Shown: positions 1 to 64,000, counted from the stretch's first letter. The stretch is 64,000 nucleotides of DNA from an uncultured candidate division Zixibacteria bacterium (GCA_963735035.1 CAVTJJ010000003.1:1-64000), one strand, 5' to 3'. Program-made: numbers and translations. The notes: generated by a model not told the origin, from the letters alone.

Positions 1-186
1 CGCATCGTGAAGGTTCTCAAGCCCTCCGACACGGTCAAGATAGGAGAGCTCGGATCTGAAGCGGACGACCGCGACAATTCTGTCACAGACTCGTACGCCT
101 CGGGTCTTGAAGAGCCGAAGCGCTTCGCTCGCCGGAAGGTTACCAAGGACTTTCCGGAATCCGGTAGAGGTGAGCACTCAGACTAA
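1..186 (+). CDS. 3' end of a hypothetical protein, truncated by the window edge; part of the integrative element
   Basis: Frame 1 is open from base 1 (RIVKVLKPSD...GRGEHSD) to TAA at 184-186; no recognisable motif. Confidence 0.45.
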   Translation, partial: RIVKVLKPSDTVKIGELGSEADDRDNSVTDSYASGLEEPKRFARRKVTKDFPESGRGEHSD

Positions 187-612
187 CAGATTCTCAAGCA
201 CAAGTTACGTCATCTAAATTTCCGCCCGCGCGTCATTTTTCGCACAGTAACCCCTGTCCCATCAATCACTTACTGTCATCGGTTGCGTCATTCGTCATTC
301 GTTTCCCTTGGGTAGATAGCGCCCGTCCCGAATGAAGAGCGCAGACGATCACGACCTATAGGTATCCCAATCCTCTGGGCCTCATTCGGGGCAGGCCCGG
401 AGGTTTCTTTTTGGTGGCAGACGCGGTGACCAAAGGCAGATCAGAAAGTCAGGCAGGCGACGGATCGGGATATGTGCCGCATGCCGATCCAACCATTGGA
501 ACTGCCCCCGGGCGTATCAGTCCAGCTCTTAACTCCTTCCTGCACATTCTGGCAGGACTTATCGCAGATGAAATCATAAGGCAATATCAAACCAGTGAAT
601 TGGAGGCAAATA

Positions 613-885
613 ATGACCGTCAAGACAGAATCTCCCCCCTACCAGACTGAAAAACTGATCTTCGCCGCTTATCTGATCGCTTCGAAACGCGCTGATTTGA
701 TCGGGACTCAGCCGAACGGTCGCTCGAAGAACGTCTGTTTCCTCCTATCATCCGCTCCCACGGATGAGGAAATCACAGCTTTCTTCAACGGGACCGCCCC
801 GGTTTCTGCACTCAGATATGCCGAGGCCATCGGAACACTCAAAGCTGTTGCCTACGAAGGGAGGACTAAACATGGTTCCGTTTGA
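613..885 (+). CDS. Small mobile-element protein, DUF5659-like
   Basis: GGAGG RBS at 602-606, ATG 613; pattern 'YQTEKLIFAAYLIA...FLLS...FFNGTAPVSALRYAEAIGTLK' recalls DUF5659 proteins (recognised by eye). Confidence 0.6.
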   Translation: MTVKTESPPYQTEKLIFAAYLIASKRADLIGTQPNGRSKNVCFLLSSAPTDEEITAFFNGTAPVSALRYAEAIGTLKAVAYEGRTKHGSV

Positions 886-1459
886 GCATATCATGGCCAG
901 GATAACCATCAAAGACATCTTACTTGATGCGGGTATCCCGGCGACGAAGAACAGAATACCCTGTCCAGTCCACGGGGGCGAGAACCCAACGTCATTTGCG
1001 TTCACTGATTCGTCTTTCTTCTGTCATTGTTGCGGGGCAAAGGGTGGCTTGGTGGCGCTAACCACCTATCTCCATGAATGTAGCAAGCGCGAGGCCATGG
1101 AGCGGCTCTACCGGCTGGCCGGATTCCCTCCGCCAAGTTCCGAGACGGCACCCAGTGGGTCGAAGCTGGTACCCATTTGGATTGCTACATCGCCAAAACA
1201 CTCTGAGGAATATTACGAAGCTGAAGACAAGCTGGCATGGCTTGAACTACGGCATGAGGCTTTGTCGTGTTGTCTGCGCATGGCACGACGCGCCGTTCGT
1301 GAAAGCAGAATGCCTCTAGACCAGTTCTACCTGATGGAGCAAGTCTACCTCTATGAACTTGAAGAGCTTGATCCGGTCATAATTGAAGCGAAATACAGAC
1401 TCAATCAATTGAAGAAGAAGGAATACAAACATGACAACCATACCCCAAGCGATAGTTGA
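872..1459 (+). CDS. Stand-alone CHC2 (DnaG-type) zinc-finger protein with helical C-terminus
   Basis: GGAGG RBS then ATG 872; motif CPVH-x-E-x2-SF...FFCHCCGAKGG; no Toprim domain in the remaining residues. Confidence 0.8.
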   Translation: MVPFEHIMARITIKDILLDAGIPATKNRIPCPVHGGENPTSFAFTDSSFFCHCCGAKGGLVALTTYLHECSKREAMERLYRLAGFPPPSSETAPSGSKLVPIWIATSPKHSEEYYEAEDKLAWLELRHEALSCCLRMARRAVRESRMPLDQFYLMEQVYLYELEELDPVIIEAKYRLNQLKKKEYKHDNHTPSDS

Positions 1460-2852
1460 CGAAACCTTTTGTGAAAACAGTATACCTCGCGAGTATGAAC
1501 AGCTAAGGGACACTATCGTTTCACGGTTCGACGAGCGGGTGTGGTTTATGACAGAGGCTGCCCTCTCCGTCTGTGTATCCTGCTTGCTTAATGACATAGC
1601 CAACCCCGTCGCCCTGATATTAGTTGACGGCCCCTCAACGGAGAAAACCACCGTCCTGGATTTTCTCGATGGTCTGCCCTACTGCCATCGAGTGGACAAG
1701 TTCACGCCTGCAAGTTTTCTCACCCAGTCAGGCAACGTCAAGAAGAAGGACCTCAAGAACGTCGACCTTCTGGCCAAAATCCCCTATAAGACAGTCCTCA
1801 TCCCAGAAATGGGACCCCTTTTCAATCAGCCGAAAGAAATCCTGTTGGAGAATTACGCAACTCTGGCCCGCGTCCTGGACGGCACTGGTCTGTCCAGCGC
1901 GGGAGCCGTGCATGGCCAGCGATCACTAACCGGGGACTATATCTTCGGCCTACTGGGTGCCACAACCCCTCTCGGTCAAACGGCATGGAACACGATGGGG
2001 AAGATCGGCTCCCGATTGTTGTTCTTGAACGCTCCAGCCCGCCTATCACGCACAGATCGTCAACAGCGGGCAAGGCTCATACTTACGGAACCGATGCATT
2101 ACAAACGTAAGAAGCGCCTTGCCAAAGAAGCAGTAGGGAAATTCCTGTCGTCGTTCTTTGATCGATTCAAACCCAACGATTATCAACCACCCGAGGAAGC
2201 ACCAGCTGGTCTCGACTCGCGTGATGCACTGCTTGTGCATTGTGGCTATCTTCCAAGGTCAGTTAAGTGGAACCAAGAAGACCATTGCGGAGAGACAACT
2301 GAAACCATCGCTCTTCTGGCTGAGTTTGTCACTACTGCCAGGCAGGACATAAGGGTCTGGACTGAACGGGGCGAGGATGGTCACTCGGAGACCAATTCTA
2401 CCGGGACCGTCAATGAGGGTGTTGATCGATTCACGGCAGTTATTTATAATCTGGCTCGGTCGCACGCCTTGCTTGAGGGTCGCACCAAAGTCACAACAGA
2501 AGACCTGCCGCTGGTCATAGCAGTAGCTCTCTCCTGCTTACCCGATGACCGACGGAAGGGAATAGAACTCGTGATCGATCCGAGCATCCCGTGCAAAAAG
2601 TCACCGCGGGGTTCCTTTACGCAAACCGAACTTGAGGAGCTGATGAAAGTCAGCGACAAGACTGCAAAAATGATCATGAGGAAACTGGATCTACTGGGAT
2701 TAGGCAAAGTTGAAAATGGGGTGGGAACAATCGAAGCTCGGTTCATGCTGAACCTCGATTACGAATGGCTACTAACCGACGAGTTCTACCAGCACTACCG
2801 CCCCTGGGATAAGAAGAAGGACGCAGAAAGCACAATCCAAATCCCTTTTTAG
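1431..2852 (+). CDS. MCM-like AAA+ ATPase/helicase with C-terminal winged helix
   Basis: Divergent Walker A (DGPSTEKTT), Walker B-like TVLIPE, sensor-1 LLGATT, Arg finger IGSRLL, MCM-lid-like LARSHALLEGRTKVTTEDL, wHTH-like FTQTELEELMKVSDKTAKMIMRKL. Confidence 0.65.
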   Translation: MTTIPQAIVDETFCENSIPREYEQLRDTIVSRFDERVWFMTEAALSVCVSCLLNDIANPVALILVDGPSTEKTTVLDFLDGLPYCHRVDKFTPASFLTQSGNVKKKDLKNVDLLAKIPYKTVLIPEMGPLFNQPKEILLENYATLARVLDGTGLSSAGAVHGQRSLTGDYIFGLLGATTPLGQTAWNTMGKIGSRLLFLNAPARLSRTDRQQRARLILTEPMHYKRKKRLAKEAVGKFLSSFFDRFKPNDYQPPEEAPAGLDSRDALLVHCGYLPRSVKWNQEDHCGETTETIALLAEFVTTARQDIRVWTERGEDGHSETNSTGTVNEGVDRFTAVIYNLARSHALLEGRTKVTTEDLPLVIAVALSCLPDDRRKGIELVIDPSIPCKKSPRGSFTQTELEELMKVSDKTAKMIMRKLDLLGLGKVENGVGTIEARFMLNLDYEWLLTDEFYQHYRPWDKKKDAESTIQIPF

Positions 2853-2982
2853 CTCGGAATATTTACCAGGTGTGTATATGAATATATATATGTACCAATT
2901 AGTTATGAGTGTTTCAAGGGCTGTTCAATGAGGGACAGAGTTCAAGAATGTGGTTGCGATTGTCATTGGGGAGTGTACTTTC

Positions 2983-4656
2983 ATGAGTGATATGAACGCC
3001 GCCATCTACGCTCGATACAGCAGTGACGCACAAAACCCGAGATCGCTGGACGATCAGGTGAACGAGTGCCGGGCCGTTGCAACCAAGAGAGGATGGCTGG
3101 TAGCCGATGATCATGTCTTTCTCGACGCGGCTCTGTCCGGATCAGACACGCATCGCCCAGCTTATCTGCAGCTGAAACAGGCAGCACTTCATGGACTATT
3201 CGACCACATAGTTGTAGATGACCTCTCAAGACTAGGCCGAGACATGGCTGAATCTGCCACGATTTTCAGCGAGCTGTCGGAGTTTGGGGTAACACTCATT
3301 TCTGTTGCAGATGGAATCGATACTTCCAATCCATCAGCGAAAATCCCCTTCTACTTCAAAGGGATAATGAACGAAATGTTCTTGGACGACATGCGGGCCA
3401 AGATCGTTCGAGGACTCAAGGGTCAGGTCCTGCGCGGCTACTCTGCTGGTGGACGGGTCTACGGATACAAGACTAACCAGATTCTTGATCCGTCCGGTGC
3501 CACCGACAAGTTCGGAAGACCCAAACGGCTGGGCTGTGAAGTCTTGATCGACCAGGAACAAGCTAAGATCGTGCGGCGAATCTTTGAAATGAAGGCGTCA
3601 GGCCACGGCTACCGCAGCATCGCTGACGTTTTGAATCAGATGGGCGTCCCATCCCCTCATGCAGGCTGTGGGGGCCGTGCGGGCTTCTGGTCACGCTCGA
3701 CCGTTCGAGCGTTGGTCCTGCAACGCAAATATCTGGGCGATTGGACATGGAACAAGACCCGCTGGCTTAAGAAGTCGCGGGGAGCCAAGAGGATCAAGAA
3801 GGACAGACCCGATTCGGAGTGGGTGAAGCACAACTGCGAGGCACTTCGTATCATCTCCGATGACCTCTGGGATTCAGTTCACTCGACAGGTGTCAGAACC
3901 TACCGCACGTCGCCAGGACCAAGGGGTCGCTATCTTCTATCCGGTGTTTTGAAGTGTGATCGGTGCGGCGCGTCTCTTGTTGTTCAGAACAGCGGCAGGT
4001 CGTCAGTTTATGTTTGCGGCAGCTTCCGTAACAGCGGCACGGCAGTCTGTTCAAACAACCATCGACTGTCCCGATTCGTGTTGGAGGAAAGGTTCTGTAA
4101 TGAACTCAGTCAGGTATTGATAGATCCGAGCGTACTTGGGGAACTTACCAGAGAAACCAAACTGGTCCTTGAGGAAAAAGTGGCGAGCGACAAAGGCCAA
4201 TCTCAAGGCTTGGTACAGCAAAAACAACAGATTGAACGCGGACTTGCCAACCTCGTCAGCTTGGTCGAAGGCGGGGATATATCTCAGACTATCAGCCGCC
4301 GCATATCTGAACTTGAGAAGGAATTGGAAGCTATTGCCACCAAGCTTGCCAAAGCGTTCCGCTCATCGAGCAGGCAACCAGTTGTCACAACCGACCTGGT
4401 GGCTTCTATACTTGGAGACTTGCAGGGGTTGCTTGGCAAATCGACTGGCGACTTGGGGAGCCTCAAGCAGGCAATAAAAAACCTCTTCCCTGGGCATCTT
4501 TCGGTGGCCCAGGAAGAGGCTGGTGCTGGCGTCAGTTTCAGGGTCAGTGGGAGCCTTCACCCATTCAAGTGGCTCACAACTCCCACTTCCCTAATGTCAA
4601 ATAGCGGTGCAGGGACTCGAACCCCGGACACGCGGATTATGATTCCGCTGCTCTAA
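2983..4656 (+). CDS. Large serine recombinase (resolvase + recombinase + Zn-ribbon + coiled coil)
   Basis: YARYSS catalytic Ser, DDLSRLGR, YGY motif, LLSGVLKCDRCG...YVC...C zinc ribbon; GGGGAG RBS before ATG 2983. Confidence 0.95.
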   Translation: MSDMNAAIYARYSSDAQNPRSLDDQVNECRAVATKRGWLVADDHVFLDAALSGSDTHRPAYLQLKQAALHGLFDHIVVDDLSRLGRDMAESATIFSELSEFGVTLISVADGIDTSNPSAKIPFYFKGIMNEMFLDDMRAKIVRGLKGQVLRGYSAGGRVYGYKTNQILDPSGATDKFGRPKRLGCEVLIDQEQAKIVRRIFEMKASGHGYRSIADVLNQMGVPSPHAGCGGRAGFWSRSTVRALVLQRKYLGDWTWNKTRWLKKSRGAKRIKKDRPDSEWVKHNCEALRIISDDLWDSVHSTGVRTYRTSPGPRGRYLLSGVLKCDRCGASLVVQNSGRSSVYVCGSFRNSGTAVCSNNHRLSRFVLEERFCNELSQVLIDPSVLGELTRETKLVLEEKVASDKGQSQGLVQQKQQIERGLANLVSLVEGGDISQTISRRISELEKELEAIATKLAKAFRSSSRQPVVTTDLVASILGDLQGLLGKSTGDLGSLKQAIKNLFPGHLSVAQEEAGAGVSFRVSGSLHPFKWLTTPTSLMSNSGAGTRTPDTRIMIPLL

Positions 4657-4675
4657 CCAACTGAGCTACACCGCC
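4602..4675 (-). tRNA. tRNA-Met (CAT), probably elongator; CCA not encoded
   Basis: GGCGGTG TAGCTCAGTTGGTTAGAGC A GCGGA ATCATAA TCCGC GTGTC CGGGG TTCGAGT CCCTG CACCGCT A folds into a cloverleaf. Confidence 0.95.
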
Positions 4676-4875
4676 ATCTCATCACCGAAATTTGGGACGT
4701 CAAAATCGACTAATTCCCTCCCGAAGTCAAGCGGGATTCAATCGCAGGCGACCATCCCCGCCGTCCACTACTTATCTCGTGCTTAATACCCCCCTGACAA
4801 CGCGGACATTCGACTCGACTGAGCTCAACATGTCAGTCAACCATCGCCTTCAGACCACCCCGACTAGAATCAGAC

Positions 4876-5012
4876 ACAAAAAGAAAGGCGGCCTGCCCTG
4901 GCCGCCTTTCAGAGTTGGTAAAGGAGTTCTCCCTCACAAAGAACCCCTTCGCCCCGTCTCTTAAATACCCTTCACCGCCATACTGCGTATATTTAAGAGT
5001 AACTAACTGCAT
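4876..5012 (-). ncRNA. Candidate sigma54-dependent small RNA, about 135 nt, three hairpins
   Basis: Two 11-bp stems (4958-4968/4989-4999 and 4921-4931/4939-4949) followed by a GC-rich terminator and U-tract; upstream -24/-12 motif. Confidence 0.55.
4878..4910 (-). terminator. Intrinsic terminator of the candidate sRNA
   Basis: GAAAGGCGGCCAGGGCAGGCCGCCTTTC followed by TTTTT on the minus strand. Confidence 0.8.
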
Positions 5013-5023
5013 CCAGAGTATAC

Positions 5024-5038
5024 TCAAGCTCCGTGCCA
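5024..5038 (-). promoter_or_regulatory. Putative sigma54 -24/-12 promoter
   Basis: TGGCACGGAGCTTGA = TGGCACG-N4-TTG(A); the -12 C is replaced by A. Confidence 0.55.
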
Positions 5039-5282
5039 AACCGATCGTTTGTGTCGGTTATACGTCATAACTCCTTGCTGTAAAATATCATGCAACTATC
5101 ATGACACTCCCATGACACACAAATTTGATTCGTCGAATCGCAGGTCCTGCGCGAAATCCGGCGTCACGATGAAGCCCTACTCTCCCACCGCCTATACGGC
5201 AACGACTTAGGTGACGCATCGACTGCGCCAGCACGACGCCGATTCTGCCCTCTTTCTGTGCCTTGTGGATAGAGAATCGTCC

Positions 5283-5317
5283 AAAATGAAGAACCGGCGC
5301 CAGATCGACGCCGGTTC
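5283..5317 (-). terminator. Intrinsic terminator of the OMP/lipoprotein operon
   Basis: GAACCGGCG/CGCCGGTTC stem followed by TTCATTTT on the minus strand. Confidence 0.6.
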
Positions 5318-5345
5318 AGTATCATTATACCACGAAATTCATCGA

Positions 5346-5894
5346 CTATTTGCTGGCCGACACGGTGATAATGATCTTACCGTTGGTCACCAAGAATTCA
5401 GAGTCACCCGTGTCACCGCAACTCTGGCCGTAATAATCAAATCGGCCGGTCTTTACGATGGCCTTGAAGGCGGCCAGATTGCTGATATGACCGAGGGATT
5501 CGGAATAGGTGACAGTAGTCGTTCCACCTGCTGCAACAGACAGACCATTGATTACCCGGACAGTATCGGCGGGCATAGAGCTTGGCACGGCCGACTCGTC
5601 CGCCGCTCCTGTTGCCGCCGCGAACCAGACGTTGAATTCGCAGTCTGACGCGGAGGTGTTCTCAATCTTGAACTCAAATCCTAGCGCGTCGATATTGTCG
5701 ATCTCATCCTTATGATCTTCCCAGGTGGAATTAGTGGTCAGATCTATTGGACGCCAGTAGAACGGATCGCCGGCGCGAAAACTAAAGTTGATGTCCTCTA
5801 CCACCACAAACGTCCCGGACACCAGACAACCGGCAACGACCAGACCCGTCAGGATCAGACCGATCAATCCAAGTTTCTTATATAGTGTATTCAT
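5346..5894 (-). CDS. Hypothetical lipoprotein
   Basis: Basic N-terminus, hydrophobic stretch, lipobox-like VVAGC; GGAG RBS. Confidence 0.75.
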   Translation of the reverse strand: MNTLYKKLGLIGLILTGLVVAGCLVSGTFVVVEDINFSFRAGDPFYWRPIDLTTNSTWEDHKDEIDNIDALGFEFKIENTSASDCEFNVWFAAATGAADESAVPSSMPADTVRVINGLSVAAGGTTTVTYSESLGHISNLAAFKAIVKTGRFDYYGQSCGDTGDSEFLVTNGKIIITVSASK

Positions 5895-5907
5895 GGTCGT
5901 CGTCTCC

Positions 5908-6476
5908 TCACTTGGCGCCGAAGCTGCCGAAGCTATAGTTTAGGCCGACCGTGCCGCCGACCGCTTTCTTGGACCCACCGGCTTCCTGCGGCGCGACAAT
6001 CGCCTTGGCCCGGATATCGATTCCGAGACTGGGCATCAGGCCGATCCCCGAGTCCGAGACCTGCCGACCAACCGATCTTCGACGATTCATAACCGGTAGC
6101 GTCGTTCTTCACTTTGTACGAACCAAAGCCGGCCACAAAGAACGGCGAGATACCCATCGATCCCGGAAGGTTGCCGAGAGTTGCTTCGAGACCGAACGAC
6201 GTCACCTTGGAGCCGTCGATTCCCAGAGAAATATTATCAACCGGGTCCGGTTCTCCCCATTTAACGAAAGAGATATACGGTTCAAGAACTGCTATCGAGC
6301 CTACGACCGAGCCGACCTCTGAAACCGAATTCAGTACCATTGGCCTGGTCGTCCTGAAGGATGGGGTAGCTGAGGCCCGCGAAGGCCCCTGCTCCCAGCT
6401 TGAGGCCGCCCTGAGCGAACGCTGTGGGCACCGCCGCCAGGATCAACAGGCACCCTACCATAAACGCTTTCTTCAT
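5908..6476 (-). CDS. Outer-membrane beta-barrel protein, split by two apparent frameshifts (~6310 and ~6045)
   Basis: Signal peptide MKKAFMVG...AFA; three consecutive ORF fragments join into alternating beta-strand patterns ending GGTVGLNYSF. Confidence 0.65.
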
Positions 6477-6679
6477 CAATTGTCCTCCTGTTCAAGAATC
6501 AAAGACTTCACTGTACGCACCAAAAGCTATTCGGTCGACGATTACGTGTCAACCAACATACGCGTGGCGAAACCCAACTGTTGGGAGCCGCCCATAGCTC
6601 CGCGCGAGTCTCTTTCGGCTGAGCGAAGGTCGATCCGGCGAGCCGCTCGAAAAAAATCGGCCACTCGAATAAAAAGGCC

Positions 6680-6747
6680 TTGACATTTTTTCGCAACTTT
6701 ATATACTGGTCGGCGTTAATTAAACAAAAAGGTAGCGTTTATTAAAC
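6680..6747 (+). promoter_or_regulatory. Sigma70 promoter and tandem palindromic operators of the polyamine operon
   Basis: TTGACA (6680-6685)-N16-TATACT (6702-6707); GTTAATTAAAC (6715-6725) and GTTTATTAAAC (6737-6747), 22 bp apart. Confidence 0.65.
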
Positions 6748-6768
6748 ACGCAAAGACAGGATCGATAC

Positions 6769-7311
6769 TTGGAACTGAAACTGGGCCAGAAAATAAAAAC
6801 CCTTCGACTCGCCTCGGATCTCACCCAGACCGAGCTGGCCGATCGCGCTTATCTGACCAAGGGTTTCATCTCCCAAATCGAAAACGACCAGTGTTCCATC
6901 TCGGTGGACTCCCTGGCCGATATCCTGGAAGCGCTGAGCGTCTCCTTTCAGGAATTCTTCAGCGATAAATCCGATCCGGAAGTTGTCTTTGCGCCGGGAC
7001 ATCGGATTCCGGTCGAAGGCAAGGGGGCCAGCCGTTTTGAGTTGCTAGTGCCCGGTTCGACCAACAACGAAATGGACCCGATCCTGGTCGAAATGAAGCC
7101 GGGGGAACGCCTCGAGGCTTTCGACCCTCATCCGGGAGAACAATTCGGCTACGTCCTGAAGGGCGAAGCCACTTTGAAGCTGGGCAAGAAGGAATACCGC
7201 GTGCGCGCTAATCACTGCTTCTATTTCGAGGCGGATCAGCCCAGCCAGATAATGAACAAGAGTCGCGCGATGGTCAGGCTGCTGTGGGTTACCGCCCCGC
7301 CGCAGATGTAA
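6769..7311 (+). CDS. XRE-family HTH + cupin transcriptional regulator (PuuR-like)
   Basis: LTQTELADRAYLTKGFISQIEND HTH; cupin HPGEQFGYVLKG; TTG start. Confidence 0.9.
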   Translation: MELKLGQKIKTLRLASDLTQTELADRAYLTKGFISQIENDQCSISVDSLADILEALSVSFQEFFSDKSDPEVVFAPGHRIPVEGKGASRFELLVPGSTNNEMDPILVEMKPGERLEAFDPHPGEQFGYVLKGEATLKLGKKEYRVRANHCFYFEADQPSQIMNKSRAMVRLLWVTAPPQM

Positions 7312-7330
7312 GACCGGAGGAGTATGAAAT

Positions 7331-7744
7331 ATGAAAATTCTAGGACGTCACCTTATCGCCGAGTACGTTGACTGCGCCCCGGACAGGCTGGACGATGCCC
7401 CGTACATCGAAAAGTGCCTGCTGGAGGCGGTCCGTCGTTCCGGTGCAACCATTATCAATTCGGTCTTTCATCGCTACGCCCCTCAGGGTGTCTCCGGGGT
7501 GGTGGTAATCGCCGAATCGCATATGTCGATTCATACCTGGCCGGAATACAACTACGCCGCGGTGGATTTCTTTACCTGCGGGCAGGCAGTCGACCCGTAC
7601 AAAGCCAACGAGTACCTCAAGGAGATGCTGGGCAGCTCCAATGCCTGGGTCACCGAAGTCAGCCGCGGGATCCCGTCGGATTCCGACGAAATCATTCAGC
7701 ACAAACCGACGGCGCTCAAGGCGACCCGTACGGCGGCCGGTTAG
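7331..7744 (+). CDS. speD: S-adenosylmethionine decarboxylase proenzyme
   Basis: GRHLIAE...PQGVSGVVVIAESHMSIHTWPE...DFFTCG signature with ES self-cleavage site. Confidence 0.95.
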   Translation: MKILGRHLIAEYVDCAPDRLDDAPYIEKCLLEAVRRSGATIINSVFHRYAPQGVSGVVVIAESHMSIHTWPEYNYAAVDFFTCGQAVDPYKANEYLKEMLGSSNAWVTEVSRGIPSDSDEIIQHKPTALKATRTAAG

Positions 7745-7757
7745 CGGGAGGAATGAA

Positions 7758-8927
7758 GTGACGAGCACCTTCTCATTCAAAGAGATTGTTACATCACCAC
7801 TGTTGCGCGGCCTGGACACCGGACTGGTCAACGACCTGTTCGAACGTGGCCGTCTGGAATCCCCGCTGATGCTCCTGTCGAGGGCGGAGATCCGGCGCAA
7901 CTATAAATCCCTGGCGGAAGCTCTGCCCCGGGCCGAGATTCATTATGCCGTCAAGTCGAACAACCATGATATTTTCATAGACGAGCTTCGTCGCGCCGGC
8001 AGCAGTTTCGAAGTCTGTTCGCGCGGTGAAATCGACTCAGTCGTACGGGCCGGAGTCAAACCGCGTTCCCTGATCCATAGCCACCCGGTCAAATCGATTC
8101 GCGAATTCGACGCCGCCATCGGCGCCGGATTGCGCACGTTTGTGGTGGACAACATCGATGAAATCCGCAAGCTGCCCCGCTATCGCGGCAAGCGGCTCAA
8201 GATCATCATTCGCTTCCGGGTTGAAAACGCGGTCAAAGCCGTGGTTGACCTGCAGTACAAGTACGGCTGCACGGTCGAAGAGGTTCGTCCCCTGGCCGAC
8301 GAAATCCGCAAGGTCGGCCATGAAGTGTACGGCCTCTGCTTCCATATCGGATCGCAATGCGTTCACAGCGAGAATTACGTTAACGCGATTAACGCGGCCG
8401 GCGGCTTGATTACCGAGTTGGAGCAAGCCGGGTTTCATATCCGCCTTCTCGACATCGGTGGCGGCTTCCCGGTGGCGTATGTATCGCCGGTGCCCCCGAT
8501 CGACCAGTTCTGCCAGCCGATCCGCAAAGCGCTCGACGCCCGCATTCGGCCCGACATCAAGGTTATCTGCGAACCGGGTCGCTTCATTTCCGCCAGCCCC
8601 GTGACGCTCGTGTGCACGGTCATCGGTAAGGCGCTCCGCGACGGCAAGCTGTGGTATTATCTCGACGACGGCCTCTACTCCACCTTTAGCGGTATCGTCT
8701 ATGACCATTGCCAGTACCCGGTCGTTACCAATCGCCCCGGTGACGGCCGCCTTTCAGTACTGGCCGGACCGACCTGCGATTCTTTCGACGTCATGTACGA
8801 CGGGCTGATGATCCCCGAACATAACGTCGGCGATTCTATAGTTTTCCCCCTGACCGGCGCCTATTGCGCCGTCTCAGGTTCCGATTTCAACTCGCTCAAG
8901 CGACCCGATTACGTAGTAATAGACTGA
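7758..8927 (+). CDS. Type III PLP-dependent ornithine/lysine decarboxylase
   Basis: HYAVKSN (PLP Lys), FHIGSQ, LDIGGGF, EPGR, GPTCDSFD; GGAGG RBS before GTG 7758. Confidence 0.9.
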   Translation: MTSTFSFKEIVTSPLLRGLDTGLVNDLFERGRLESPLMLLSRAEIRRNYKSLAEALPRAEIHYAVKSNNHDIFIDELRRAGSSFEVCSRGEIDSVVRAGVKPRSLIHSHPVKSIREFDAAIGAGLRTFVVDNIDEIRKLPRYRGKRLKIIIRFRVENAVKAVVDLQYKYGCTVEEVRPLADEIRKVGHEVYGLCFHIGSQCVHSENYVNAINAAGGLITELEQAGFHIRLLDIGGGFPVAYVSPVPPIDQFCQPIRKALDARIRPDIKVICEPGRFISASPVTLVCTVIGKALRDGKLWYYLDDGLYSTFSGIVYDHCQYPVVTNRPGDGRLSVLAGPTCDSFDVMYDGLMIPEHNVGDSIVFPLTGAYCAVSGSDFNSLKRPDYVVID

Positions 8928-8936
8928 GGCAGAGAT

Positions 8937-9833
8937 ATGGACCCGAAGCAGCCCTCAAACGAGAAATACATCACCGAGACCGCGATGAACGATCTCTGGA
9001 ATGTCTGGTATTCCGAATTGCACAATTTCAATTCGGGCCTGACGCTCAAGATCAATCGCGTGGTCGAATCGACTCAGTCGGAATTCCAGCGTATCGACAT
9101 CATCGAAAACAACGACTTCGGGAAACTGCTCGTGCTGTACGGTTCGCTCATGTGCTGCGACCGGGACAACAACGCCTATAATGAGATGATCACGCACGTT
9201 CCGTTGTTCAGCCATCCGTCGCCCAAAGAGGTGCTCATCATCGGCGGCGGGGATTGCGGCGCGCTCACCGAAGTGCTCAAGCACCCCGAAGTGAAACGCT
9301 GCACCATGTGCGAGATCGACAAAATGGTGGTCGAGGTTTCAAAGCGGCATTTCCCCCGCCTGACCGCCGGGCTGAGCGACCCTCGCGCCAATGTCGTCTA
9401 CCAGGACGGCAAGAAATTCATTGAGGACGGACGAGAGAAATTCGACATAATTCTGCTCGACCTGTCCGATCCGGTGGGACCGGCCGCTGATCTGTTTCAG
9501 AAGTCGTTCCACCAGAGTGTCTACGATCACCTGAACGCCGACGGCATCATGGTGGCGCAGTCGGAATCGCCGTACTACAACCAGGAAACGGTTCGGGACA
9601 TCTACAAGAATCTGCGCGAAATATTCCCGGTCGTGCGCATGTACACTTGCTTCATGCCGATCTACCCCTCGACCTACTGGTCGTTTGCCTTCTGCAGCAA
9701 GGGGATTGACCCGATCCGCAATTTCGATCAAGCCCGCTGGGATAAGATCAAACCGCAGACGCAATACTACAACGACGAGATCCATCTCGCGGCGTTTGTC
9801 CTGCCGCAGTTCGTACGCGCACTGGTCGGCTGA
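8937..9833 (+). CDS. speE: Spermidine synthase (polyamine aminopropyltransferase)
   Basis: YNEMITHVPL, VLIIGGGDCG, CEID, FDIILLDLSDP motifs. Confidence 0.93.
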   Translation: MDPKQPSNEKYITETAMNDLWNVWYSELHNFNSGLTLKINRVVESTQSEFQRIDIIENNDFGKLLVLYGSLMCCDRDNNAYNEMITHVPLFSHPSPKEVLIIGGGDCGALTEVLKHPEVKRCTMCEIDKMVVEVSKRHFPRLTAGLSDPRANVVYQDGKKFIEDGREKFDIILLDLSDPVGPAADLFQKSFHQSVYDHLNADGIMVAQSESPYYNQETVRDIYKNLREIFPVVRMYTCFMPIYPSTYWSFAFCSKGIDPIRNFDQARWDKIKPQTQYYNDEIHLAAFVLPQFVRALVG

Positions 9834-9836
9834 GCC

Positions 9837-10523
9837 ATGAAACCGGTCTGTATCGTTCAGAACTGGGCCGCCGAGTCGGCCGGTAATCTGGCCGATTACC
9901 TGATCGATCAAAATATCCCCTGCAATATTGTCCGGGCTTACGCCGGTGAGACTCTTCCCGCCGTCGCGGACATCGAGGCCGCAGTTGTTCTCGGTACTCC
10001 CGTGTCGGTCCGCGACTATCTGAAGCACGAGTATCTCAAGAGAGTATTCGCTTTCACGGCAGCGGCAGTGCACATTGACCTCCCATTTCTGGGCGTCTGT
10101 TTCGGCGGCCAGTTTCTGGCCCGGGTGCTGGGTGCCGACGTTCACCGGAACGAAGTCCGTGAGATCGGTATCTACAAAGCGGTTCTAACGGAAGAGGGCC
10201 GCCAGGACAAGCTGTTCGCCGGTATCGAACCCGAGTTCGAGGTCTTTCACTGGCACGGGGACACTTTCAATATCCCGTTCGGAGCCACGCTGCTCGCGAC
10301 GGGTGAGACTTGCCACAACCAGGCCTTCCGCAAAGGGAACGCGGTCGGAATTCAGTTCCACATCGAACCGCGTGTTGACGAGATCCCTTCTTGGTGCGAT
10401 GAGTACGTCGCCGAGTTGGCTGAAGAAGGCAAGACGAAAGCATCAATTGTCGCCGAGTACTCCGCCAAAGCGGACCAGATGCAGTCGCTCAGCTACCGCA
10501 TCATGAAGAATTTCCTGGGATGA
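9837..10523 (+). CDS. Type 1 glutamine amidotransferase-like protein
   Basis: LGVCFGGQ nucleophile elbow, FHWHGDTF, QFHIE. Confidence 0.9.
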   Translation: MKPVCIVQNWAAESAGNLADYLIDQNIPCNIVRAYAGETLPAVADIEAAVVLGTPVSVRDYLKHEYLKRVFAFTAAAVHIDLPFLGVCFGGQFLARVLGADVHRNEVREIGIYKAVLTEEGRQDKLFAGIEPEFEVFHWHGDTFNIPFGATLLATGETCHNQAFRKGNAVGIQFHIEPRVDEIPSWCDEYVAELAEEGKTKASIVAEYSAKADQMQSLSYRIMKNFLG

Positions 10524-10527
10524 TAAC

Positions 10528-10599
10528 GTGCGGTCGGGCATCTCTGCCTCACCGCAGTCGATGTCGGGGCCGCCGTCGGGCAGAGACGCCCGACGGCAC
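10528..10599. repeat. REP-like inverted doublet (REPIN-like)
   Basis: GTGCGGTCGGGCATCTCTGCCTCAC and an inverted copy GTCGGGCAGAGACGCCCGACGGCAC; partial related copy near 32441-32455. Confidence 0.55.
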
Positions 10600-10826
10600 G
10601 CTCAATACGGAGCGTCCGCTCCGTCACCCCGTTGAAAAACGGGGCCCAGTTGTGTAGGCAAGTATCTGAAGCCAATGCTCGGGCTTTCGTAGCGAAGGAA
10701 GAATTCGGTCAAGTGGCTGCAGAATTAGCGGTCACAACTGGGTCCTGGCTTCCGCCAGGATGACGGGACTCGAGTCCCGTTTCATTCATCCCCCTGCTCC
10801 TATGCTGCACCATATCCACCACACAC

Positions 10827-10859
10827 AAAAAAGCCCGGCTCGTCTTCGAGCCGGGCTTT
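10827..10859 (-). terminator. Intrinsic terminator of the OMP gene
   Basis: AAAGCCCGGCTCG-TCTT-CGAGCCGGGCTTT hairpin next to an A-run (U-tract on the minus strand). Confidence 0.85.
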
Positions 10860-10884
10860 CCGTTTCCCTTAGGAGGGAAGATAA

Positions 10885-12402
10885 TTAGAACATCTCGTAC
10901 AACAACGATACGCGGAAATTCATATCACGGTAGGAATCCGAGGAGGTGTTGTTACCGTTGATAAAGTTAAAGCCTCTGAGCAGCATTCTGGGATCGGTCT
11001 GCGTGTCGAGATACAGCTTGCCCCAGTTGAAACCCAGACCAAAGTAGGTTTGCGTCTCAACCGTGTTCCAAGTCTGGCTCACATAGAAGTCCGAGGTGAA
11101 CTTCTCTTTGTTGGACCAGAGAGTAGTGGTACCGCCCAAACGGACGTCCATCCAGCTGAACACTTCACCCTCAAAGCCCAATCTCAAGTACGGAAATACG
11201 GTATATGTGCTCTTCTCTTCGCCAACCAGATATTGATAGGCATCACCGTAGCCGTCTCCAAAGACATCGTCCCGGCTACTGTAGTAGTATTCATCCGGGT
11301 ACCAGGTTTCACCGTAGTCGTCCATGGCCCCACGAAGAGCTATCATATTGGTGAGGTCGGCGCCACGGCTGTACTTCGCCTTGACCGATTCGAGTGAGAC
11401 TCCAAAGTCCGCCACGGCCAACATTTTCGGGGCCGGGGTGTAATTCATGCCGATACCGAAATCAAATGAACTTCTAGTATACTCGGTCTTGGCATCATCG
11501 TTGGTAAAATCCGTAAAGTACGCGGTGGCAGAAGAATCACCGACCGTGTCCCAGTAATTGAAATCCAGGCTATCATAGTACCGGAGGACATCCAAGTATT
11601 TCGCGCCGCGCTTGTTCATCTCGATCCGGGCGTGAGGAACCAGAGTGACCTTGGGATTGCGGACCCAGAAGTAACGACCGGCCAGGGAGAAGTCACTGTA
11701 GCCGCTCGGCTCGCTGATCTTCTGACCCCACGGATCCTTGTTGGTCCAGGAGCCGAACAAAGCGCTCAGAGCGACATCCCACTTGCCCGAAGTAGCTTCA
11801 GTCAAACCAAAGCTGAACTTGTATTGGGCGAATGATTCTTTGGGGTTTTCATTATAATGCAGTGTATCGCCGGGATAATAGTACGGATTGTATTCCGCGA
11901 GGGAATCACCCTTTACTTCCCAACTCGAGCGAACTGATTCAAACGCGAAGCCGAAATTCTGGCCACCCAACTTGCGGCCATAGACCAATTGCATGCGCCG
12001 AGGAGAATAGCCGTTATACAAGGAACTGTTCGTACCCGGGTATTGTCCATAATATCCGTAGTCTGGAAAGCGAGGTAGATTCCAGTCATAGAACCACCCC
12101 ATGTCGGCATTGGGATAATAAGTCGGGTATGTTGACACAAACATGCCCAGTACCCAGGGACGCTTTTCGTTGAACTGCCAGGTCACTCCGAAATTGTACA
12201 GTCCGTCGCCGTTGTTATTACCGAACTCGGCCAACGCCAAATTCGGATAGTTGTTCACCCGGCCGGGGAACAGGCCGATGTTGGCATCGTCGACCATGAT
12301 CATGTTGTTCTCACCCATGACCGTGGTGCGGGTCTCGGTGGCGAAAGCACTGGCGCCTGCCAGCACGATCACTCCAAGAGCTGCAATTAACGCTTTCTTC
12401 AT
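10885..12402 (-). CDS. Putative outer-membrane beta-barrel protein (porin-like)
   Basis: Signal peptide MKKALIAALG...AFA, aromatic-rich alternating strands, C-terminal VSLLYEMF (terminal Phe). Confidence 0.75.
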   Translation of the reverse strand: MKKALIAALGVIVLAGASAFATETRTTVMGENNMIMVDDANIGLFPGRVNNYPNLALAEFGNNNGDGLYNFGVTWQFNEKRPWVLGMFVSTYPTYYPNADMGWFYDWNLPRFPDYGYYGQYPGTNSSLYNGYSPRRMQLVYGRKLGGQNFGFAFESVRSSWEVKGDSLAEYNPYYYPGDTLHYNENPKESFAQYKFSFGLTEATSGKWDVALSALFGSWTNKDPWGQKISEPSGYSDFSLAGRYFWVRNPKVTLVPHARIEMNKRGAKYLDVLRYYDSLDFNYWDTVGDSSATAYFTDFTNDDAKTEYTRSSFDFGIGMNYTPAPKMLAVADFGVSLESVKAKYSRGADLTNMIALRGAMDDYGETWYPDEYYYSSRDDVFGDGYGDAYQYLVGEEKSTYTVFPYLRLGFEGEVFSWMDVRLGGTTTLWSNKEKFTSDFYVSQTWNTVETQTYFGLGFNWGKLYLDTQTDPRMLLRGFNFINGNNTSSDSYRDMNFRVSLLYEMF

Positions 12403-12736
12403 TTCTCTATTCCTCATCTAAAAAGATGTTTGTTCTTCAAAGTTGTTGTCGTAAAACAGAATCCGTGGGCCGACAGCCCCACGGGTCGACAGTCCACGAC
12501 CATCGACAAATCTAGGCCATAGGCAACCTCCCGGTGGCAGCTTGAGCACCCACACCTTGAACTTCCGTGTCCACAGATACCTTACGCATTTATGTCAAAA
12601 CTAAGCTACAGTCGCGCTTCCAAAGTCCGCCAAATTTGTATTGACCGCCTCGCTGATGCAAGCAAAAAAAGAGTAATCCCAACCATTCTTGTTTCGTTTT
12701 GCGATCGATTCACTTAACCCTCTGGCTTGTAATTAC

Positions 12737-13546
12737 TTAATTGTCCGACTTGACCTGTTGCCAAACCGCTTCCATTTCCTCAAGGCTAAAGTCCTCAAGC
12801 TTTTGCCCGTCCTGGGTGAGCCGAGCCTCCATCTTCTCAAACCGGTCACGGAACTTGTTGAGAGCCGTGCGGAGGGCGCTTTCGGGATCAATGCCCTCCA
12901 GGCGGGCTACTGAAGAAACGGCAAACAGAAGATCACCAATCTCGTTGGCCAATCGAGCCTTGCGATCTGTCCCCGTCGCACTCATTTCATAGCCAACCTC
13001 GCCAAGCTCTTCCGTAACCTTCTTGAGAGCGTCATTCGAAGACTTCCAGTCGAACCCCACCCCGGCCGCCTTTTCGCCCATTCGAAAAGCCATGGTCAGC
13101 GCCGGCATAGTCCTGGGCAGCCCGGACAGAACCGATTCCTTTTCTCCCGACCCGGTCTTGATCTTCTCCCACTGGTCGCGTACCTGGCTGGGTTGCAAGT
13201 CCCGACGCACACCAAATACATGGGGGTGGCGGTTAAGCAGCTTTGTCACGATCGTGTCAATAGTGTCATTGACCGTAAACTGACCGGCCTCGGACGCAAT
13301 CTGGGCGTGAAAAACCACCTGTAAGAGCAGATCACCCAGCTCTTCCTTCAGAGCCGGGGCATCGTCGTTCTCGACCGCCTCCAGAACTTCATAGGCTTCT
13401 TCAATCAAATAGGGTAAGAGCGTGCGGTGGTTCTGGGCGCGGTCCCAGTTGCACCCTTCGGAGGAGCGCAAAATGGCCATCAGAGTGCAGAGTCGTTCGA
13501 ATGGAGTCAGGGCCGGATCGAGTACGCGGGCTTTCAAATCAGACAT
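12737..13546 (-). CDS. mazG: Nucleoside triphosphate pyrophosphohydrolase MazG
   Basis: GCNWDRAQ, EEAYEV, EELGDLLLQVVFHAQIA, RHPHVF, second EIGDLLF repeat. Confidence 0.95.
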   Translation of the reverse strand: MSDLKARVLDPALTPFERLCTLMAILRSSEGCNWDRAQNHRTLLPYLIEEAYEVLEAVENDDAPALKEELGDLLLQVVFHAQIASEAGQFTVNDTIDTIVTKLLNRHPHVFGVRRDLQPSQVRDQWEKIKTGSGEKESVLSGLPRTMPALTMAFRMGEKAAGVGFDWKSSNDALKKVTEELGEVGYEMSATGTDRKARLANEIGDLLFAVSSVARLEGIDPESALRTALNKFRDRFEKMEARLTQDGQKLEDFSLEEMEAVWQQVKSDN

Positions 13547-13608
13547 GAATGACGATAATATCCTCTACTAAGCATTTGACCGGCTTTCTGTTGCCACCGG
13601 TTCCACGC

Positions 13609-13637
13609 TTGACAAGTAGGGGTCGCCGGACTAAAAT
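13609..13637 (+). promoter_or_regulatory. Sigma70 promoter of valS
   Basis: TTGACA-N17-TAAAAT. Confidence 0.7.
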
Positions 13638-13705
13638 GCAAAGTTTTAACCAGACCGGCTCGGGCCATTCGCGTGGCCGGGCTCGATCAGAACAGGCCTA
13701 CTGTA

Positions 13706-16381
13706 ATGTGCTCGAACGATAGCAGTGAGAAGAAATCAACCGCCTATTCCCCCGCGGAGGTTGAAAACCGGATATACCGTCGATGGGTCGAGGCGCACCA
13801 TTTTCACGGTCGGGCCGATTCAAAGAAGAAGTCGTACTCGATCGTCATCCCCCCGCCCAATGTTACCGACGTCCTCCATCTGGGACACGCCCTGAATAAT
13901 TCCATTCAGGACATTCTGATCCGGAAGCATCGGATGGAGGGATTCGAAGCCGAATGGCTCCCAGGCGCCGATCATGCCGGAATCGCCACCCAGGTTATCG
14001 TCGAAAAGCAGTTGGCCAAAGAAGGCACGACCCGACGGGAAATAGGTCGCGAGAAATTCATCGAGCGCACCCGTGCCTGGGCCTACCGCAACAAAGACAT
14101 TATTCTCAGCCAGCTTCGCCGGATCGGCTGCAGTTGCGACTGGGAGCGTACCCGGTTTACGCTCGACGAGGGCTTGTCACGCGCGGTCGCTGAGGTCTTC
14201 ATACACCTTTATAACAAAGGCCTCATCTACCGTGGTCACCGCATTGTCAACTGGTGTCCCTCCTGCCGCACATCATTGTCAGACGACGAAGTTGAACACG
14301 AAACATTCGCGAGCCATCTCTGGTACATTCGTTACAAGATCAAAGGCTCGGACGAATATCTGACCGTCGCCACGACGAGGCCGGAGACGATGCTCGGCGA
14401 TACGGCTCTGGCGGTCTCTCCCAAGGACAGTCGGTACAAGAAGCTGGTCGGTAAGACAGTCATTCTGCCGATTCTGGAACGCGAAATACCGATTGTCAGC
14501 GACAGCTATGTCGATCCGGAATTCGGCACCGGCGTAGTGAAAGTCACGCCCGCCCACGACCCCAATGACTTCGAGATCGGCAAACGTCACGACCTGCCGG
14601 AAATCAACATTCTGAATACCGATGGCACACTGAACGAAAACGCCGGTAAATACAAGGGTCTGGACCGATACGAAGGCCGCAAACAGCTCGTAGGCGACTT
14701 GGAAAGCAAAGGCTTGCTGGAGAAGATAGACGACTATGAACTCTCAGCCGGAACATGCTACCGCTGTCACTCGGTGGTCGAGCCATACCTGTCGCTCCAG
14801 TGGTTTGTCAAGATGCGCGAGCTGGCGGGACCGGCGGTCGAAGCCCACAAGAAAGGCGAACTCCACTTCCACCCAGACTACTGGTCAAAGACCTACCTGC
14901 ACTGGATGGAGAACATTCGTGACTGGTGTATCTCGCGTCAACTCTGGTGGGGACATCGGATTCCAGTCTGGTACGCCGAGGATGGTACTTTCTTTGTTTC
15001 GATAGACCGTCCTACGGCTGAGATGTGCCCCGGCTACGACCCGGCGACTCTGATCCAGGACGAGGACGTTCTTGACACCTGGTTCTCGTCATGGCTCTGG
15101 CCGTTCTCCACTTTCGGCTGGCCGGAGAAGACTCCGGAGTTGCAGAAGTTCTATCCCACCAAAGTTCTGGTGACAGCTTCGGAGATCATCTTCCTCTGGG
15201 TGGCCCGCATGGTCATGGCCGGTTTTGAGTTCCAGGGGAAGTCGCCGTTCAGCGACGTCTATATTCACGGCACGGTGCGCGACGCCAACGGCATCAAGAT
15301 GTCCAAATCGCTGGGCAACGGGATCGATCCGGTCGAGATCATCGAGAAGCACGGCGCCGACGCTTTGCGCATTTCGCTCGTGCTGGCCACACCCGACGGT
15401 CAGGACCCGTGGATCAGCCGCAACACGTTTGAAGGTGGCCGGAATTTCGTCAACAAACTCTATCAGGTCTCGCGCTTTGTCATGATGCGTCTCGACGGTC
15501 GCCCGGCCGTGTTGGACAAACTTGATGAAAGCGACCTGGTCATATTCGACCGCTGGATTCTGTCGCGTTTGGAGCGGACTATTGCGTCGGTTGACCGCTC
15601 GTTCGATGAGTTCCGTCTCTCCAGCGCCGCGAAGACACTCTACAACTTCGTCTGGGACGACTATTGCTCCTGGTATGTCGAACTGATAAAGCCGGACAAA
15701 CCGGGAGAACCTATCCGAGAAAGTTCGCTGAATGTAGCCACCTACGTGCTTAATCAGATCCTCAGGTTGCTGCATCCGTTCATCCCGTTTGTGACCGAGG
15801 AAATTTACACGCAGTTGATCGGTGATACCGAAGGCCGCCCCGAGAATACGCTTTTGTTCGGCCCCTGGCCGAGTGCGGCGGGGAAACATATCGATGATCG
15901 CCTTGAAGAAAGCCTGAAGCAGATTCAGGAAGTGGTGACCGCGGTCCGTTCCACCCGTGCCGAGTTGAATGTCCCTCCGGGCAAACGGTCAGATTTGTAT
16001 GTACGGGTCAACGACGAGGCGTTCGCTCGACTCTTGGAAGACCACATCCAGTACTTCAAGTCCCTCGCCCGCGTCGAGAACCTACATTGCGGCACCAAGG
16101 TCAAGAAGCCGCCGCTATCGGCCTCAGCCGTGATCTCCGGAGCGGAACTCTTCATCCCGCTCGAAGGTCTGATCGATATCGAGGTTGAGAAAACTCGCCT
16201 CGGGAAGGAACTTACGAACCTTAAAGATCAGCAGGTCAAGGTGGCCAAGAAACTGGCCAACCCGGATTTCCTTGCCAATGCCCCGGAAGACGTGGTGGAG
16301 CGTGAGAAGCTCAAGAAGCGTGACTACGAAGAACGCATTGAGCGCCTCAATAAGAACCTGGAGCAACTTCTCGGCTGGTAA
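13706..16381 (+). CDS. valS: Valine--tRNA ligase
   Basis: PPPNVT-LHLGHA, DWCISRQLWWGHRIP, KMSKS, C-terminal coiled coil. Confidence 0.98.
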   Translation: MCSNDSSEKKSTAYSPAEVENRIYRRWVEAHHFHGRADSKKKSYSIVIPPPNVTDVLHLGHALNNSIQDILIRKHRMEGFEAEWLPGADHAGIATQVIVEKQLAKEGTTRREIGREKFIERTRAWAYRNKDIILSQLRRIGCSCDWERTRFTLDEGLSRAVAEVFIHLYNKGLIYRGHRIVNWCPSCRTSLSDDEVEHETFASHLWYIRYKIKGSDEYLTVATTRPETMLGDTALAVSPKDSRYKKLVGKTVILPILEREIPIVSDSYVDPEFGTGVVKVTPAHDPNDFEIGKRHDLPEINILNTDGTLNENAGKYKGLDRYEGRKQLVGDLESKGLLEKIDDYELSAGTCYRCHSVVEPYLSLQWFVKMRELAGPAVEAHKKGELHFHPDYWSKTYLHWMENIRDWCISRQLWWGHRIPVWYAEDGTFFVSIDRPTAEMCPGYDPATLIQDEDVLDTWFSSWLWPFSTFGWPEKTPELQKFYPTKVLVTASEIIFLWVARMVMAGFEFQGKSPFSDVYIHGTVRDANGIKMSKSLGNGIDPVEIIEKHGADALRISLVLATPDGQDPWISRNTFEGGRNFVNKLYQVSRFVMMRLDGRPAVLDKLDESDLVIFDRWILSRLERTIASVDRSFDEFRLSSAAKTLYNFVWDDYCSWYVELIKPDKPGEPIRESSLNVATYVLNQILRLLHPFIPFVTEEIYTQLIGDTEGRPENTLLFGPWPSAAGKHIDDRLEESLKQIQEVVTAVRSTRAELNVPPGKRSDLYVRVNDEAFARLLEDHIQYFKSLARVENLHCGTKVKKPPLSASAVISGAELFIPLEGLIDIEVEKTRLGKELTNLKDQQVKVAKKLANPDFLANAPEDVVEREKLKKRDYEERIERLNKNLEQLLGW

Positions 16382-16406
16382 GAAAGCGCTCGTACGAAAT
16401 TAATGC

Positions 16407-16439
16407 CGGCCGCGAAATTAGTTTCGCGGCCGTTTTTTT
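16407..16439 (+). terminator. Intrinsic terminator after valS
   Basis: CGGCCGCGAAA-TTAG-TTTCGCGGCCG + T7. Confidence 0.9.
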
Positions 16440-16562
16440 GTGCGCGCCGACGTCGTAGAATTCATAGTAGTACGTCAGCTTGATAAAGAAGAATTATGAA
16501 GCAATGATCCGAGGCTAATAGCAAAACGGCGCTGACAAGGTGGAATAGAAGCAACTGCTGAT

Positions 16563-17027
16563 CTAAGCTGTTTTCTGTGAAACAACCTTAGGCTTCTCTA
16601 TGAGAAATTTTCTCAACGGCAATATCAATGACGGAAGTCCCATTCGAGAAGTCATGGATTGGACCAATTCCCTTAGGTAAGGAAAGCACTGTAGCGGTAT
16701 CGTGTAGTTCTTGAAAATGACGTAGAATTCTTCGGGAAGTTCACCTTGCACAGTATAAGTCAGCACGAAATCCACACCCAAATCGCACACTACCTGTTCC
16801 GCTTCTTTGACCTGAACTGCGTATTTCAATTCAACGCTGGCTTTTTCTTCAATCACACTGACTTGACCAATGTCCTCGCTAAAGTTGAAAGTTGCCTGTC
16901 CTGTGACACTTCGAGATTGTGACGAACATTGAATCCGCTTCAAGTAGGAATCCTGTATCTCAATTCTGGTGAGATAGGCATTGTATTCCTGCGGACTTAT
17001 TTTCTGCAATGCATCCTTAAGTTCCAT
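16563..17027 (-). CDS. SecB-like chaperone (TAC chaperone)
   Basis: C-terminal signature FPYLRELVQSMTSRMGLPSLILP. Confidence 0.85.
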   Translation of the reverse strand: MELKDALQKISPQEYNAYLTRIEIQDSYLKRIQCSSQSRSVTGQATFNFSEDIGQVSVIEEKASVELKYAVQVKEAEQVVCDLGVDFVLTYTVQGELPEEFYVIFKNYTIPLQCFPYLRELVQSMTSRMGLPSLILPLRKFLIEKPKVVSQKTA

Positions 17028-17029
17028 CG

Positions 17030-17555
17030 CTATGCTACCTTATCAAGGGGTGGGACTTCCGTACAGTAGCCCTGATAAGCAGGGTTGTTTGCCTCCGATT
17101 GTGAGCCCTTGTACTCATCAATTCGATAGTGAACTCTCTGTGTACGCTGCAGGTCGAAAGAGAATCTGGCGATTATATCATCACCTGTGACAAAGGAAAC
17201 AAGTACTTGATCGATGAGTGAATTGAGGCTCTTTCTTCTCTTCCTTGCAAGCTGTACAAGTCTCTGGTGGATGTGTGGGTCGATCCTCAACAAGAGTCTT
17301 CCGCTGGGCAGTGTCTTGTCCTCACGGGTCGGCTCTGGGATATTTCTTCCCTCTTCAAAGTAAGCCTTGAACAGTTCGTTCTTAGTATTTTCGAATGATT
17401 CCAATGCCTCGGCCTTTGTTTCGCCGGAACCGAAGAAGACATACGAATCCAAGTCGCCAGAATAAGCTTTGTATGTAACGTCTCCATCCTCTTCCATCTT
17501 GGAAACAATAACATCATAATCGAGACTGAGATAGTAGTTGAGAATCTTTAGTCAC
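17030..17555 (-). CDS. hicB: HicB-family antitoxin with C-terminal extension; one extra base near 17543
   Basis: GTG ACT AAA GAT +T+ CTC AAC TAC TAT gives MTKD-LNYYLSLDYDV; GSGETKAEALESF...IPEP...SGRLLLRIDPHIHQRL...SLNSLI (RHH); span 526 nt = 175 codons + 1. Confidence 0.85.
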
Positions 17556-17865
17556 CACAAACCCCATCCTTTCTCAAATGGCCAATGATATAAAGTAGCG
17601 GTCTATACAAGAAGTTCTTGAATTCTGTCCTGTAGACCATCTCACGCTTTCCACGGTGAGCTACGTGGATCACAAAAATTCCATCAGTCTTCAGTTCTTT
17701 AAGTGCCGGGTGTTCAAATCTAACCGCTGAGCCGCCAGTATTGCGGAGGCGGGTAACACCAAGCTTGCTAATCATCCACTTTTCGATCGGACCTAGCGGA
17801 TACTCGCTTCTGCGGTCCTGCTTGAATTTCTCAAGCTGTTCAAGGAGCTCTTCACAGGTATCCAA
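17548..17865 (-). CDS. Putative HicA-like toxin
   Basis: LG-x5-TGGSAVRFEHP...VIHVAH resembles the HicA dsRBD fold; its stop overlaps the hicB start. Confidence 0.65.
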   Translation of the reverse strand: MDTCEELLEQLEKFKQDRRSEYPLGPIEKWMISKLGVTRLRNTGGSAVRFEHPALKELKTDGIFVIHVAHRGKREMVYRTEFKNFLYRPLLYIIGHLRKDGVCGD

Positions 17866-17909
17866 TCGCCCCTCTTTCTATCGACCATCGAAACCTGTTA
17901 CTTTACACA

Positions 17910-17949
17910 TGATATCAAATATAGTATCATTCAACTCCATGTCAATGGA
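17910..17949 (-). promoter_or_regulatory. TA promoter with palindromic operators
   Basis: TTGACA-N16-TATATT on the minus strand; inverted repeat TGATAT-N8-GTATCA (17910-17929) over the -10 and TCCAT-GTCA-ATGGA over the -35. Confidence 0.6.
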
Positions 17950-18101
17950 ATAAACGTCGAAAAATGAGAAAAAGTTCGCCTTTTCTGCGGTTAGCGTCAC
18001 CGGCGGGCTCTGAGGGATTGCAGATATAACGGGCTGTTAGAAGCTGGTGAGGCTTAGATTTGAGACTGGCCCGCTACCAAAATCATTGGTCGAGCAGCAA
18101 C

Positions 18102-18136
18102 AAAAAAAGAGACCGTTCGGGGGGTTGAACGGTCTC
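18102..18136 (-). terminator. Intrinsic terminator
   Basis: GAGACCGTTC...GAACGGTCTC stem followed by T7 on the minus strand. Confidence 0.85.
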
Positions 18137-18168
18137 ATCGTGAAGAGGTATATCACTAAGAGAAGGGG

Positions 18169-18627
18169 TCAGTTGGGATTCTTGCGCGCTAATTCCTCGA
18201 GAAAACCGCTGAGAGTTCTGGCTCCTGCCGTATCCGGATAGGAGGCGATTTCAACTGGAATGGCCTTGTCGGCGTTGTCGCCCAGCTTTTCGACCAGCCG
18301 GCTCCTGACAACGGTCGCCAGGCGCTTAGCGGCAGCTTCGGCACCCTGACGCGGCGTCTCCGGCTGTAGCACAGCCAGACAATGATTGAGCAGCATCGCT
18401 ACATGATCGCAGGCCCGAACCCGTTCTTTCACTTGATTGCTGACGTCTTGAAGCAGTTCCGCGGAGTTTCCGCCACCGTTTTCCAAGACAGCCCCAAGGT
18501 CGAGAACCGTAAGCGACACAAATACCCGATAGCGCTCGGCCCTATTGAGCTCGACCGTCACCTTCTCGGCAAATGCATCGCTACCTGCAAAATTCGCTGT
18601 CATTCTCGAACTGGCCATTTCCATCAT
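18169..18627 (-). CDS. Stand-alone degenerate GGDEF-fold protein
   Basis: ELNRAERY...SLTVLDL...VRACDHVAMLLNHCLAVLQPETPRQGA...IASYP; GGDEF motif lost, RxxD kept; start approximate (18627 or 18618). Confidence 0.75.
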   Translation of the reverse strand: MMEMASSRMTANFAGSDAFAEKVTVELNRAERYRVFVSLTVLDLGAVLENGGGNSAELLQDVSNQVKERVRACDHVAMLLNHCLAVLQPETPRQGAEAAAKRLATVVRSRLVEKLGDNADKAIPVEIASYPDTAGARTLSGFLEELARKNPN

Positions 18628-18682
18628 CCTGCTTCTCAAGAACTGCTGTTTAGTTCGGGCTATACTACTCCGCTCTTGGAAC

Positions 18683-18698
18683 AGCAAGATTCGTTCCA
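18683..18698 (-). promoter_or_regulatory. Putative sigma54 promoter of the degenerate GGDEF gene
   Basis: TGGAACGAATCTTGCT (GG-N10-GC). Confidence 0.55.
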
Positions 18699-19010
18699 GC
18701 AATTGTATAATGCCAATTCTAGGAAAAGGTTTCCTGAGGCGGCAAAAGTAGCCGACCTCATCACCCGTATCTCGTTGTCCGACTGTCAATAAGATATCCA
18801 CAGACGCTCTGGGGCCAAGCCAGCTTCCTGAGGCCGTCAGGCCCGGTATGCAGTTCGATGCTCAAATTCTGCACACAACTCCCCCGCCGCGTTAGACCGA
18901 GTTAGTCCATTTCACACTGGATACAAAACTGAACCGCTAAGAGGCCAGCGCCGAGCCGGCACGATTTAGGCGTGTTAGGAATAGCGAAGATCGAACGACA
19001 CCGACATCGG

Positions 19011-20447
19011 TCACTTGACCGCGTTCAGGTCGTAGTCTTTGATCTTATATAGAAGTGATCGATAGCTGATATCGAGCAGTTCAGCCGCTTTTCGTCGATT
19101 CCAATTTGTCTTGTTCAGGACCTCGGCGATCAGGCGCTTTTCTTCGCTGGCGACTTTCTTGCCGACCCGGCCTTTGAGCGAGTAACCGACATCCCGATCA
19201 TCTTCGGTCGCTGCGCCAACCGGCGCGAACGTATGCTCCGCAGATGGCCGTGGGTCCTCGGGGCGGGTCATATTCGCCGCCGCGGCGATTAGTTCGGCGA
19301 TGAGTTGCTCGTCCGAACGTACCACGACCTGCTTGACCATATTTTCGAGCTGACGGACATTCCCCGGCCAGTGAAACGCGATCAGACGCTGAACGGTCTC
19401 AGGGCTGAGACTGGCGTAGTTCTTATTGTAGAGCTTGTTATACTTGTTGAGGAAATGCGTCACCAAAAGCGGGACATCTTCCTTGCGGTCCCGCAACGGC
19501 GGCAGAATCAGCGTTATCTCATTCAATCGGTAAAACAGGTCATCGCGAAATTCCCGATTGGAAATCGCTGTTTCGAGGTTTCGGTTGGTGGCGCAGATGA
19601 TCCGAACATCGACCCTGATATTATTGATCCCGCCGACCCTAACAAACTCCTGCTGTTCGAGCACCTGCAAGAGTTTCGACTGCAGCTCCAGCGGCATATC
19701 GCCTATTTCATCGAGAAACATCGTTCCGTGATGGGCCGATTCGAATCTCCCCTGCTTGGTCTTATGCGCCCCGGTGAAAGCCCCTTTCTCGTAACCGAAT
19801 AATTCGGCTTCGAGAAGATCACGCGGAATCGCCGCGCAGTTCACTTTGACAAAGGGCTGAGCGCTGCGCGCCGACAATTGATGCAGCGAGCGGGCTGCAA
19901 TCTCTTTACCTGTTCCCGATTCGCCTCGAATCAGGACGGTCAATTCTGAATCCGCGACTTGTTCGATGATCCCTTTGACACGGTTCATCGGTTCCGAATC
20001 GCCTATGAAAGCGGAATAATCCGAGCGGGCTTCGAGCTCTCGCTTGAGCTCGGTAACTTCTTCCTTGAGCTTAACTTTCTCGACCACGTTATTGAGGTGA
20101 ATCTCGACTTCGCGCACATCAAACGGCTTGTCGATAAACTCCGCCGCACCCAGCCGCATCGAATCGACTACGTACTTGGTGCCACCGTGTCCGGAGATCA
20201 TGACGACTTCCGGGCGGCCTTCCATCTTGTTGAGCTTCTCCAGAACTTCCAGACCACTCATGCCGGGCATTTTGATATCCAGAAGAATCAGGTCAGGCTT
20301 TTCGGTCAAAACCATCTGGATCCCCTGAATGCCATCGGTGGCGGAGACAAACTCGAAATTCGATGAAAGCCCCTCGGACAGAATCCAGGCGATCTTGGGG
20401 TCGTCATCAATGACCAGGACTTTGATTTTGGCTTTTTCTCTAGGCAT
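19011..20447 (-). CDS. NtrC/AtoC-family sigma54 enhancer-binding response regulator
   Basis: REC (LLDIKMP), GESGTGKE, ELFGYEKGAFTGA, FLDEIG, WPGNVRQL, Fis-type HTH. Confidence 0.96.
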   Translation of the reverse strand: MPREKAKIKVLVIDDDPKIAWILSEGLSSNFEFVSATDGIQGIQMVLTEKPDLILLDIKMPGMSGLEVLEKLNKMEGRPEVVMISGHGGTKYVVDSMRLGAAEFIDKPFDVREVEIHLNNVVEKVKLKEEVTELKRELEARSDYSAFIGDSEPMNRVKGIIEQVADSELTVLIRGESGTGKEIAARSLHQLSARSAQPFVKVNCAAIPRDLLEAELFGYEKGAFTGAHKTKQGRFESAHHGTMFLDEIGDMPLELQSKLLQVLEQQEFVRVGGINNIRVDVRIICATNRNLETAISNREFRDDLFYRLNEITLILPPLRDRKEDVPLLVTHFLNKYNKLYNKNYASLSPETVQRLIAFHWPGNVRQLENMVKQVVVRSDEQLIAELIAAAANMTRPEDPRPSAEHTFAPVGAATEDDRDVGYSLKGRVGKKVASEEKRLIAEVLNKTNWNRRKAAELLDISYRSLLYKIKDYDLNAVK

Positions 20448-20547
20448 AGCGGTTCACTCTCATAGAGTTACTTATCGGCAACAAATTCTGCAAATAAAGT
20501 CAGAATCCACAGTCGTTGCCGAAAAGTCGCAACTGTGTGCACTGAAA

Positions 20548-22689
20548 TCAAGGATTAAGTGGGAAATAGAGCGAGACGGTTGTTCCCTTGCCCTCGGTCG
20601 ATTCGAGGTGAAGAGTCCCGCTGTGGGCCGACATCACCCGTTCCACGACCGCGAGACCAAGTCCGGTCCCGGTCTCCTTGGTCGTGAAATAGCGGTCGAA
20701 AACCCGCGATATATGCTCTCTTTTGATGCCGCACCCGGTATCGGACACTTTGACCGTGAGGTAGTTCTCGTGACGGTGGGGGGGGCGTTCGATTAGGCCC
20801 CCGACAGTCAGGCGGCCACCTTCAGGCATGGCATCGACCGCATTTATGAACAGGTTCAGGAAGACTTCCATGATTTGGTTCTTGTTGGCGATAACTTCCC
20901 AGTTGCCCTCGGTGAAGTCGCTGGCGAATTCAATCCGGCGTTTTCGCAAATCGGGCCCGACCAGTTCCGCGGCCTTCTGAACAACCTGCCTGAGATCCAG
21001 CTTGGCGGTCTCATATCGGTTCGGATTGGAGAAGTTTACCAGCTCGCGCACGAGTTCGTTCATCCGGTGGATTTCTTCCTCGGCCATATTGAAGAAATCC
21101 GAATTCGAAGTAACTTCCGGCCAACGCTGACGGAGAATCTGCAGTCCCCCTTTGATCGTGGTCAGAGGACGGCGAAGATCATGGGAAATTTCGGAAATCA
21201 TGTTTCCCATGGTCATCAAACGAGTAGCGTTCAGCAGGGCTTTTTCCTTTTCAAAGAGGAACGAAGCCTGTGAAATAACCAGCCGGGCCAGCGAGATATC
21301 TTCCGGCGCGTAAGGTCGGGCATCGTTGGCGCCAAAGTAAATGACGAACGCCAGCTCTCCGGTGCGAAGGATCGGAATCGCCATAAAGGCTTCCTGAGGC
21401 TGAGGAAAATGCTCATGGCCGCGGAGTTGTCCGGCGATGTGACAACTGAGCGCCGGGATGTCATCGAGCTGAAGTTTGTCGGGATCAACCTCCGAAATGA
21501 CGATCTCGTCGCGATTGATTCGCGCCAGATTGATCTTGCCGCTGTCGGTCAGGGGCATATCTGTCTTGCCCTCGGCGCCGACCGGAACCAGCGCCCGCAA
21601 CTGGGCGTCCCACACGAACCAGATGGCATAATCGATCTTGAAGGCGCGCCGAAGTTTTTCGACCAGTAGTTCACGGAAACTCTCCCAGGTATCGAGACCG
21701 GGTAGTTCGTGGGAGACATCGTTCAGGATTTCGTACTCGACAATTCGCCGTCGACTCTTCTCGAATTGCGAGGCATCGTCGACCGCCACGGCCGCTTGCG
21801 AGGCGAAATTGGTCAGCAGACGAAGGTCGTGCTCGGTAAATGTCTGACCTTCCCCCTTGTTGGCCATATTGATGACACCCAGAACGTTGTTCTTTATCCG
21901 CAAAGGCGCACAAAGAAGCGAAGCGGCGCCGTAGCGCTCCCGGTTACTCCGTTTGAAACGGTCGTCTTTTTCGATGTCTTCAATGATCAAAGGTTCGCCG
22001 GTCTTGGCGACATATCCGGCGATCGATGTTCCTACCGGCAGGCGCGTCTTGCGAACGATGTCTTCGTGAAGACCGATGGCGGCTTCAATGGTCAAGTACT
22101 CGCGCGCGGCATCGATCAGCATGATGGAACCGACACTGGCCTCTGTGACCGTCGATGCCAGCACCACGATCTGGTGCAACAGGTCCTTGAGGTTTACGGA
22201 TGATCCGATGGACTTGCCGGCCTGATAGAGTGCATCCAATTCGCCCACGCGCTGATTGAGAATCAGGTTGGACAGATGCAGTTCTTCCACAAGCTGCAGG
22301 CGGGCCAGTTCGGCTTCCCGTCTCTCGAGGGCCCGCGTCACGGACAACTCCAGACGCCCGAAATCAACCGGTTTGAGGAGGTAATCGTAGGCGCCCAGAG
22401 CGATTGCTTCCATGGCGCTGTCCAGCGAGGCGTAGCCGGTTAGAAGTATAACCGGGATGCCTTCGTCCACCTGCTTGACCGTTTTGAGAATCTCGATGCC
22501 GTCCATCCCGGGCATCTTGATATCAGTGATGACCAGATCAACTTTCTGGTTCTTGATAGCCTCGGCCGCCTCGGGGGCTCTCTGGTACGCGACCACGTCA
22601 TGACCATCACCGGCAAGAAGCGCCGACAGCGAGTCGCACATGCGACTCTCGTCGTCCACAATTATTATCCGGGCGCTACTTTTTGTCAT
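20548..22689 (-). CDS. Hybrid REC-GAF sensor histidine kinase
   Basis: N-terminal REC (ITDIKMP), GAF, H-box ISHDLRRPL, G-boxes DTGCGI / GTGLGL. Confidence 0.92.
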   Translation of the reverse strand: MTKSSARIIIVDDESRMCDSLSALLAGDGHDVVAYQRAPEAAEAIKNQKVDLVITDIKMPGMDGIEILKTVKQVDEGIPVILLTGYASLDSAMEAIALGAYDYLLKPVDFGRLELSVTRALERREAELARLQLVEELHLSNLILNQRVGELDALYQAGKSIGSSVNLKDLLHQIVVLASTVTEASVGSIMLIDAAREYLTIEAAIGLHEDIVRKTRLPVGTSIAGYVAKTGEPLIIEDIEKDDRFKRSNRERYGAASLLCAPLRIKNNVLGVINMANKGEGQTFTEHDLRLLTNFASQAAVAVDDASQFEKSRRRIVEYEILNDVSHELPGLDTWESFRELLVEKLRRAFKIDYAIWFVWDAQLRALVPVGAEGKTDMPLTDSGKINLARINRDEIVISEVDPDKLQLDDIPALSCHIAGQLRGHEHFPQPQEAFMAIPILRTGELAFVIYFGANDARPYAPEDISLARLVISQASFLFEKEKALLNATRLMTMGNMISEISHDLRRPLTTIKGGLQILRQRWPEVTSNSDFFNMAEEEIHRMNELVRELVNFSNPNRYETAKLDLRQVVQKAAELVGPDLRKRRIEFASDFTEGNWEVIANKNQIMEVFLNLFINAVDAMPEGGRLTVGGLIERPPHRHENYLTVKVSDTGCGIKREHISRVFDRYFTTKETGTGLGLAVVERVMSAHSGTLHLESTEGKGTTVSLYFPLNP

Positions 22690-24070
22690 GACTTTCTTTT
22701 CTGGCCGCCAAAGGTAATGCGATCTCGAAACATCCGCCGGGGGAGGCGTTTCTGTAGGTTATCGACCCTTTGTGACTTTTGATTATCCCCTGGCAAATGG
22801 ACAGACCAAGCCCCGAACCATGATCCCCTTTGGTCGTGAAGAACGATTCAAAAATACGCGGAACTATTTCATCGGGAATCCCCGGTCCGGTGTCGGCAAA
22901 ACGTATGTGCACCTGCTCGTCCTGGCACAGCAACTCAATCGTCAGATGCCCACCTTTCTCCATGGCGGCGCGAGCATTCAGGATCAGATTAAGAAATACC
23001 TGCCGAAGGTGGTCACTGTTCCCCTTGACCAGGATATGTTCCTCGGTGTAACGACGCAATACGGCTATGCCGGACGCGGTCAACTGGCGCGCTGTCAGCG
23101 ACAGTGTAGCGTCGAGAACTTCACGAACATCCACTATCGAATATTCCACTCCCGAAGGTCGATTAAACCGCCGAAGCTCGTCGACAATGCGTGCGATCCG
23201 GTCGATCTCCTGACCGGCGATATCGGCGTAGTGGTGGATTTTGGTCGGATCGTCACTCGAGCGCTTGAGCAGGAGCAGATAGTTCTTAATGATGCCCAGG
23301 GGGTTGTTTACTTCATGGGCGATCTTGGCCGACATCTCGCCCAGAGTCGCCAGTCGCTCGGCCTGAACCAATTGCCGTTGCGCGGCCCACAACTGCACGT
23401 TGGCCGCCTTCTCACCTTCGTATAGACGCGCATTCTCAATCGCGACCGAAATCTGATTTCCCAGCGACGAGATGAACTCGATTTCGTCCTGGGTAAACGT
23501 CCCCCCCGCGATCTTGTCGGCCAGCAGAAATAGTCCCGCGAGATGGGTCTTATATATGAGAGGGACCACCATGCCGTGTTCGAAATAGCCGAGAATCGCC
23601 GCTTCGCGCTCGGTAATTAATTCCTTCGACAGATCGGCAATGAAAATTGGGCGATTGAGACGATTGAGATACTTGACCAGCCGGCTATTGGTAGGAAAGC
23701 CACTTTCAGGAGGCGGCATTGTGCCGGAACCCTTGGCTTTGGCGAGACGGTACTCACGAGCGTCACCGAGCTCTTTCAGGAAGAGCGCCCCACGCATGAC
23801 GCCGACCTGACCCAGACAGGTGAAGATAAACGAATCGAGTAGGGTCTTGTAATCGAGAACGGCGCTGAAATTGCGGCTGATTTCGAAGATAGTATAGAGA
23901 TCGAATATCTTGCGCTTGAGCTTACGATTGGCGCGCGATAATTCTTCCAGCCGGGCTTCGGTGTCCCGCACCGGCTCGACCGGTTTCGTCTTGACGGCAG
24001 CGCGCTTCGTCGGACGGGCGCTGCCTGCGGCCTGCTTGCTCCTACCGCCGTCGTACCTGGCTTTAGCCAT
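22676..24070 (-). CDS. GAF-domain sensor histidine kinase
   Basis: GAF ending AIENARLY, IAHEVNNPL, DTGPGI, GSGLGL. Confidence 0.92.
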   Translation of the reverse strand: MAKARYDGGRSKQAAGSARPTKRAAVKTKPVEPVRDTEARLEELSRANRKLKRKIFDLYTIFEISRNFSAVLDYKTLLDSFIFTCLGQVGVMRGALFLKELGDAREYRLAKAKGSGTMPPPESGFPTNSRLVKYLNRLNRPIFIADLSKELITEREAAILGYFEHGMVVPLIYKTHLAGLFLLADKIAGGTFTQDEIEFISSLGNQISVAIENARLYEGEKAANVQLWAAQRQLVQAERLATLGEMSAKIAHEVNNPLGIIKNYLLLLKRSSDDPTKIHHYADIAGQEIDRIARIVDELRRFNRPSGVEYSIVDVREVLDATLSLTARQLTASGIAVLRRYTEEHILVKGNSDHLRQVFLNLILNARAAMEKGGHLTIELLCQDEQVHIRFADTGPGIPDEIVPRIFESFFTTKGDHGSGLGLSICQGIIKSHKGSITYRNASPGGCFEIALPLAARKESHDKK

Positions 24071-25358
24071 CAGTTCTTACCGTACCTGCTCAAGTATTCA
24101 CCGACCAGATAATGCGAACCTATCACCGCTATAATATCATCTGACCGGGCGATCTTCAAGAGGCGATGCCAGGCCGTTTCCAGTTTGGCGCAACGGGTGA
24201 CTGGAACACCATGCCAGTTGATTTCGCGCTCCAGCTCGGCCGTATCGACACTTCGCCCAGTGGCCAGCGGCACCAGCCAGAATCGATCGGCGACCTGCGC
24301 CAGATGGTCGATCATTTCCTGATGCGCTTTTCGTTTCACCACGCCTATGACAATCTGGCCTCGTTGCTTTCCAAAGACTCTCATAAAAGTATCGGCAAAG
24401 GCAGCCGCCCCGCCTGGATTGTGACAGACATCAAGAACGGTCGTTGGCCGGCGGCCATCACTGTACTTGATCTGAAAACGACCTGCCCAGGTAGTATGCT
24501 CAATACCCTGCTTAATGGCGGAAATCGGCAATCGCACGCCCTGAAGACGCAGAACTTCGACCGCCTTTAGCACGAGGGCGGCGTTTCGAAGTTGATGGGT
24601 CCCCTTGAGCGATGGCACGGTCTTGCGTACGCGAAGCGCTTCGGAGTGGAATTCAAGGTTCAGCTTATCGAGGTCGGCTGAGTAATCGGTCCGTTTGAGC
24701 GGCACAAGCGGCGCTCGGCGTTCGCGACAGGTTGCGACAATCACCCCACGAGCCTCGGGTGGAAGCAGGCCGATCACCATCGGGACACCCGGTTTGATGA
24801 TTCCGGCTTTCTCACCTGCGATATCTTTAAGGGTCGAGCCTAGTATCTCCGTGTGGTCGAAACTGATGTCGGTGATTACAGTAATCACCGGCTGGAGGAC
24901 ATTGGTTGCGTCCAGTCGCCCACCGAGTCCGGTTTCGATTACTGCAACTTCCACCCCGCTGCGGGCGAAATGATCAAACGCCAGCGCTGTAACTAATTCG
25001 AAAAAAGAGAGTTTTTTTTTACGAGAGCCGGACGGTGGCGGTCAATGAACCGCGCCACCGCCTGTCTCGGAATGAGCTCACCATCGACCGTGACACGCTC
25101 CCGGAAATCAACCAAATGCGGGGACGTAAACAGGCCGGTGCGATAACCGGCGTGACGAAATATCGAAGCCAGCATGGCCGACGACGAGCCCTTACCGTTG
25201 GTCCCGGCGACGTGAATCGTGAGATAGCGATGCTGCGGATTGCCCAACTCTTCGAGAAACCGGGTGATGTTCTCGAGGCCGAGTTTCATGCCGAAAAACT
25301 CACGCGAGAGAATGAATTTCTCAGCGCGAGGATAAGTGTGACGCCTCACTTTTTCCAC
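24070..25358 (-). CDS. folC: Folylpolyglutamate synthase/dihydrofolate synthase; apparent frameshift in an A9 run at 25012-25020
   Basis: IHVAGTNGKGS, FTSPHL in the 5' ORF; ETGLGGRLDATN in the 3' ORF; one extra A restores KKKLSFFELVTALAF. Confidence 0.9.
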
Positions 25359-26188
25359 ATGTACTCCAACAGGGTGATAATCGTGGGGCGAAGGTCTTTG
25401 CGGTCGACTACGGTGTCGACGAACCCTTTATCTAGCTGGAACTCGGAAGATTGGAAACCTTCGGGCAGGTCCTGGCCAATTGTCTGCTTGATCACACGCG
25501 GTCCGGCAAATCCCAGGAGCGCTTTTGGCTCGGCGATAATGACATCACCCAGCGCCGCAAACGAAGCCATCACACCGCCGGTCGTGGGGTTGACGACCAG
25601 AGAAATGAACGGAATCTGTCGTTCGGCGAGTACCGCCAACAGCCCCGAAGTCTTGGCCATCTGCATGAGCGAAAGCACTCCCTCTTGCATCCGCGCGCCT
25701 CCGGAGCAGGAGACGATTATCAGTGGAATGCGCCGCTCAACCGCCCGCTCGATTGCGCGCGATACTTTTTCGCCGATGACCGAGCCCATGGAGCCGCCAA
25801 TATAGTCGAAATCCATGATAGCGAATGAGAGCGTAATACCGCCCATGGAGCCGATACCGGCTATGAGACCTTCGGTCGGTCCCACGGCCTTCGTGGCGGC
25901 CCGGATGCGGTCCGTATACTTCTTGGAATCGACAAACTCAAGCGGATCGGCCGATTCGAGATTGTTGTCAAACTCTTCGAGGGCGCCGTCGTCGAGAAGA
26001 AGGGCGATATAGCGTCGGCATTGTATGCGGAAATGGAAGTTGCAGGCTGGGCATACCCAATAGCTCTGTTCCAGTTTCTTGCTGTATATAATCTCACCGC
26101 AGGACTCGCACTTGTGCCAGAGCCCTTCGGGGATATTCCGCTTCTCCTGCGCCTCCACCCCGGTCTTGCTTTTCTTAAACCACTCCAT
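25346..26188 (-). CDS. accD: Acetyl-CoA carboxylase carboxyltransferase beta subunit
   Basis: GLWHKC...CPAC zinc finger, GGSMGSV, SGGARMQEG, FAGPRVI. Confidence 0.97.
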   Translation of the reverse strand: MEWFKKSKTGVEAQEKRNIPEGLWHKCESCGEIIYSKKLEQSYWVCPACNFHFRIQCRRYIALLLDDGALEEFDNNLESADPLEFVDSKKYTDRIRAATKAVGPTEGLIAGIGSMGGITLSFAIMDFDYIGGSMGSVIGEKVSRAIERAVERRIPLIIVSCSGGARMQEGVLSLMQMAKTSGLLAVLAERQIPFISLVVNPTTGGVMASFAALGDVIIAEPKALLGFAGPRVIKQTIGQDLPEGFQSSEFQLDKGFVDTVVDRKDLRPTIITLLEYMWKK

Positions 26189-26191
26189 CGC

Positions 26192-26668
26192 TCACCGATC
26201 GCTGGGGGCCTGACTAACCCATCGTGTCATTGTCAGCGCATCTTCGACCGGACTCACATAGTATCTGCGGAGCCGATCGACGGTGCGAAATCCGGACGCC
26301 TCATAAAAGCAACGAGCTGCTTCATTTGAGACTCGCACCTCAAGGAAAATCAGCTCGCAATCCCGGTCTCGGGCCAAGTCTAAGATATGGTCCAGAACCT
26401 GCTTGGCAACCGATTTTCTGCGGCAAGCCAGGTCCACGGCCAGATTGGTCAAGTGAAGCTTATGATCGTCAATCTGATAGCAGGCATAGCCGACCATCTT
26501 TCTCGCCCCCACGGCGACCAGCGCCCCACTCTCGGAATCGTTCATATGATCTTCAAATTCATCGTCCGGCCACGGATCGGTAAAGACGCTCTTTTCAATC
26601 AGAGCGACCTTCTCCAGGTCATCCGGGATCATATCTCTCAACGTTACTTTCAATTCAGTTGCCTCCAT
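26192..26668 (-). CDS. rimI: Ribosomal protein alanine N-acetyltransferase
   Basis: LTNLAV...RRKSVA, LEVRVSNEAA, RRYY...EDAL; follows tsaB. Confidence 0.9.
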   Translation of the reverse strand: MEATELKVTLRDMIPDDLEKVALIEKSVFTDPWPDDEFEDHMNDSESGALVAVGARKMVGYACYQIDDHKLHLTNLAVDLACRRKSVAKQVLDHILDLARDRDCELIFLEVRVSNEAARCFYEASGFRTVDRLRRYYVSPVEDALTMTRWVSQAPSDR

Positions 26669-27341
26669 GGCGAAGATCGAACCTCACTTCGGCGATGGCT
26701 TTCTGCAGGTACACCGGCTCCAGGCTGGCCAGATCGGCCCGTTCACCGCGCAACAGTCGGTCGCGTCCAACCTGAAGGACATCGCCGGCGGTGTATTCAA
26801 GATGCTGAGCCGTCTGCTTCAACATCTCCGAGCCGAAATCCTCCGGGCTATACCCGATCGTATATACCGGGTCGGCGCCCACCGATGCGGCCAAATCGGC
26901 CTCGGACATAATCGATACATCCTCGTCCGCCACTTTGCCGTCACGACAGATGCCAACATAGAACTCGTCCTTGCGCGACGGAATCACGATTCGCGCTACC
27001 GCGTTTTCTAGACCGGCGGGGACAGCGGCTACTTCGAACATTGTGACTCCAACAATAGGAATGTCTCGTGCGACAGCCATTCCTTTGGCGACCGCCAGTC
27101 CGATACGGAGCCCCGTGAACGATCCCGGCCCGAGTGAGACTACAATTGCTTCCAGGTCATTGATCGAGAGTGCGGCCGAGTTGAACAGCTCATCGATCTT
27201 CTTCATGAGAATCTGCCCGTGGGTGCGCAAGACCTCTTCACGGGATTGCACCGAGCGATCTCCGCCAAACAAGAGCGCCAGGTTGAGCCGCTTCGTGGCG
27301 GTATCAATCGCGAGGATGTTGCTGTAATTCTGCTCTGACAT
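26655..27341 (-). CDS. tsaB: tRNA t6A biosynthesis protein TsaB
   Basis: ILAIDTAT, GPGSFTGLRIG, LEPVYL. Confidence 0.95.
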   Translation of the reverse strand: MSEQNYSNILAIDTATKRLNLALLFGGDRSVQSREEVLRTHGQILMKKIDELFNSAALSINDLEAIVVSLGPGSFTGLRIGLAVAKGMAVARDIPIVGVTMFEVAAVPAGLENAVARIVIPSRKDEFYVGICRDGKVADEDVSIMSEADLAASVGADPVYTIGYSPEDFGSEMLKQTAQHLEYTAGDVLQVGRDRLLRGERADLASLEPVYLQKAIAEVRFDLRHGGN

Positions 27342-27769
27342 TATTGCACCAGGGACAGTTCGATCCGTCGTTGCTGTTCGTCTATGATTGTAAACACCGC
27401 CAGATAATATCGATCCGGGAGCCTGTGTTCGGCTCGTTCGCCCCACTCGACGAACACGATACCGTCACGGCTTATAAAATCATCCCAGCCTATTTCTGTC
27501 AGTTCCGAAACATCGCCGACCCGATACAGATCGATATGATAGATCGGGGGGTTGCCGGCGTATTCGTTGACTATCGTGTACGACGGCGAGTTGATCAGGC
27601 TCTCATCGACACCCCGCGCTTCGGCCACCGCCCTTACGAACGTGGTCTTGCCGGAGCCGAGATCGCCTTTGAGAATAACGATATCCCCGCTGACAAACGA
27701 AGGGGCCAGCTTTTGCGCCAGCGCAACCGTCTCCTGCTCATTGTGACAAATGAAACTCAAAGCTTTCAC
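27341..27769 (-). CDS. tsaE: tRNA t6A biosynthesis ATPase TsaE
   Basis: GDLGSGKTTF, SPSYTIVNEY, HIDLYR, VEW. Confidence 0.95.
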   Translation of the reverse strand: MKALSFICHNEQETVALAQKLAPSFVSGDIVILKGDLGSGKTTFVRAVAEARGVDESLINSPSYTIVNEYAGNPPIYHIDLYRVGDVSELTEIGWDDFISRDGIVFVEWGERAEHRLPDRYYLAVFTIIDEQQRRIELSLVQ

Positions 27770-27773
27770 AACG

Positions 27774-29339
27774 CTACCTGGGATTGAGAACCGCCACGGG
27801 CACGATCATTTCTTCGATTGAAATCCCGCCGTGCTGGAAGGAGTTCTGGAAACGACGCACCATCTCGTTGTAATTGTTCGGATAGACGAAATAGAAGTCC
27901 TCGCGCGCAATGAGGAAAGTAGTACCGAGCGTGAACGCGGGGAGCCGCCATTCCGCCGGCTTCTTGATTATCACGGCTTCCTTGGGCTCCCCTTTCAAGT
28001 TGTCGCCGTACTTGTAGCGAAGGTTGGTCGAAGTCGTCTTGCGACCGTGAGCCATCGTGCCGCGACGGCACAGCACTGAGCCGTGATCCGAGGTTATTAC
28101 TACCGTGAAGCCGCGCTTTGAGAATGATTTGAGCATGGTAAAGAGCGGCGAATGCGTGAACCAGGTCTTCATGAGCATGCGGAAGGCCGCTTCGGAACCG
28201 GCAATTTCCTTGAGAATGACATTCGATGAACGCCCATGCACGAGGATATCGAGAAAGTTGAAGACGAATGTAACGAGTTGGCTATCGGAGTAATCTGACG
28301 CCCGTTTGGCCAGTTCTTCGCCCTGTGTGTTGTCGTTTATCTTGATGAATTTCGACGCCTGATCAAGCCGCACACCGTTGCGGGCGAGATTCTCGATCAA
28401 CATCCGGTCTTCGTGACGATTAAGCGAGCCTTCTTCGCCTTCATAGGTGTCGGGATACTGCCGGTATATGTCGTCGGGGAACAGACCGCTGAACAAGGCG
28501 TTGCGGGCAAACGGCGTAGCACTCGGCAGCAAGGTGATATAGTGATGTCGCTGGATGTCATAGAATTCTGCCACCATCGGCTCGACCTGCATCCACTGAT
28601 CGAGGCGCATACAATCCACTACGATGTAAACAACCTTCTTGCCTTGTTTGAGCGGCGGCACTACGAATTTCGCCGTAACATCCGGCGACATCATGGGGCG
28701 GTCATCCCGATGCAGCCAATTTTGGTAATTCTTCAGGATGTATTTGGTAAACTCGGTATTCCATTCTTTCTGAGTCCCCTCGTGCGTCTCCTGCAAACCG
28801 GGATCGTTGGCCTCGTCGATCTCCAGATTCCATTCAGCCAGGATCCGTGCGGCCTCGTGCCAGTCTTCTGGCTGAAGCGCCCCGTAGAGCTTCTGATTGA
28901 AGCGGTTGATCTCCGAGATGTAGCGACGCATCGACGACGATCCGATAATCTTCCGCGAATCCAATAGTCGCTTTACCACCATCAGTATCTGTGACGGCAC
29001 CACCGGCTTGACCAGGTAGTCGTCGATCTTTTGCCCGATCGCCTCATCCATCAGCGATTCTTCTTCGGATTTCGTCACCATCACGACCGGCAGATGCGGC
29101 TTGATGTTCTTTATTTCTTCGAGGGTCGTCAGGCCGTCCTTGCCCGGCATCATTTCATCGAGCAGCACCAGGTCGAAATTCTGCTGCTGCACTTTGGCGA
29201 TGCCGTCGTCGCCGGACATCGCCCCGACCAACTCGAATCCCTTCCCTTCGAGAAACAGGAAGTGCGACTTGAGCGAGTCGATTTCGTCGTCGATCCAGAG
29301 AATTCTTTTCTTTTCAGTATTTGCCATGTTCGCTTTCAT
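27774..29339 (-). CDS. porX: PorX-like response regulator with PglZ/alkaline-phosphatase domain
   Basis: ILWIDDEID REC, VVDCMRLDQW, LPSATPFARNALFSG, TSDHG, FQHGGISIEEMIVP; adjacent to tsaE as in Bacteroidota. Confidence 0.85.
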   Translation of the reverse strand: MKANMANTEKKRILWIDDEIDSLKSHFLFLEGKGFELVGAMSGDDGIAKVQQQNFDLVLLDEMMPGKDGLTTLEEIKNIKPHLPVVMVTKSEEESLMDEAIGQKIDDYLVKPVVPSQILMVVKRLLDSRKIIGSSSMRRYISEINRFNQKLYGALQPEDWHEAARILAEWNLEIDEANDPGLQETHEGTQKEWNTEFTKYILKNYQNWLHRDDRPMMSPDVTAKFVVPPLKQGKKVVYIVVDCMRLDQWMQVEPMVAEFYDIQRHHYITLLPSATPFARNALFSGLFPDDIYRQYPDTYEGEEGSLNRHEDRMLIENLARNGVRLDQASKFIKINDNTQGEELAKRASDYSDSQLVTFVFNFLDILVHGRSSNVILKEIAGSEAAFRMLMKTWFTHSPLFTMLKSFSKRGFTVVITSDHGSVLCRRGTMAHGRKTTSTNLRYKYGDNLKGEPKEAVIIKKPAEWRLPAFTLGTTFLIAREDFYFVYPNNYNEMVRRFQNSFQHGGISIEEMIVPVAVLNPR

Positions 29340-30592
29340 GAAACGCCCGACAGCGGCAGGGTCACCTGGAAGACGGTTTCCCCCGGCTGTGAGCGTAAGA
29401 GGACTATGCGACCGACATGATATTCTTCCACTATTCGCTTGACCAGAGTCAGCCCCATTCCCCAACCCCGCTTCTTGGTCGTGAAGCCGGGCTGAAAGAT
29501 TTTGCGTGTAGCGCCGGCGGGGATGCCGTGGCCGTTATCAGCAATTTCTAGTACAACCGTCCCACTATCTGGGCTGAGGCTGGTGGTTATCACAACACGG
29601 CCGGTTTTCGAATCGACCGCCTGCAGGCTATTCTTGACCAGGTTCTCAAGCACCCACGAGAACAGTTCCGGGTTGATCCGGACTGGCGGGATGTTGCCCG
29701 CGTTAACTATCAATTGAGCACCCTGGCCCTCAAACGGCAACCTGGCCCGATAGTACTGGACGCAATCAGATACGAGAGAATTGAGATCGGCCTCTCTCAT
29801 CTCCGGTGTGGAACCTATCTGGCCGAACCGGTTGGCCACACGCTGGAGCCGTTTGACGTCCATGCGCATATGCTCGACAGTCGTATCGAGCAGCTTACCC
29901 AACTCTTCCGTGCTCAGCCCCTGTTGCTCGTGGCCGCCGACTACTTCAAGCCAGCCGAGGAGCGACGTAAGCGGCGTCCCGAGCTGATGCGCAGTCTCCT
30001 TGGCCATGCCTACCCAAATGTAGCGCTCTTCGGAGCGTCGGATATTCTGGAAACCTATGACCGTTACTATCAGAAAGGCCAGCACGATCCCGATCGCGAC
30101 AAACGGCATCACCTTCAGTTCTTTGATCACCTCGGAATCGCCATAGCGCAAGTAGTTGATGACAGTCGTACCGAAATAGAGCGGATATTCCTTGTTGTGG
30201 TGATACATATCCTCGGCTACCACCTTGAGGCGGTCGAAAGTGGCCCTGGTAGTATCATCGGGCGAGATACCCGGAATGTTGCGCCAGACGACAGGCTCGC
30301 GATTCTTGTCGAGAACGATCATCGGAATCGTCGCCTTGAGAATGATCTCATCAAAGATAAACGGCAGTTCATCGCCGGTGGTAGGTGAATTGGCGGCCAG
30401 TTGCCAGAGACGAACATACTTGTCGACCTGGTCGCGAGTGTCCAATTGAAGCTGCTCGATCAGTCCCAGCGTGTACCAGGTGAACAGCGCGGAGATCAGG
30501 AGTACTCCACCGATTAGAAAGACACGGAAGAGGACGGAGCGCCCGATATAGAGTCCGCTCAGTCCCCCACGTATGGCGCGTCCAAAAGCCAT
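29336..30592 (-). CDS. Two-TM sensor histidine kinase
   Basis: Two TM helices, WVGMAKETAHQLGTPL H-box, ENLVKNS, DNGHGI, GWGMGL. Confidence 0.93.
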   Translation of the reverse strand: MAFGRAIRGGLSGLYIGRSVLFRVFLIGGVLLISALFTWYTLGLIEQLQLDTRDQVDKYVRLWQLAANSPTTGDELPFIFDEIILKATIPMIVLDKNREPVVWRNIPGISPDDTTRATFDRLKVVAEDMYHHNKEYPLYFGTTVINYLRYGDSEVIKELKVMPFVAIGIVLAFLIVTVIGFQNIRRSEERYIWVGMAKETAHQLGTPLTSLLGWLEVVGGHEQQGLSTEELGKLLDTTVEHMRMDVKRLQRVANRFGQIGSTPEMREADLNSLVSDCVQYYRARLPFEGQGAQLIVNAGNIPPVRINPELFSWVLENLVKNSLQAVDSKTGRVVITTSLSPDSGTVVLEIADNGHGIPAGATRKIFQPGFTTKKRGWGMGLTLVKRIVEEYHVGRIVLLRSQPGETVFQVTLPLSGVS

Positions 30593-31857
30593 TAGCCGAT
30601 TCGTTCCACTCCGCCCATGTATGAGCGCAATACGTCAGGAATAGTCACGCTACCGTCGGCATTCTGGTAGTTTTCCAGAATTGCCGGGATGAGACGAGCC
30701 AGGGCGAGCCCGGATCCATTCAGCGTGTGCGGAATTTCGATCTTCTTCTCAGCATTGCGGAACCGAAGATTCATCCGCCGCGCCTGGAAAGACTCGAAAT
30801 TCGAGACAGACGAAATTTCCAAATACCGCTCGATACCCGCCGCCCACAACTCCAGATCGTAGGTCTTGGCCGACGCAAACGACAGATCACCAGTCGCCAA
30901 CAACATCACCCGGTATGGCAGCTTGAGCCCCTGAAGTATCTTTTCGCACTGAGCGGTCAGAGATTCCAGTTCGTCGTAGGATCGATCCGGATGAACAATC
31001 TTGACCAGTTCAACTTTGTCGAATTGGTGCACCCGAATCATGCCACGCGTGTCTTTACCGGCGGCGCCGGCTTCGCGACGAAAACAGGGCGAGTGCGCCA
31101 CCATGTAGACCGGCAGTTCATCCTCGCCGATTATTCGCTGCTTGTAAAGATTGGTGACCGGTACTTCGGCGGTCGGAATGAGCCAGAAGTCGTCACCTTC
31201 GACCCGGTACATATCGTTGGCCAGTTTTGGCAGTTGTCCGGTGCCATACATAGTGTCGGAATTGACAATGTACGGGGTTGCGACTTCAGTGAAGCCGCTC
31301 GCCCCATGAAGATCGAGCATGTAGCCGACCAGAGCTCGCTGCAAACGTGCACCCAGACCCTTTAGGACATAGAAACCTGAACCGGAGAGCGATGCCCCGG
31401 CGGCCATATCCAAAACACCAAGCTGCTCGCCTACTTCCCAATGCGGCTTTATCGGAAAGCCGGGCTTTGGCTTGGCGCCCCATTCGCGGACTATTTGATT
31501 CGCCGCGCTGTCTGCACCCACCGGCACCGAACTGTGTGGGAGATTGGGAATCCACTCGACCAGTTTCTGAAGTTCGGCCTCGACCGTGCGAAGGGATTCG
31601 TCCTGGGCTTTGATTTCGTCGCCCATGCGGCGGGTGGCCTCGATAGCGTCGTCGGCTTTCTCGCCGGCCTTCTTCTTGATAGCGATGTCGGCCGAGGCCT
31701 GGTTGCGCTCGGCTTTCAAGCGCTCAACTGTCCGAATGGTCAAGCGGCGCTGCTCGTCCAGGGCCAGAATCTTGTCAAAGTCGCATTTTTCGTTCTTGTT
31801 GGCGACAGCCGCCTTAACCAGGTCCGGCTGCTCACGAATCAATCTCATATCCAGCAT
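30592..31857 (-). CDS. serS: Serine--tRNA ligase
   Basis: LIPTAEVP, CFRREAG...RGMIRVHQFDKVE, HTLNGSGLA. Confidence 0.98.
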   Translation of the reverse strand: MLDMRLIREQPDLVKAAVANKNEKCDFDKILALDEQRRLTIRTVERLKAERNQASADIAIKKKAGEKADDAIEATRRMGDEIKAQDESLRTVEAELQKLVEWIPNLPHSSVPVGADSAANQIVREWGAKPKPGFPIKPHWEVGEQLGVLDMAAGASLSGSGFYVLKGLGARLQRALVGYMLDLHGASGFTEVATPYIVNSDTMYGTGQLPKLANDMYRVEGDDFWLIPTAEVPVTNLYKQRIIGEDELPVYMVAHSPCFRREAGAAGKDTRGMIRVHQFDKVELVKIVHPDRSYDELESLTAQCEKILQGLKLPYRVMLLATGDLSFASAKTYDLELWAAGIERYLEISSVSNFESFQARRMNLRFRNAEKKIEIPHTLNGSGLALARLIPAILENYQNADGSVTIPDVLRSYMGGVERIG

Positions 31858-32153
31858 CGGTAGTCCTTGTGCTTGTAATCCTCGAAAATGGTCATCGTAG
31901 GTCGAAACCCTGTGTCTGCTCGCCGTGGCGAGATTTCGACATTATGAGCTTTTCTCTTCTAATGGTGCAGTCTTATTTAGGTTCCAAGTTACCATATTTC
32001 AACGTAAATCACCAGTCCGGCGGTAGATCGAAAGCCCGGTCCGAACGCCGAAAAGGACTATCAAAATGGCTGTTTGGGCGAAGAAAGTTCTTGCCTTTCC
32101 GTGGAATCGGGTTAGATTAGCGGTCTGCAATTTTTGCGGAATTGAGGATTAAG

Positions 32154-32375
32154 ATGTCGAAAATTTGTGAAATCTGCGGGAAGAAACCGCTGTTCGGACA
32201 TAATGTCTCCCACGCTCACAACGTGACCAAGCGTCGGTTCATGCCTAACCTTCAGGAAGTACGGGCCATCGTCGACGGTCGCTCCATGCGGGTCACTGTC
32301 TGTGTTTCCTGTCTGAAGGCGGGCAAAGTCGTGAAGAACATTCAGGGCCGCAGGGCTCGCCAGGCCACGACGTAA
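32154..32375 (+). CDS. rpmB: 50S ribosomal protein L28 (Cys-containing form)
   Basis: MSKICEICGK...GHNVSHAHNVTKRRFMPNLQ...CVSC. Confidence 0.96.
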   Translation: MSKICEICGKKPLFGHNVSHAHNVTKRRFMPNLQEVRAIVDGRSMRVTVCVSCLKAGKVVKNIQGRRARQATT

Positions 32376-32396
32376 CGCGTTGAGTCTGAATAAATT

Positions 32397-32422
32397 AAAG
32401 CCGCCCGAGTGGGCGGCTTTTT
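32397..32422 (+). terminator. Intrinsic terminator after rpmB
   Basis: AAAGCCGCCC-GAGT-GGGCGGCTTT followed by TT. Confidence 0.85.
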
Positions 32423-32540
32423 TGTTTGGTCTCGACCGGTGTCAGGCAGAGACGCGAACAGTGGGCGGCACACGTCCCGTGTGCCCCTAAGGGACAGACC
32501 GGGAGGTCTGCCGCTCATAAGAATATGATCGTCACAGCCC

Positions 32541-33308
32541 CTAGGACGAAAACAACGACAGCACGTTGCGATTGCTCATGAAACTATGCCCCAGGAGCGC
32601 CATCGTCACCTGTGAGCGGATTAGGGCCGACGTAAACTGCGACATCTCGACAGCATAGTCGGTGTCAGCCAGCGTCGATTCCGCCGCTTCGAGATTCTGC
32701 CTCGTAACTTCCAGCGTCTGCTTCTGGGTCTCCAGATCGAATTTCTGGGTCGCGCCCAGAGTCGAAGTTACGTCGTCCAACTGTGACGCAGCGTCGTCAA
32801 TCTTTTCCATCGTGGCTACGGCGGCTTCGGGACTGGACAGGTCGATTTCTTCCAGTTGAGCAACCTCCGCCAGAGAGCCCTCCGAACCGTCCAGTATGGC
32901 CGCTCCGTTATAATGAGCGTTGGCTATGGTTCTATTGTAGCTGTTGGTGAGAGCGGTCGCAGCCGTATCGTAAGCTTCCTGGGCCTCGGCGCTGTTGCCG
33001 GCAGAATTGGCGGCGGCGACAGCCAACGACCGAAGCTCTGTCAGGCTGCCACGCAGTTCACCGACCGACGAGGACGCCGTTTGGTACTTGTCTATGACGG
33101 CACCGATATTTTCGATTTCCTGATTGAGCGAAGCAATCTGGCTCTGTAACTGCTCGGAGATCACCAGCCCGGCGGGATCATCCGACGCATGATTGATTTT
33201 CCGTCCGCTCGATAGACGCTCCATCGAAGAATACAGGTCAGCGTAGTTGCCACTGAATCCGGCCGCCGCGAGACGGGCCCCTAAATCGGTACGAATGCTT
33301 TCTGTCAT
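32541..33308 (-). CDS. Orphan minimal flagellin-like protein (D0/D1 only)
   Basis: SMERLSSGRKINHASDDPAGLVISEQL (Flagellin_N) and LGATQ...NLEAAESTLADTDYAVEMSQF...VLSLF (Flagellin_C). Confidence 0.85.
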   Translation of the reverse strand: MTESIRTDLGARLAAAGFSGNYADLYSSMERLSSGRKINHASDDPAGLVISEQLQSQIASLNQEIENIGAVIDKYQTASSSVGELRGSLTELRSLAVAAANSAGNSAEAQEAYDTAATALTNSYNRTIANAHYNGAAILDGSEGSLAEVAQLEEIDLSSPEAAVATMEKIDDAASQLDDVTSTLGATQKFDLETQKQTLEVTRQNLEAAESTLADTDYAVEMSQFTSALIRSQVTMALLGHSFMSNRNVLSLFSS

Positions 33309-33358
33309 ATTCCAGCCCCGTTTTCAAAGGGTTCGTGGTTTCAACATTATATTAGTCA

Positions 33359-33374
33359 CGCAAGCGCTGTGCCG
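33359..33374 (-). promoter_or_regulatory. Putative sigma54 promoter of the flagellin-like gene
   Basis: CGGCACAGCGCTTGCG (GG-N10-GC) about 50 nt upstream of the ATG. Confidence 0.6.
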
Positions 33375-33477
33375 TCAACAATGCAGTCTGCCTCTCTTGC
33401 GGGACAAGGAGATAACTGGACGGGACGGGGTCGAGCAGCATCATTATGGGGGATGATTCCCCTCTTTTCGAGCGATA

Positions 33478-33515
33478 AAAAATGCCGCCGGCAGGGTAGT
33501 TAAGCCGGCAGCATT
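33478..33515 (-). terminator. Likely terminator of the dcw cluster
   Basis: AAATGC(T)GCCGGC...GCCGGC(G)GCATTTTT imperfect hairpin on the minus strand. Confidence 0.55.
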
Positions 33516-33604
33516 TGTGGAGGAACCAATAGAGCTGCTCGCTCTATGATTGTCTTCCGACACAAGGCCGGAAGGTATGTTGTCTTTCAATTACATCAGG
33601 GAGC

Positions 33605-34978
33605 TCAGTTATCCTCGAGTCTTCTGATGTAGGCCGGGATGGTCCGGTCATCTTCAGTAAAAATCGGCACCCGGCTCCGGGGCCTGACACTGTAAGGGTT
33701 CGCATTTCCATTAACGTAGCCATTGTTGCCGCTGTTCCCGTTCCCGTTGCCATTACCATTCCCGTTACCGCCAACAGGGGCCGCTTTGGGAGTCTCGGCC
33801 TGACGGTGCTCTTCGCGGTACATCTCAACGGCTGGGCTTGGGACCGCTTGACTGGGCACTGCCGCTACTTCCACTGGGCTAACAGTTCGCCTGATTGGAA
33901 TGGCCTGCATAGCCTCTTCCGGGAACAACGACATCGCCTTGGTGGGCGTCGCAGCCGCTTGCACGCGTGGCTCTTCTTTGATCTTGGGTCTGGCCGGGGC
34001 GTCTACCTTGCCGATACCGGTGGCAATCACGGTCACCCGCATCTTGTTATTCATCTCGGGATCGATAACCGCGCCGAAAATGATATTGGCATTGTCACCG
34101 GACTTTTCGTAGATCAGCGACGTGGCCGTGTTGACATCGTGCAAAGTCATGTCTTCGCCACCGGTGATGTTGACCAGCACGCCCTTCGCACCAGAGATCG
34201 AAACGGATTCAAGCAACGGCGAGGAAATCGCCTGTTGTGCCGCATCGATGGCCCGTTCTTCGCCTTCTCCATATCCGGTCCCCATCAATGCATTGCCCAT
34301 TTCCGACATCACCGTGCGCACGTCGGCGAAATCACAATTGATGAGACCGGGGATAGTGATCAGGTCGGAAATTCCCTTGGTCGCCTGGTGTAGGACGTCG
34401 TCGGCGGTGGCAAACGCCGCTGTCAGCGTCGTGCCTTTTTCGACGATCTCAAGCAGGCGCTCATTCGGAATCGTTATGAGCGTGTCGACTTGCGCTCTCA
34501 GAGCCGCGAGACCTTCATCGGCCCGATCAATCCGCTTGCGACCTTCGAAACGAAACGGCGTTGTAACGATGGCAACGGTCAACGCGCCCGCTTCTTTTGC
34601 GATCTGCGCCACGATTGGCGCCGCCCCGGTTCCGGTGCCGCCACCCATACCGGCGGTAATGAACACCAGGTTGGGTTTGCCGAGATGTTCGGCGACTTCG
34701 CGACGGCTTTCTTCCATGGCCAGCCGGCCGACATCGGGATTGGCGCCCGCGCCCAGACCGTTGGTGATGCCAACGCCGACCTGAATTCTCTTATCGGCGC
34801 GATTTTGTTCCAGGGCCTGCGAATCGGTGTTGACCGCGATGAATTCGACCCCTTTGAGATCCGAGGCAATCATCCTATTGATGGCATTGCCCCCTCCGCC
34901 ACCGACTCCGACAACTTTGATGTTGGCTACTCCAACGAAGTCGGAAGCGAAATTGAATTGGTGACTTCTCTCTGACAT
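33605..34978 (-). CDS. ftsZ: Cell division protein FtsZ
   Basis: IKVVGVGGGGGNA, GMGGGTGTG tubulin signature, INCDFADV, C-terminal IPAYIRR. Confidence 0.98.
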   Translation of the reverse strand: MSERSHQFNFASDFVGVANIKVVGVGGGGGNAINRMIASDLKGVEFIAVNTDSQALEQNRADKRIQVGVGITNGLGAGANPDVGRLAMEESRREVAEHLGKPNLVFITAGMGGGTGTGAAPIVAQIAKEAGALTVAIVTTPFRFEGRKRIDRADEGLAALRAQVDTLITIPNERLLEIVEKGTTLTAAFATADDVLHQATKGISDLITIPGLINCDFADVRTVMSEMGNALMGTGYGEGEERAIDAAQQAISSPLLESVSISGAKGVLVNITGGEDMTLHDVNTATSLIYEKSGDNANIIFGAVIDPEMNNKMRVTVIATGIGKVDAPARPKIKEEPRVQAAATPTKAMSLFPEEAMQAIPIRRTVSPVEVAAVPSQAVPSPAVEMYREEHRQAETPKAAPVGGNGNGNGNGNGNSGNNGYVNGNANPYSVRPRSRVPIFTEDDRTIPAYIRRLEDN

Positions 34979-35015
34979 AGTTCCTCCTGAACAGACCGTA
35001 TATCTCTACTACCCG

Positions 35016-36239
35016 TTACATCTTCCTCGTTATCCAATCCTCGAGACGAGCCATCCATGACCGCATGCGACCGCTCCCATGAGTGGTCGACGGCTCGTTG
35101 GCAAATCCGTACATCAACAGCCCGAATCCCGCCGTATAGCAGGGCGAGACTAAATTGTCCGGCACATGCGCGAATCCCTTCAGCTCGCCCATCCGCACCG
35201 GCACGTCGAATATTTGCTCGGCAAGTTCGCTCACACCCGGGAGCGCCGCTGCGCCGCCGGTGAGAATGATCCCGGACGCCAGTCGGTCGAGCTGAACCAC
35301 CTGCCTTAAATCGCGCGCCACGAGCGAGAAGATTTCTTCCATTCTCGGTTCAATAATTGACGCCAGCACATTGCGCGAAATTTCCTTTGACGTGTGTCCG
35401 CCGGGCCCCGGGACTTCAATCATCTCGGTGGCATCCACAAAAGTTGTCAGCGCAGCGCCGTGTGCGATTTTCAATTCTTCCGCCTGTGTGACTGAAGTCC
35501 TGAGCCCGATAGCAATGTCATTGGTCACATTGCGTCCACCCAATGGGACCGCAAAAGAATGTCTGATGGCGCCGTCGAAAAATACCGAAACGCTGGTTAT
35601 GTCGCCGCCCATGTCGATCAACATGCAGCCGGCTTCCAAATTCGTCTCGTTGAGCAATACGTGCGAAAGCGCCAGCGATTCCAGCACCATGTGATCGACA
35701 CCGAGATGGCACCGCTCCAGAGCACGGTAGACATTCCTGGCTGAAGTCACCGATGCCGTCACGATATGCGCTTCAACTTCGAGCCGCACGCCGTTCATGC
35801 CGATAGGATCCTGAATGCCCGACTGGTCATCCACTGAGAATGTCTGCGGCACGACATGAATGATCTCACGGTCGACCGGAATCGCCACTGTCCGGGCGGC
35901 ATCGACCGCCCGCTTGACATCGGCGGCGGTGATTTCGTTATCGGAGCGGCTCACGGTTACGACGCCGTGGCTGTTTATCGATCTAATATGTTCCCCGGCG
36001 ATACCGACTGAAACGCGGTCGATCTCCACGCCCGAGATCATCTGCGCGTCCGCGACCGCCTTTTCAATCGCCTTGACGGTCTTGTCCATGTCGACCACAA
36101 CGCCGCGCTTGAGGCCATCGGCCGCGGCGACTCCGTGCCCGATCACATACACCGAACCATCGGCCTCCATCTCGCCGACCACACAGAATATCTTGGTAGT
36201 CCCGATGTCGAGAGTGGCGACCATGTTCTCGGAGGCCAT
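35016..36239 (-). CDS. ftsA: Cell division protein FtsA
   Basis: LDIGTTKI, GVRLEVEAHIV, IDMGG, ILTGG. Confidence 0.97.
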   Translation of the reverse strand: MASENMVATLDIGTTKIFCVVGEMEADGSVYVIGHGVAAADGLKRGVVVDMDKTVKAIEKAVADAQMISGVEIDRVSVGIAGEHIRSINSHGVVTVSRSDNEITAADVKRAVDAARTVAIPVDREIIHVVPQTFSVDDQSGIQDPIGMNGVRLEVEAHIVTASVTSARNVYRALERCHLGVDHMVLESLALSHVLLNETNLEAGCMLIDMGGDITSVSVFFDGAIRHSFAVPLGGRNVTNDIAIGLRTSVTQAEELKIAHGAALTTFVDATEMIEVPGPGGHTSKEISRNVLASIIEPRMEEIFSLVARDLRQVVQLDRLASGIILTGGAAALPGVSELAEQIFDVPVRMGELKGFAHVPDNLVSPCYTAGFGLLMYGFANEPSTTHGSGRMRSWMARLEDWITRKM

Positions 36240-36241
36240 TT

Positions 36242-37018
36242 TCAGAACCCTCCGATATTGGAAGTGTCGATCTTCTTCTTTTTCGATTCGGTCGAATCGG
36301 CCGGACGTTCTTGCACGATCAGATTGGAGAAGCGCAGATCGACCTGGGTCGAGGTATCAATCGGTGTCCGGTACAACTCCATGAATTCGAAAAAGCCGGT
36401 CACCTGATCTAACAGATTGTCGGCTGTAACTTTCAAGTGATACGGTAACCCGGAGACGGTCACGGTAATGTAACCGGGCGTACTCAAATCGACTTCCTCG
36501 ATCAGCCGGTACAGTAGAAGATTGTCATCGGCGAGCTCCTGAAGCTGGGGCACTATCAGGGCGACCCTCGGATCGTCGCACCGTTCAAAGATTCGCCCTA
36601 CGCCAACTCCGGTGATAATCGGATGCTCCCAATCGTCAAAATCGTCGCGCAGCGGCACGGTGCGGCCGTCGTGATTCAAACCGACCACCCGCCCGCTGAC
36701 CTTATCCAGCACCAGGCCCACCGGACTGAAACGATTAGTCCGCACATGAAGCGTGGCGGGGAGTTCGATTTCCATGTCGACCCGGGCGGTCTGTTCACGC
36801 AACAGGAGGAGCTGAGCCACCGATTCCATCGGTTGCTTGACGACTGAAGCCCCGCTGTTGAAACCGAGTTTGCGATCCGGATTCATCACGGGTTCGCCGT
36901 CGAGCGTAACCGCTGCAAGGTTCTGCCACTGGGTAAACTCGATGACACAGACCAGCCCGACTCCGCAGACGATGAACGCCAGCAGGATCAGGCGCAGTCT
37001 GGTCGAGAAGAGTTTCAC
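36242..37018 (-). CDS. ftsQ: Cell division protein FtsQ/DivIB-like
   Basis: Single N-terminal TM, PIITG, C-terminal VDLRFSNLIV; position before ftsA. Confidence 0.75.
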   Translation of the reverse strand: MKLFSTRLRLILLAFIVCGVGLVCVIEFTQWQNLAAVTLDGEPVMNPDRKLGFNSGASVVKQPMESVAQLLLLREQTARVDMEIELPATLHVRTNRFSPVGLVLDKVSGRVVGLNHDGRTVPLRDDFDDWEHPIITGVGVGRIFERCDDPRVALIVPQLQELADDNLLLYRLIEEVDLSTPGYITVTVSGLPYHLKVTADNLLDQVTGFFEFMELYRTPIDTSTQVDLRFSNLIVQERPADSTESKKKKIDTSNIGGF

Positions 37019-38391
37019 CGCGACGCCATCCTCTCAAGTATCAGCCGCTTTATGTGCGTGATGGACCCGGCACCGACCGTGATAACCAAATCACCCGGTT
37101 TGGCCAGCCGCACAACTTCATCAAGCGCGTTTTCCTTGACGCCGACATAACTGAAATTGCGGGCCCCTTTGGCCTCAGCCCGTTTCTTGATCAATTCCGA
37201 AGTTATGCCTTCGATGGGCAGCTCGCGCGCCGGATATATGTCGGTCAGGATGCAATGGTCGGCGGTCGCGAGCACGTCGGCAAATTCATTCACGAAGTCC
37301 CGCGTTCGGGAGAACAGGTGCGGCTGGAAGATCACGATCAGGCGACGATTGTAGGCTTCACGAGCCGTATTGATCGTAGCGCGGATCTCGGTCGGATGGT
37401 GAGCGTAGTCGTCAATGACCAGAACGCCGCCCGCTTCGCCGACAATTTCGAACCGTCGTCCCACCCCACGGAAACCGAGCAGCGCCTTGGCTATGACGGC
37501 AAACGGTACCTCTAATTCGGTAGCGGCGGCGGCGGCGGCCAGCGCGTTGGCGACATTGTGGCGACCGGGCACTTTCAATTGAATTTCGCCCAGGCATTCC
37601 TCGCGGCGGAAGATCGAGAACTTCGTGCCGCCGTCGCCCGGTTTCAGATCGACCGCCCGATAGTCGGCTTCAAGTGAGAAGCCGAACGTCACGTAAGGAC
37701 GCGTGAACCGAGGCAACAAACTCTTGATATTGGGGTCGTCGGCCGACACTACCGCCATCCCGTAAAACGGCACCCGATTGATGTATGACAAGAAGGCGCC
37801 CCGGAGATCGTCCATGTCGCTGTAGCAGTCCAGATGATCCGGCTCAACATTGAGCACGACCGCCATGCTGGGGAACATCGCGAAAATCGAGCGGTCGTAT
37901 TCGTCCACTTCCGCGACCAGATAATCACCCTTGCCGAGCGATGCGCCGGTGCCAAGTTCGGCCACGATACCGCCCACCACGAGCGTCGGGTGAAGCTCTG
38001 CCATCTGCAGGATGCGGCCGATCATCGACGTGGTCGTGGTCTTGCCATGCGTCCCGGCAATGCCGACCGAAAATTTCAGCCGCATCAGTTCGCCGAGCAT
38101 TTCGGCCCGCTTGATGATCGGTATGCCGAGCTGTCGCGCAGCGATTAATTCGGGGTTGTCCTTTGAAATCGCGGACGAAATAACGACCACATCGGCTTTG
38201 CCCAGATTCTCGGCCTGATGTCCACCGAAGCAGTGGATGCCGATCTTCTGCAGATACTCGGTAACCTCGCTGGGGGTACTGTCGGAGCCGGTGATGGCAT
38301 AACCCAAATTGAAAAGTATCTCGGCGATTCCGGACATACCCGCGCCGCCGATACCTATGAAGTGAAGCCGTTTGAATCTGCCGAACATCAT
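37015..38391 (-). CDS. murC: UDP-N-acetylmuramate--L-alanine ligase
   Basis: HFIGIGGAGMSGIA, GTHGKTTTT, DDYAHHPTEI, FQPH. Confidence 0.97.
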   Translation of the reverse strand: MMFGRFKRLHFIGIGGAGMSGIAEILFNLGYAITGSDSTPSEVTEYLQKIGIHCFGGHQAENLGKADVVVISSAISKDNPELIAARQLGIPIIKRAEMLGELMRLKFSVGIAGTHGKTTTTSMIGRILQMAELHPTLVVGGIVAELGTGASLGKGDYLVAEVDEYDRSIFAMFPSMAVVLNVEPDHLDCYSDMDDLRGAFLSYINRVPFYGMAVVSADDPNIKSLLPRFTRPYVTFGFSLEADYRAVDLKPGDGGTKFSIFRREECLGEIQLKVPGRHNVANALAAAAAATELEVPFAVIAKALLGFRGVGRRFEIVGEAGGVLVIDDYAHHPTEIRATINTAREAYNRRLIVIFQPHLFSRTRDFVNEFADVLATADHCILTDIYPARELPIEGITSELIKKRAEAKGARNFSYVGVKENALDEVVRLAKPGDLVITVGAGSITHIKRLILERMASR

Positions 38392-38434
38392 CTTGTTGCT
38401 CACAAATCTGACGGCCTGTTCCGTCACCGGGTGC

Positions 38435-39586
38435 TCACCGATCAACCGTGGCCTCCTGCGCCTTCGCCGCAATCTTCAAAATATCTTCCGCAATAACATC
38501 CACCGCCGGCTTTCGTCCGGCGAGATGCTGTCTAATATTCTGTTTCATTCGATCAACGTGACCATTGTCAAACAAGGCTCGGGCCCGCGCCAATAGATCG
38601 ACCCCGGACAAATCATCCGGATCGATCACTTCGGCATGTCCCTGAGCCGCACTGGCCCGCGCATTCATGCGCTGATGATCTCCAGCCGCATGCGGGTAGG
38701 GGACCAACAACGCCGGCAATGAAACCGCTTCGATCTCAGCCAGCGTAATGGCTCCTGCCCGGGCTACCGCGAGATCAGCCGCGGCGTACACCAGATCCAT
38801 CTTTTGTTCGAACGGAAATACAACAGTCCGCTTGAATTTGTCACCAATAACAGTGCGGATCTTGTCAAAATCATTCTGTCCGGTCTGCCAGAGGAGCTGA
38901 CAGCGCTCGGGCAATGAACCATTCTCCAGCCCCTTCATCACGGCGTCATTGATCGACCGGGCTCCCTGGGATCCGCCGAGGACCAGGATCGTTCGGCATA
39001 ATGGATCGAGGTTGAAGTAGGCCTGAGCTTCTTTTCGATCACCAGTCGCAATCGACTTTCGCACCGGGTTACCGGTCGTAATAGCCGCGACCGTGGATGG
39101 CAGGTACTGGCGCGCCTCGTCGAAACCGAGATACACCCGCGTAGCCGAACCAGCCAAGCGTCGGGTAGTGACCCCTGGGAACGAGTTCTGTTCCTGCAGA
39201 ACAGTCGGGATCTTCATTCGGGCGGCCATGGTCAGAACCGGCCAGCAGACGTAACCGCCGGTGCCAATGACCAGGTCCGGGCGGAATTCTTTCAGGATAG
39301 ATCGCGACTCCCAGAGTGATTTGACCGCCAGGAACGGTACGGCCAGGTTCTTAAGAGTCATACTCCGGGCCAGGCCCCGCACACTGATAAGTTGTAGATG
39401 GTATGGGAGGGATTCGCGGAGACGGTATTCGATACCCCGAGGGGTCCCCACGAACATAACGTTCTTATGGCCTTCGTCACCGACCAACTCACAGACGCGG
39501 TCGGCAATGGAAACGGCCGGAAAGAAGTGGCCTCCGGTCCCGCCCCCGGCTATAACCAGACGGACGGGCCGTGAGCCGGTGGTCAT
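38435..39586 (-). CDS. murG: Lipid II GlcNAc transferase MurG
   Basis: GGGTGGH, GTGGYV, EQN, GNPVR, GGSQGA, RAGA. Confidence 0.97.
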   Translation of the reverse strand: MTTGSRPVRLVIAGGGTGGHFFPAVSIADRVCELVGDEGHKNVMFVGTPRGIEYRLRESLPYHLQLISVRGLARSMTLKNLAVPFLAVKSLWESRSILKEFRPDLVIGTGGYVCWPVLTMAARMKIPTVLQEQNSFPGVTTRRLAGSATRVYLGFDEARQYLPSTVAAITTGNPVRKSIATGDRKEAQAYFNLDPLCRTILVLGGSQGARSINDAVMKGLENGSLPERCQLLWQTGQNDFDKIRTVIGDKFKRTVVFPFEQKMDLVYAAADLAVARAGAITLAEIEAVSLPALLVPYPHAAGDHQRMNARASAAQGHAEVIDPDDLSGVDLLARARALFDNGHVDRMKQNIRQHLAGRKPAVDVIAEDILKIAAKAQEATVDR

Positions 39587-40680
39587 TTTACCACCCTCCT
39601 TGATAGATTCAACAGCACCCCAATCGCGGCGCTACAAACCAGCAGCGAGGAGCCGCCGTAGGAGAGAAACGGCAGGGCGCGGCCGGTAACCGGCAAAATC
39701 GATGTCACCACACCGATGTTAATGGCAATATTGACGAACAGCGCCCAGGTCATCCCGGATGCTAGCAGGAAACCGAACCGGTCGGGCTGCTGCATAGCGA
39801 TACGACAGCCCCGCCAGAGGATGTAGAACATCACTCCGAGCACAGCCATGAGGCCGATAAAGCCCATTTCTTCACCGATGGTCGCCAGGATGAAGTCGGT
39901 GTGCGGATAGGGCAGGAAGAACAGTTTTTGATGGCCATCGCCGAGCCCCGTACCGAACAAGCCCCCGGAGCCGAATGTCAGCACCGCCTGCTTGACCTGG
40001 TAGCTTCCATGAAGCGGGTCGGAGATGGCCGCTATATAGTCCAGTACTCTATCTCTCTTGTATCCCAGAACAAACACTACGAAACTGCCCAGCGCGGCTG
40101 CAGGAACGGTTGCCAGCGCCAGATGATAGAGGCGTGCGCCCGCGAGAAACATGATGCCCAGCACCGACATCGAGAGCACGATCACGGCTCCCAGGTCGGG
40201 TTCGAGAATGATCAGGATAGCGCCAACACCAATGATCGGGATATACGGGAAGAGCAGTTGCCGCCAGTCCGATAGATTCCGCTTTGGATTCGACAGCGAG
40301 AAGGCCAGATAGTACACAACAAGGAACTTGAAGAGCTCCGACGGTTGAAACGTAAACGGCCCCAAGAACAGCCAGCGGTGGGAGCCGTTGCGGGCCGGCA
40401 TCAGAAAGGCGATGCACAGAAGCACGACCGTGAATCCCAGCGCCGGGACCGAATATACCGCCAGCTTCTGGAGATCGAGCCGTCCGATCAACCAGATACA
40501 AAAGAGCGACAGGACTCCCCAGAGCGCCTGGTTGCGGAAGAAATGCAGGTGCGACCCGAACCGGCTTTCGGCAATAATTGACGAGGCCGAGTAGATCATT
40601 ATCATACCGGCAACTAGAATCAGCAGATAGGCCAGCAGGAGCCGTTCGTCTATAGCTGTCTTAACGCGCCACGGTTTCAT
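39583..40680 (-). CDS. ftsW: Peptidoglycan polymerase FtsW
   Basis: Multi-TM; NGSHRW, QPSE, EPDLG, LPYPHTDFI, LPFLSYGGSS. Confidence 0.95.
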   Translation of the reverse strand: MKPWRVKTAIDERLLLAYLLILVAGMIMIYSASSIIAESRFGSHLHFFRNQALWGVLSLFCIWLIGRLDLQKLAVYSVPALGFTVVLLCIAFLMPARNGSHRWLFLGPFTFQPSELFKFLVVYYLAFSLSNPKRNLSDWRQLLFPYIPIIGVGAILIILEPDLGAVIVLSMSVLGIMFLAGARLYHLALATVPAAALGSFVVFVLGYKRDRVLDYIAAISDPLHGSYQVKQAVLTFGSGGLFGTGLGDGHQKLFFLPYPHTDFILATIGEEMGFIGLMAVLGVMFYILWRGCRIAMQQPDRFGFLLASGMTWALFVNIAINIGVVTSILPVTGRALPFLSYGGSSLLVCSAAIGVLLNLSRRVVK

Positions 40681-42052
40681 CGGAACTCTTACCGTTTCTT
40701 AGTTTCTTGACCACTTCTTTGAATACCCGGCCGCGATGTTCGTAATTTTCGAACTGATCGAAACTGGCGCATCCGGGCGACAACAGCACCGTCTCCCCGG
40801 GATGAGCCATCTCGAAGCACTTGATCATCGCTTCCTCGAGATTCTCCGCAAACTGGGTCGGTATTAGACGACCGAGGGCGTTGAAGACCTTCTCCCTCGC
40901 CTCGCCGATAGCCACGATCCCTCGTATTTTGCCCTCGCCGTAGTCGGCCAGAAGTTCGAACTGTCCGCCCTTGTCTCGACCTCCCAGTATCAGATAGAGC
41001 GGAGTATTGACCGAGCGGAGAGCCCAGCGGACGGAATCGACATTAGTTGCCTTGGAGTCGTTGATAAAAGTCACACCGGCCACTACCCCGGCCCGTTCGA
41101 GACGGTGCTCGACACCGGAGAAACTGGACAGCACGCGCGCCATCACTTCCGGAGTAACTTTGAATTGCGCAGCCATGGTAATGGCCGCGCTGGCGTTCTG
41201 AAGGTTGTGCGGTCCTTTGATAGCGATCTGGTCGCAGGCAATGATGCGAGTCTCTTTGCCGCCGATTCGGGTCCACAACCAACCGTCGACCGCATACGAA
41301 TCACACGTCTTGACTGCTTCAGCCGAGAAGAACGCCTTTCGGGCTCGGCTCGGAGGGTTATCAGCCACCGACTCAGGATCATCCTGGTTGAGAATGAATA
41401 CGTCGGTCTCGTTCTGATTCTCAGTGATCCGATACTTGGCTTTTTTGTAACCTTCGAAACTGCCATGACGGTCGATATGATCCGGAGTGAGATTCAGAAT
41501 CGCCGCCACTTTGGGGCGGAACTCCGAGATCGTCTCGAGTTGGAATGAGGAGACTTCAACCACCGCGATGCTTTCAGGTTTCATCAGACCGACCACATCG
41601 GCAAGCGGGCGCCCGATATTGCCACATACGTGGGTATCGAACCCGGCCGCTGTCATGATCTCGCCTACGAGAGTCGTTGTCGTGGTCTTGCCGTTGGCGC
41701 CGGTTATGGCAATTATCGGACCGGGACATACCCATGAGGCCACTTCGAGCTCAGAAAACACGGGGATCCCCCGGTTGCGCGCCTGGACGACTATGTCCGC
41801 CGTGACCCACACGCCGGGCGATATCACGAGGTAGTCGCAGTTGAGCACCTGCTCGGTGTGACCGCCGGTCTCGAACGGTATCCCCAGATTCTTGAGCTCC
41901 GTGCACTGAGCCGCGACTTTGGCCTCTGGAGCGCCGTCGGACACAAAAGGGTGTCCCTGGTACGCCTTTACCAGCCGCGCCGTGGCCATGCCCGACCGGG
42001 CCATGCCGATGATGCCGACTCGGCGGCCTCTGATCCGTTCTTGTACCGTCAT
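40661..42052 (-). CDS. murD: UDP-MurNAc-L-Ala--D-glutamate ligase
   Basis: ITGANGKTTTT, EVSSFQLE, NDSKATN, LLSPGCASFDQF. Confidence 0.97.
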   Translation of the reverse strand: MTVQERIRGRRVGIIGMARSGMATARLVKAYQGHPFVSDGAPEAKVAAQCTELKNLGIPFETGGHTEQVLNCDYLVISPGVWVTADIVVQARNRGIPVFSELEVASWVCPGPIIAITGANGKTTTTTLVGEIMTAAGFDTHVCGNIGRPLADVVGLMKPESIAVVEVSSFQLETISEFRPKVAAILNLTPDHIDRHGSFEGYKKAKYRITENQNETDVFILNQDDPESVADNPPSRARKAFFSAEAVKTCDSYAVDGWLWTRIGGKETRIIACDQIAIKGPHNLQNASAAITMAAQFKVTPEVMARVLSSFSGVEHRLERAGVVAGVTFINDSKATNVDSVRWALRSVNTPLYLILGGRDKGGQFELLADYGEGKIRGIVAIGEAREKVFNALGRLIPTQFAENLEEAMIKCFEMAHPGETVLLSPGCASFDQFENYEHRGRVFKEVVKKLRNGKSSDETVAR

Positions 42053-43137
42053 CGTATTTTCAGCGTCGCCAGCGTGAGCAGGGTGAAGAGAGCGCCGACT
42101 ATCCAATAGCGCACTACCACCTTCGACTCCGGCCAGCCTATTAGTTCAAAGTGATGATGCAGCGGGGCCATCTTGAATACGCGTTTCCCTCCCCGGTAAC
42201 GATATGACAAAACCTGGATGATCACCGAGAGGGTGGTTACTACAAATACTCCGCCGACTATCACCAACAAGAGTTCTTTCTTGAGCAAAATTGCAATCGC
42301 CCCCAAAGCACCTCCCAGCGCCAGCGAGCCGGTGTCGCCCATGAACACTTCCGCCGGATGCGAATTGAACCAGAGGAATCCCAGGGCGGAACCGACTGCC
42401 GCCCCGCAATAGATGGCCAGCTCGCCGGACCCCGGCAGGTAGTCGATCTGCAGGTACTGCGAGTAGTCGAGACGTCCGCTCAGATAGGCGATGCCGCCGA
42501 ACGCTATGAAAGAAAGCCCGCACAGACCTATTGCCAGGCCATCGAGACCGTCGGTCAGATTGACCGCGTTTGAGAATCCGGTAATCACAAATATGATGAA
42601 CGGAATGTACAACGGACCGAGAATAAGGACATAATTCTTGAAGAACGGTATTCCGGTGGTGCCGTCGTATAGCCCTCCCGGCGACATGAACAGCAGACTC
42701 AACCCGAACAGAAGGCCCAGCACTACCTGGCCAATCATCTTCTTGCGAGCCACGAGGCCGCGCGGCTGGTGCTTCATCGCCTTGAGATAGTCGTCCATGA
42801 AACCGATAGCGCCGAGCCAGACCGTGACAAAAAGAACCGCCCAGACGAAATAGTTGGTGAGGTTGGCCCAGAGCAGGGTCGGAATGATAATTCCTGCCAG
42901 AACGATCAGGCCGCCCATAGTCGGCGTGCCTTCCTTCTTCTTGTGGGTAGCGGGACCCTCTTCGCGAATCCTCTCCGCCACCTGATACTTCTTGAGCAGT
43001 CGGATGAAATAGGGACCGAGGATTAGACAGATGAAGATCGCCGTGACGGTCGCACCGGCAGTGCGAAATGTAATATAGCGGAAGAGATTGAAAACGGAAA
43101 AATGCTGCGCCAACGGATACAACAGATGATAGAACAT
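42049..43137 (-). CDS. mraY: Phospho-MurNAc-pentapeptide transferase
   Basis: GTPTMGG, NAVNLTDGLDGLA, VFMGDTGSL, MAPLHHHFE. Confidence 0.98.
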   Translation of the reverse strand: MFYHLLYPLAQHFSVFNLFRYITFRTAGATVTAIFICLILGPYFIRLLKKYQVAERIREEGPATHKKKEGTPTMGGLIVLAGIIIPTLLWANLTNYFVWAVLFVTVWLGAIGFMDDYLKAMKHQPRGLVARKKMIGQVVLGLLFGLSLLFMSPGGLYDGTTGIPFFKNYVLILGPLYIPFIIFVITGFSNAVNLTDGLDGLAIGLCGLSFIAFGGIAYLSGRLDYSQYLQIDYLPGSGELAIYCGAAVGSALGFLWFNSHPAEVFMGDTGSLALGGALGAIAILLKKELLLVIVGGVFVVTTLSVIIQVLSYRYRGGKRVFKMAPLHHHFELIGWPESKVVVRYWIVGALFTLLTLATLKIR

Positions 43138-44525
43138 CAGGACCTCTTCTCTTCCGCGCAGAACTTCAGAACCGCTTCGAGTCCGATACCCCGCGATCCC
43201 TTGATATAGACCAGATCACCCGGCCGTAACAGTGTCTCTGCTGATAGAGCACACGAGGCAGCATCGACAAAGTGATGCAATTGTGACGCTTTCATTCCGG
43301 CAGCCAGAGCGGTGTCGGCGGTGTGACGTGACATCGGACCGACCACCATGACCAGGGGGAACGACTGGGCGGCCAGCAAGACGCCTATCTCACGGTGAAA
43401 CGCCGCCGATGCCTCCCCCAGTTCCAGCATGTCGCCCAGTATTACGACTTTGCGCCCGGTGTGGGGATACTGCGAGAACGATTTCAGCCCAGCCTTGACC
43501 GATTCCGGATTAGCATTGTAGCAATCGGCCACAATTGTCATACCGGCGGCTTCTATGATTTCGCCCCGCATAGCGGCGGTCGAAAGCGGGATTGAGAGAG
43601 TGTCTACAGTTTTGAAATTGCAGCCGACCGACCGGGCAATGGCGTATGCAGCCAGCAGATTGTACACCTGGTACTCGCCAAACAGTGGCAGGCGGAAGCG
43701 ATGCCCTTCAATCGCAACTTCCATGCCGGTCGCAGTTGATTCTATCGAATCAGGATGAAAGTCGGCATTAGTGCGAAGACCAAATGTGGTTGGCTGTGTT
43801 CCTACTGCGACCACTTCCTTCATCAGTACCGGGTCGTCGGCATTGACTACTAACGCGGCATTTGACGCGGCATATTTCATCGCGCTCAACTTTTCGCGCG
43901 CAACGTCTTCTACCGTCCCAAGAAATTCAAGATGTGTAGGGCCGACATTGGTCACCGCCAACACATGCGGCTTCACGAGTGACGCCAGGCGATTCATTTC
44001 GCCGGGCACCGAGATGCCCATTTCGAGCACCGCCCAGCGAGTCTCTTTCGGCATCGAGAACAGGGCCAACGGAATACCGAAGAGATTGTTGAAGTTTCCC
44101 GGAGAGCGATAGACAGCCGGGTCAAAGGCTGTCAGAAGTCGATAGGTGAATTCTTTCGTGGTCGTCTTGCCGTTCGATCCCGTTATGCCGAGGCGCCAGG
44201 CCGGAATCGTCGCCAGATATTCGCCCGCAAGCCGAATCATGGCAGCATGCGTATCTTCTACCTCTACTACTGCGATACCGTCAGGAAGTGGCTTGTCAAT
44301 GAAGTGCTTATTACTAACCACAAGGCCTGCGGCGTGGCGGGCAATTACCTGATCGATATACCGATGCCCATCCTGGCGTTCACCCTTGATGGCGAAGAAC
44401 AATTGCCCGGTTTCGATAGAACGACTATCGGTCGACACTCCCGTGAACGAACGGGAGCCGAGGTCGGCGGTGCGAAGTTGTCCGCCGGTCATGGCGGCTA
44501 GTTGGTCGAAACGCAACGTAATCAC
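43137..44525 (-). CDS. murF: UDP-MurNAc-tripeptide--D-Ala-D-Ala ligase
   Basis: ITGSNGKTTTKE, GNFNN, DCYNANPES, LGDMLELG, KGSRG. Confidence 0.96.
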   Translation of the reverse strand: MITLRFDQLAAMTGGQLRTADLGSRSFTGVSTDSRSIETGQLFFAIKGERQDGHRYIDQVIARHAAGLVVSNKHFIDKPLPDGIAVVEVEDTHAAMIRLAGEYLATIPAWRLGITGSNGKTTTKEFTYRLLTAFDPAVYRSPGNFNNLFGIPLALFSMPKETRWAVLEMGISVPGEMNRLASLVKPHVLAVTNVGPTHLEFLGTVEDVAREKLSAMKYAASNAALVVNADDPVLMKEVVAVGTQPTTFGLRTNADFHPDSIESTATGMEVAIEGHRFRLPLFGEYQVYNLLAAYAIARSVGCNFKTVDTLSIPLSTAAMRGEIIEAAGMTIVADCYNANPESVKAGLKSFSQYPHTGRKVVILGDMLELGEASAAFHREIGVLLAAQSFPLVMVVGPMSRHTADTALAAGMKASQLHHFVDAASCALSAETLLRPGDLVYIKGSRGIGLEAVLKFCAEEKRS

Positions 44526-46007
44526 CTCTCCTCGACCGCTCCAGATAGTTTGAATCCCATGCGGCCCAGCGCCGCGACGGCTTCTTCTGAATCGCTGAAC
44601 GGGAACTTTTCGCCCTTGATTTCCTGATACGGTTCGGCCCCTTTGCCGGCCAACAGGACGGCATCGCCGGGTCCCGCCTGTTTCAGAATCGTCTCGATCG
44701 CCTTGCGACGGTCGATGACGATTTCATAATTGTATCCGGACAGCCCCGGTTTGATATCGTTTATGATCGCCTCGGGGTCTTCTGATCGGGGATTGTCCGA
44801 CGTGACAACAACGTAGTGGGCGTTTTCGACCGCCGCTTGGGCCATTAGTGGGCGCTTCCCTTTGTCGCGGTCACCGCCGCAACCAAAGAGCAGGAACAAG
44901 CGACCGTCGTTGATTTCGCGTACTGTCTCGCACAGACGGATGATCGCATCGGGGGTGTGAGCGTAGTCGACATACACGGCAAATGGCTGGCCGCAATCAA
45001 TCGTGTTCAGGCGACCCGGAATCGGCAGAGTATCTTCGAGACCGGTCACAACACTGTCGATATCGACTCCTGCCGCCAGACCACCACCCGCCGCCGCCAG
45101 AGCGTTTTGAAGATTGAACCTGCCCGGTAATTTGAGGTTTACGGTTCGATTTCCCATGGGAGTGACGAGATCGAAGATCGTTCCGGTCGGTTTCAAGTCG
45201 AAGTCGCCGCAATGGATGTCGGCCTTACGGTCGCGCAACGAATATGACATGTGCGAACAGTTCAATTCGCCGAACAGCGGTCGGAATTCTTCGACATCGA
45301 GATTGACCACCGCATAGCTCAGTTCGCCGGTGAGTTTTCGCGCCAGACGGAACTTCGCCTGCGCATAGTCTTCCATCGTCTTGTGAAAATCGAGATGATC
45401 CCGGGTCAGGTTCGTGTAGACCGCCACCCGGAAATCGACATGATCCACGCGATTGAGCATCAGCGCATGCGAAGAAACTTCCATGACGACATTGACACAA
45501 AAATTCCGCTTCATCAGAAAGAGCAGACGCTGAATGTCGAGCGATTCCGGAGTCGTGCGTTCGGCGGCGAATTTCTCACGGCCGGTATCGTACACTAGCG
45601 AGCAGATCAACCCGGTGGTCTTGTTGCGCGCCAGCATCATGTTGCGAATCATGAAACAGGTAGTGGTCTTGCCATTAGTGCCGGTGACACCACACGCTTT
45701 GATGCGCTGCCCCGGGAAACCGTAGAAGGTCGCCGCAGTCGTCGCCATCGCCGAACGCATATCCGGCACCTGAACGTGATTCGCTACCCCATCGCAGCTT
45801 CGAACGCTCGCCCATCACCGCCACCGCGCCCCGCTCGACTGCGTCTTTCACATAGTCATAGCCGTCCTGCTTGAAACCCTTGACGGCAAAGAAGAGCGAT
45901 CCGGGCTTGATCAGGCGCGAGTCATACTCGACCTGGGCGATTTCGACTGCGCCGTCGCCGGTCAGGCTGGCCCCTTCGATCGAGGCTATGAGCTGCTGGA
46001 GGTTAAT
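44522..46007 (-). CDS. murE: UDP-MurNAc-dipeptide--DAP ligase; apparent frameshift near 45800, probable ATT start
   Basis: YDSR...LFFAVKG...DG in the 5' fragment; GVTGTNGKTT, MEVSSH, DYAHTPD, DNPR (mDAP-specific) in the 3' fragment. Confidence 0.9.
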
Positions 46008-48103
46008 GAATCGCTCCTTTCCTGACTCGGTCCGCAGATCAACTGACAATTAAGATCGGCGGTGACGGCCTTGCCCGGAGGTACCGACTGCGATGTCACA
46101 CAGCCGGAACCGACTATCGTGTAATTGATACCCAGAAATTCAAGAAAGGCGGTGGCGCGACGAATGGTTTCACCGCGAAGATCGATCATGGCCGGAAGAC
46201 TCCCCCCCGGCAGCATCACCGCCACGACAACTGAGTCCTTGCTCAGAATCTGACGGTCGGCGGCCGGGTACTGCCAGACGATCACACCGCGTGAGCTATC
46301 GCACTTGAGGGTCACGCCCTGGCTCTTCGCCAACATACGGGCCTGGTATATATCACGTCCCACAAAGTCCGGTACTTCGACCGTCAGCGTGGCCGGGCGT
46401 GGTCTCTTTTCGCAAATCCGTTCGCTGGCGGCGAAGAGGTCCGGATGCGACACCGTATACCGTTCCGCTATGTGACGGAACGCCTTGCCTGAGGTCAGAC
46501 CGCCGTAGGTGATCGGCTTCGGATCCTTAAGCGCCACGATACCGGCGATCACCGGCGCCTCGGCCGGGAAGAAACCGCAGAAGGAAGCCATGAACTTGTG
46601 CTGGTAATAACCGCCCTGTTCCAGGTTCGGCAATTGGGCGGTACCGGTCTTGCCGGCGATATTGACGAAGTCGGAATTGACCAGCTTGCCGGTGCCGTTT
46701 TCGACCACACCGCGCATGAAGGCTCGCAGCGTGTCGGCTGAGACTCTTGTTTAGGGCGGTGCCGATGACTTTCGGCTCGCCGGTACGCCGGACGTACCCA
46801 TCTTTGTCAACATACCCAAGTATCAGGTGCGGTTCGAAAAGCTGGCCCCCGTTGGCTATCGCCGCCACGGCATTTGACATTTGCAGGCAGGTGGTAGCCA
46901 CTGAATGGCCCATCGCCAGACGCCGCCACGTTGAAATCCGACCAGACCTGAGGCGGATGCAGTGAGCCCTTTGGTTTCGCCGGGGAAACCGAGCCCGGTT
47001 CTCTTGCCGAATCCAAACTTGCGATAGGTGTCGATCAGCGCGGGACCTTCCACCAATTGGGCACACTTACCCAGACCTATGTTACTGGAGAGTTCGATGA
47101 TCTGACGGAAATTGAGAAGACCGTGCTTCTTGTCGTCGGCCAGTGTGCGTGGCCGATGCGCCACAGACCGTTTTCACAGTAGACTTGCTGATTGAAATTG
47201 ATCACGCCGGCGTCGAGCAAAGCCGCCGCAGTAAATGGCTTGAACGCGGAGCCGGGCTCGAACTGATCCGAGAGGGCGTACAATTTGGTGGGCCGTTCCG
47301 GATCTTTCTCGAGCGGATCATAGTGGGCAATCGCCAGAATCTCACCGGTCGTGCAATCCATGAAAGCGGCCATGCCCAATTGAGCATTGAAAGAATCAAC
47401 CGCGGCTTCGAGCTCCTGCTCGACAATCTCCTGCAGACCCCAGTCGATGGTCAGCACCACCGACTGCCCCGGATCGGGTTTCAGCAATGCCTGCTCGCGG
47501 ATCCGATAGGTGTTGCGCTGTCCGTCGCGACTGATATCCGCGTATCCAGTCGGTTCCGCTCAAGAGCGAGTCGTAGGCCAGTTCGAAACCTGACAGTCCA
47601 ACATTGTCGATGTTGGTGTAGCCGAGCACCTGACGTCCGACCAGCCCGAACGGATACTGACGCGTCATTTCGGTGCGAAGATAGAGCCCGGGCGGAGCTT
47701 CTTTTTCGATTCGGGCGGCCAGCCGGTCATCGAGCTGGCGCTCGATCCAGCGAAATCGATTGGCCTCAATCTTGTACTTCTTGACCGCCTCGCCCTTGCG
47801 AAGCGTGAACACTTTGTCGAGATACGCCGCAATCGCGGTCGCTTCGGCCTTTGACGACGGATGGGCGTACAGCGCCTGACGCGTCACATTCTTGGAGACG
47901 ACCCGCCCGTAGCGGTCGTAGATCATCCCCCGTTCGGCCGGGATGGGAATGCGGCCGGTCGATTGCTTTTCGACAATCGCGCTGTACTCAGCCGCATCGA
48001 CAATCTGGAACTGGACCAATCTGGCTATCGCCAGACCCAGGAATAAGACCACGGCGACCAACATCAACCCCAGCCGGATTCGTTCCATTTTCGTGCGGTT
48101 CAT
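45986..48103 (-). CDS. ftsI: Penicillin-binding protein FtsI with PASTA domains, broken by several apparent frameshifts
   Basis: Fragments contain AERGMIYDR, RQYPFG, EPGSAFK (SxxK), SSN (SxN), GKTGTAQ (KTG) and PASTA-like repeats. Confidence 0.88.
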
Positions 48104-48603
48104 TCCCCCGACTCTCCCTCTTCGTATTCTATTGTATCAAATCTGATGGGCTGAAGTTCCTGCGCCGTGGCACGAGCTTCGGTCCGCTCCGGGAGATATT
48201 CGGCGACGCGCCTGATCGACGTTATCATCGCCGCCAGTTCATCCGGGGATTTGACTTCTTTCTCCCAGGGTTCGAGGACGTAGCTGTCTGATGGCTGTAT
48301 CCGCTGCAAGCCGAGAGAGTCGACCGCGTACTTTTCGATACGGGTCGTCATTGACAGACCCGTGATTTCACTCTGGACCTTGTGGCCGTCGTCCACCAGA
48401 CCCCGGTTTTCTTTTTCGAGCAGAGACACTTCCTTGACAAGCGACAGCACCACGACCCGCTGCCAGACATGGACACAGGCAGCCGCCGTAAGAAGTACGG
48501 CAATCACGGCTATCGGGAAATAGCGGTGGGAACGAAGCCGCTTAAGCGGCATCGAGCGCATTTCCACCGTTTCGTTGTAGCTTCGAAGGGTACGCGGTTT
48601 CAT
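48100..48603 (-). CDS. ftsL: Cell division protein FtsL-like
   Basis: TM followed by coiled coil and RIEKYA...LGL; position between rsmH and ftsI. Confidence 0.75.
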   Translation of the reverse strand: MKPRTLRSYNETVEMRSMPLKRLRSHRYFPIAVIAVLLTAAACVHVWQRVVVLSLVKEVSLLEKENRGLVDDGHKVQSEITGLSMTTRIEKYAVDSLGLQRIQPSDSYVLEPWEKEVKSPDELAAMITSIRRVAEYLPERTEARATAQELQPIRFDTIEYEEGESGE

Positions 48604-49550
48604 GCCAGCCTCTCCGCTACCCGAAGGCGGGCCGACCGGGCCCGTGAATTGGAAGCTATTTCAGAATCTGTCGGCTCTACCGGATGACGCGTTACCATCT
48701 TCATGGTGGGCGTCGCTCCGCAAACACATTGCGCCAGCTCCGGCGGACAGGTGCAGCGTCCTTTGACTTCCTGCTGGAAGAACCGTTTGACGATACGATC
48801 CTCCAGGGAATGATACGAGATGACCGCCAGGCGTCCGCCCGGCTTCAATAGGGAAAGGGCGACAGGTAAGACACGGCTTAGTTGCTCGAGTTCACGGTTG
48901 ACCGCAATCCGCAAAGCCTGGAACACACGCGCCAGGGCCTTGGTCTCATGCGGCGGTCTGACAACCGAGAGTACGATATCTCTGAGCTGTGCGGTGGTGA
49001 GGATCATCCCTCTCTGTCTTTCCTTGACAATGGCCACGGCAATCCCTGCGGCCTGCCGCTCCTCTCCGTATTCTCTCAAAATCTTCCTAAGTTCGTCCTC
49101 CGACAGACGGTTGACCAGATCGGCGGCCGAGGTTCCCGACGACGGATCAAAACGCATGTCGAGCGGTCCGTCGAAACGAAACGATATACCTCTGGTAGAA
49201 TCGTCGAGCTGGTAAGACGAGATGCCCAGATCCAGCAGGATACCATCGAACCGGTCCTCTTCTATCCCTCTGACAGCGCGTCCGATGTCGGCAAAGGCGG
49301 TGTGTAGGACACCCCGGAACTGGCTGGTCGCATTAAGTGCCCTGCCGGTGCGTTCCACCGCCTCCGGGTCAACATCGGCTCCGTATATCCTGGCGGACGA
49401 GTCGAGGCGGGAGGCCAGAGCGAGTAAATGGCCACCGCCGCCTGCGGTCAAATCGAGGTAGATGCCCTTATTGTCAGTAATCAGCAGTTCGGCCACTACA
49501 TCAGCCATCACTGGCTGATGCTGGCCGGCGTCACGCCTCTGACCCGCCAT
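48600..49550 (-). CDS. rsmH: 16S rRNA m4C1402 methyltransferase
   Basis: HQPVM, DLTAGGGGH, LDLGISSYQLD, FQALRIAVN, ISYHSLEDR, RARSARLR. Confidence 0.96.
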   Translation of the reverse strand: MAGQRRDAGQHQPVMADVVAELLITDNKGIYLDLTAGGGGHLLALASRLDSSARIYGADVDPEAVERTGRALNATSQFRGVLHTAFADIGRAVRGIEEDRFDGILLDLGISSYQLDDSTRGISFRFDGPLDMRFDPSSGTSAADLVNRLSEDELRKILREYGEERQAAGIAVAIVKERQRGMILTTAQLRDIVLSVVRPPHETKALARVFQALRIAVNRELEQLSRVLPVALSLLKPGGRLAVISYHSLEDRIVKRFFQQEVKGRCTCPPELAQCVCGATPTMKMVTRHPVEPTDSEIASNSRARSARLRVAERLA

Positions 49551-50004
49551 CGCCGGTAAACAACTTAGCAGCCACATCTTCATAGCTGCCGGCGAACTTT
49601 TCCATGTAGTACTTGAGCAGTTGAGGATTCCAGATTTCAATCCAGCGATTGACACCCAGGACCGCGACCTCTTTTTCGAGATCGGCCTCGGCCATCAGAT
49701 GCGCCGGAATGAGGATGCGGCCAGTCTTGTCCGCAGCCACCGGAGCAGCGAAGGAATAGAAACGTCGGCTGAATGAACGGTACCCCGGATTGGTGAATTC
49801 GAGAGTCGACATCCGTTGCTGAATGGCATCCCATTCCACCTGCGGGTATATCGCCAAACAACCTTCGAGACCTTTGGTGAGAAAAATGTCCCCTGATAGA
49901 ATGGGCTTTCCGGAATCATCGGTGACGCTTCTGAGCTTGGCCGGCAAAATGCACCGTCCCTTCTCATCAAGCGTCGTCGAGTATCTTCCAAAAAACCCGG
50001 TCAA
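49531..50004 (-). CDS. mraZ: Division/cell wall cluster repressor MraZ
   Basis: LDEKGRCILP and DKTGRILIP SpoVT/AbrB repeats; GGAGG RBS before TTG. Confidence 0.93.
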   Translation of the reverse strand: MTGFFGRYSTTLDEKGRCILPAKLRSVTDDSGKPILSGDIFLTKGLEGCLAIYPQVEWDAIQQRMSTLEFTNPGYRSFSRRFYSFAAPVAADKTGRILIPAHLMAEADLEKEVAVLGVNRWIEIWNPQLLKYYMEKFAGSYEDVAAKLFTGDGGSEA

Positions 50005-50010
50005 GGCATC

Positions 50011-50066
50011 CTCCACTACTTACCACAAGCACCCAAATCTTGCTCGAATTTCACCGTTTCTCCCAC
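50011..50066 (-). promoter_or_regulatory. Probable MraZ-binding GTGG repeats
   Basis: Spaced GTGG-like boxes upstream of mraZ (GTGGG...TTGGG...GTGGT...GTGGA) with about 10-nt periodicity near the start. Confidence 0.5.
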
Positions 50067-50369
50067 TCAAGTCAAGTGGTTTTTTCTAGAAATTACCACC
50101 CCTAAGTGGCCTTTTTGCAATGAGTAATGAGGGAACAATTTCCTCGATCGGTCAAGTGGCCGTCCCACAAACGTCAACGGCTCCTCCCCACTTCGCCTCT
50201 GGATCGGCGAAATTATGGTAAGACCCCACCAAATATTGAGTTAATCCCATATTCCTATAGACTGGTCAATCAGAAGAATATTCCTACCCGCCCCGGGACA
50301 ACTCCCGCAAGTAGCTGCTAACCAAATCGTTACAAGTCGTCAATTTGCGATTATGGGTCCGATTTGGCA

Positions 50370-50386
50370 AGGGCACTGGCATTGCA
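50370..50386 (+). promoter_or_regulatory. Possible sigma54 promoter of the C25 peptidase
   Basis: AGGGCACTGGCATTGCA (GG-N10-GC); would give a very short leader. Confidence 0.4.
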
Positions 50387-50407
50387 CTCTGAGCGGCGGG
50401 ATTCATT

Positions 50408-52735
50408 ATGAAACTGCTGACTCAAAATGTGCTCCTTATGTTGGCCCTGGCTCTGCCGGAAGGTCTCCTCGCGGCTGAGTTGAATGAGAGCACTTGCATC
50501 TTTGACTCATCCCAACTCGTTGTTAATCATGGCACTACAACGACAATTCGTCTTGGGACAAACAACACTATTGAGGTCTTAACGGGCCTCTCGCTGCCGG
50601 TACAGTCGGCCCTGGTGCCACTGCACCCCGGCGAGAGCCCTGAAAATATTACCTTCGCCGACGGCCCCGTCACAAAAATGGGCATACTGGCTCCACATAA
50701 ACCAGTATGGGACGGGGTTACGTCGTCGGAAGATGCTTACGTCTCAGTCGAACGCGAACACAATTCATCCGCCCACCTGGGCATGCAGCCGGTGATCGTG
50801 CTCGGCGAAACGAGCGTGAACAATCAACGTTACGGCGAATTGATGATCTTCCCGGTTACGGTCGATTCGTCCGGCAGTCTTTCTCTTCATGCGTCACTGA
50901 CTATCAACATAGACGGACGCATGATCGCCGCCTCCGAATTACTTTCGCGCGATGAGATAATCGCTAACGCCAAGGACATTCGCGACGCGAGCGTTGCTGC
51001 TACCGGCTCAGAGTACTTGATCGTGACGTCGGCCGCCCTCGCCGAAGCCATGCAGCGTATGGTGAAATACAAAGTTGAAACCGGTTACAATACTGAGTTG
51101 GATACGATCGAGTCTATACTGACAACTTACTCCGGCAGAGACTATGCCGAGAAACTACGCGAACGTCTCAAAGTGTTCTATTCCGACGGCGGTCGGTATG
51201 TATTGCTGGCCGGTGACGAAACGGTATTGCCGATCAGATATGCTTATCCAAACATGGCGACGGAAATGCCGCCCCTCGATCAGATGCAGGTCTGCGATCT
51301 CTATTTCGCCGATTTGACCGGCGACTGGGACGCCGACGGCGACGGCATCTGGGGCGAGAAATACACCGACAATGTCGACCTGGTCCCCGAGCTTCTAGTT
51401 GGACGGCTCCCGATCAACACCCCGACCGAGGCCGCCAACTACATCGCCAAGCTCATTCAATATGAGACCGACCCCGGCGCGGGCGACCGCGACTATCTGG
51501 AGCGGGCTGCTTTCTTTGCGTCCGATCAGATGCGCGACTATGACGGCGGCGGCCAGCACGGAGTCATTGCGCGCACTTTCCCGAGCTGGTTTGGAATCGA
51601 TACGACTTCGGCCGTGGAACGGGCTACCGGTGACGACGCCAGCCCGTCGAACCTCGGACCTTCTGAATTGGCCCCGATTTTCGCGAACGGCTTTGGCATC
51701 ATAAATGTGGTGGCTCATGGTCGAAGCGATGGATTCGTTCTGAAATCTTCCGGCTACAACAACTGGCCCAAGACATACATCCTGACCGACAACAACGGCT
51801 CGGATCACGGCCAACTGGACGCTTTTACACCCCCGGACAAGCCCGCGTTCTATTATTCGCTCGGCTGCAATAACGGCGGGTTCGATATGGATCAGCCGCC
51901 CATGAATCAGACGAATCCGTGTATGGTCCAGGACCTCATCGGTGGACCTAGCGGAGCGGTAGGAATTGTGGCGTATTCGCGCTGGGGGTGGATCAGCTCC
52001 AGCTATCTGCTCCAGACCGCGTTCTTCGATTCGCTCTTTGCTCACCCGGAGCGACCGGCGGTCGAAGCGTTGTACGCCTCGAAAGCGGCGATCTACTACT
52101 ATCGCGACCTGGTCTACGGCCTCAACTATTTTGGAGATCCTTCTCTCAAGGTATATACCCACCGTCCGGAGAAACCGGAAATCAGCATGGCTTCCGATAG
52201 CTCGGGGTTCGGTGTAACAGTCGCTGCCGAAGGCGTGGGTCTAGCGAACTGCCGGATCATCCTCTCTCAAAACGGCGAAGTTCTGAGCGAGTTGATCGCT
52301 GATGCCGATGGCAAAACGAAAGTCGACCGTATTCTTGACCCGACCGGATTGTATCGTCTGACCGCACTGACCGACGGCGCCTGTGTCGCCATGGCCGACT
52401 TCATCCCGTCGCTCATCACTGGGGTGGATGACGAGGATACGGATTCACCTCTGCCGGATCAGTTTGCGCTACGTCAAAACTATCCCAATCCTTTCAACCC
52501 GAATACAACCATAAGCTATGATCTGCCTACGACTGCACGTGTCCGGCTGGTCGTATATAATCTTCTCGGACAGGTCGTGACCGTGCTGGCGCAGGGAATT
52601 CAGCCGGCCGGAAGTTACTCGGTTACTTGGGATGGCGACGATCGCAACGGCGCCCCGCTCGCCAGCGGAGTGTACTTCTATCGCCTGGAAACCGACCGGT
52701 TCACGTCGATCCGCAAGATGATCATGATGAAGTAA
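50408..52735 (+). CDS. Secreted C25 (gingipain-like) cysteine peptidase with FlgD/T9SS-type C-terminal domain
   Basis: YVLLAGD, DLYFADL, VGRLP, catalytic AHG and LGC, YFGDPS; CTD QNYPNPFNP...WDG...ASGVYFYRL. Confidence 0.88.
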   Translation: MKLLTQNVLLMLALALPEGLLAAELNESTCIFDSSQLVVNHGTTTTIRLGTNNTIEVLTGLSLPVQSALVPLHPGESPENITFADGPVTKMGILAPHKPVWDGVTSSEDAYVSVEREHNSSAHLGMQPVIVLGETSVNNQRYGELMIFPVTVDSSGSLSLHASLTINIDGRMIAASELLSRDEIIANAKDIRDASVAATGSEYLIVTSAALAEAMQRMVKYKVETGYNTELDTIESILTTYSGRDYAEKLRERLKVFYSDGGRYVLLAGDETVLPIRYAYPNMATEMPPLDQMQVCDLYFADLTGDWDADGDGIWGEKYTDNVDLVPELLVGRLPINTPTEAANYIAKLIQYETDPGAGDRDYLERAAFFASDQMRDYDGGGQHGVIARTFPSWFGIDTTSAVERATGDDASPSNLGPSELAPIFANGFGIINVVAHGRSDGFVLKSSGYNNWPKTYILTDNNGSDHGQLDAFTPPDKPAFYYSLGCNNGGFDMDQPPMNQTNPCMVQDLIGGPSGAVGIVAYSRWGWISSSYLLQTAFFDSLFAHPERPAVEALYASKAAIYYYRDLVYGLNYFGDPSLKVYTHRPEKPEISMASDSSGFGVTVAAEGVGLANCRIILSQNGEVLSELIADADGKTKVDRILDPTGLYRLTALTDGACVAMADFIPSLITGVDDEDTDSPLPDQFALRQNYPNPFNPNTTISYDLPTTARVRLVVYNLLGQVVTVLAQGIQPAGSYSVTWDGDDRNGAPLASGVYFYRLETDRFTSIRKMIMMK

Positions 52736-53606
52736 GTCGTCGACGTATCCAGCCAACCGCGAGTGATATCCCCAATCCGAGCATCAGCAGGATTCCACAG
52801 AGCCACAACAGCGGGCACTCATACCATTTCGCATACTTGCGCAAGTAGCGATACATGGAGAAGTGCGAGATGACTTTCATCCGATACGGACGCTTGCTGG
52901 TTGAAGCCCCTACATGGTGTTCCACCACGGCAATTGGGTAATAGAGCAGGCGATATCCGGCCAGTTTCATCCGATGGCAGTAATCAACATCGTTGAACAG
53001 AATCGGAAACGACTCATCCATGTAGCCGATCTTTTCCACCACCGCCCGAGGCATCAGCATCACCGCCCCCATCGGTTGATCCACGAACATCGCAGTCTTG
53101 TGATCGAACCAACCCATACGCCAGTGGGAACACTCTCGATGATGTGGAAACAACCTGTCCAGCAACAGCGCCCGGTAGATTACGTGACGGTAAGTCGGCA
53201 GCGCCCTGGCTGATTTGTGAGGGCGACCATCGAAATAGACATACCCCGGGCCGATCATGCCCAGCTCCGGTCCGCTCTTCAGACGTTCCAGCAGCGCGCG
53301 TGTAGCACCCGGCCTGAAGCGCAGGTCCTGGTTCAGCACGTACAAGAACTCCCCGCATGCTCGTTGCATTCCGATGTTGACCGCGCGCGCAAAACCTAGA
53401 TTGGCGCCGTTCTCTATCAGGATGGCGTCGGAATGGTGTGCTTTGATATATTCAACTGAGCCGTCGACCGATCCGTTATCCACCAGAATCAACTCATGCG
53501 AAGTGAAGCTGAGATTCTCCTTGAGGGTGGTGAGCAGTTCCGGCAGGAACTGTCGCCCGTTGAAAACAATAACGATGGCGGAGATTTCAGGTCTATTGGC
53601 CGTCAT
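52722..53606 (-). CDS. Family 2 glycosyltransferase
   Basis: ILVDNGSVDGS, NLGFARAVN, VLNQD, MDESF...DVDYC. Confidence 0.92.
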   Translation of the reverse strand: MTANRPEISAIVIVFNGRQFLPELLTTLKENLSFTSHELILVDNGSVDGSVEYIKAHHSDAILIENGANLGFARAVNIGMQRACGEFLYVLNQDLRFRPGATRALLERLKSGPELGMIGPGYVYFDGRPHKSARALPTYRHVIYRALLLDRLFPHHRECSHWRMGWFDHKTAMFVDQPMGAVMLMPRAVVEKIGYMDESFPILFNDVDYCHRMKLAGYRLLYYPIAVVEHHVGASTSKRPYRMKVISHFSMYRYLRKYAKWYECPLLWLCGILLMLGLGISLAVGWIRRRLTSS

Positions 53607-54844
53607 GTCGTTCGCCCCAGAAGCTCTGCAAAACGTTGCGCCAGCCTGTCACCGGAATATTCACGGGAATACTCATCCAGTGGGCTAAATCGGTACGTAC
53701 GCTCGTCGAATGTACGCACATACTTCAGAAGTTCTTCGGCGGCCGCATCGTAACCGTCATCGTGGAATCGACAGACTCGCCCGCTTGGCTCGGTAATGCG
53801 AGTGACTTCACTATCACTTGGCGCATGAATAACAAGTGGTCGTCCCGACGCCAACAAGTCGAACGTCCTGCCGGGCAGGAACCCAGCGCCTTCCTTGTCG
53901 GAGATACCGAGGTACAGAACGTGAGCCTCGGAAAGAAGCCGGATCGTATCATGGCGCGATTGACGCTGTTTCAGATCGAGAGTGATGTTCAACCCGCGTT
54001 CGATAAAGAGTCTGTGCATCCAGGTTGAGTCCACCTCACCCACCTGAAGCAACCTGATCCGTTTGATTCTTTCGGGATCGCGGCTCTTTGCCTGTTCGAG
54101 CAACTTCAACAATGGTTCGACTTCGCGAGTGTCGTGCTGATGACCGAGCAGTCCGATAGTGAACGTTTCCTGCGATGGCGACTGTTTCCACAACTCAGCC
54201 AGGTCCGGGTCATATCCATTAGGAATGACCTCTCCCTTACCGAGATATTCAACGATTGATCCGTTGACCGCGGTGATTGCCGAAGCCTGCTCTCGAATTG
54301 CATCCAGCAGCTTCCGGGCTCTGCTCAGCCTCTTCTCGTCGTGGTAGACTTCTTCGGCTTTGTAGATTGTCCAGAAATCTCTGAAGTCGACTATCCACGG
54401 AATGTTGTGTCGTTGCGCCAGGGCTTGCCCGATCAAATGACATGATACCGGTGGGGACGTACTGATGATCGCATCGTACTTACCGTCGCAACACAGCTTG
54501 TTGCCCAGCCTCTTAGCCGGTCCTACCCAGCCGACCTTGGAATCCGGGAAGAACTTCTCGGCAATCGGACGTGCGCTCGCAATTGTCGCCGCCTTCATTC
54601 GACGTACACCCAGCATATACAAAAGCCGCTGCGGGTCGTAGGAACCGGAACGATGGACCAACGAAGCTTCCAGACCGCTGAGAAGTTCCGGTTCGTAGGC
54701 CCGGTACAGAACCGGTTTGACCGTGAGAATTTCACACGACCAACCATATTGTGGCAAACGCTTGAAGAGATTGAGCGGCCGCCCAATGCCACCAAGCCCC
54801 ATCGGCGGAAAATAATAGCAGACCAGAAGGACTCGCCGGGTCAT
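53603..54844 (-). CDS. Family 4 (GT-B) glycosyltransferase
   Basis: YYFPP, STSPP, DFRDFW, IPNGYD, LPGRTFDLLASGRP. Confidence 0.85.
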   Translation of the reverse strand: MTRRVLLVCYYFPPMGLGGIGRPLNLFKRLPQYGWSCEILTVKPVLYRAYEPELLSGLEASLVHRSGSYDPQRLLYMLGVRRMKAATIASARPIAEKFFPDSKVGWVGPAKRLGNKLCCDGKYDAIISTSPPVSCHLIGQALAQRHNIPWIVDFRDFWTIYKAEEVYHDEKRLSRARKLLDAIREQASAITAVNGSIVEYLGKGEVIPNGYDPDLAELWKQSPSQETFTIGLLGHQHDTREVEPLLKLLEQAKSRDPERIKRIRLLQVGEVDSTWMHRLFIERGLNITLDLKQRQSRHDTIRLLSEAHVLYLGISDKEGAGFLPGRTFDLLASGRPLVIHAPSDSEVTRITEPSGRVCRFHDDGYDAAAEELLKYVRTFDERTYRFSPLDEYSREYSGDRLAQRFAELLGRTT

Positions 54845-55917
54845 GCCGATTTCTCCGCGATCAGGTCATGCATTACCGCGATCGTCTCGGCGATATTGTC
54901 TTCGAAGATCGCTTTCCGCTTCACCAGTGCGAGGTTAGTGCGGCGCATCGCGGCGACATCGGTTTCGCTCCGAAGCAGGCGCACGACTATGCTTCGCAAT
55001 TCTGATTCACGCTTCAAATCGAACAGGAATCCGGAACCGGGGGTAATCCACTCGCGGACGCCGGGGATGTCTCCGGCCGACGGAATAAGTCCAAGTCCCA
55101 TTGCTTCGAGCATTGACGCCGGTGATGAATCAGACAACGACGCCGATAGATACACATCGTGCGTAGCGGCGAATCTCAAATACTCGGCCCGAGGTAGCTT
55201 GGAATAGTACTTGATTCCCGACGAAACCAAACGAGCGGCTTCATTCTTGAACTCGTCCACCCGGCCGCCGAAGTCAGGAAACGTAAGTTGAACCATTCCG
55301 CCGTTGACAAGATCCGCGAGAGCGCGTACGACAAAGATGTTATTATAGACGGGTTCATGAACCCGCGGGATGATGATTCTTAGCGGCGTTCGCAGAGGGG
55401 TATCGTCACTTTCACGACGGACAAACTCCCGCTCGATGCCCCAGACGATCGTATGTCTTCGACGCAATTCACCAATCTTGGCCGCTTCTTCGATCAAATA
55501 ATCAGAATCGCCGATAACACCATCGGCCGATTCCAGCGCGAGACGGGTCTTCCGTCGATGAAACACCGATTTATGCGGTGCAATCAGGATGTCCGAGCCC
55601 CACAGGTGCAGCAACACCGGAATCTCTTTGCGTCGCTCCGCCATCGCCGCGAGAAAACCGTAGCCGGAGGCAAAATGCGGATTCAACAGGTCGGGTCCAA
55701 ACGTACGCATCAATCGCCTCACCTCGACTGCCGCCAGAGCGTAATGCATGATTCGAAAGGGACCGCGTCGATTCAACTGGTGATGCGGTATAGCGCCGTC
55801 TTCGAGCGATGCAGTCAACACGTCACACCCTTGACGTGCCAACTCGGCTACATACCGCTCGGTATGAAAAGAGCGGCTGTCCGCCAGAACGAGAACTTTC
55901 AGCCCGGCGCCGCTCAC
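54841..55917 (-). CDS. Family 4 glycosyltransferase
   Basis: HFASGYG, LWGSDI, SDSSPASMLEAMGLG. Confidence 0.88.
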   Translation of the reverse strand: MSGAGLKVLVLADSRSFHTERYVAELARQGCDVLTASLEDGAIPHHQLNRRGPFRIMHYALAAVEVRRLMRTFGPDLLNPHFASGYGFLAAMAERRKEIPVLLHLWGSDILIAPHKSVFHRRKTRLALESADGVIGDSDYLIEEAAKIGELRRRHTIVWGIEREFVRRESDDTPLRTPLRIIIPRVHEPVYNNIFVVRALADLVNGGMVQLTFPDFGGRVDEFKNEAARLVSSGIKYYSKLPRAEYLRFAATHDVYLSASLSDSSPASMLEAMGLGLIPSAGDIPGVREWITPGSGFLFDLKRESELRSIVVRLLRSETDVAAMRRTNLALVKRKAIFEDNIAETIAVMHDLIAEKSA

Positions 55918-56840
55918 ATGAGCCTCCCGATCCACGACCTGTGAGACCAGCAAGGATAGCTGTAAGTCTCGCCCCCCCATTTGTCCTTGTAGTAGGCCAG
56001 CGTCTCGGCGTCGCCCGGTGACGCTCCGAGGTTGAGTCTTGTAATTCCCTGCGCGGACAGTTCGCATGCAATGGAATAAGTTATCAACTGATTAGGCTTG
56101 AGAGGCGAGAACTGCTTGTCGAAGAAAACCTGCCAGTTGAGTAGCATATCCCCTTCGACCAGGTAGATATGCGACGCTGCCAACTTACCATCCTTCTCAC
56201 ACACCAACCAGCGGACTCGTCTATCCCTCTGGGCGAGAACGGCAAGTCTCTCGTAGAAGGCCGGCGAGTACTTCGGACGGCGCCCGTGGCGGCTTTCAGT
56301 GCGACGCATCAAATCAAGAAACGAGTCGAAGTGGCGATCCAAACTGAACTCGTCGACCGGCACGTCCTCGCGTTGAGCTTTTCTGATCTCCGATTGAAGC
56401 TTCTTGTCCGGCGGCAGCCAGGTCTCTGTGTTCAACTTCACAATGTTCGTACGGCATGATAGCGATTCGAAGCCGGAGACTTCGGATAACTGTCGACTAA
56501 AGTCATTGATATAGACTTTGGCGAATCCTGATGATGCTATCGCTTCGATCAACTGTCGCCCGGCGCTGGCACCATCTACGGACTTGTCGAGACACACAAT
56601 TCGTGAATACAATCCATCCGGCATAGCCTGCAATCTTGCCAGGACGCCCCGTCCGAATCGGACGCTCGGTAATATGGCCAGCGGCCGATCATCGTCGTAC
56701 AACACCCAGTAGATCGCGCTTCCGCCCATCTCATTCCAAAGAGCGGCGAAAGAGATCGATCCGAGCAGCGATTGGTCGTTCAGAGTTGTCGCCAGGTGCG
56801 GCGGGAGATCATCGATAACATGGGTGCGGACTTGCATCAC
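55914..56840 (-). CDS. GNAT/FemAB-like acyltransferase
   Basis: EIRKAQRE, PNQLI, LNLGAS, YKDKWGG typical of FemAB-like GNATs in polysaccharide loci. Confidence 0.75.
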   Translation of the reverse strand: MMQVRTHVIDDLPPHLATTLNDQSLLGSISFAALWNEMGGSAIYWVLYDDDRPLAILPSVRFGRGVLARLQAMPDGLYSRIVCLDKSVDGASAGRQLIEAIASSGFAKVYINDFSRQLSEVSGFESLSCRTNIVKLNTETWLPPDKKLQSEIRKAQREDVPVDEFSLDRHFDSFLDLMRRTESRHGRRPKYSPAFYERLAVLAQRDRRVRWLVCEKDGKLAASHIYLVEGDMLLNWQVFFDKQFSPLKPNQLITYSIACELSAQGITRLNLGASPGDAETLAYYKDKWGGETYSYPCWSHRSWIGRLM

Positions 56841-59047
56841 CGTCGCACCAGAAGGAACTTGCCGGTTCCGCTGTTACCCTGATCGTCGGTCAGGACATAT
56901 AGATAGACACCCGACACAACCGGTTCACCGGACGCGTTGCGGCCATCCCACACAGGCAGCGGACGTTCGGCCACCAGTTCACCCGCGACGGTGAAAACCC
57001 TCAGCCGGGCGCTGCCAGAGAAGTTGAAATTGAGCAGATCGTTAGAAGACTCTATTATATATGGATTGGGAAACGCGTACGCTTCGGCCACCTTGTCGGT
57101 CGGCGGGCCAACGGAGGAAAGGAGAATCGAAAGACCCGAGGACGTTGCCACATAGAGGTTTCCGGACAGTTCGTCGAAAGTCAGATTGTTGACGTAGTTG
57201 TCAAGCAATCCGCTATTGTCGGTCGTGTAGACCGTAATGTCACCGGACAAATTGTCCCTACAAGCCAGACCATTCTTAGCTCCGATCCACACATTCCCCC
57301 GGCTGTCGAATTCGATCATGGTGACGTCCGGTCCAAACCCCGGCGGTAACGCGACCTCTACAAAGCTCTCGAGGCCAGGGTCGAAACGGGAGATACCGTA
57401 GTTGGTACCCACCCACAATTCACCGAGCGGAGAAAAGCGAACCACCCGCACCACATCCGATACGATCCGATAGCGAAAATTCGGCTGAGTCTGGTAATAA
57501 TGCACCACACGGTCATCGGATCGATTGAACGGGTCGGCGCCGTAGTAATAATAGAAGACACCACTCAGACCGGAACCGACCGCTATCGCTCCTTTGTACT
57601 CGTCGATACTGACCATCTGCGCGGCGTTAAGTCCATCGGAGACTCCGAGCGATGTCCACCCGTCGGGCGAATCCATATTGTCCAGGCGGGCAATGGCGAC
57701 GCGGGTGCCGTCACGTGGTTCGAAATTGACGCCGAAGAAGAAATTGGCATTGACCGCCACATCGTAGCAGACAACAAAATTCGACCCCACTCCCCCAGCT
57801 TCTTGCAGGGTCGAGTTTAGGGCGGAGTAACGAGCCACCGTATCAGTGATGCGTGACATGCCGCCGCCGTAGGTCCCGACATAGAAGTTGTTGTTCTGAT
57901 CGGCTACTATCGCCTGACCTCTGCCCCCGACAACCACCGGCCAGTGAATCCATTGGTCGGAGGCTTCCCGGTAAGGTCCGGCGAGCCGGAACAGTACGGC
58001 CGTAGTTCCGTCACCCGCCACGGCGACATCGACCACGTCGTTGGCGGGCAGACCGGTGAAAGGATACTCGGCAAAATTGGTTCCGGACTGATAGTACAGA
58101 CCGCCGTCGGCCCCACCTAGCCAGCGTTCCCCCTTGAAGATAGTGCCGCATCGTACGCCGCCAGAAATGCCCGGAGTATTCAGCGACGTCACCGTACCGT
58201 CTACTACGACTCCCAGTCCGACCCGCGAGAAAACAAAAAGCGAATCGGTCGACGTTACCAATTGGTAAACAGAGGAACCGGACGAAAAAGGAAGCTGAGT
58301 GAAATCATCGGTCACTTCCAGTCGAAAGAGTCCGATGTCGGTTCCGACATAAGTTACGTTCTGATAGTTCACCACACAGCGGATCGTATCGCTGCCCAAC
58401 TCGGGATGGTTGTCATATCGATATCCCCGCCAGTTGTCCGGCGACTTGAGCATCGAGTGACTGGTGCGGTTGGCCACGGTTAGACCGGACGAGGTCGCCA
58501 GCCAAATACTGTCGCCCGACAAGGCAATGTCGTACACGAGCGGCACCGAATTGAGATCGTCGAACTGCTGAAATGCATCCTGGATCTGTCCGCCGTCGGC
58601 GGTCTTGGAGAACAGAATCAGGCCAGCGTCACTGCCTACCCAGAGAAAATCGCCGTCATCGGCCAGACGAAGCAGTCGAAACGGATGGCCATCATTATCC
58701 GCGATAGGATAGACAGCGGTCGAAGCACCGTCCCATCGAATCAAGCGACCGTTACCGGCCACCCAGATGATTCCATCGGCGGCGCGGATCATATCGGTCA
58801 CATCCGAGGTTTGAAGCTCGCTCAGATTACTGTACTGACTTCCGGGAACCAGTGGATCTGATATTGCCAGCAGTCCCCCTGAGGTAGTTACGAACAGCGT
58901 GTCGTTAATCACCACCATGCGGCGGGCTTCTGAAAACGAAGTCAGACTTCGCCAATCGGCGCCTTGTGCCGGCGCTGAGAGTAGCGGCGTAAGCAACGCC
59001 GCTACTGTGGCGCAACGCGCGATGACTTGGTACGACAATATATCCAT
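56837..59047 (-). CDS. PorZ-like double beta-propeller protein with C-terminal FPNP domain
   Basis: N-terminal W-x4-SF, repeated LWVG/IWLAT/FDSRGNVWIG propeller blades, YAFPNP...WDGRNASG..VVSGVYLY; start approximate. Confidence 0.7.
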   Translation of the reverse strand: MDILSYQVIARCATVAALLTPLLSAPAQGADWRSLTSFSEARRMVVINDTLFVTTSGGLLAISDPLVPGSQYSNLSELQTSDVTDMIRAADGIIWVAGNGRLIRWDGASTAVYPIADNDGHPFRLLRLADDGDFLWVGSDAGLILFSKTADGGQIQDAFQQFDDLNSVPLVYDIALSGDSIWLATSSGLTVANRTSHSMLKSPDNWRGYRYDNHPELGSDTIRCVVNYQNVTYVGTDIGLFRLEVTDDFTQLPFSSGSSVYQLVTSTDSLFVFSRVGLGVVVDGTVTSLNTPGISGGVRCGTIFKGERWLGGADGGLYYQSGTNFAEYPFTGLPANDVVDVAVAGDGTTAVLFRLAGPYREASDQWIHWPVVVGGRGQAIVADQNNNFYVGTYGGGMSRITDTVARYSALNSTLQEAGGVGSNFVVCYDVAVNANFFFGVNFEPRDGTRVAIARLDNMDSPDGWTSLGVSDGLNAAQMVSIDEYKGAIAVGSGLSGVFYYYYGADPFNRSDDRVVHYYQTQPNFRYRIVSDVVRVVRFSPLGELWVGTNYGISRFDPGLESFVEVALPPGFGPDVTMIEFDSRGNVWIGAKNGLACRDNLSGDITVYTTDNSGLLDNYVNNLTFDELSGNLYVATSSGLSILLSSVGPPTDKVAEAYAFPNPYIIESSNDLLNFNFSGSARLRVFTVAGELVAERPLPVWDGRNASGEPVVSGVYLYVLTDDQGNSGTGKFLLVRR

Positions 59048-60598
59048 CGAATGATCAATATAAAGGCCAGCAGGATTGTTATCAACAAAGACCCTTTGCC
59101 GAACACATCGCCGATCAGGGTAAAGACCGAAAATCCGTCCAGAAGGCTGATGTTTCCGGTCATGGCGGTAACGGCATCCAGTGGCACTTCCTGCCTGATT
59201 CGGCCGTACCCATCGACAATATAGCTGAGACCGCTATTGGCGGCCCGGACTCCCCAGCATCGGTTTTCCACCGCCCGCGTAATGAAGGCGCGGGAATGCA
59301 TGTGAATCCCGACCGAGTGGCCAAACCAGGTGTCGTTGGTTATTTCGACAATAAAATCGGCGCCGTCAACAATCTGCTTCCGCACATATTCCGGGAAACA
59401 GACCTCATAGCAAATCAACGGTCCAAAAAGAGAACCGGCCGCTTTGAACAAGCATCGCCGAGTCGCCCGGATAGAAATCGGACCAGAAAGCAACGTCGTA
59501 AGTATCGATAAACGTCAGATACTTGGTCAGAACATCTTTGCGGAGAAACGGCAGATAGTCCTGATACGGCGCCTGCTCGGTGAACGGCACCAGTTTCACT
59601 TTGTCGTAGCGTCCGACCAGAAATCCCGTGCTGTCGAAAAAGTAAGCCGAGTTGAAATGCCGGTACCGATCCCCTTCGCGGCGCGCCCCTAACCCACCGA
59701 CCAGATGGCAGGTGTGCATATCCGAAACCAGTGACTGCACTTGAATCCGACGGGCATCGTCGTGTGAGAGATAGCTGGGCGCGGCGGTCTCCGGCCAGAC
59801 GACCAGATTGACCGGCTTGTCAATCGACCGCGCGAGGGAATCATACAAGTGGAAGCTGTATTCTTCGTTGTCATCGGCCCATTTCAAATTCACCGGAACC
59901 GACCCTTGAAGCACCGCCACCGGATACTTGCCCGGAATGAGAATCGGCGGGACTACCGCCCAACCGTAGGCGATGAGAATCACCACGATCCCTATCGATG
60001 ACAGCAACGCCGTGATCTTGCGGGCTATGTCGACCTCGCTTCGGAGCAATTGCCAGAGCAGGACATTGACCGTGACAATTACAAAAGTCAGTCCGTGCAC
60101 CGAGATGATCGAAACGATCTGCAGGATGTACAGGAAATAGCTTTGCGAGTAACCCAGATCCGACCAGGGGAAGGCAAACTCGGACAGGGTTCGGAAATAC
60201 TCCAGCCCGGTCCACAGAAACGGAATTGCCACGATGCCATAGATCGGCTTGATTTGATACAGCTTGTTGAATATGGCGAAAACCGCCGCGAAGTAGAATG
60301 CGACAATGGTCACCGCGGCCAAGATGCCGGGCGGCGAAACTTGCGCCACCCAATAGAGCGAGAAGGCATTGAAAAGAAAGGCGAAAAGCCACGCCGACCA
60401 GAAAGCTTCTTTGCCTTTGAGATTCGCGATTATGATGAAGGGGCGAACGAGTGAAATCCAGGCCAGGCATCCATACCAACCGGGATGGTGCGACAGCGCC
60501 AGAAGCATCGCCCAACCGGTCAGCTCCAGACGACGCTTCCGAACTTCTACTTCCGGCGGAAGAATCAGATGGCCAAGGCGTTTGAAGAAACCAGCCAG
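59002..60598 (-). CDS. lnt: Apolipoprotein N-acyltransferase; apparent frameshift near 59450, possible CTG start
   Basis: FPWSDLGYSQ, VWPETA, YDKVKLVPF, ICYE, ITNDTWFG, RAVEN, RAANSG. Confidence 0.9.
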
Positions 60599-60636
60599 AA
60601 CGTCACCTCATCTCAGACTGAACAACTATCACGTTG

Positions 60637-60712
60637 CGTCAGAGCCTGCCCCCGACCAGATCGGGGGTCCTGCCGAGGCCCGCCAAAGGCGGGTCGAGGT
60701 GTGACCTGACGC
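60637..60712. repeat. Nested palindromic intergenic element
   Basis: Outer GTCAG...CTGAC arms enclosing CCCCCGA-CCAGA-TCGGGGG and CCCGCC-AAA-GGCGGG hairpins. Confidence 0.45.
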
Positions 60713-60724
60713 GTTACGATTCTC

Positions 60725-61949
60725 TTACGCACCCACAAGGTGCAGCGTCCCCAGCAAATTTTCCATCTGCGGCATCAAATCGAGCCCGGTCATGAATCCC
60801 AGACCGCCGCTCGTGCAGGCCCGCTCGGAGAAAGCCCTGACATTGTCCACCCGGACACCCTGGCCATGGAACATCACCGGCACCGGGTCGGCCGAATGGG
60901 CTTTCATCTCGCACGGTGTGGAGTGGTCGGCCGTCCAGATCAAGAGCGTGTCTTCCGGCATATTCAACAGGCGGGGCACGGCCAGATCGATTCGTTCGAT
61001 GAAATCCCGCTTGCCGATATAGTTGCCGTCCTCACCGAGCGAATCGGCCGCTTTCACGTGCACAAACACGAAGTTGTACTTCTCCAGGCTCGCCACCGCG
61101 AGCTTGAATTTCGCTTCAATGTCGGTATCCGGCAGCGCGGTCGCGCCGGGGACATCGAAAATATGCATGCCGAGATAGGCACCGACACCCTTGTAGAGTC
61201 CGCCGCCGGCGATACAGCAGGCCTTGAGACCGTAACGCTCTTCGAAACTCGGCACATGTTTGTACTGCCCAGCTCCACGCACCAGGAGATAGTTGCCCGG
61301 GAGTTCGCCCCTGGCTTCGCGCTCTTTGTTGAGCGGTTGCTTACTTAGCACCTCATGCACTTTCGCCAGGAACTTATTGAGTACCGCGGCGGTCTTCTTT
61401 GCTTCAGGCGAATTGTCGGTCGGAGTGGCGTCACGCAGAGGTGCATCGGCACGATGCGGATCAGCATCGGTAATCTTGTCCGAGAGACCCTCGCCGCGCA
61501 TGATCACCCCCGCCCGGTGGGCTGTGCCCGGCTTAACTATGAATTTAATGCCGTCGATCTCCATCCCGTCGATGGCCTCGCACAGCGGCGCTACGACCCG
61601 GATGCGCCCTGCCCGACGGTCGATAATCTTGCCGTCCTTGACCGTGCCCATGTTGCCGCGCAGGGCAACATCGCCGTGCTTCAACTTTATACCCAGTCCC
61701 GCGACTTCGATAGGTCCCCGGCCGGAATAACAAGTAGCGATATTGTAGCCGAAAATTGTCAGGTGAGCCGTGTCGCTGCCGGGAGTCTGGCCCGCGGCCG
61801 AGCGTGTGCATCATACCGCACTCTCCTTCGGTCGCTAACTGGTCGAGATTGGGCGTCTGAGCCGCTTCGAGTGGCGTCACGCCGCCCAGCTCCGGAATCG
61901 GACGATCACCCAGACCGTCACACACTACCAGAATTACTCGTTTCAACAT
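60725..61949 (-). CDS. apgM: Cofactor-independent phosphoglycerate mutase, ApgM type; apparent frameshifts near 61730-61795
   Basis: CDGLGDRP...TPLEAAQTPNLD, GSDTAHL in a shifted frame, DRRAGRI, TADHSTP, HSADPVP. Confidence 0.85.
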
Positions 61950-61996
61950 CGGCAGTTCCTTTCCCACCGGTCACGCGACCGGAACAGAGTCCCTTG

Positions 61997-63046
61997 TTAT
62001 ACCAGAACGACCTTCTGGTTCCCCCGGCTAATTTCCCCTATCCGCCAAGACTTTTCACCTATTTGAGCCAGGCTGGTTATGACCGGATCGGCGACCTTCG
62101 GATCGACTACGATCACATACCCGACCCCCATGTTGAAGGCGCGGTACATCTCGTCGGTGTCAATCCCGCCCTCTTTCTGCAGGAATTGGAAAATCGGCAA
62201 TACCGGCATGACCCCTTTACTGATCCTGGCCGATAAACCGTCGGGAATGATCCGGTTCAGATTGCCCGGCAAGCCACCTCCGGTAATGTGAGCCATGCCT
62301 TTGATCGTATGTTTCTCCAACAGGGGGAATATCAGCGGGGCGTAGCAGCGATGAACTTTCAAGAGCGCCTGGCCAAGAGTCAATTCACTTCCTGGAAGCG
62401 GATCGTTAGGACCACAACCGGCAATCTCGAAAACGATCTTGCGAGCGAGCGAATAGCCATTGGTGTGAAGACCGTTGGAGGCAAGTCCGATACAGACATC
62501 TCCTTCGGCAATTTTGGAGCCGTTGATGACGCGATGCTCATCGACTACACCCACAATAAACCCGGCCAGATCGTATTCGCCCGGAGTGTAGAAATCGGGC
62601 ATCTCGGCCGTCTCACCGCCGAGCAGAGCCACGCTGTTGTTGCAGCAACCGCGACTGAATCCGGTGACAATATCACCTACCACTGCCGGATCGAGCTTGC
62701 CGGTGGCAATGTAGTCGAGGAAGAAAAGCGCCCGGGCGCCGTGAACGAGGATGTCGTTCACACAATGATTGACCAGGTCCTCGCCGACCGTATCGTGCTT
62801 GCCGGTCATGAAAGCGATTTTGAGCTTCGTGCCGACCCCGTCGGCCGAGGCTATCAACACCGGGCTTTTGACCCCTTTGAGGTCGGGACGAAAGAACCCC
62901 CCGAACGAACCGATTTCGCTCAGAACCTGGCTGTTGAACGTCTTGCGGGCGAGCGCCTTAATGCGTTCGACCGCCTGGTCACCGGCCTTGATATCGACAC
63001 CGGCTTCGGCGTAAGTGAGGCCCTTTTTGGGCGCGGGCTTATCCAT
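61997..63046 (-). CDS. purM: Phosphoribosylformylglycinamidine cyclo-ligase
   Basis: TYAEAGVDI, DGVGTK, GGETAEMP, GLHTNGYSL, AHITGGG, FNMGVG. Confidence 0.97.
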   Translation of the reverse strand: MDKPAPKKGLTYAEAGVDIKAGDQAVERIKALARKTFNSQVLSEIGSFGGFFRPDLKGVKSPVLIASADGVGTKLKIAFMTGKHDTVGEDLVNHCVNDILVHGARALFFLDYIATGKLDPAVVGDIVTGFSRGCCNNSVALLGGETAEMPDFYTPGEYDLAGFIVGVVDEHRVINGSKIAEGDVCIGLASNGLHTNGYSLARKIVFEIAGCGPNDPLPGSELTLGQALLKVHRCYAPLIFPLLEKHTIKGMAHITGGGLPGNLNRIIPDGLSARISKGVMPVLPIFQFLQKEGGIDTDEMYRAFNMGVGYVIVVDPKVADPVITSLAQIGEKSWRIGEISRGNQKVVLV

Positions 63047-63052
63047 GCCGGG

Positions 63053-63081
63053 AAGGTATTGGGGGGCGTCAATAATGTCAA
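63053..63081 (-). promoter_or_regulatory. Sigma70 promoter giving a probable leaderless purM mRNA
   Basis: TTGACA-N17-TACCTT-N6-ATG, no Shine-Dalgarno. Confidence 0.5.
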
Positions 63082-63091
63082 CTTGTTGTAA

Positions 63092-63120
63092 TGCGGAGGT
63101 GGGTGGATTCGAACCCGCCG
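63092..63120 (-). pseudogene. Degenerate tRNA (Ser-like) 3' fragment, possible att scar
   Basis: CGGCGGGTTCGAATCCACCCACCTCCGCA: T-loop and acceptor 3' strand, imperfect T stem, no D or anticodon arm. Confidence 0.4.
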
Positions 63121-63135
63121 ATTGGTCAGAAGCAA

Positions 63136-63216
63136 GTAGGTCAGGAGCCCTTAGGCTCCTGACAGGAAGCTCTGTCTATTACGAGATTGTCAGGAGCCCA
63201 AGGGCTCCTGACCTAC
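63136..63216. repeat. GTAG-type REP inverted doublet (REPIN)
   Basis: GTAGGTCAGGAGCCCTTAGGCTCCTGAC ... GTCAGGAGCCCAAGGGCTCCTGACCTAC. Confidence 0.75.
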
Positions 63217-63219
63217 TAT

Positions 63220-63858
63220 CTATTGCGCTGGCTGTCGTTCTAATTCGGTCCGGGCCGAAAGGCGAGAAAGCATGAGGTGGTTCCAGGCGTGCATACAGCC
63301 GCCCAGCACTATGATCGTTCCGACCATCTCAAGCGTCTCTTCGACGGCTACAAAAGCGATTTCCGCCCAGGCCGGAAACGGCTTGAAGATAAACCAGATA
63401 ATTTCAAGGTTGAGAGCGCCCGTCCCGTACGCCACCAGACCGATCAGAATCCAGTTTCGGACGGTGCTTGCCTCATACTTCAGGAGAGTACGAAGCGTAT
63501 ACACCATATACGCGGCGGCCGGAGGGGCGTAGACATAGTACCACTTGATATGGACCGCCAGGGCTTCGTGCAAGGCCGCGGACTCATCGATCGAAAGATA
63601 ACAGTAGGCCAGGCTGGTCAGCAGCCAGAATTTCCGTGACGGAGATTTCGGATCGCTGTAGGCGAAGAGCCCCAGCGCGGCGACAGCCACCAAAAGAAGC
63701 AGCGCGGACGAATACCAGGTTGGTACGTTCAGTTCCTGATTGAGGTCGAACCTCTGATGAATCGTCCACGAAACGGTGTCGGGGAAGAAATTCATTGCGA
63801 GAAGAAACAGCACCGGCCAAAGCAGGTACGGCAGCACTCTCCGAATCGGTATCGTCAT
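63220..63858 (-). CDS. Hypothetical multi-pass membrane protein
   Basis: Several TM segments; E-x-NVPTWYSS, SIDE..ALHE and EETLEMVG motifs; GGAGG RBS. Confidence 0.75.
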   Translation of the reverse strand: MTIPIRRVLPYLLWPVLFLLAMNFFPDTVSWTIHQRFDLNQELNVPTWYSSALLLLVAVAALGLFAYSDPKSPSRKFWLLTSLAYCYLSIDESAALHEALAVHIKWYYVYAPPAAAYMVYTLRTLLKYEASTVRNWILIGLVAYGTGALNLEIIWFIFKPFPAWAEIAFVAVEETLEMVGTIIVLGGCMHAWNHLMLSRLSARTELERQPAQ

Positions 63859-64000
63859 CTGGCCTCCATCCGAATTTATCTACCGAAGATCGACCGATTC
63901 AAGCTAAAACTGTAGCTGGAGAGTGATGAACGCCCTCGACAGGGTCAACTATTGTCGAGGTACCGGTCTGATACAAATTATCCCAAGCCTATGGGAGTGT

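Follow-up and report, generated by a model that had tools for sequence, protein, structure and literature searches.

A serine recombinase and AAA+ module at a tRNA-Met gene in Zixibacteria, likely the right end of an integrated element

Serine integrases act on att sites of ~40–50 bp that show imperfect dyad symmetry about a central crossover, and they are valued in genome engineering because short att sites suffice and host factors are unneeded. Primase-helicases of the phage P4 alpha and T7 gp4 type consist of a zinc ribbon, a Toprim domain, a P-loop NTPase, and a C-terminal DNA-binding winged helix. The Cch protein of SCC was reportedly treated as an MCM-like helicase by Mir-Sanchis in 2016. 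In the available part of one account, SCC/SCCmec elements couple Ccr large serine recombinases (LSRs) with the MCM-like helicase Cch (PMC10061031). Tycheposons of Prochlorococcus, as outlined in the portion of the source available to us, integrate site-specifically at tRNA genes, carry a primase/helicase module and cargo, and accumulate beside full and partial tRNA copies; they overwhelmingly encode tyrosine recombinases, with LSRs in a minority (937 minus 910 elements) (10.1101/2020.12.28.424599).

The locus described here lies in a 64,000-nucleotide stretch of DNA (the window) from an uncultured Zixibacteria bacterium (genome G000, C3:1-64000). Four co-oriented ORFs, encoding a DUF5659-like protein, a CHC2 zinc-ribbon protein, an AAA+ protein, and an LSR, end at a tRNA-Met gene, as an earlier note on this DNA had described (Table 1). 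The placement of the host in the FCB group by that note also holds, a same-genus homologue being named Candidatus Zixiibacteriota. We consider it likely that the locus is the right end of an LSR-integrated tRNA-Met element, whose module probably replicates the excised circle.

Gene module and comparison with SCC

Table 1. Coordinates of the module, the tRNA gene, and the attachment site in the window
Feature	Position	Strand	Remarks
Gene-module span	613-4656	+	Four co-oriented ORFs: DUF5659-like, CHC2 zinc-ribbon, AAA+, LSR
ORF 3' end, 61 aa	1..186	+	Truncated by contig C3 start; inside the putative element; no family match
DUF5659-like small protein, 90 aa	613-885	+	ATG, GGAGG upstream; listed from GTG 595; heads the conserved module
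CHC2 zinc-ribbon protein, 195 aa	872-1459	+	ATG, GGAGG upstream; listed from 764
AAA+ P-loop NTPase with lid and C-terminal winged helix, 473 aa	1431-2852	+	
Large serine recombinase (LSR), 568 aa as listed	2950-4656	+	
Outer arm motif TAATGTC, element-side half-site	4592..4598	.	Reverse complement on contig C2, to the right of the core copy there
19-nt core of attR	4599..4617	.	Common to attR and proposed attL, G000 C2:142995-143013
tRNA-Met (CAT), integration target	4601-4676	-	ARAGORN; Rfam tRNA 65.8 bits; 3' end toward element

The first base of the window is also that of contig C3, which leaves the left end of the element missing, and the truncated first ORF has no counterpart in the same-genus genome G002 or in 79 related loci. 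The protein heading the module lacks a direct Pfam match even at E 0.1. Its family aligns by hhalign (probability 89.9%, E 1.7e-6) with the small proteins encoded upstream in related loci, two members of that comparison set match DUF5659 (PF18903) at ~1e-9, and in relatives its homologues lie upstream of the AAA+ gene.

The CHC2 protein contains a primase-type zinc finger followed by ~110 aa with no assigned domain. Its Pfam matches are sub-threshold (Zn_Ribbon_Prim, E 0.002; Zn_ribbon_DnaG, E 0.005), while PHROG primase families match it at up to 4.2e-8. Residues C31, H34, and C51 do not vary across six homologues, and the fourth Cys is present in five of them. Profile scans matched only the zinc ribbon and no Toprim or Prim-Pol (AEP) domain in this protein, nor was a primase found among the scanned ORFs of contig C2 from the same assembly. 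The observations of the earlier note that the zinc finger occurs without Toprim and that the visible part encodes no catalytic primase thus stand, as far as profile scans of the element ORFs reach.

The LSR has the full architecture of a serine integrase, with catalytic Resolvase (E 5.8e-28), Recombinase (4e-23), and zinc beta-ribbon (Zn_ribbon_recom, 2.8e-9) domains in Pfam and a long C-terminal region, and it matches the PHROG integrase family at 3.6e-89. CcrB is its best NCBIfam match (E 2.3e-35), as would be expected if the locus were a member of the SCC family with a Ccr-type LSR and a Cch-type MCM-like helicase. SCC elements, too, encode a replicative helicase alongside their LSR, and the available part of PMC10061031 places related LSR islands in rlmH or ssrA. 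The locus further resembles SCC/SCCmec in its small upstream proteins, its insertion into the 3' end of a conserved gene, and its tandem composites. However, the LSR scores far under the NCBIfam cut-offs for CcrB (122 of 900 bits), CcrC (93 of 900), and CcrA (36 of 700), and the target is tRNA-Met rather than the 3' end of rlmH (orfX). Moreover, the 25 Pfam families listed across 30 AAA+ family members (E ≤1; families outside the 25 matched at most one member) include neither DUF927, the Cch family, nor MCM, and the AAA+ family is linked to Toprim and Prim-Pol fusions. SCC membership is highly improbable on these grounds, and in that sense the SCC-like label of the earlier note is not supported.

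Recurrence beside tRNA genes

The arrangement is not a chance one: the module has the same order beside a tRNA gene in 5 of 40 relatives, and dozens of genomes from unrelated sources share it. An LSR gene lies ≤4.5 kb downstream of the AAA+ gene, on the same strand, in 54 of the 79 genome loci; 35 of these 54 LSR genes abut a tRNA gene, which is on the opposite strand in every case (35/35) and overlaps the LSR ORF in 33, by 9–80 nt. Ten tRNA types serve as targets across the abutting loci. Homologues encoded beside LSRs, whose absence the earlier note had named as a refutation, were thereby found, along with the tRNA-associated island family that it had proposed. The patchy spread among relatives, together with the differing tRNA targets, indicates that the family is mobile. 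A replication-type gene set with this style of insertion recurs in many uncultured bacteria; a limited literature search returned no published description of the AAA+/LSR/tRNA combination.

These loci share with tycheposons the targeting of tRNA genes, a replication module, cargo, and pile-up at tRNA copies, as far as the available description of tycheposons goes. In contrast, the LSR is the rule here, whereas a tyrosine recombinase is the rule there. The AAA+ family is distinct from the DnaB and VirE helicase types given in the main-text description, and the hosts include Zixibacteria, Patescibacteria, and Nitrospira, among others, instead of Prochlorococcus. Integrated elements with this gene set appear to be common among Patescibacteria and other uncultured phyla, about whose mobile DNA little is known. 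The family would also provide a large natural set of tRNA-targeting LSRs with att sites readable beside the gene, for which landing sites would pre-exist in almost any genome.

Attachment sites and residence at the tRNA gene

The LSR ORF runs 56 nt into the 3' part of the tRNA gene, its last ~15 codons being the tRNA antisense strand. Contig C2 contains three exact partial copies of the tRNA end (30, 25, and 19 nt) in the same orientation. When the right flank of the 19-nt copy is joined to the LSR-side arm, the reconstituted attP has a dyad symmetry of 15/24, equalled in 1 of 1000 shuffles, with its centre between 4609 and 4610, inside the 19-nt core. The junctions of the 30- and 25-nt copies, serving as controls, give 11/24 each, a value reached by 1000/1000 shuffles. 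Among the three copies, only the 19-nt one yields a dyad-symmetric attP, which would set the size of the element at 26.6 kb or more. Judged by sequence, the reconstituted site resembles a serine-integrase attP in size and symmetry, is centred in the core, and is predicted to recombine. The second att site anticipated by the earlier note is thus represented by a tRNA-end copy on another contig.

The left part of the element would correspond to C2 from ~143,005 to the contig end, which would make the element the third island in a row at this tRNA-Met. The two contigs, C2 and C3, do not overlap at their ends, and C2 contains pieces of an O-antigen-ligase-like gene over its last 2 kb. Among the cargo are a Type ISP restriction-modification system and a SocA/Panacea gene. 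An independent complete element (L054) of 13.6 kb is bounded by a 25-nt repeat and has a symmetry of 15/24, reached in 3 of 1000 shuffles. Short upstream repeats at three other loci (L096, L107, and L110) gave no significant symmetry in the shuffle test, and no tRNA-end repeats ≥10 nt were found in the 13–14 kb loci of G038, G032, and G030.

The C2 part of the proposed element also encodes a tyrosine integrase, conserved in G000 and G002 at 82% amino acid identity. Enzymes of this kind classically leave repeats of 19–30 nt at a tRNA 3' end, so the tyrosine integrase could have placed the DNA at the tRNA, in which case the LSR would be a resolvase or invertase that happens to sit at the end. 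Several observations make this alternative very unlikely: the full integrase architecture of the LSR; its position against a tRNA gene in the loci described above, mostly with no tyrosine integrase seen nearby; the size and symmetry of the reconstituted site, centred in the core; and the right arm of the two older islands at this tRNA, which differs from that of the element while being similar between the two.

In G002, the gene order is that of G000: the end of a surface-protein gene, a 100-aa ORF, the tyrosine integrase, an 86-aa ORF, the module, the LSR, and tRNA-Met. At this same site the two elements have ~69.5% nucleotide identity, compared with 68–78% for flanking host genes. Since the element has diverged about as much as its neighbours, the data fit long vertical residence better than recent movement. 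No attL-type sequence was found in G002 with a 17-mer (≤1 mismatch), except the tRNA itself, nor in the 14 kb upstream, nor with a 24-mer at ≤3 mismatches. The same tRNA-Met and right flank are also present in G001, where the tRNA is followed by two ORFs that by eye resemble an HD-GYP protein and a PAS sensor kinase. As these are unlike the DNA to the left of the first C2 repeat, the pre-insertion site could not be reconstructed.

Shared site and tRNA, with divergence near that of host genes, could mean that the locus is a fixed remnant, having lost excision and replication, with its genes kept for a host function such as defence or MoxR-like ATPase regulation. The atypical Walker A motif of the AAA+ protein (described below), the restriction-modification and SocA/Panacea cargo, and the splitting of the G030 LSR into two ORFs would also fit such a remnant. 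However, both G000 and G002 retain all four module ORFs in intact form, at 63–77% amino acid identity, and the patchy distribution and differing targets noted above argue for a mobile family; we therefore regard a fixed remnant as quite improbable.

AAA+ protein and possible replication of the element

The Walker A motif of the AAA+ protein is GPSTEKT, with Glu at a consensus Gly position, and direct Pfam comparison gives only a weak AAA_lid_2 match (E 0.0019). Across 30 family members, AAA_lid_2 is matched in 16 and wHTH families in 5–6. By hhalign, the family is closest to ComM (62%), MoxR (51%), and MCM (43%), followed by DnaA (16%), RuvB (1%), and DnaB (1%); calibration among known groups gave 44% for MCM-MoxR and 8% for MCM-RuvB. 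In the comparison with MCM, made against 10 haloarchaeal sequences (E 2.5e-4), Walker A, Walker B, sensor 1, the arginine finger, sensor 2, and the winged helix are in register. The alignment begins at MCM residue 241, and with ~60 residues before Walker A the N-terminal OB-fold/zinc domain of MCM is absent. The MCM model (PF00493) matched neither the protein nor appeared among the Pfam families listed for the 30 members. These comparisons place the protein, predicted from profiles, in the MCM/Mg-chelatase/MoxR branch of AAA+ but outside MCM proper, so the MCM-like label of the earlier note is retained for the branch and dropped for MCM itself. Of the three outcomes that the earlier note had named as refuting its reading, none was observed outright. 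The protein is probably an initiator or a helicase.

The family comprises 5688 cluster representatives, yet the copies of Pfam and NCBIfam searched contain no model for it. A PDB sequence search with the family profile gave only weak winged-helix matches (best E 0.11), and hmmsearch against all G000 ORFs found nothing below E 0.09 besides the protein itself. Among 33 long forms, 26 are fused to Toprim and 6 to Prim-Pol, a primase fusion in 32/33 together. In these relatives the AAA+ domain forms the C-terminal half of a protein of primase-helicase type, fused to Toprim or Prim-Pol, which makes tRNA-targeting replicative islands (tycheposons, phage satellites) a better comparison than SCC. The domain order of P4 alpha and T7 gp4 is found in fused relatives such as P0044 and L054. 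The NTPase here differs from those proteins in having an AAA+ lid and in its affinity for ComM, MoxR, and MCM instead of DnaB, and the catalytic primase domain is missing in the window.

Some relatives occur in phage-like settings. A viral contig (L236) pairs a Toprim-less CHC2 gene with the AAA+ gene inside a phage-type replication cluster of Gam, Sak4, SSB, endonuclease VII, and Holliday-junction resolvase genes; a gene for a gp3-type packaging protein adjoins the AAA+ gene in L096; and the ESM Atlas clusters neighbouring the family are labelled mostly Uroviricota. PICI-like forms are also mentioned among tycheposons in the available part of that study (10.1101/2020.12.28.424599). The locus could accordingly be a phage satellite or cryptic prophage, with the module replicating after helper induction and transfer occurring via hijacked capsids. 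We consider this unlikely, because Pfam matched no gene for a capsid, terminase, or packaging protein in the examined parts of the G000 element, family matches number 85 in genomes against 2 IMG/VR loci, and an ArdC-type gene, of a kind more usual in conjugative DNA, is present in G002. Tblastn gave no match in cultured phages (INPHARED) or plasmids (PLSDB).

Under the preferred reading of an LSR-integrated element, window positions 1-4617 would be its right end and the LSR its integrase, with attP within the last codons of the LSR gene. Its recombination with the tRNA-Met 3' end would rebuild the tRNA from element DNA and leave the 19-nt tRNA-end copy at the far junction. Because attP would lie inside these codons, integration and excision would swap the C-terminal tail of the LSR, which has 12 aa in the integrated form and a predicted 23 aa when excised. 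After LSR-mediated excision, the circle would probably be replicated by the DUF5659-like, CHC2 zinc-ribbon, and AAA+/winged-helix proteins. The primase catalytic domain would have been lost in this lineage, and priming would therefore need the host.

The C-terminus of the AAA+ protein, IPF, resembles the tail of the host SSB, which ends in DDDLPF. In lineages that lost the fused primase, the C-terminus of the AAA+ initiator-helicase may be an acidic [I/L/V]PF tail imitating the tip of the host SSB; such a tail would recruit host SSB partners, e.g., primase or the clamp loader. We tentatively suggest, as a possibility with the odds somewhat against it, that the element belongs to an undescribed multi-phylum class of replicative islands, defined by a tail-swapping, tRNA-targeting LSR and, in primase-less lineages, an SSB-mimic AAA+ protein. 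If so, capture of the host replisome could be tested on the primase-less AAA+ branch with its SSB-like tail.

In ESM Atlas, unlike the Pfam copy searched here, which gave no such match, P-loop clusters that neighbour the homologue P0012 and are Toprim- or Prim-Pol-fused carry the label PF27228 (MTBMA_p00010_2nd in Pfam 38.1, named per ESM Atlas). These clusters align with P0012 at TM 0.54–0.57 by query, a comparison of predicted structures only.

Gene layout and domain content of the module

The earlier note reported four co-oriented genes ending at a tRNA, and this arrangement is real. In the source assembly (3.6 Mb, six contigs), whose contig C3 begins with the 64-kb window, the 3' part of the large serine recombinase (LSR) ORF extends 56 nt into tRNA-Met. 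A homologue in the same-genus genome G002 is labelled Candidatus Zixiibacteriota.

Features of the module on contig C3 and partial tRNA-Met 3'-end copies on contig C2 of the same assembly
Feature	Contig	Position	Strand	Remarks
Tandem GTCATTC repeat, short	C3	near 287-300
Inverted repeat, 15 nt	C3	321-335 / 382-396
ORF, 79 aa	C3	411-650	+
ORF, 90 aa (DUF5659-like)	C3	613-885	+	ATG with GGAGG upstream
ORF, 195 aa (CHC2 zinc-ribbon)	C3	872-1459	+	ATG with GGAGG upstream
ORF, 473 aa (AAA+)	C3	1431-2852	+	co-oriented with other three
ORF, 568 aa (LSR)	C3	2950-4656	+	co-oriented with other three
tRNA-Met(CAT)	C3	4601-4676	minus	3' end toward the four genes
Copy 1	C2	114729		30 nt
Copy 2	C2	122394		25 nt
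Copy 3	C2	142995		19 nt

The 568-aa protein is a full LSR by Pfam (Resolvase, 5.8e-28; Recombinase, 4e-23; zinc ribbon, 2.8e-9) and matches a PHROG integrase at 3.6e-89. The 195-aa protein carries a primase-type CHC2 zinc ribbon (Pfam E 0.002-0.005; PHROG primase families up to 4.2e-8) with ligands C31, H34, and C51 invariant among 6 homologues; Pfam and NCBIfam scans recognized this as its sole domain, without a Toprim. No Pfam model directly matches the 90-aa protein; its family aligns with same-position small proteins of distant loci (hhalign probability 89.9%, E 1.7e-6), two of which match DUF5659 at ~1e-9. The 79-aa ORF overlapping the start of this gene has a comparable reading in G002 (L021:10511-10762); it may be genuine, or the likeness may follow from conservation of the DNA alone.

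No family was assigned to the 473-aa protein by Pfam, PHROG, or NCBIfam; its relatives give weak AAA_lid_2 matches (16/30) and matches to winged-helix families (5-6/30). Alignment of 30 relatives places the Walker A lysine at K72, within GPSTEKT as against GxxxxGK[ST] in distant members, and also contains E126, invariant and preceded by a hydrophobic strand; the sequence 'GATTP'; R195, invariant within 'GSR'; and a lid arginine, R333. Compared by hhalign with reference profiles built from genome sequences (10 MCM, 21 ComM, 21 MoxR, 14 RuvB, 13 DnaA, and 13 DnaB), the family scored 62% against ComM (E 7.4e-5), 51% against MoxR (E 1.6e-4), 43% against MCM (E 2.5e-4), 16% against DnaA, and 1% against each of RuvB and DnaB; the references calibrated among themselves at 44% (MCM-MoxR), 8% (MCM-RuvB), and 1.6% (MCM-DnaA). 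The MCM alignment covers 368 columns, with Walker A, Walker B, sensor 2, and the C-terminal winged helix all in register, sensor 1 T179 facing the MCM Asn, and the arginine finger GSR facing SRF. Based on this ranking and motif register, we place the protein, by sequence profile, in the AAA+ branch that includes MCM, Mg-chelatase/ComM, and MoxR. Identity as a true MCM was rejected, as there is no PF00493 match and just ~60 residues precede the P-loop. The reading as a replicative island combining an LSR with an AAA+ protein of the MCM branch is largely right. Structural neighbors of the ESM Atlas model of a 60%-identical homologue (P0012) all fall within the same broad family, with clusters that carry a Toprim or Prim-Pol fusion and clusters assigned to PF27228, a recent Pfam family.

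The AAA+ protein terminates (window 2841-2852) in IPF preceded by acidic or polar residues, and a [ILVMTP][PL]F tail is found in 27/54 homologues, mostly primase-less forms. Among genome loci, a PF ending occurs in 8/41 stand-alone versus 1/32 primase-fused forms; as the sequences are related, these counts do not amount to a statistical test. The host SSB (contig C4:1231974-1232400) ends in DDDLPF; proteins bound by the tip of SSB include primase, the chi subunit, and PriA. We hypothesize that the IPF tail recruits a host primase.

Distribution and genomic context of the AAA+ family

The AAA+ family is very large, with 5688 cluster representatives when E <= 1e-3 is allowed and 833 under the stricter limit of <= 1e-30. 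The gene is found in 5/40 relatives of the host, with the gene order repeated in all five; three of these loci end at tRNA-Glu, and that of G002 at the same tRNA-Met. Scanning one genome per species yielded 79 loci, from Zixibacteria, Ignavibacteriales, Nitrospira, many Patescibacteria/Saccharibacteria, Verrucomicrobiota, Melainabacteria, others, and one haloarchaeon. Of 102 downstream candidates, 66 ORFs were scanned with Pfam, namely the nearest + strand ORF of appreciable size in each of 64 loci; second ORFs were left out, as were three lying far downstream (L102, L105, L111). The scan returned 52 LSRs, 3 tyrosine integrases (L041, L097, L101), and 11 other or family-less proteins. With L037 and L040 added, an LSR lies on the same strand at most 4.5 kb downstream in 54/79 loci; five of the other 25 have < 2 kb of downstream DNA. 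A tRNA adjoins the LSR end in 35 of these 54, always on the opposite strand, and is overlapped by the LSR ORF by 9-80 nt in 33; another 18 have no tRNA at the LSR end and 1 stops at a contig end. The tRNA targets are Glu (8), Asn (7), His (6), Met (3), Lys (3), Leu (2), Gln (2), Gly (2), Thr (1), and Arg (1).

Long AAA+ ORFs (>= 580 aa) occur in 33 loci, fused to Toprim (26), Prim-Pol (6), or nothing recognizable (1); stand-alone forms have CHC2 or DUF5659 as separate upstream genes. Just 2 loci of the family were found in IMG/VR. In one (L236), a Toprim-less CHC2 and AAA+ pair occurs amid Gam, Sak4, SSB, endonuclease VII, and a Holliday-junction resolvase, gene company that supports a putative role for the pair in DNA replication.

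A further group (L045, L048, L057-L059, L063; some labelled Saccharibacteria) contains an LSR without an adjoining tRNA that overlaps a ~360-aa downstream ORF, with a ~480-aa MerR-HTH protein encoded upstream, which suggests a different target or a non-integrated form. In the G030 relative (L024:5514-7170), the LSR reading frame is split, with ORFs of 391 and 105 aa, and this copy has probably decayed.

The element works like tycheposons, also tRNA-targeting replicative islands, which carry tyrosine recombinases in 910/937 and LSRs in the rest (10.1101/2020.12.28.424599). It likewise resembles in its workings SCC and other helicase-bearing LSR islands in rlmH or ssrA (PMC10061031). The earlier label "SCC-like" holds as analogy only: the SCC features tested are absent, and CcrB, the top NCBIfam match of the LSR, scores 122 bits where the cut-off is 900. 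What emerges is a widespread family of elements, and no description of the AAA+/LSR/tRNA combination was found in the limited literature searched.

The proposed left end, integration state, and age of the element

Within window 1-5400 the tRNA-Met end is not repeated, because contig C3 begins inside the element. On contig C2, parts of this end recur three times (copies 1-3), without mismatch and in unchanged orientation. An RNase II-type gene lies to the left of copy 1; the interval between copies 1 and 2 encodes an RHS-repeat protein (1618 aa), and that between copies 2 and 3 carries a 2749-aa ORF together with genes for type II secretion/type IV pili. From copy 3 rightward to the contig end are two large surface proteins, a tyrosine integrase, a SocA/Panacea gene, a Type ISP restriction-modification system, and O-antigen-ligase-like fragments.

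To the left of copies 2 and 3 are the right ends of two older islands (C2:114729-143013). These flanks are alike over ~70 nt but unlike the LSR-side arm, so the two islands belong to another element type; no integrase was seen in them. Joined to the LSR-side arm, the right flank of copy 3 gives 15/24 symmetric positions centered within the core, equalled by 1/1000 shuffles, while copies 1 and 2 give 11/24, attained by 1000/1000. The order of a 100-aa ORF, the tyrosine integrase (82% aa identity), an 86-aa ORF, variable genes, and the module is common to G002. Based on this symmetry and shared order, we place the left end at C2:142995-143013, by which the element would be at least 26.6 kb and the youngest of three islands at tRNA-Met. 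Counting against this reconstruction, the C2 and C3 contig ends do not overlap; a search of G002 for attL, the left element end, found none, which argues against either the reconstruction or recent mobility.

As the att core lies within the last LSR codons, the excised form is predicted to encode a 579-aa protein, unchanged to residue 556 and with a 23-aa tail replacing 12 aa. Nucleotide identity between the host and G002 is 69.5% for the element and 68-78% for flanking host genes; this similar divergence fits long residence and argues against recent mobility.

A complete relative at tRNA-Glu in a Saccharibacteria MAG (L054) spans 13.6 kb with a 25-nt repeat and has nSTAND3/Mrr and TerB-type cargo; its site symmetry is 15/24, equalled by 3/1000 shuffles, and that of the shorter repeats in L096, L107, and L110 is not significant. 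Two further genes, one for an ArdC-type anti-restriction protein and one for a small RuvB-like AAA protein, are inserted 5' of the tyrosine integrase in the G002 copy (L021:5548-7161) and are absent from the host's element. In six of six genomes an assembly break occurs within the element or at most ~13 kb away (this assembly, C3:1; G002, C1 end; G038 C30, G030 C7, and G029 C7, starts; G032, C7 end); population heterogeneity or repeats in the elements would yield such breaks. The tandem and inverted repeats 5' of the module lie in window 270-400, which is not conserved with respect to G002, where similarity begins at 494; this region is a possible origin or terminator.
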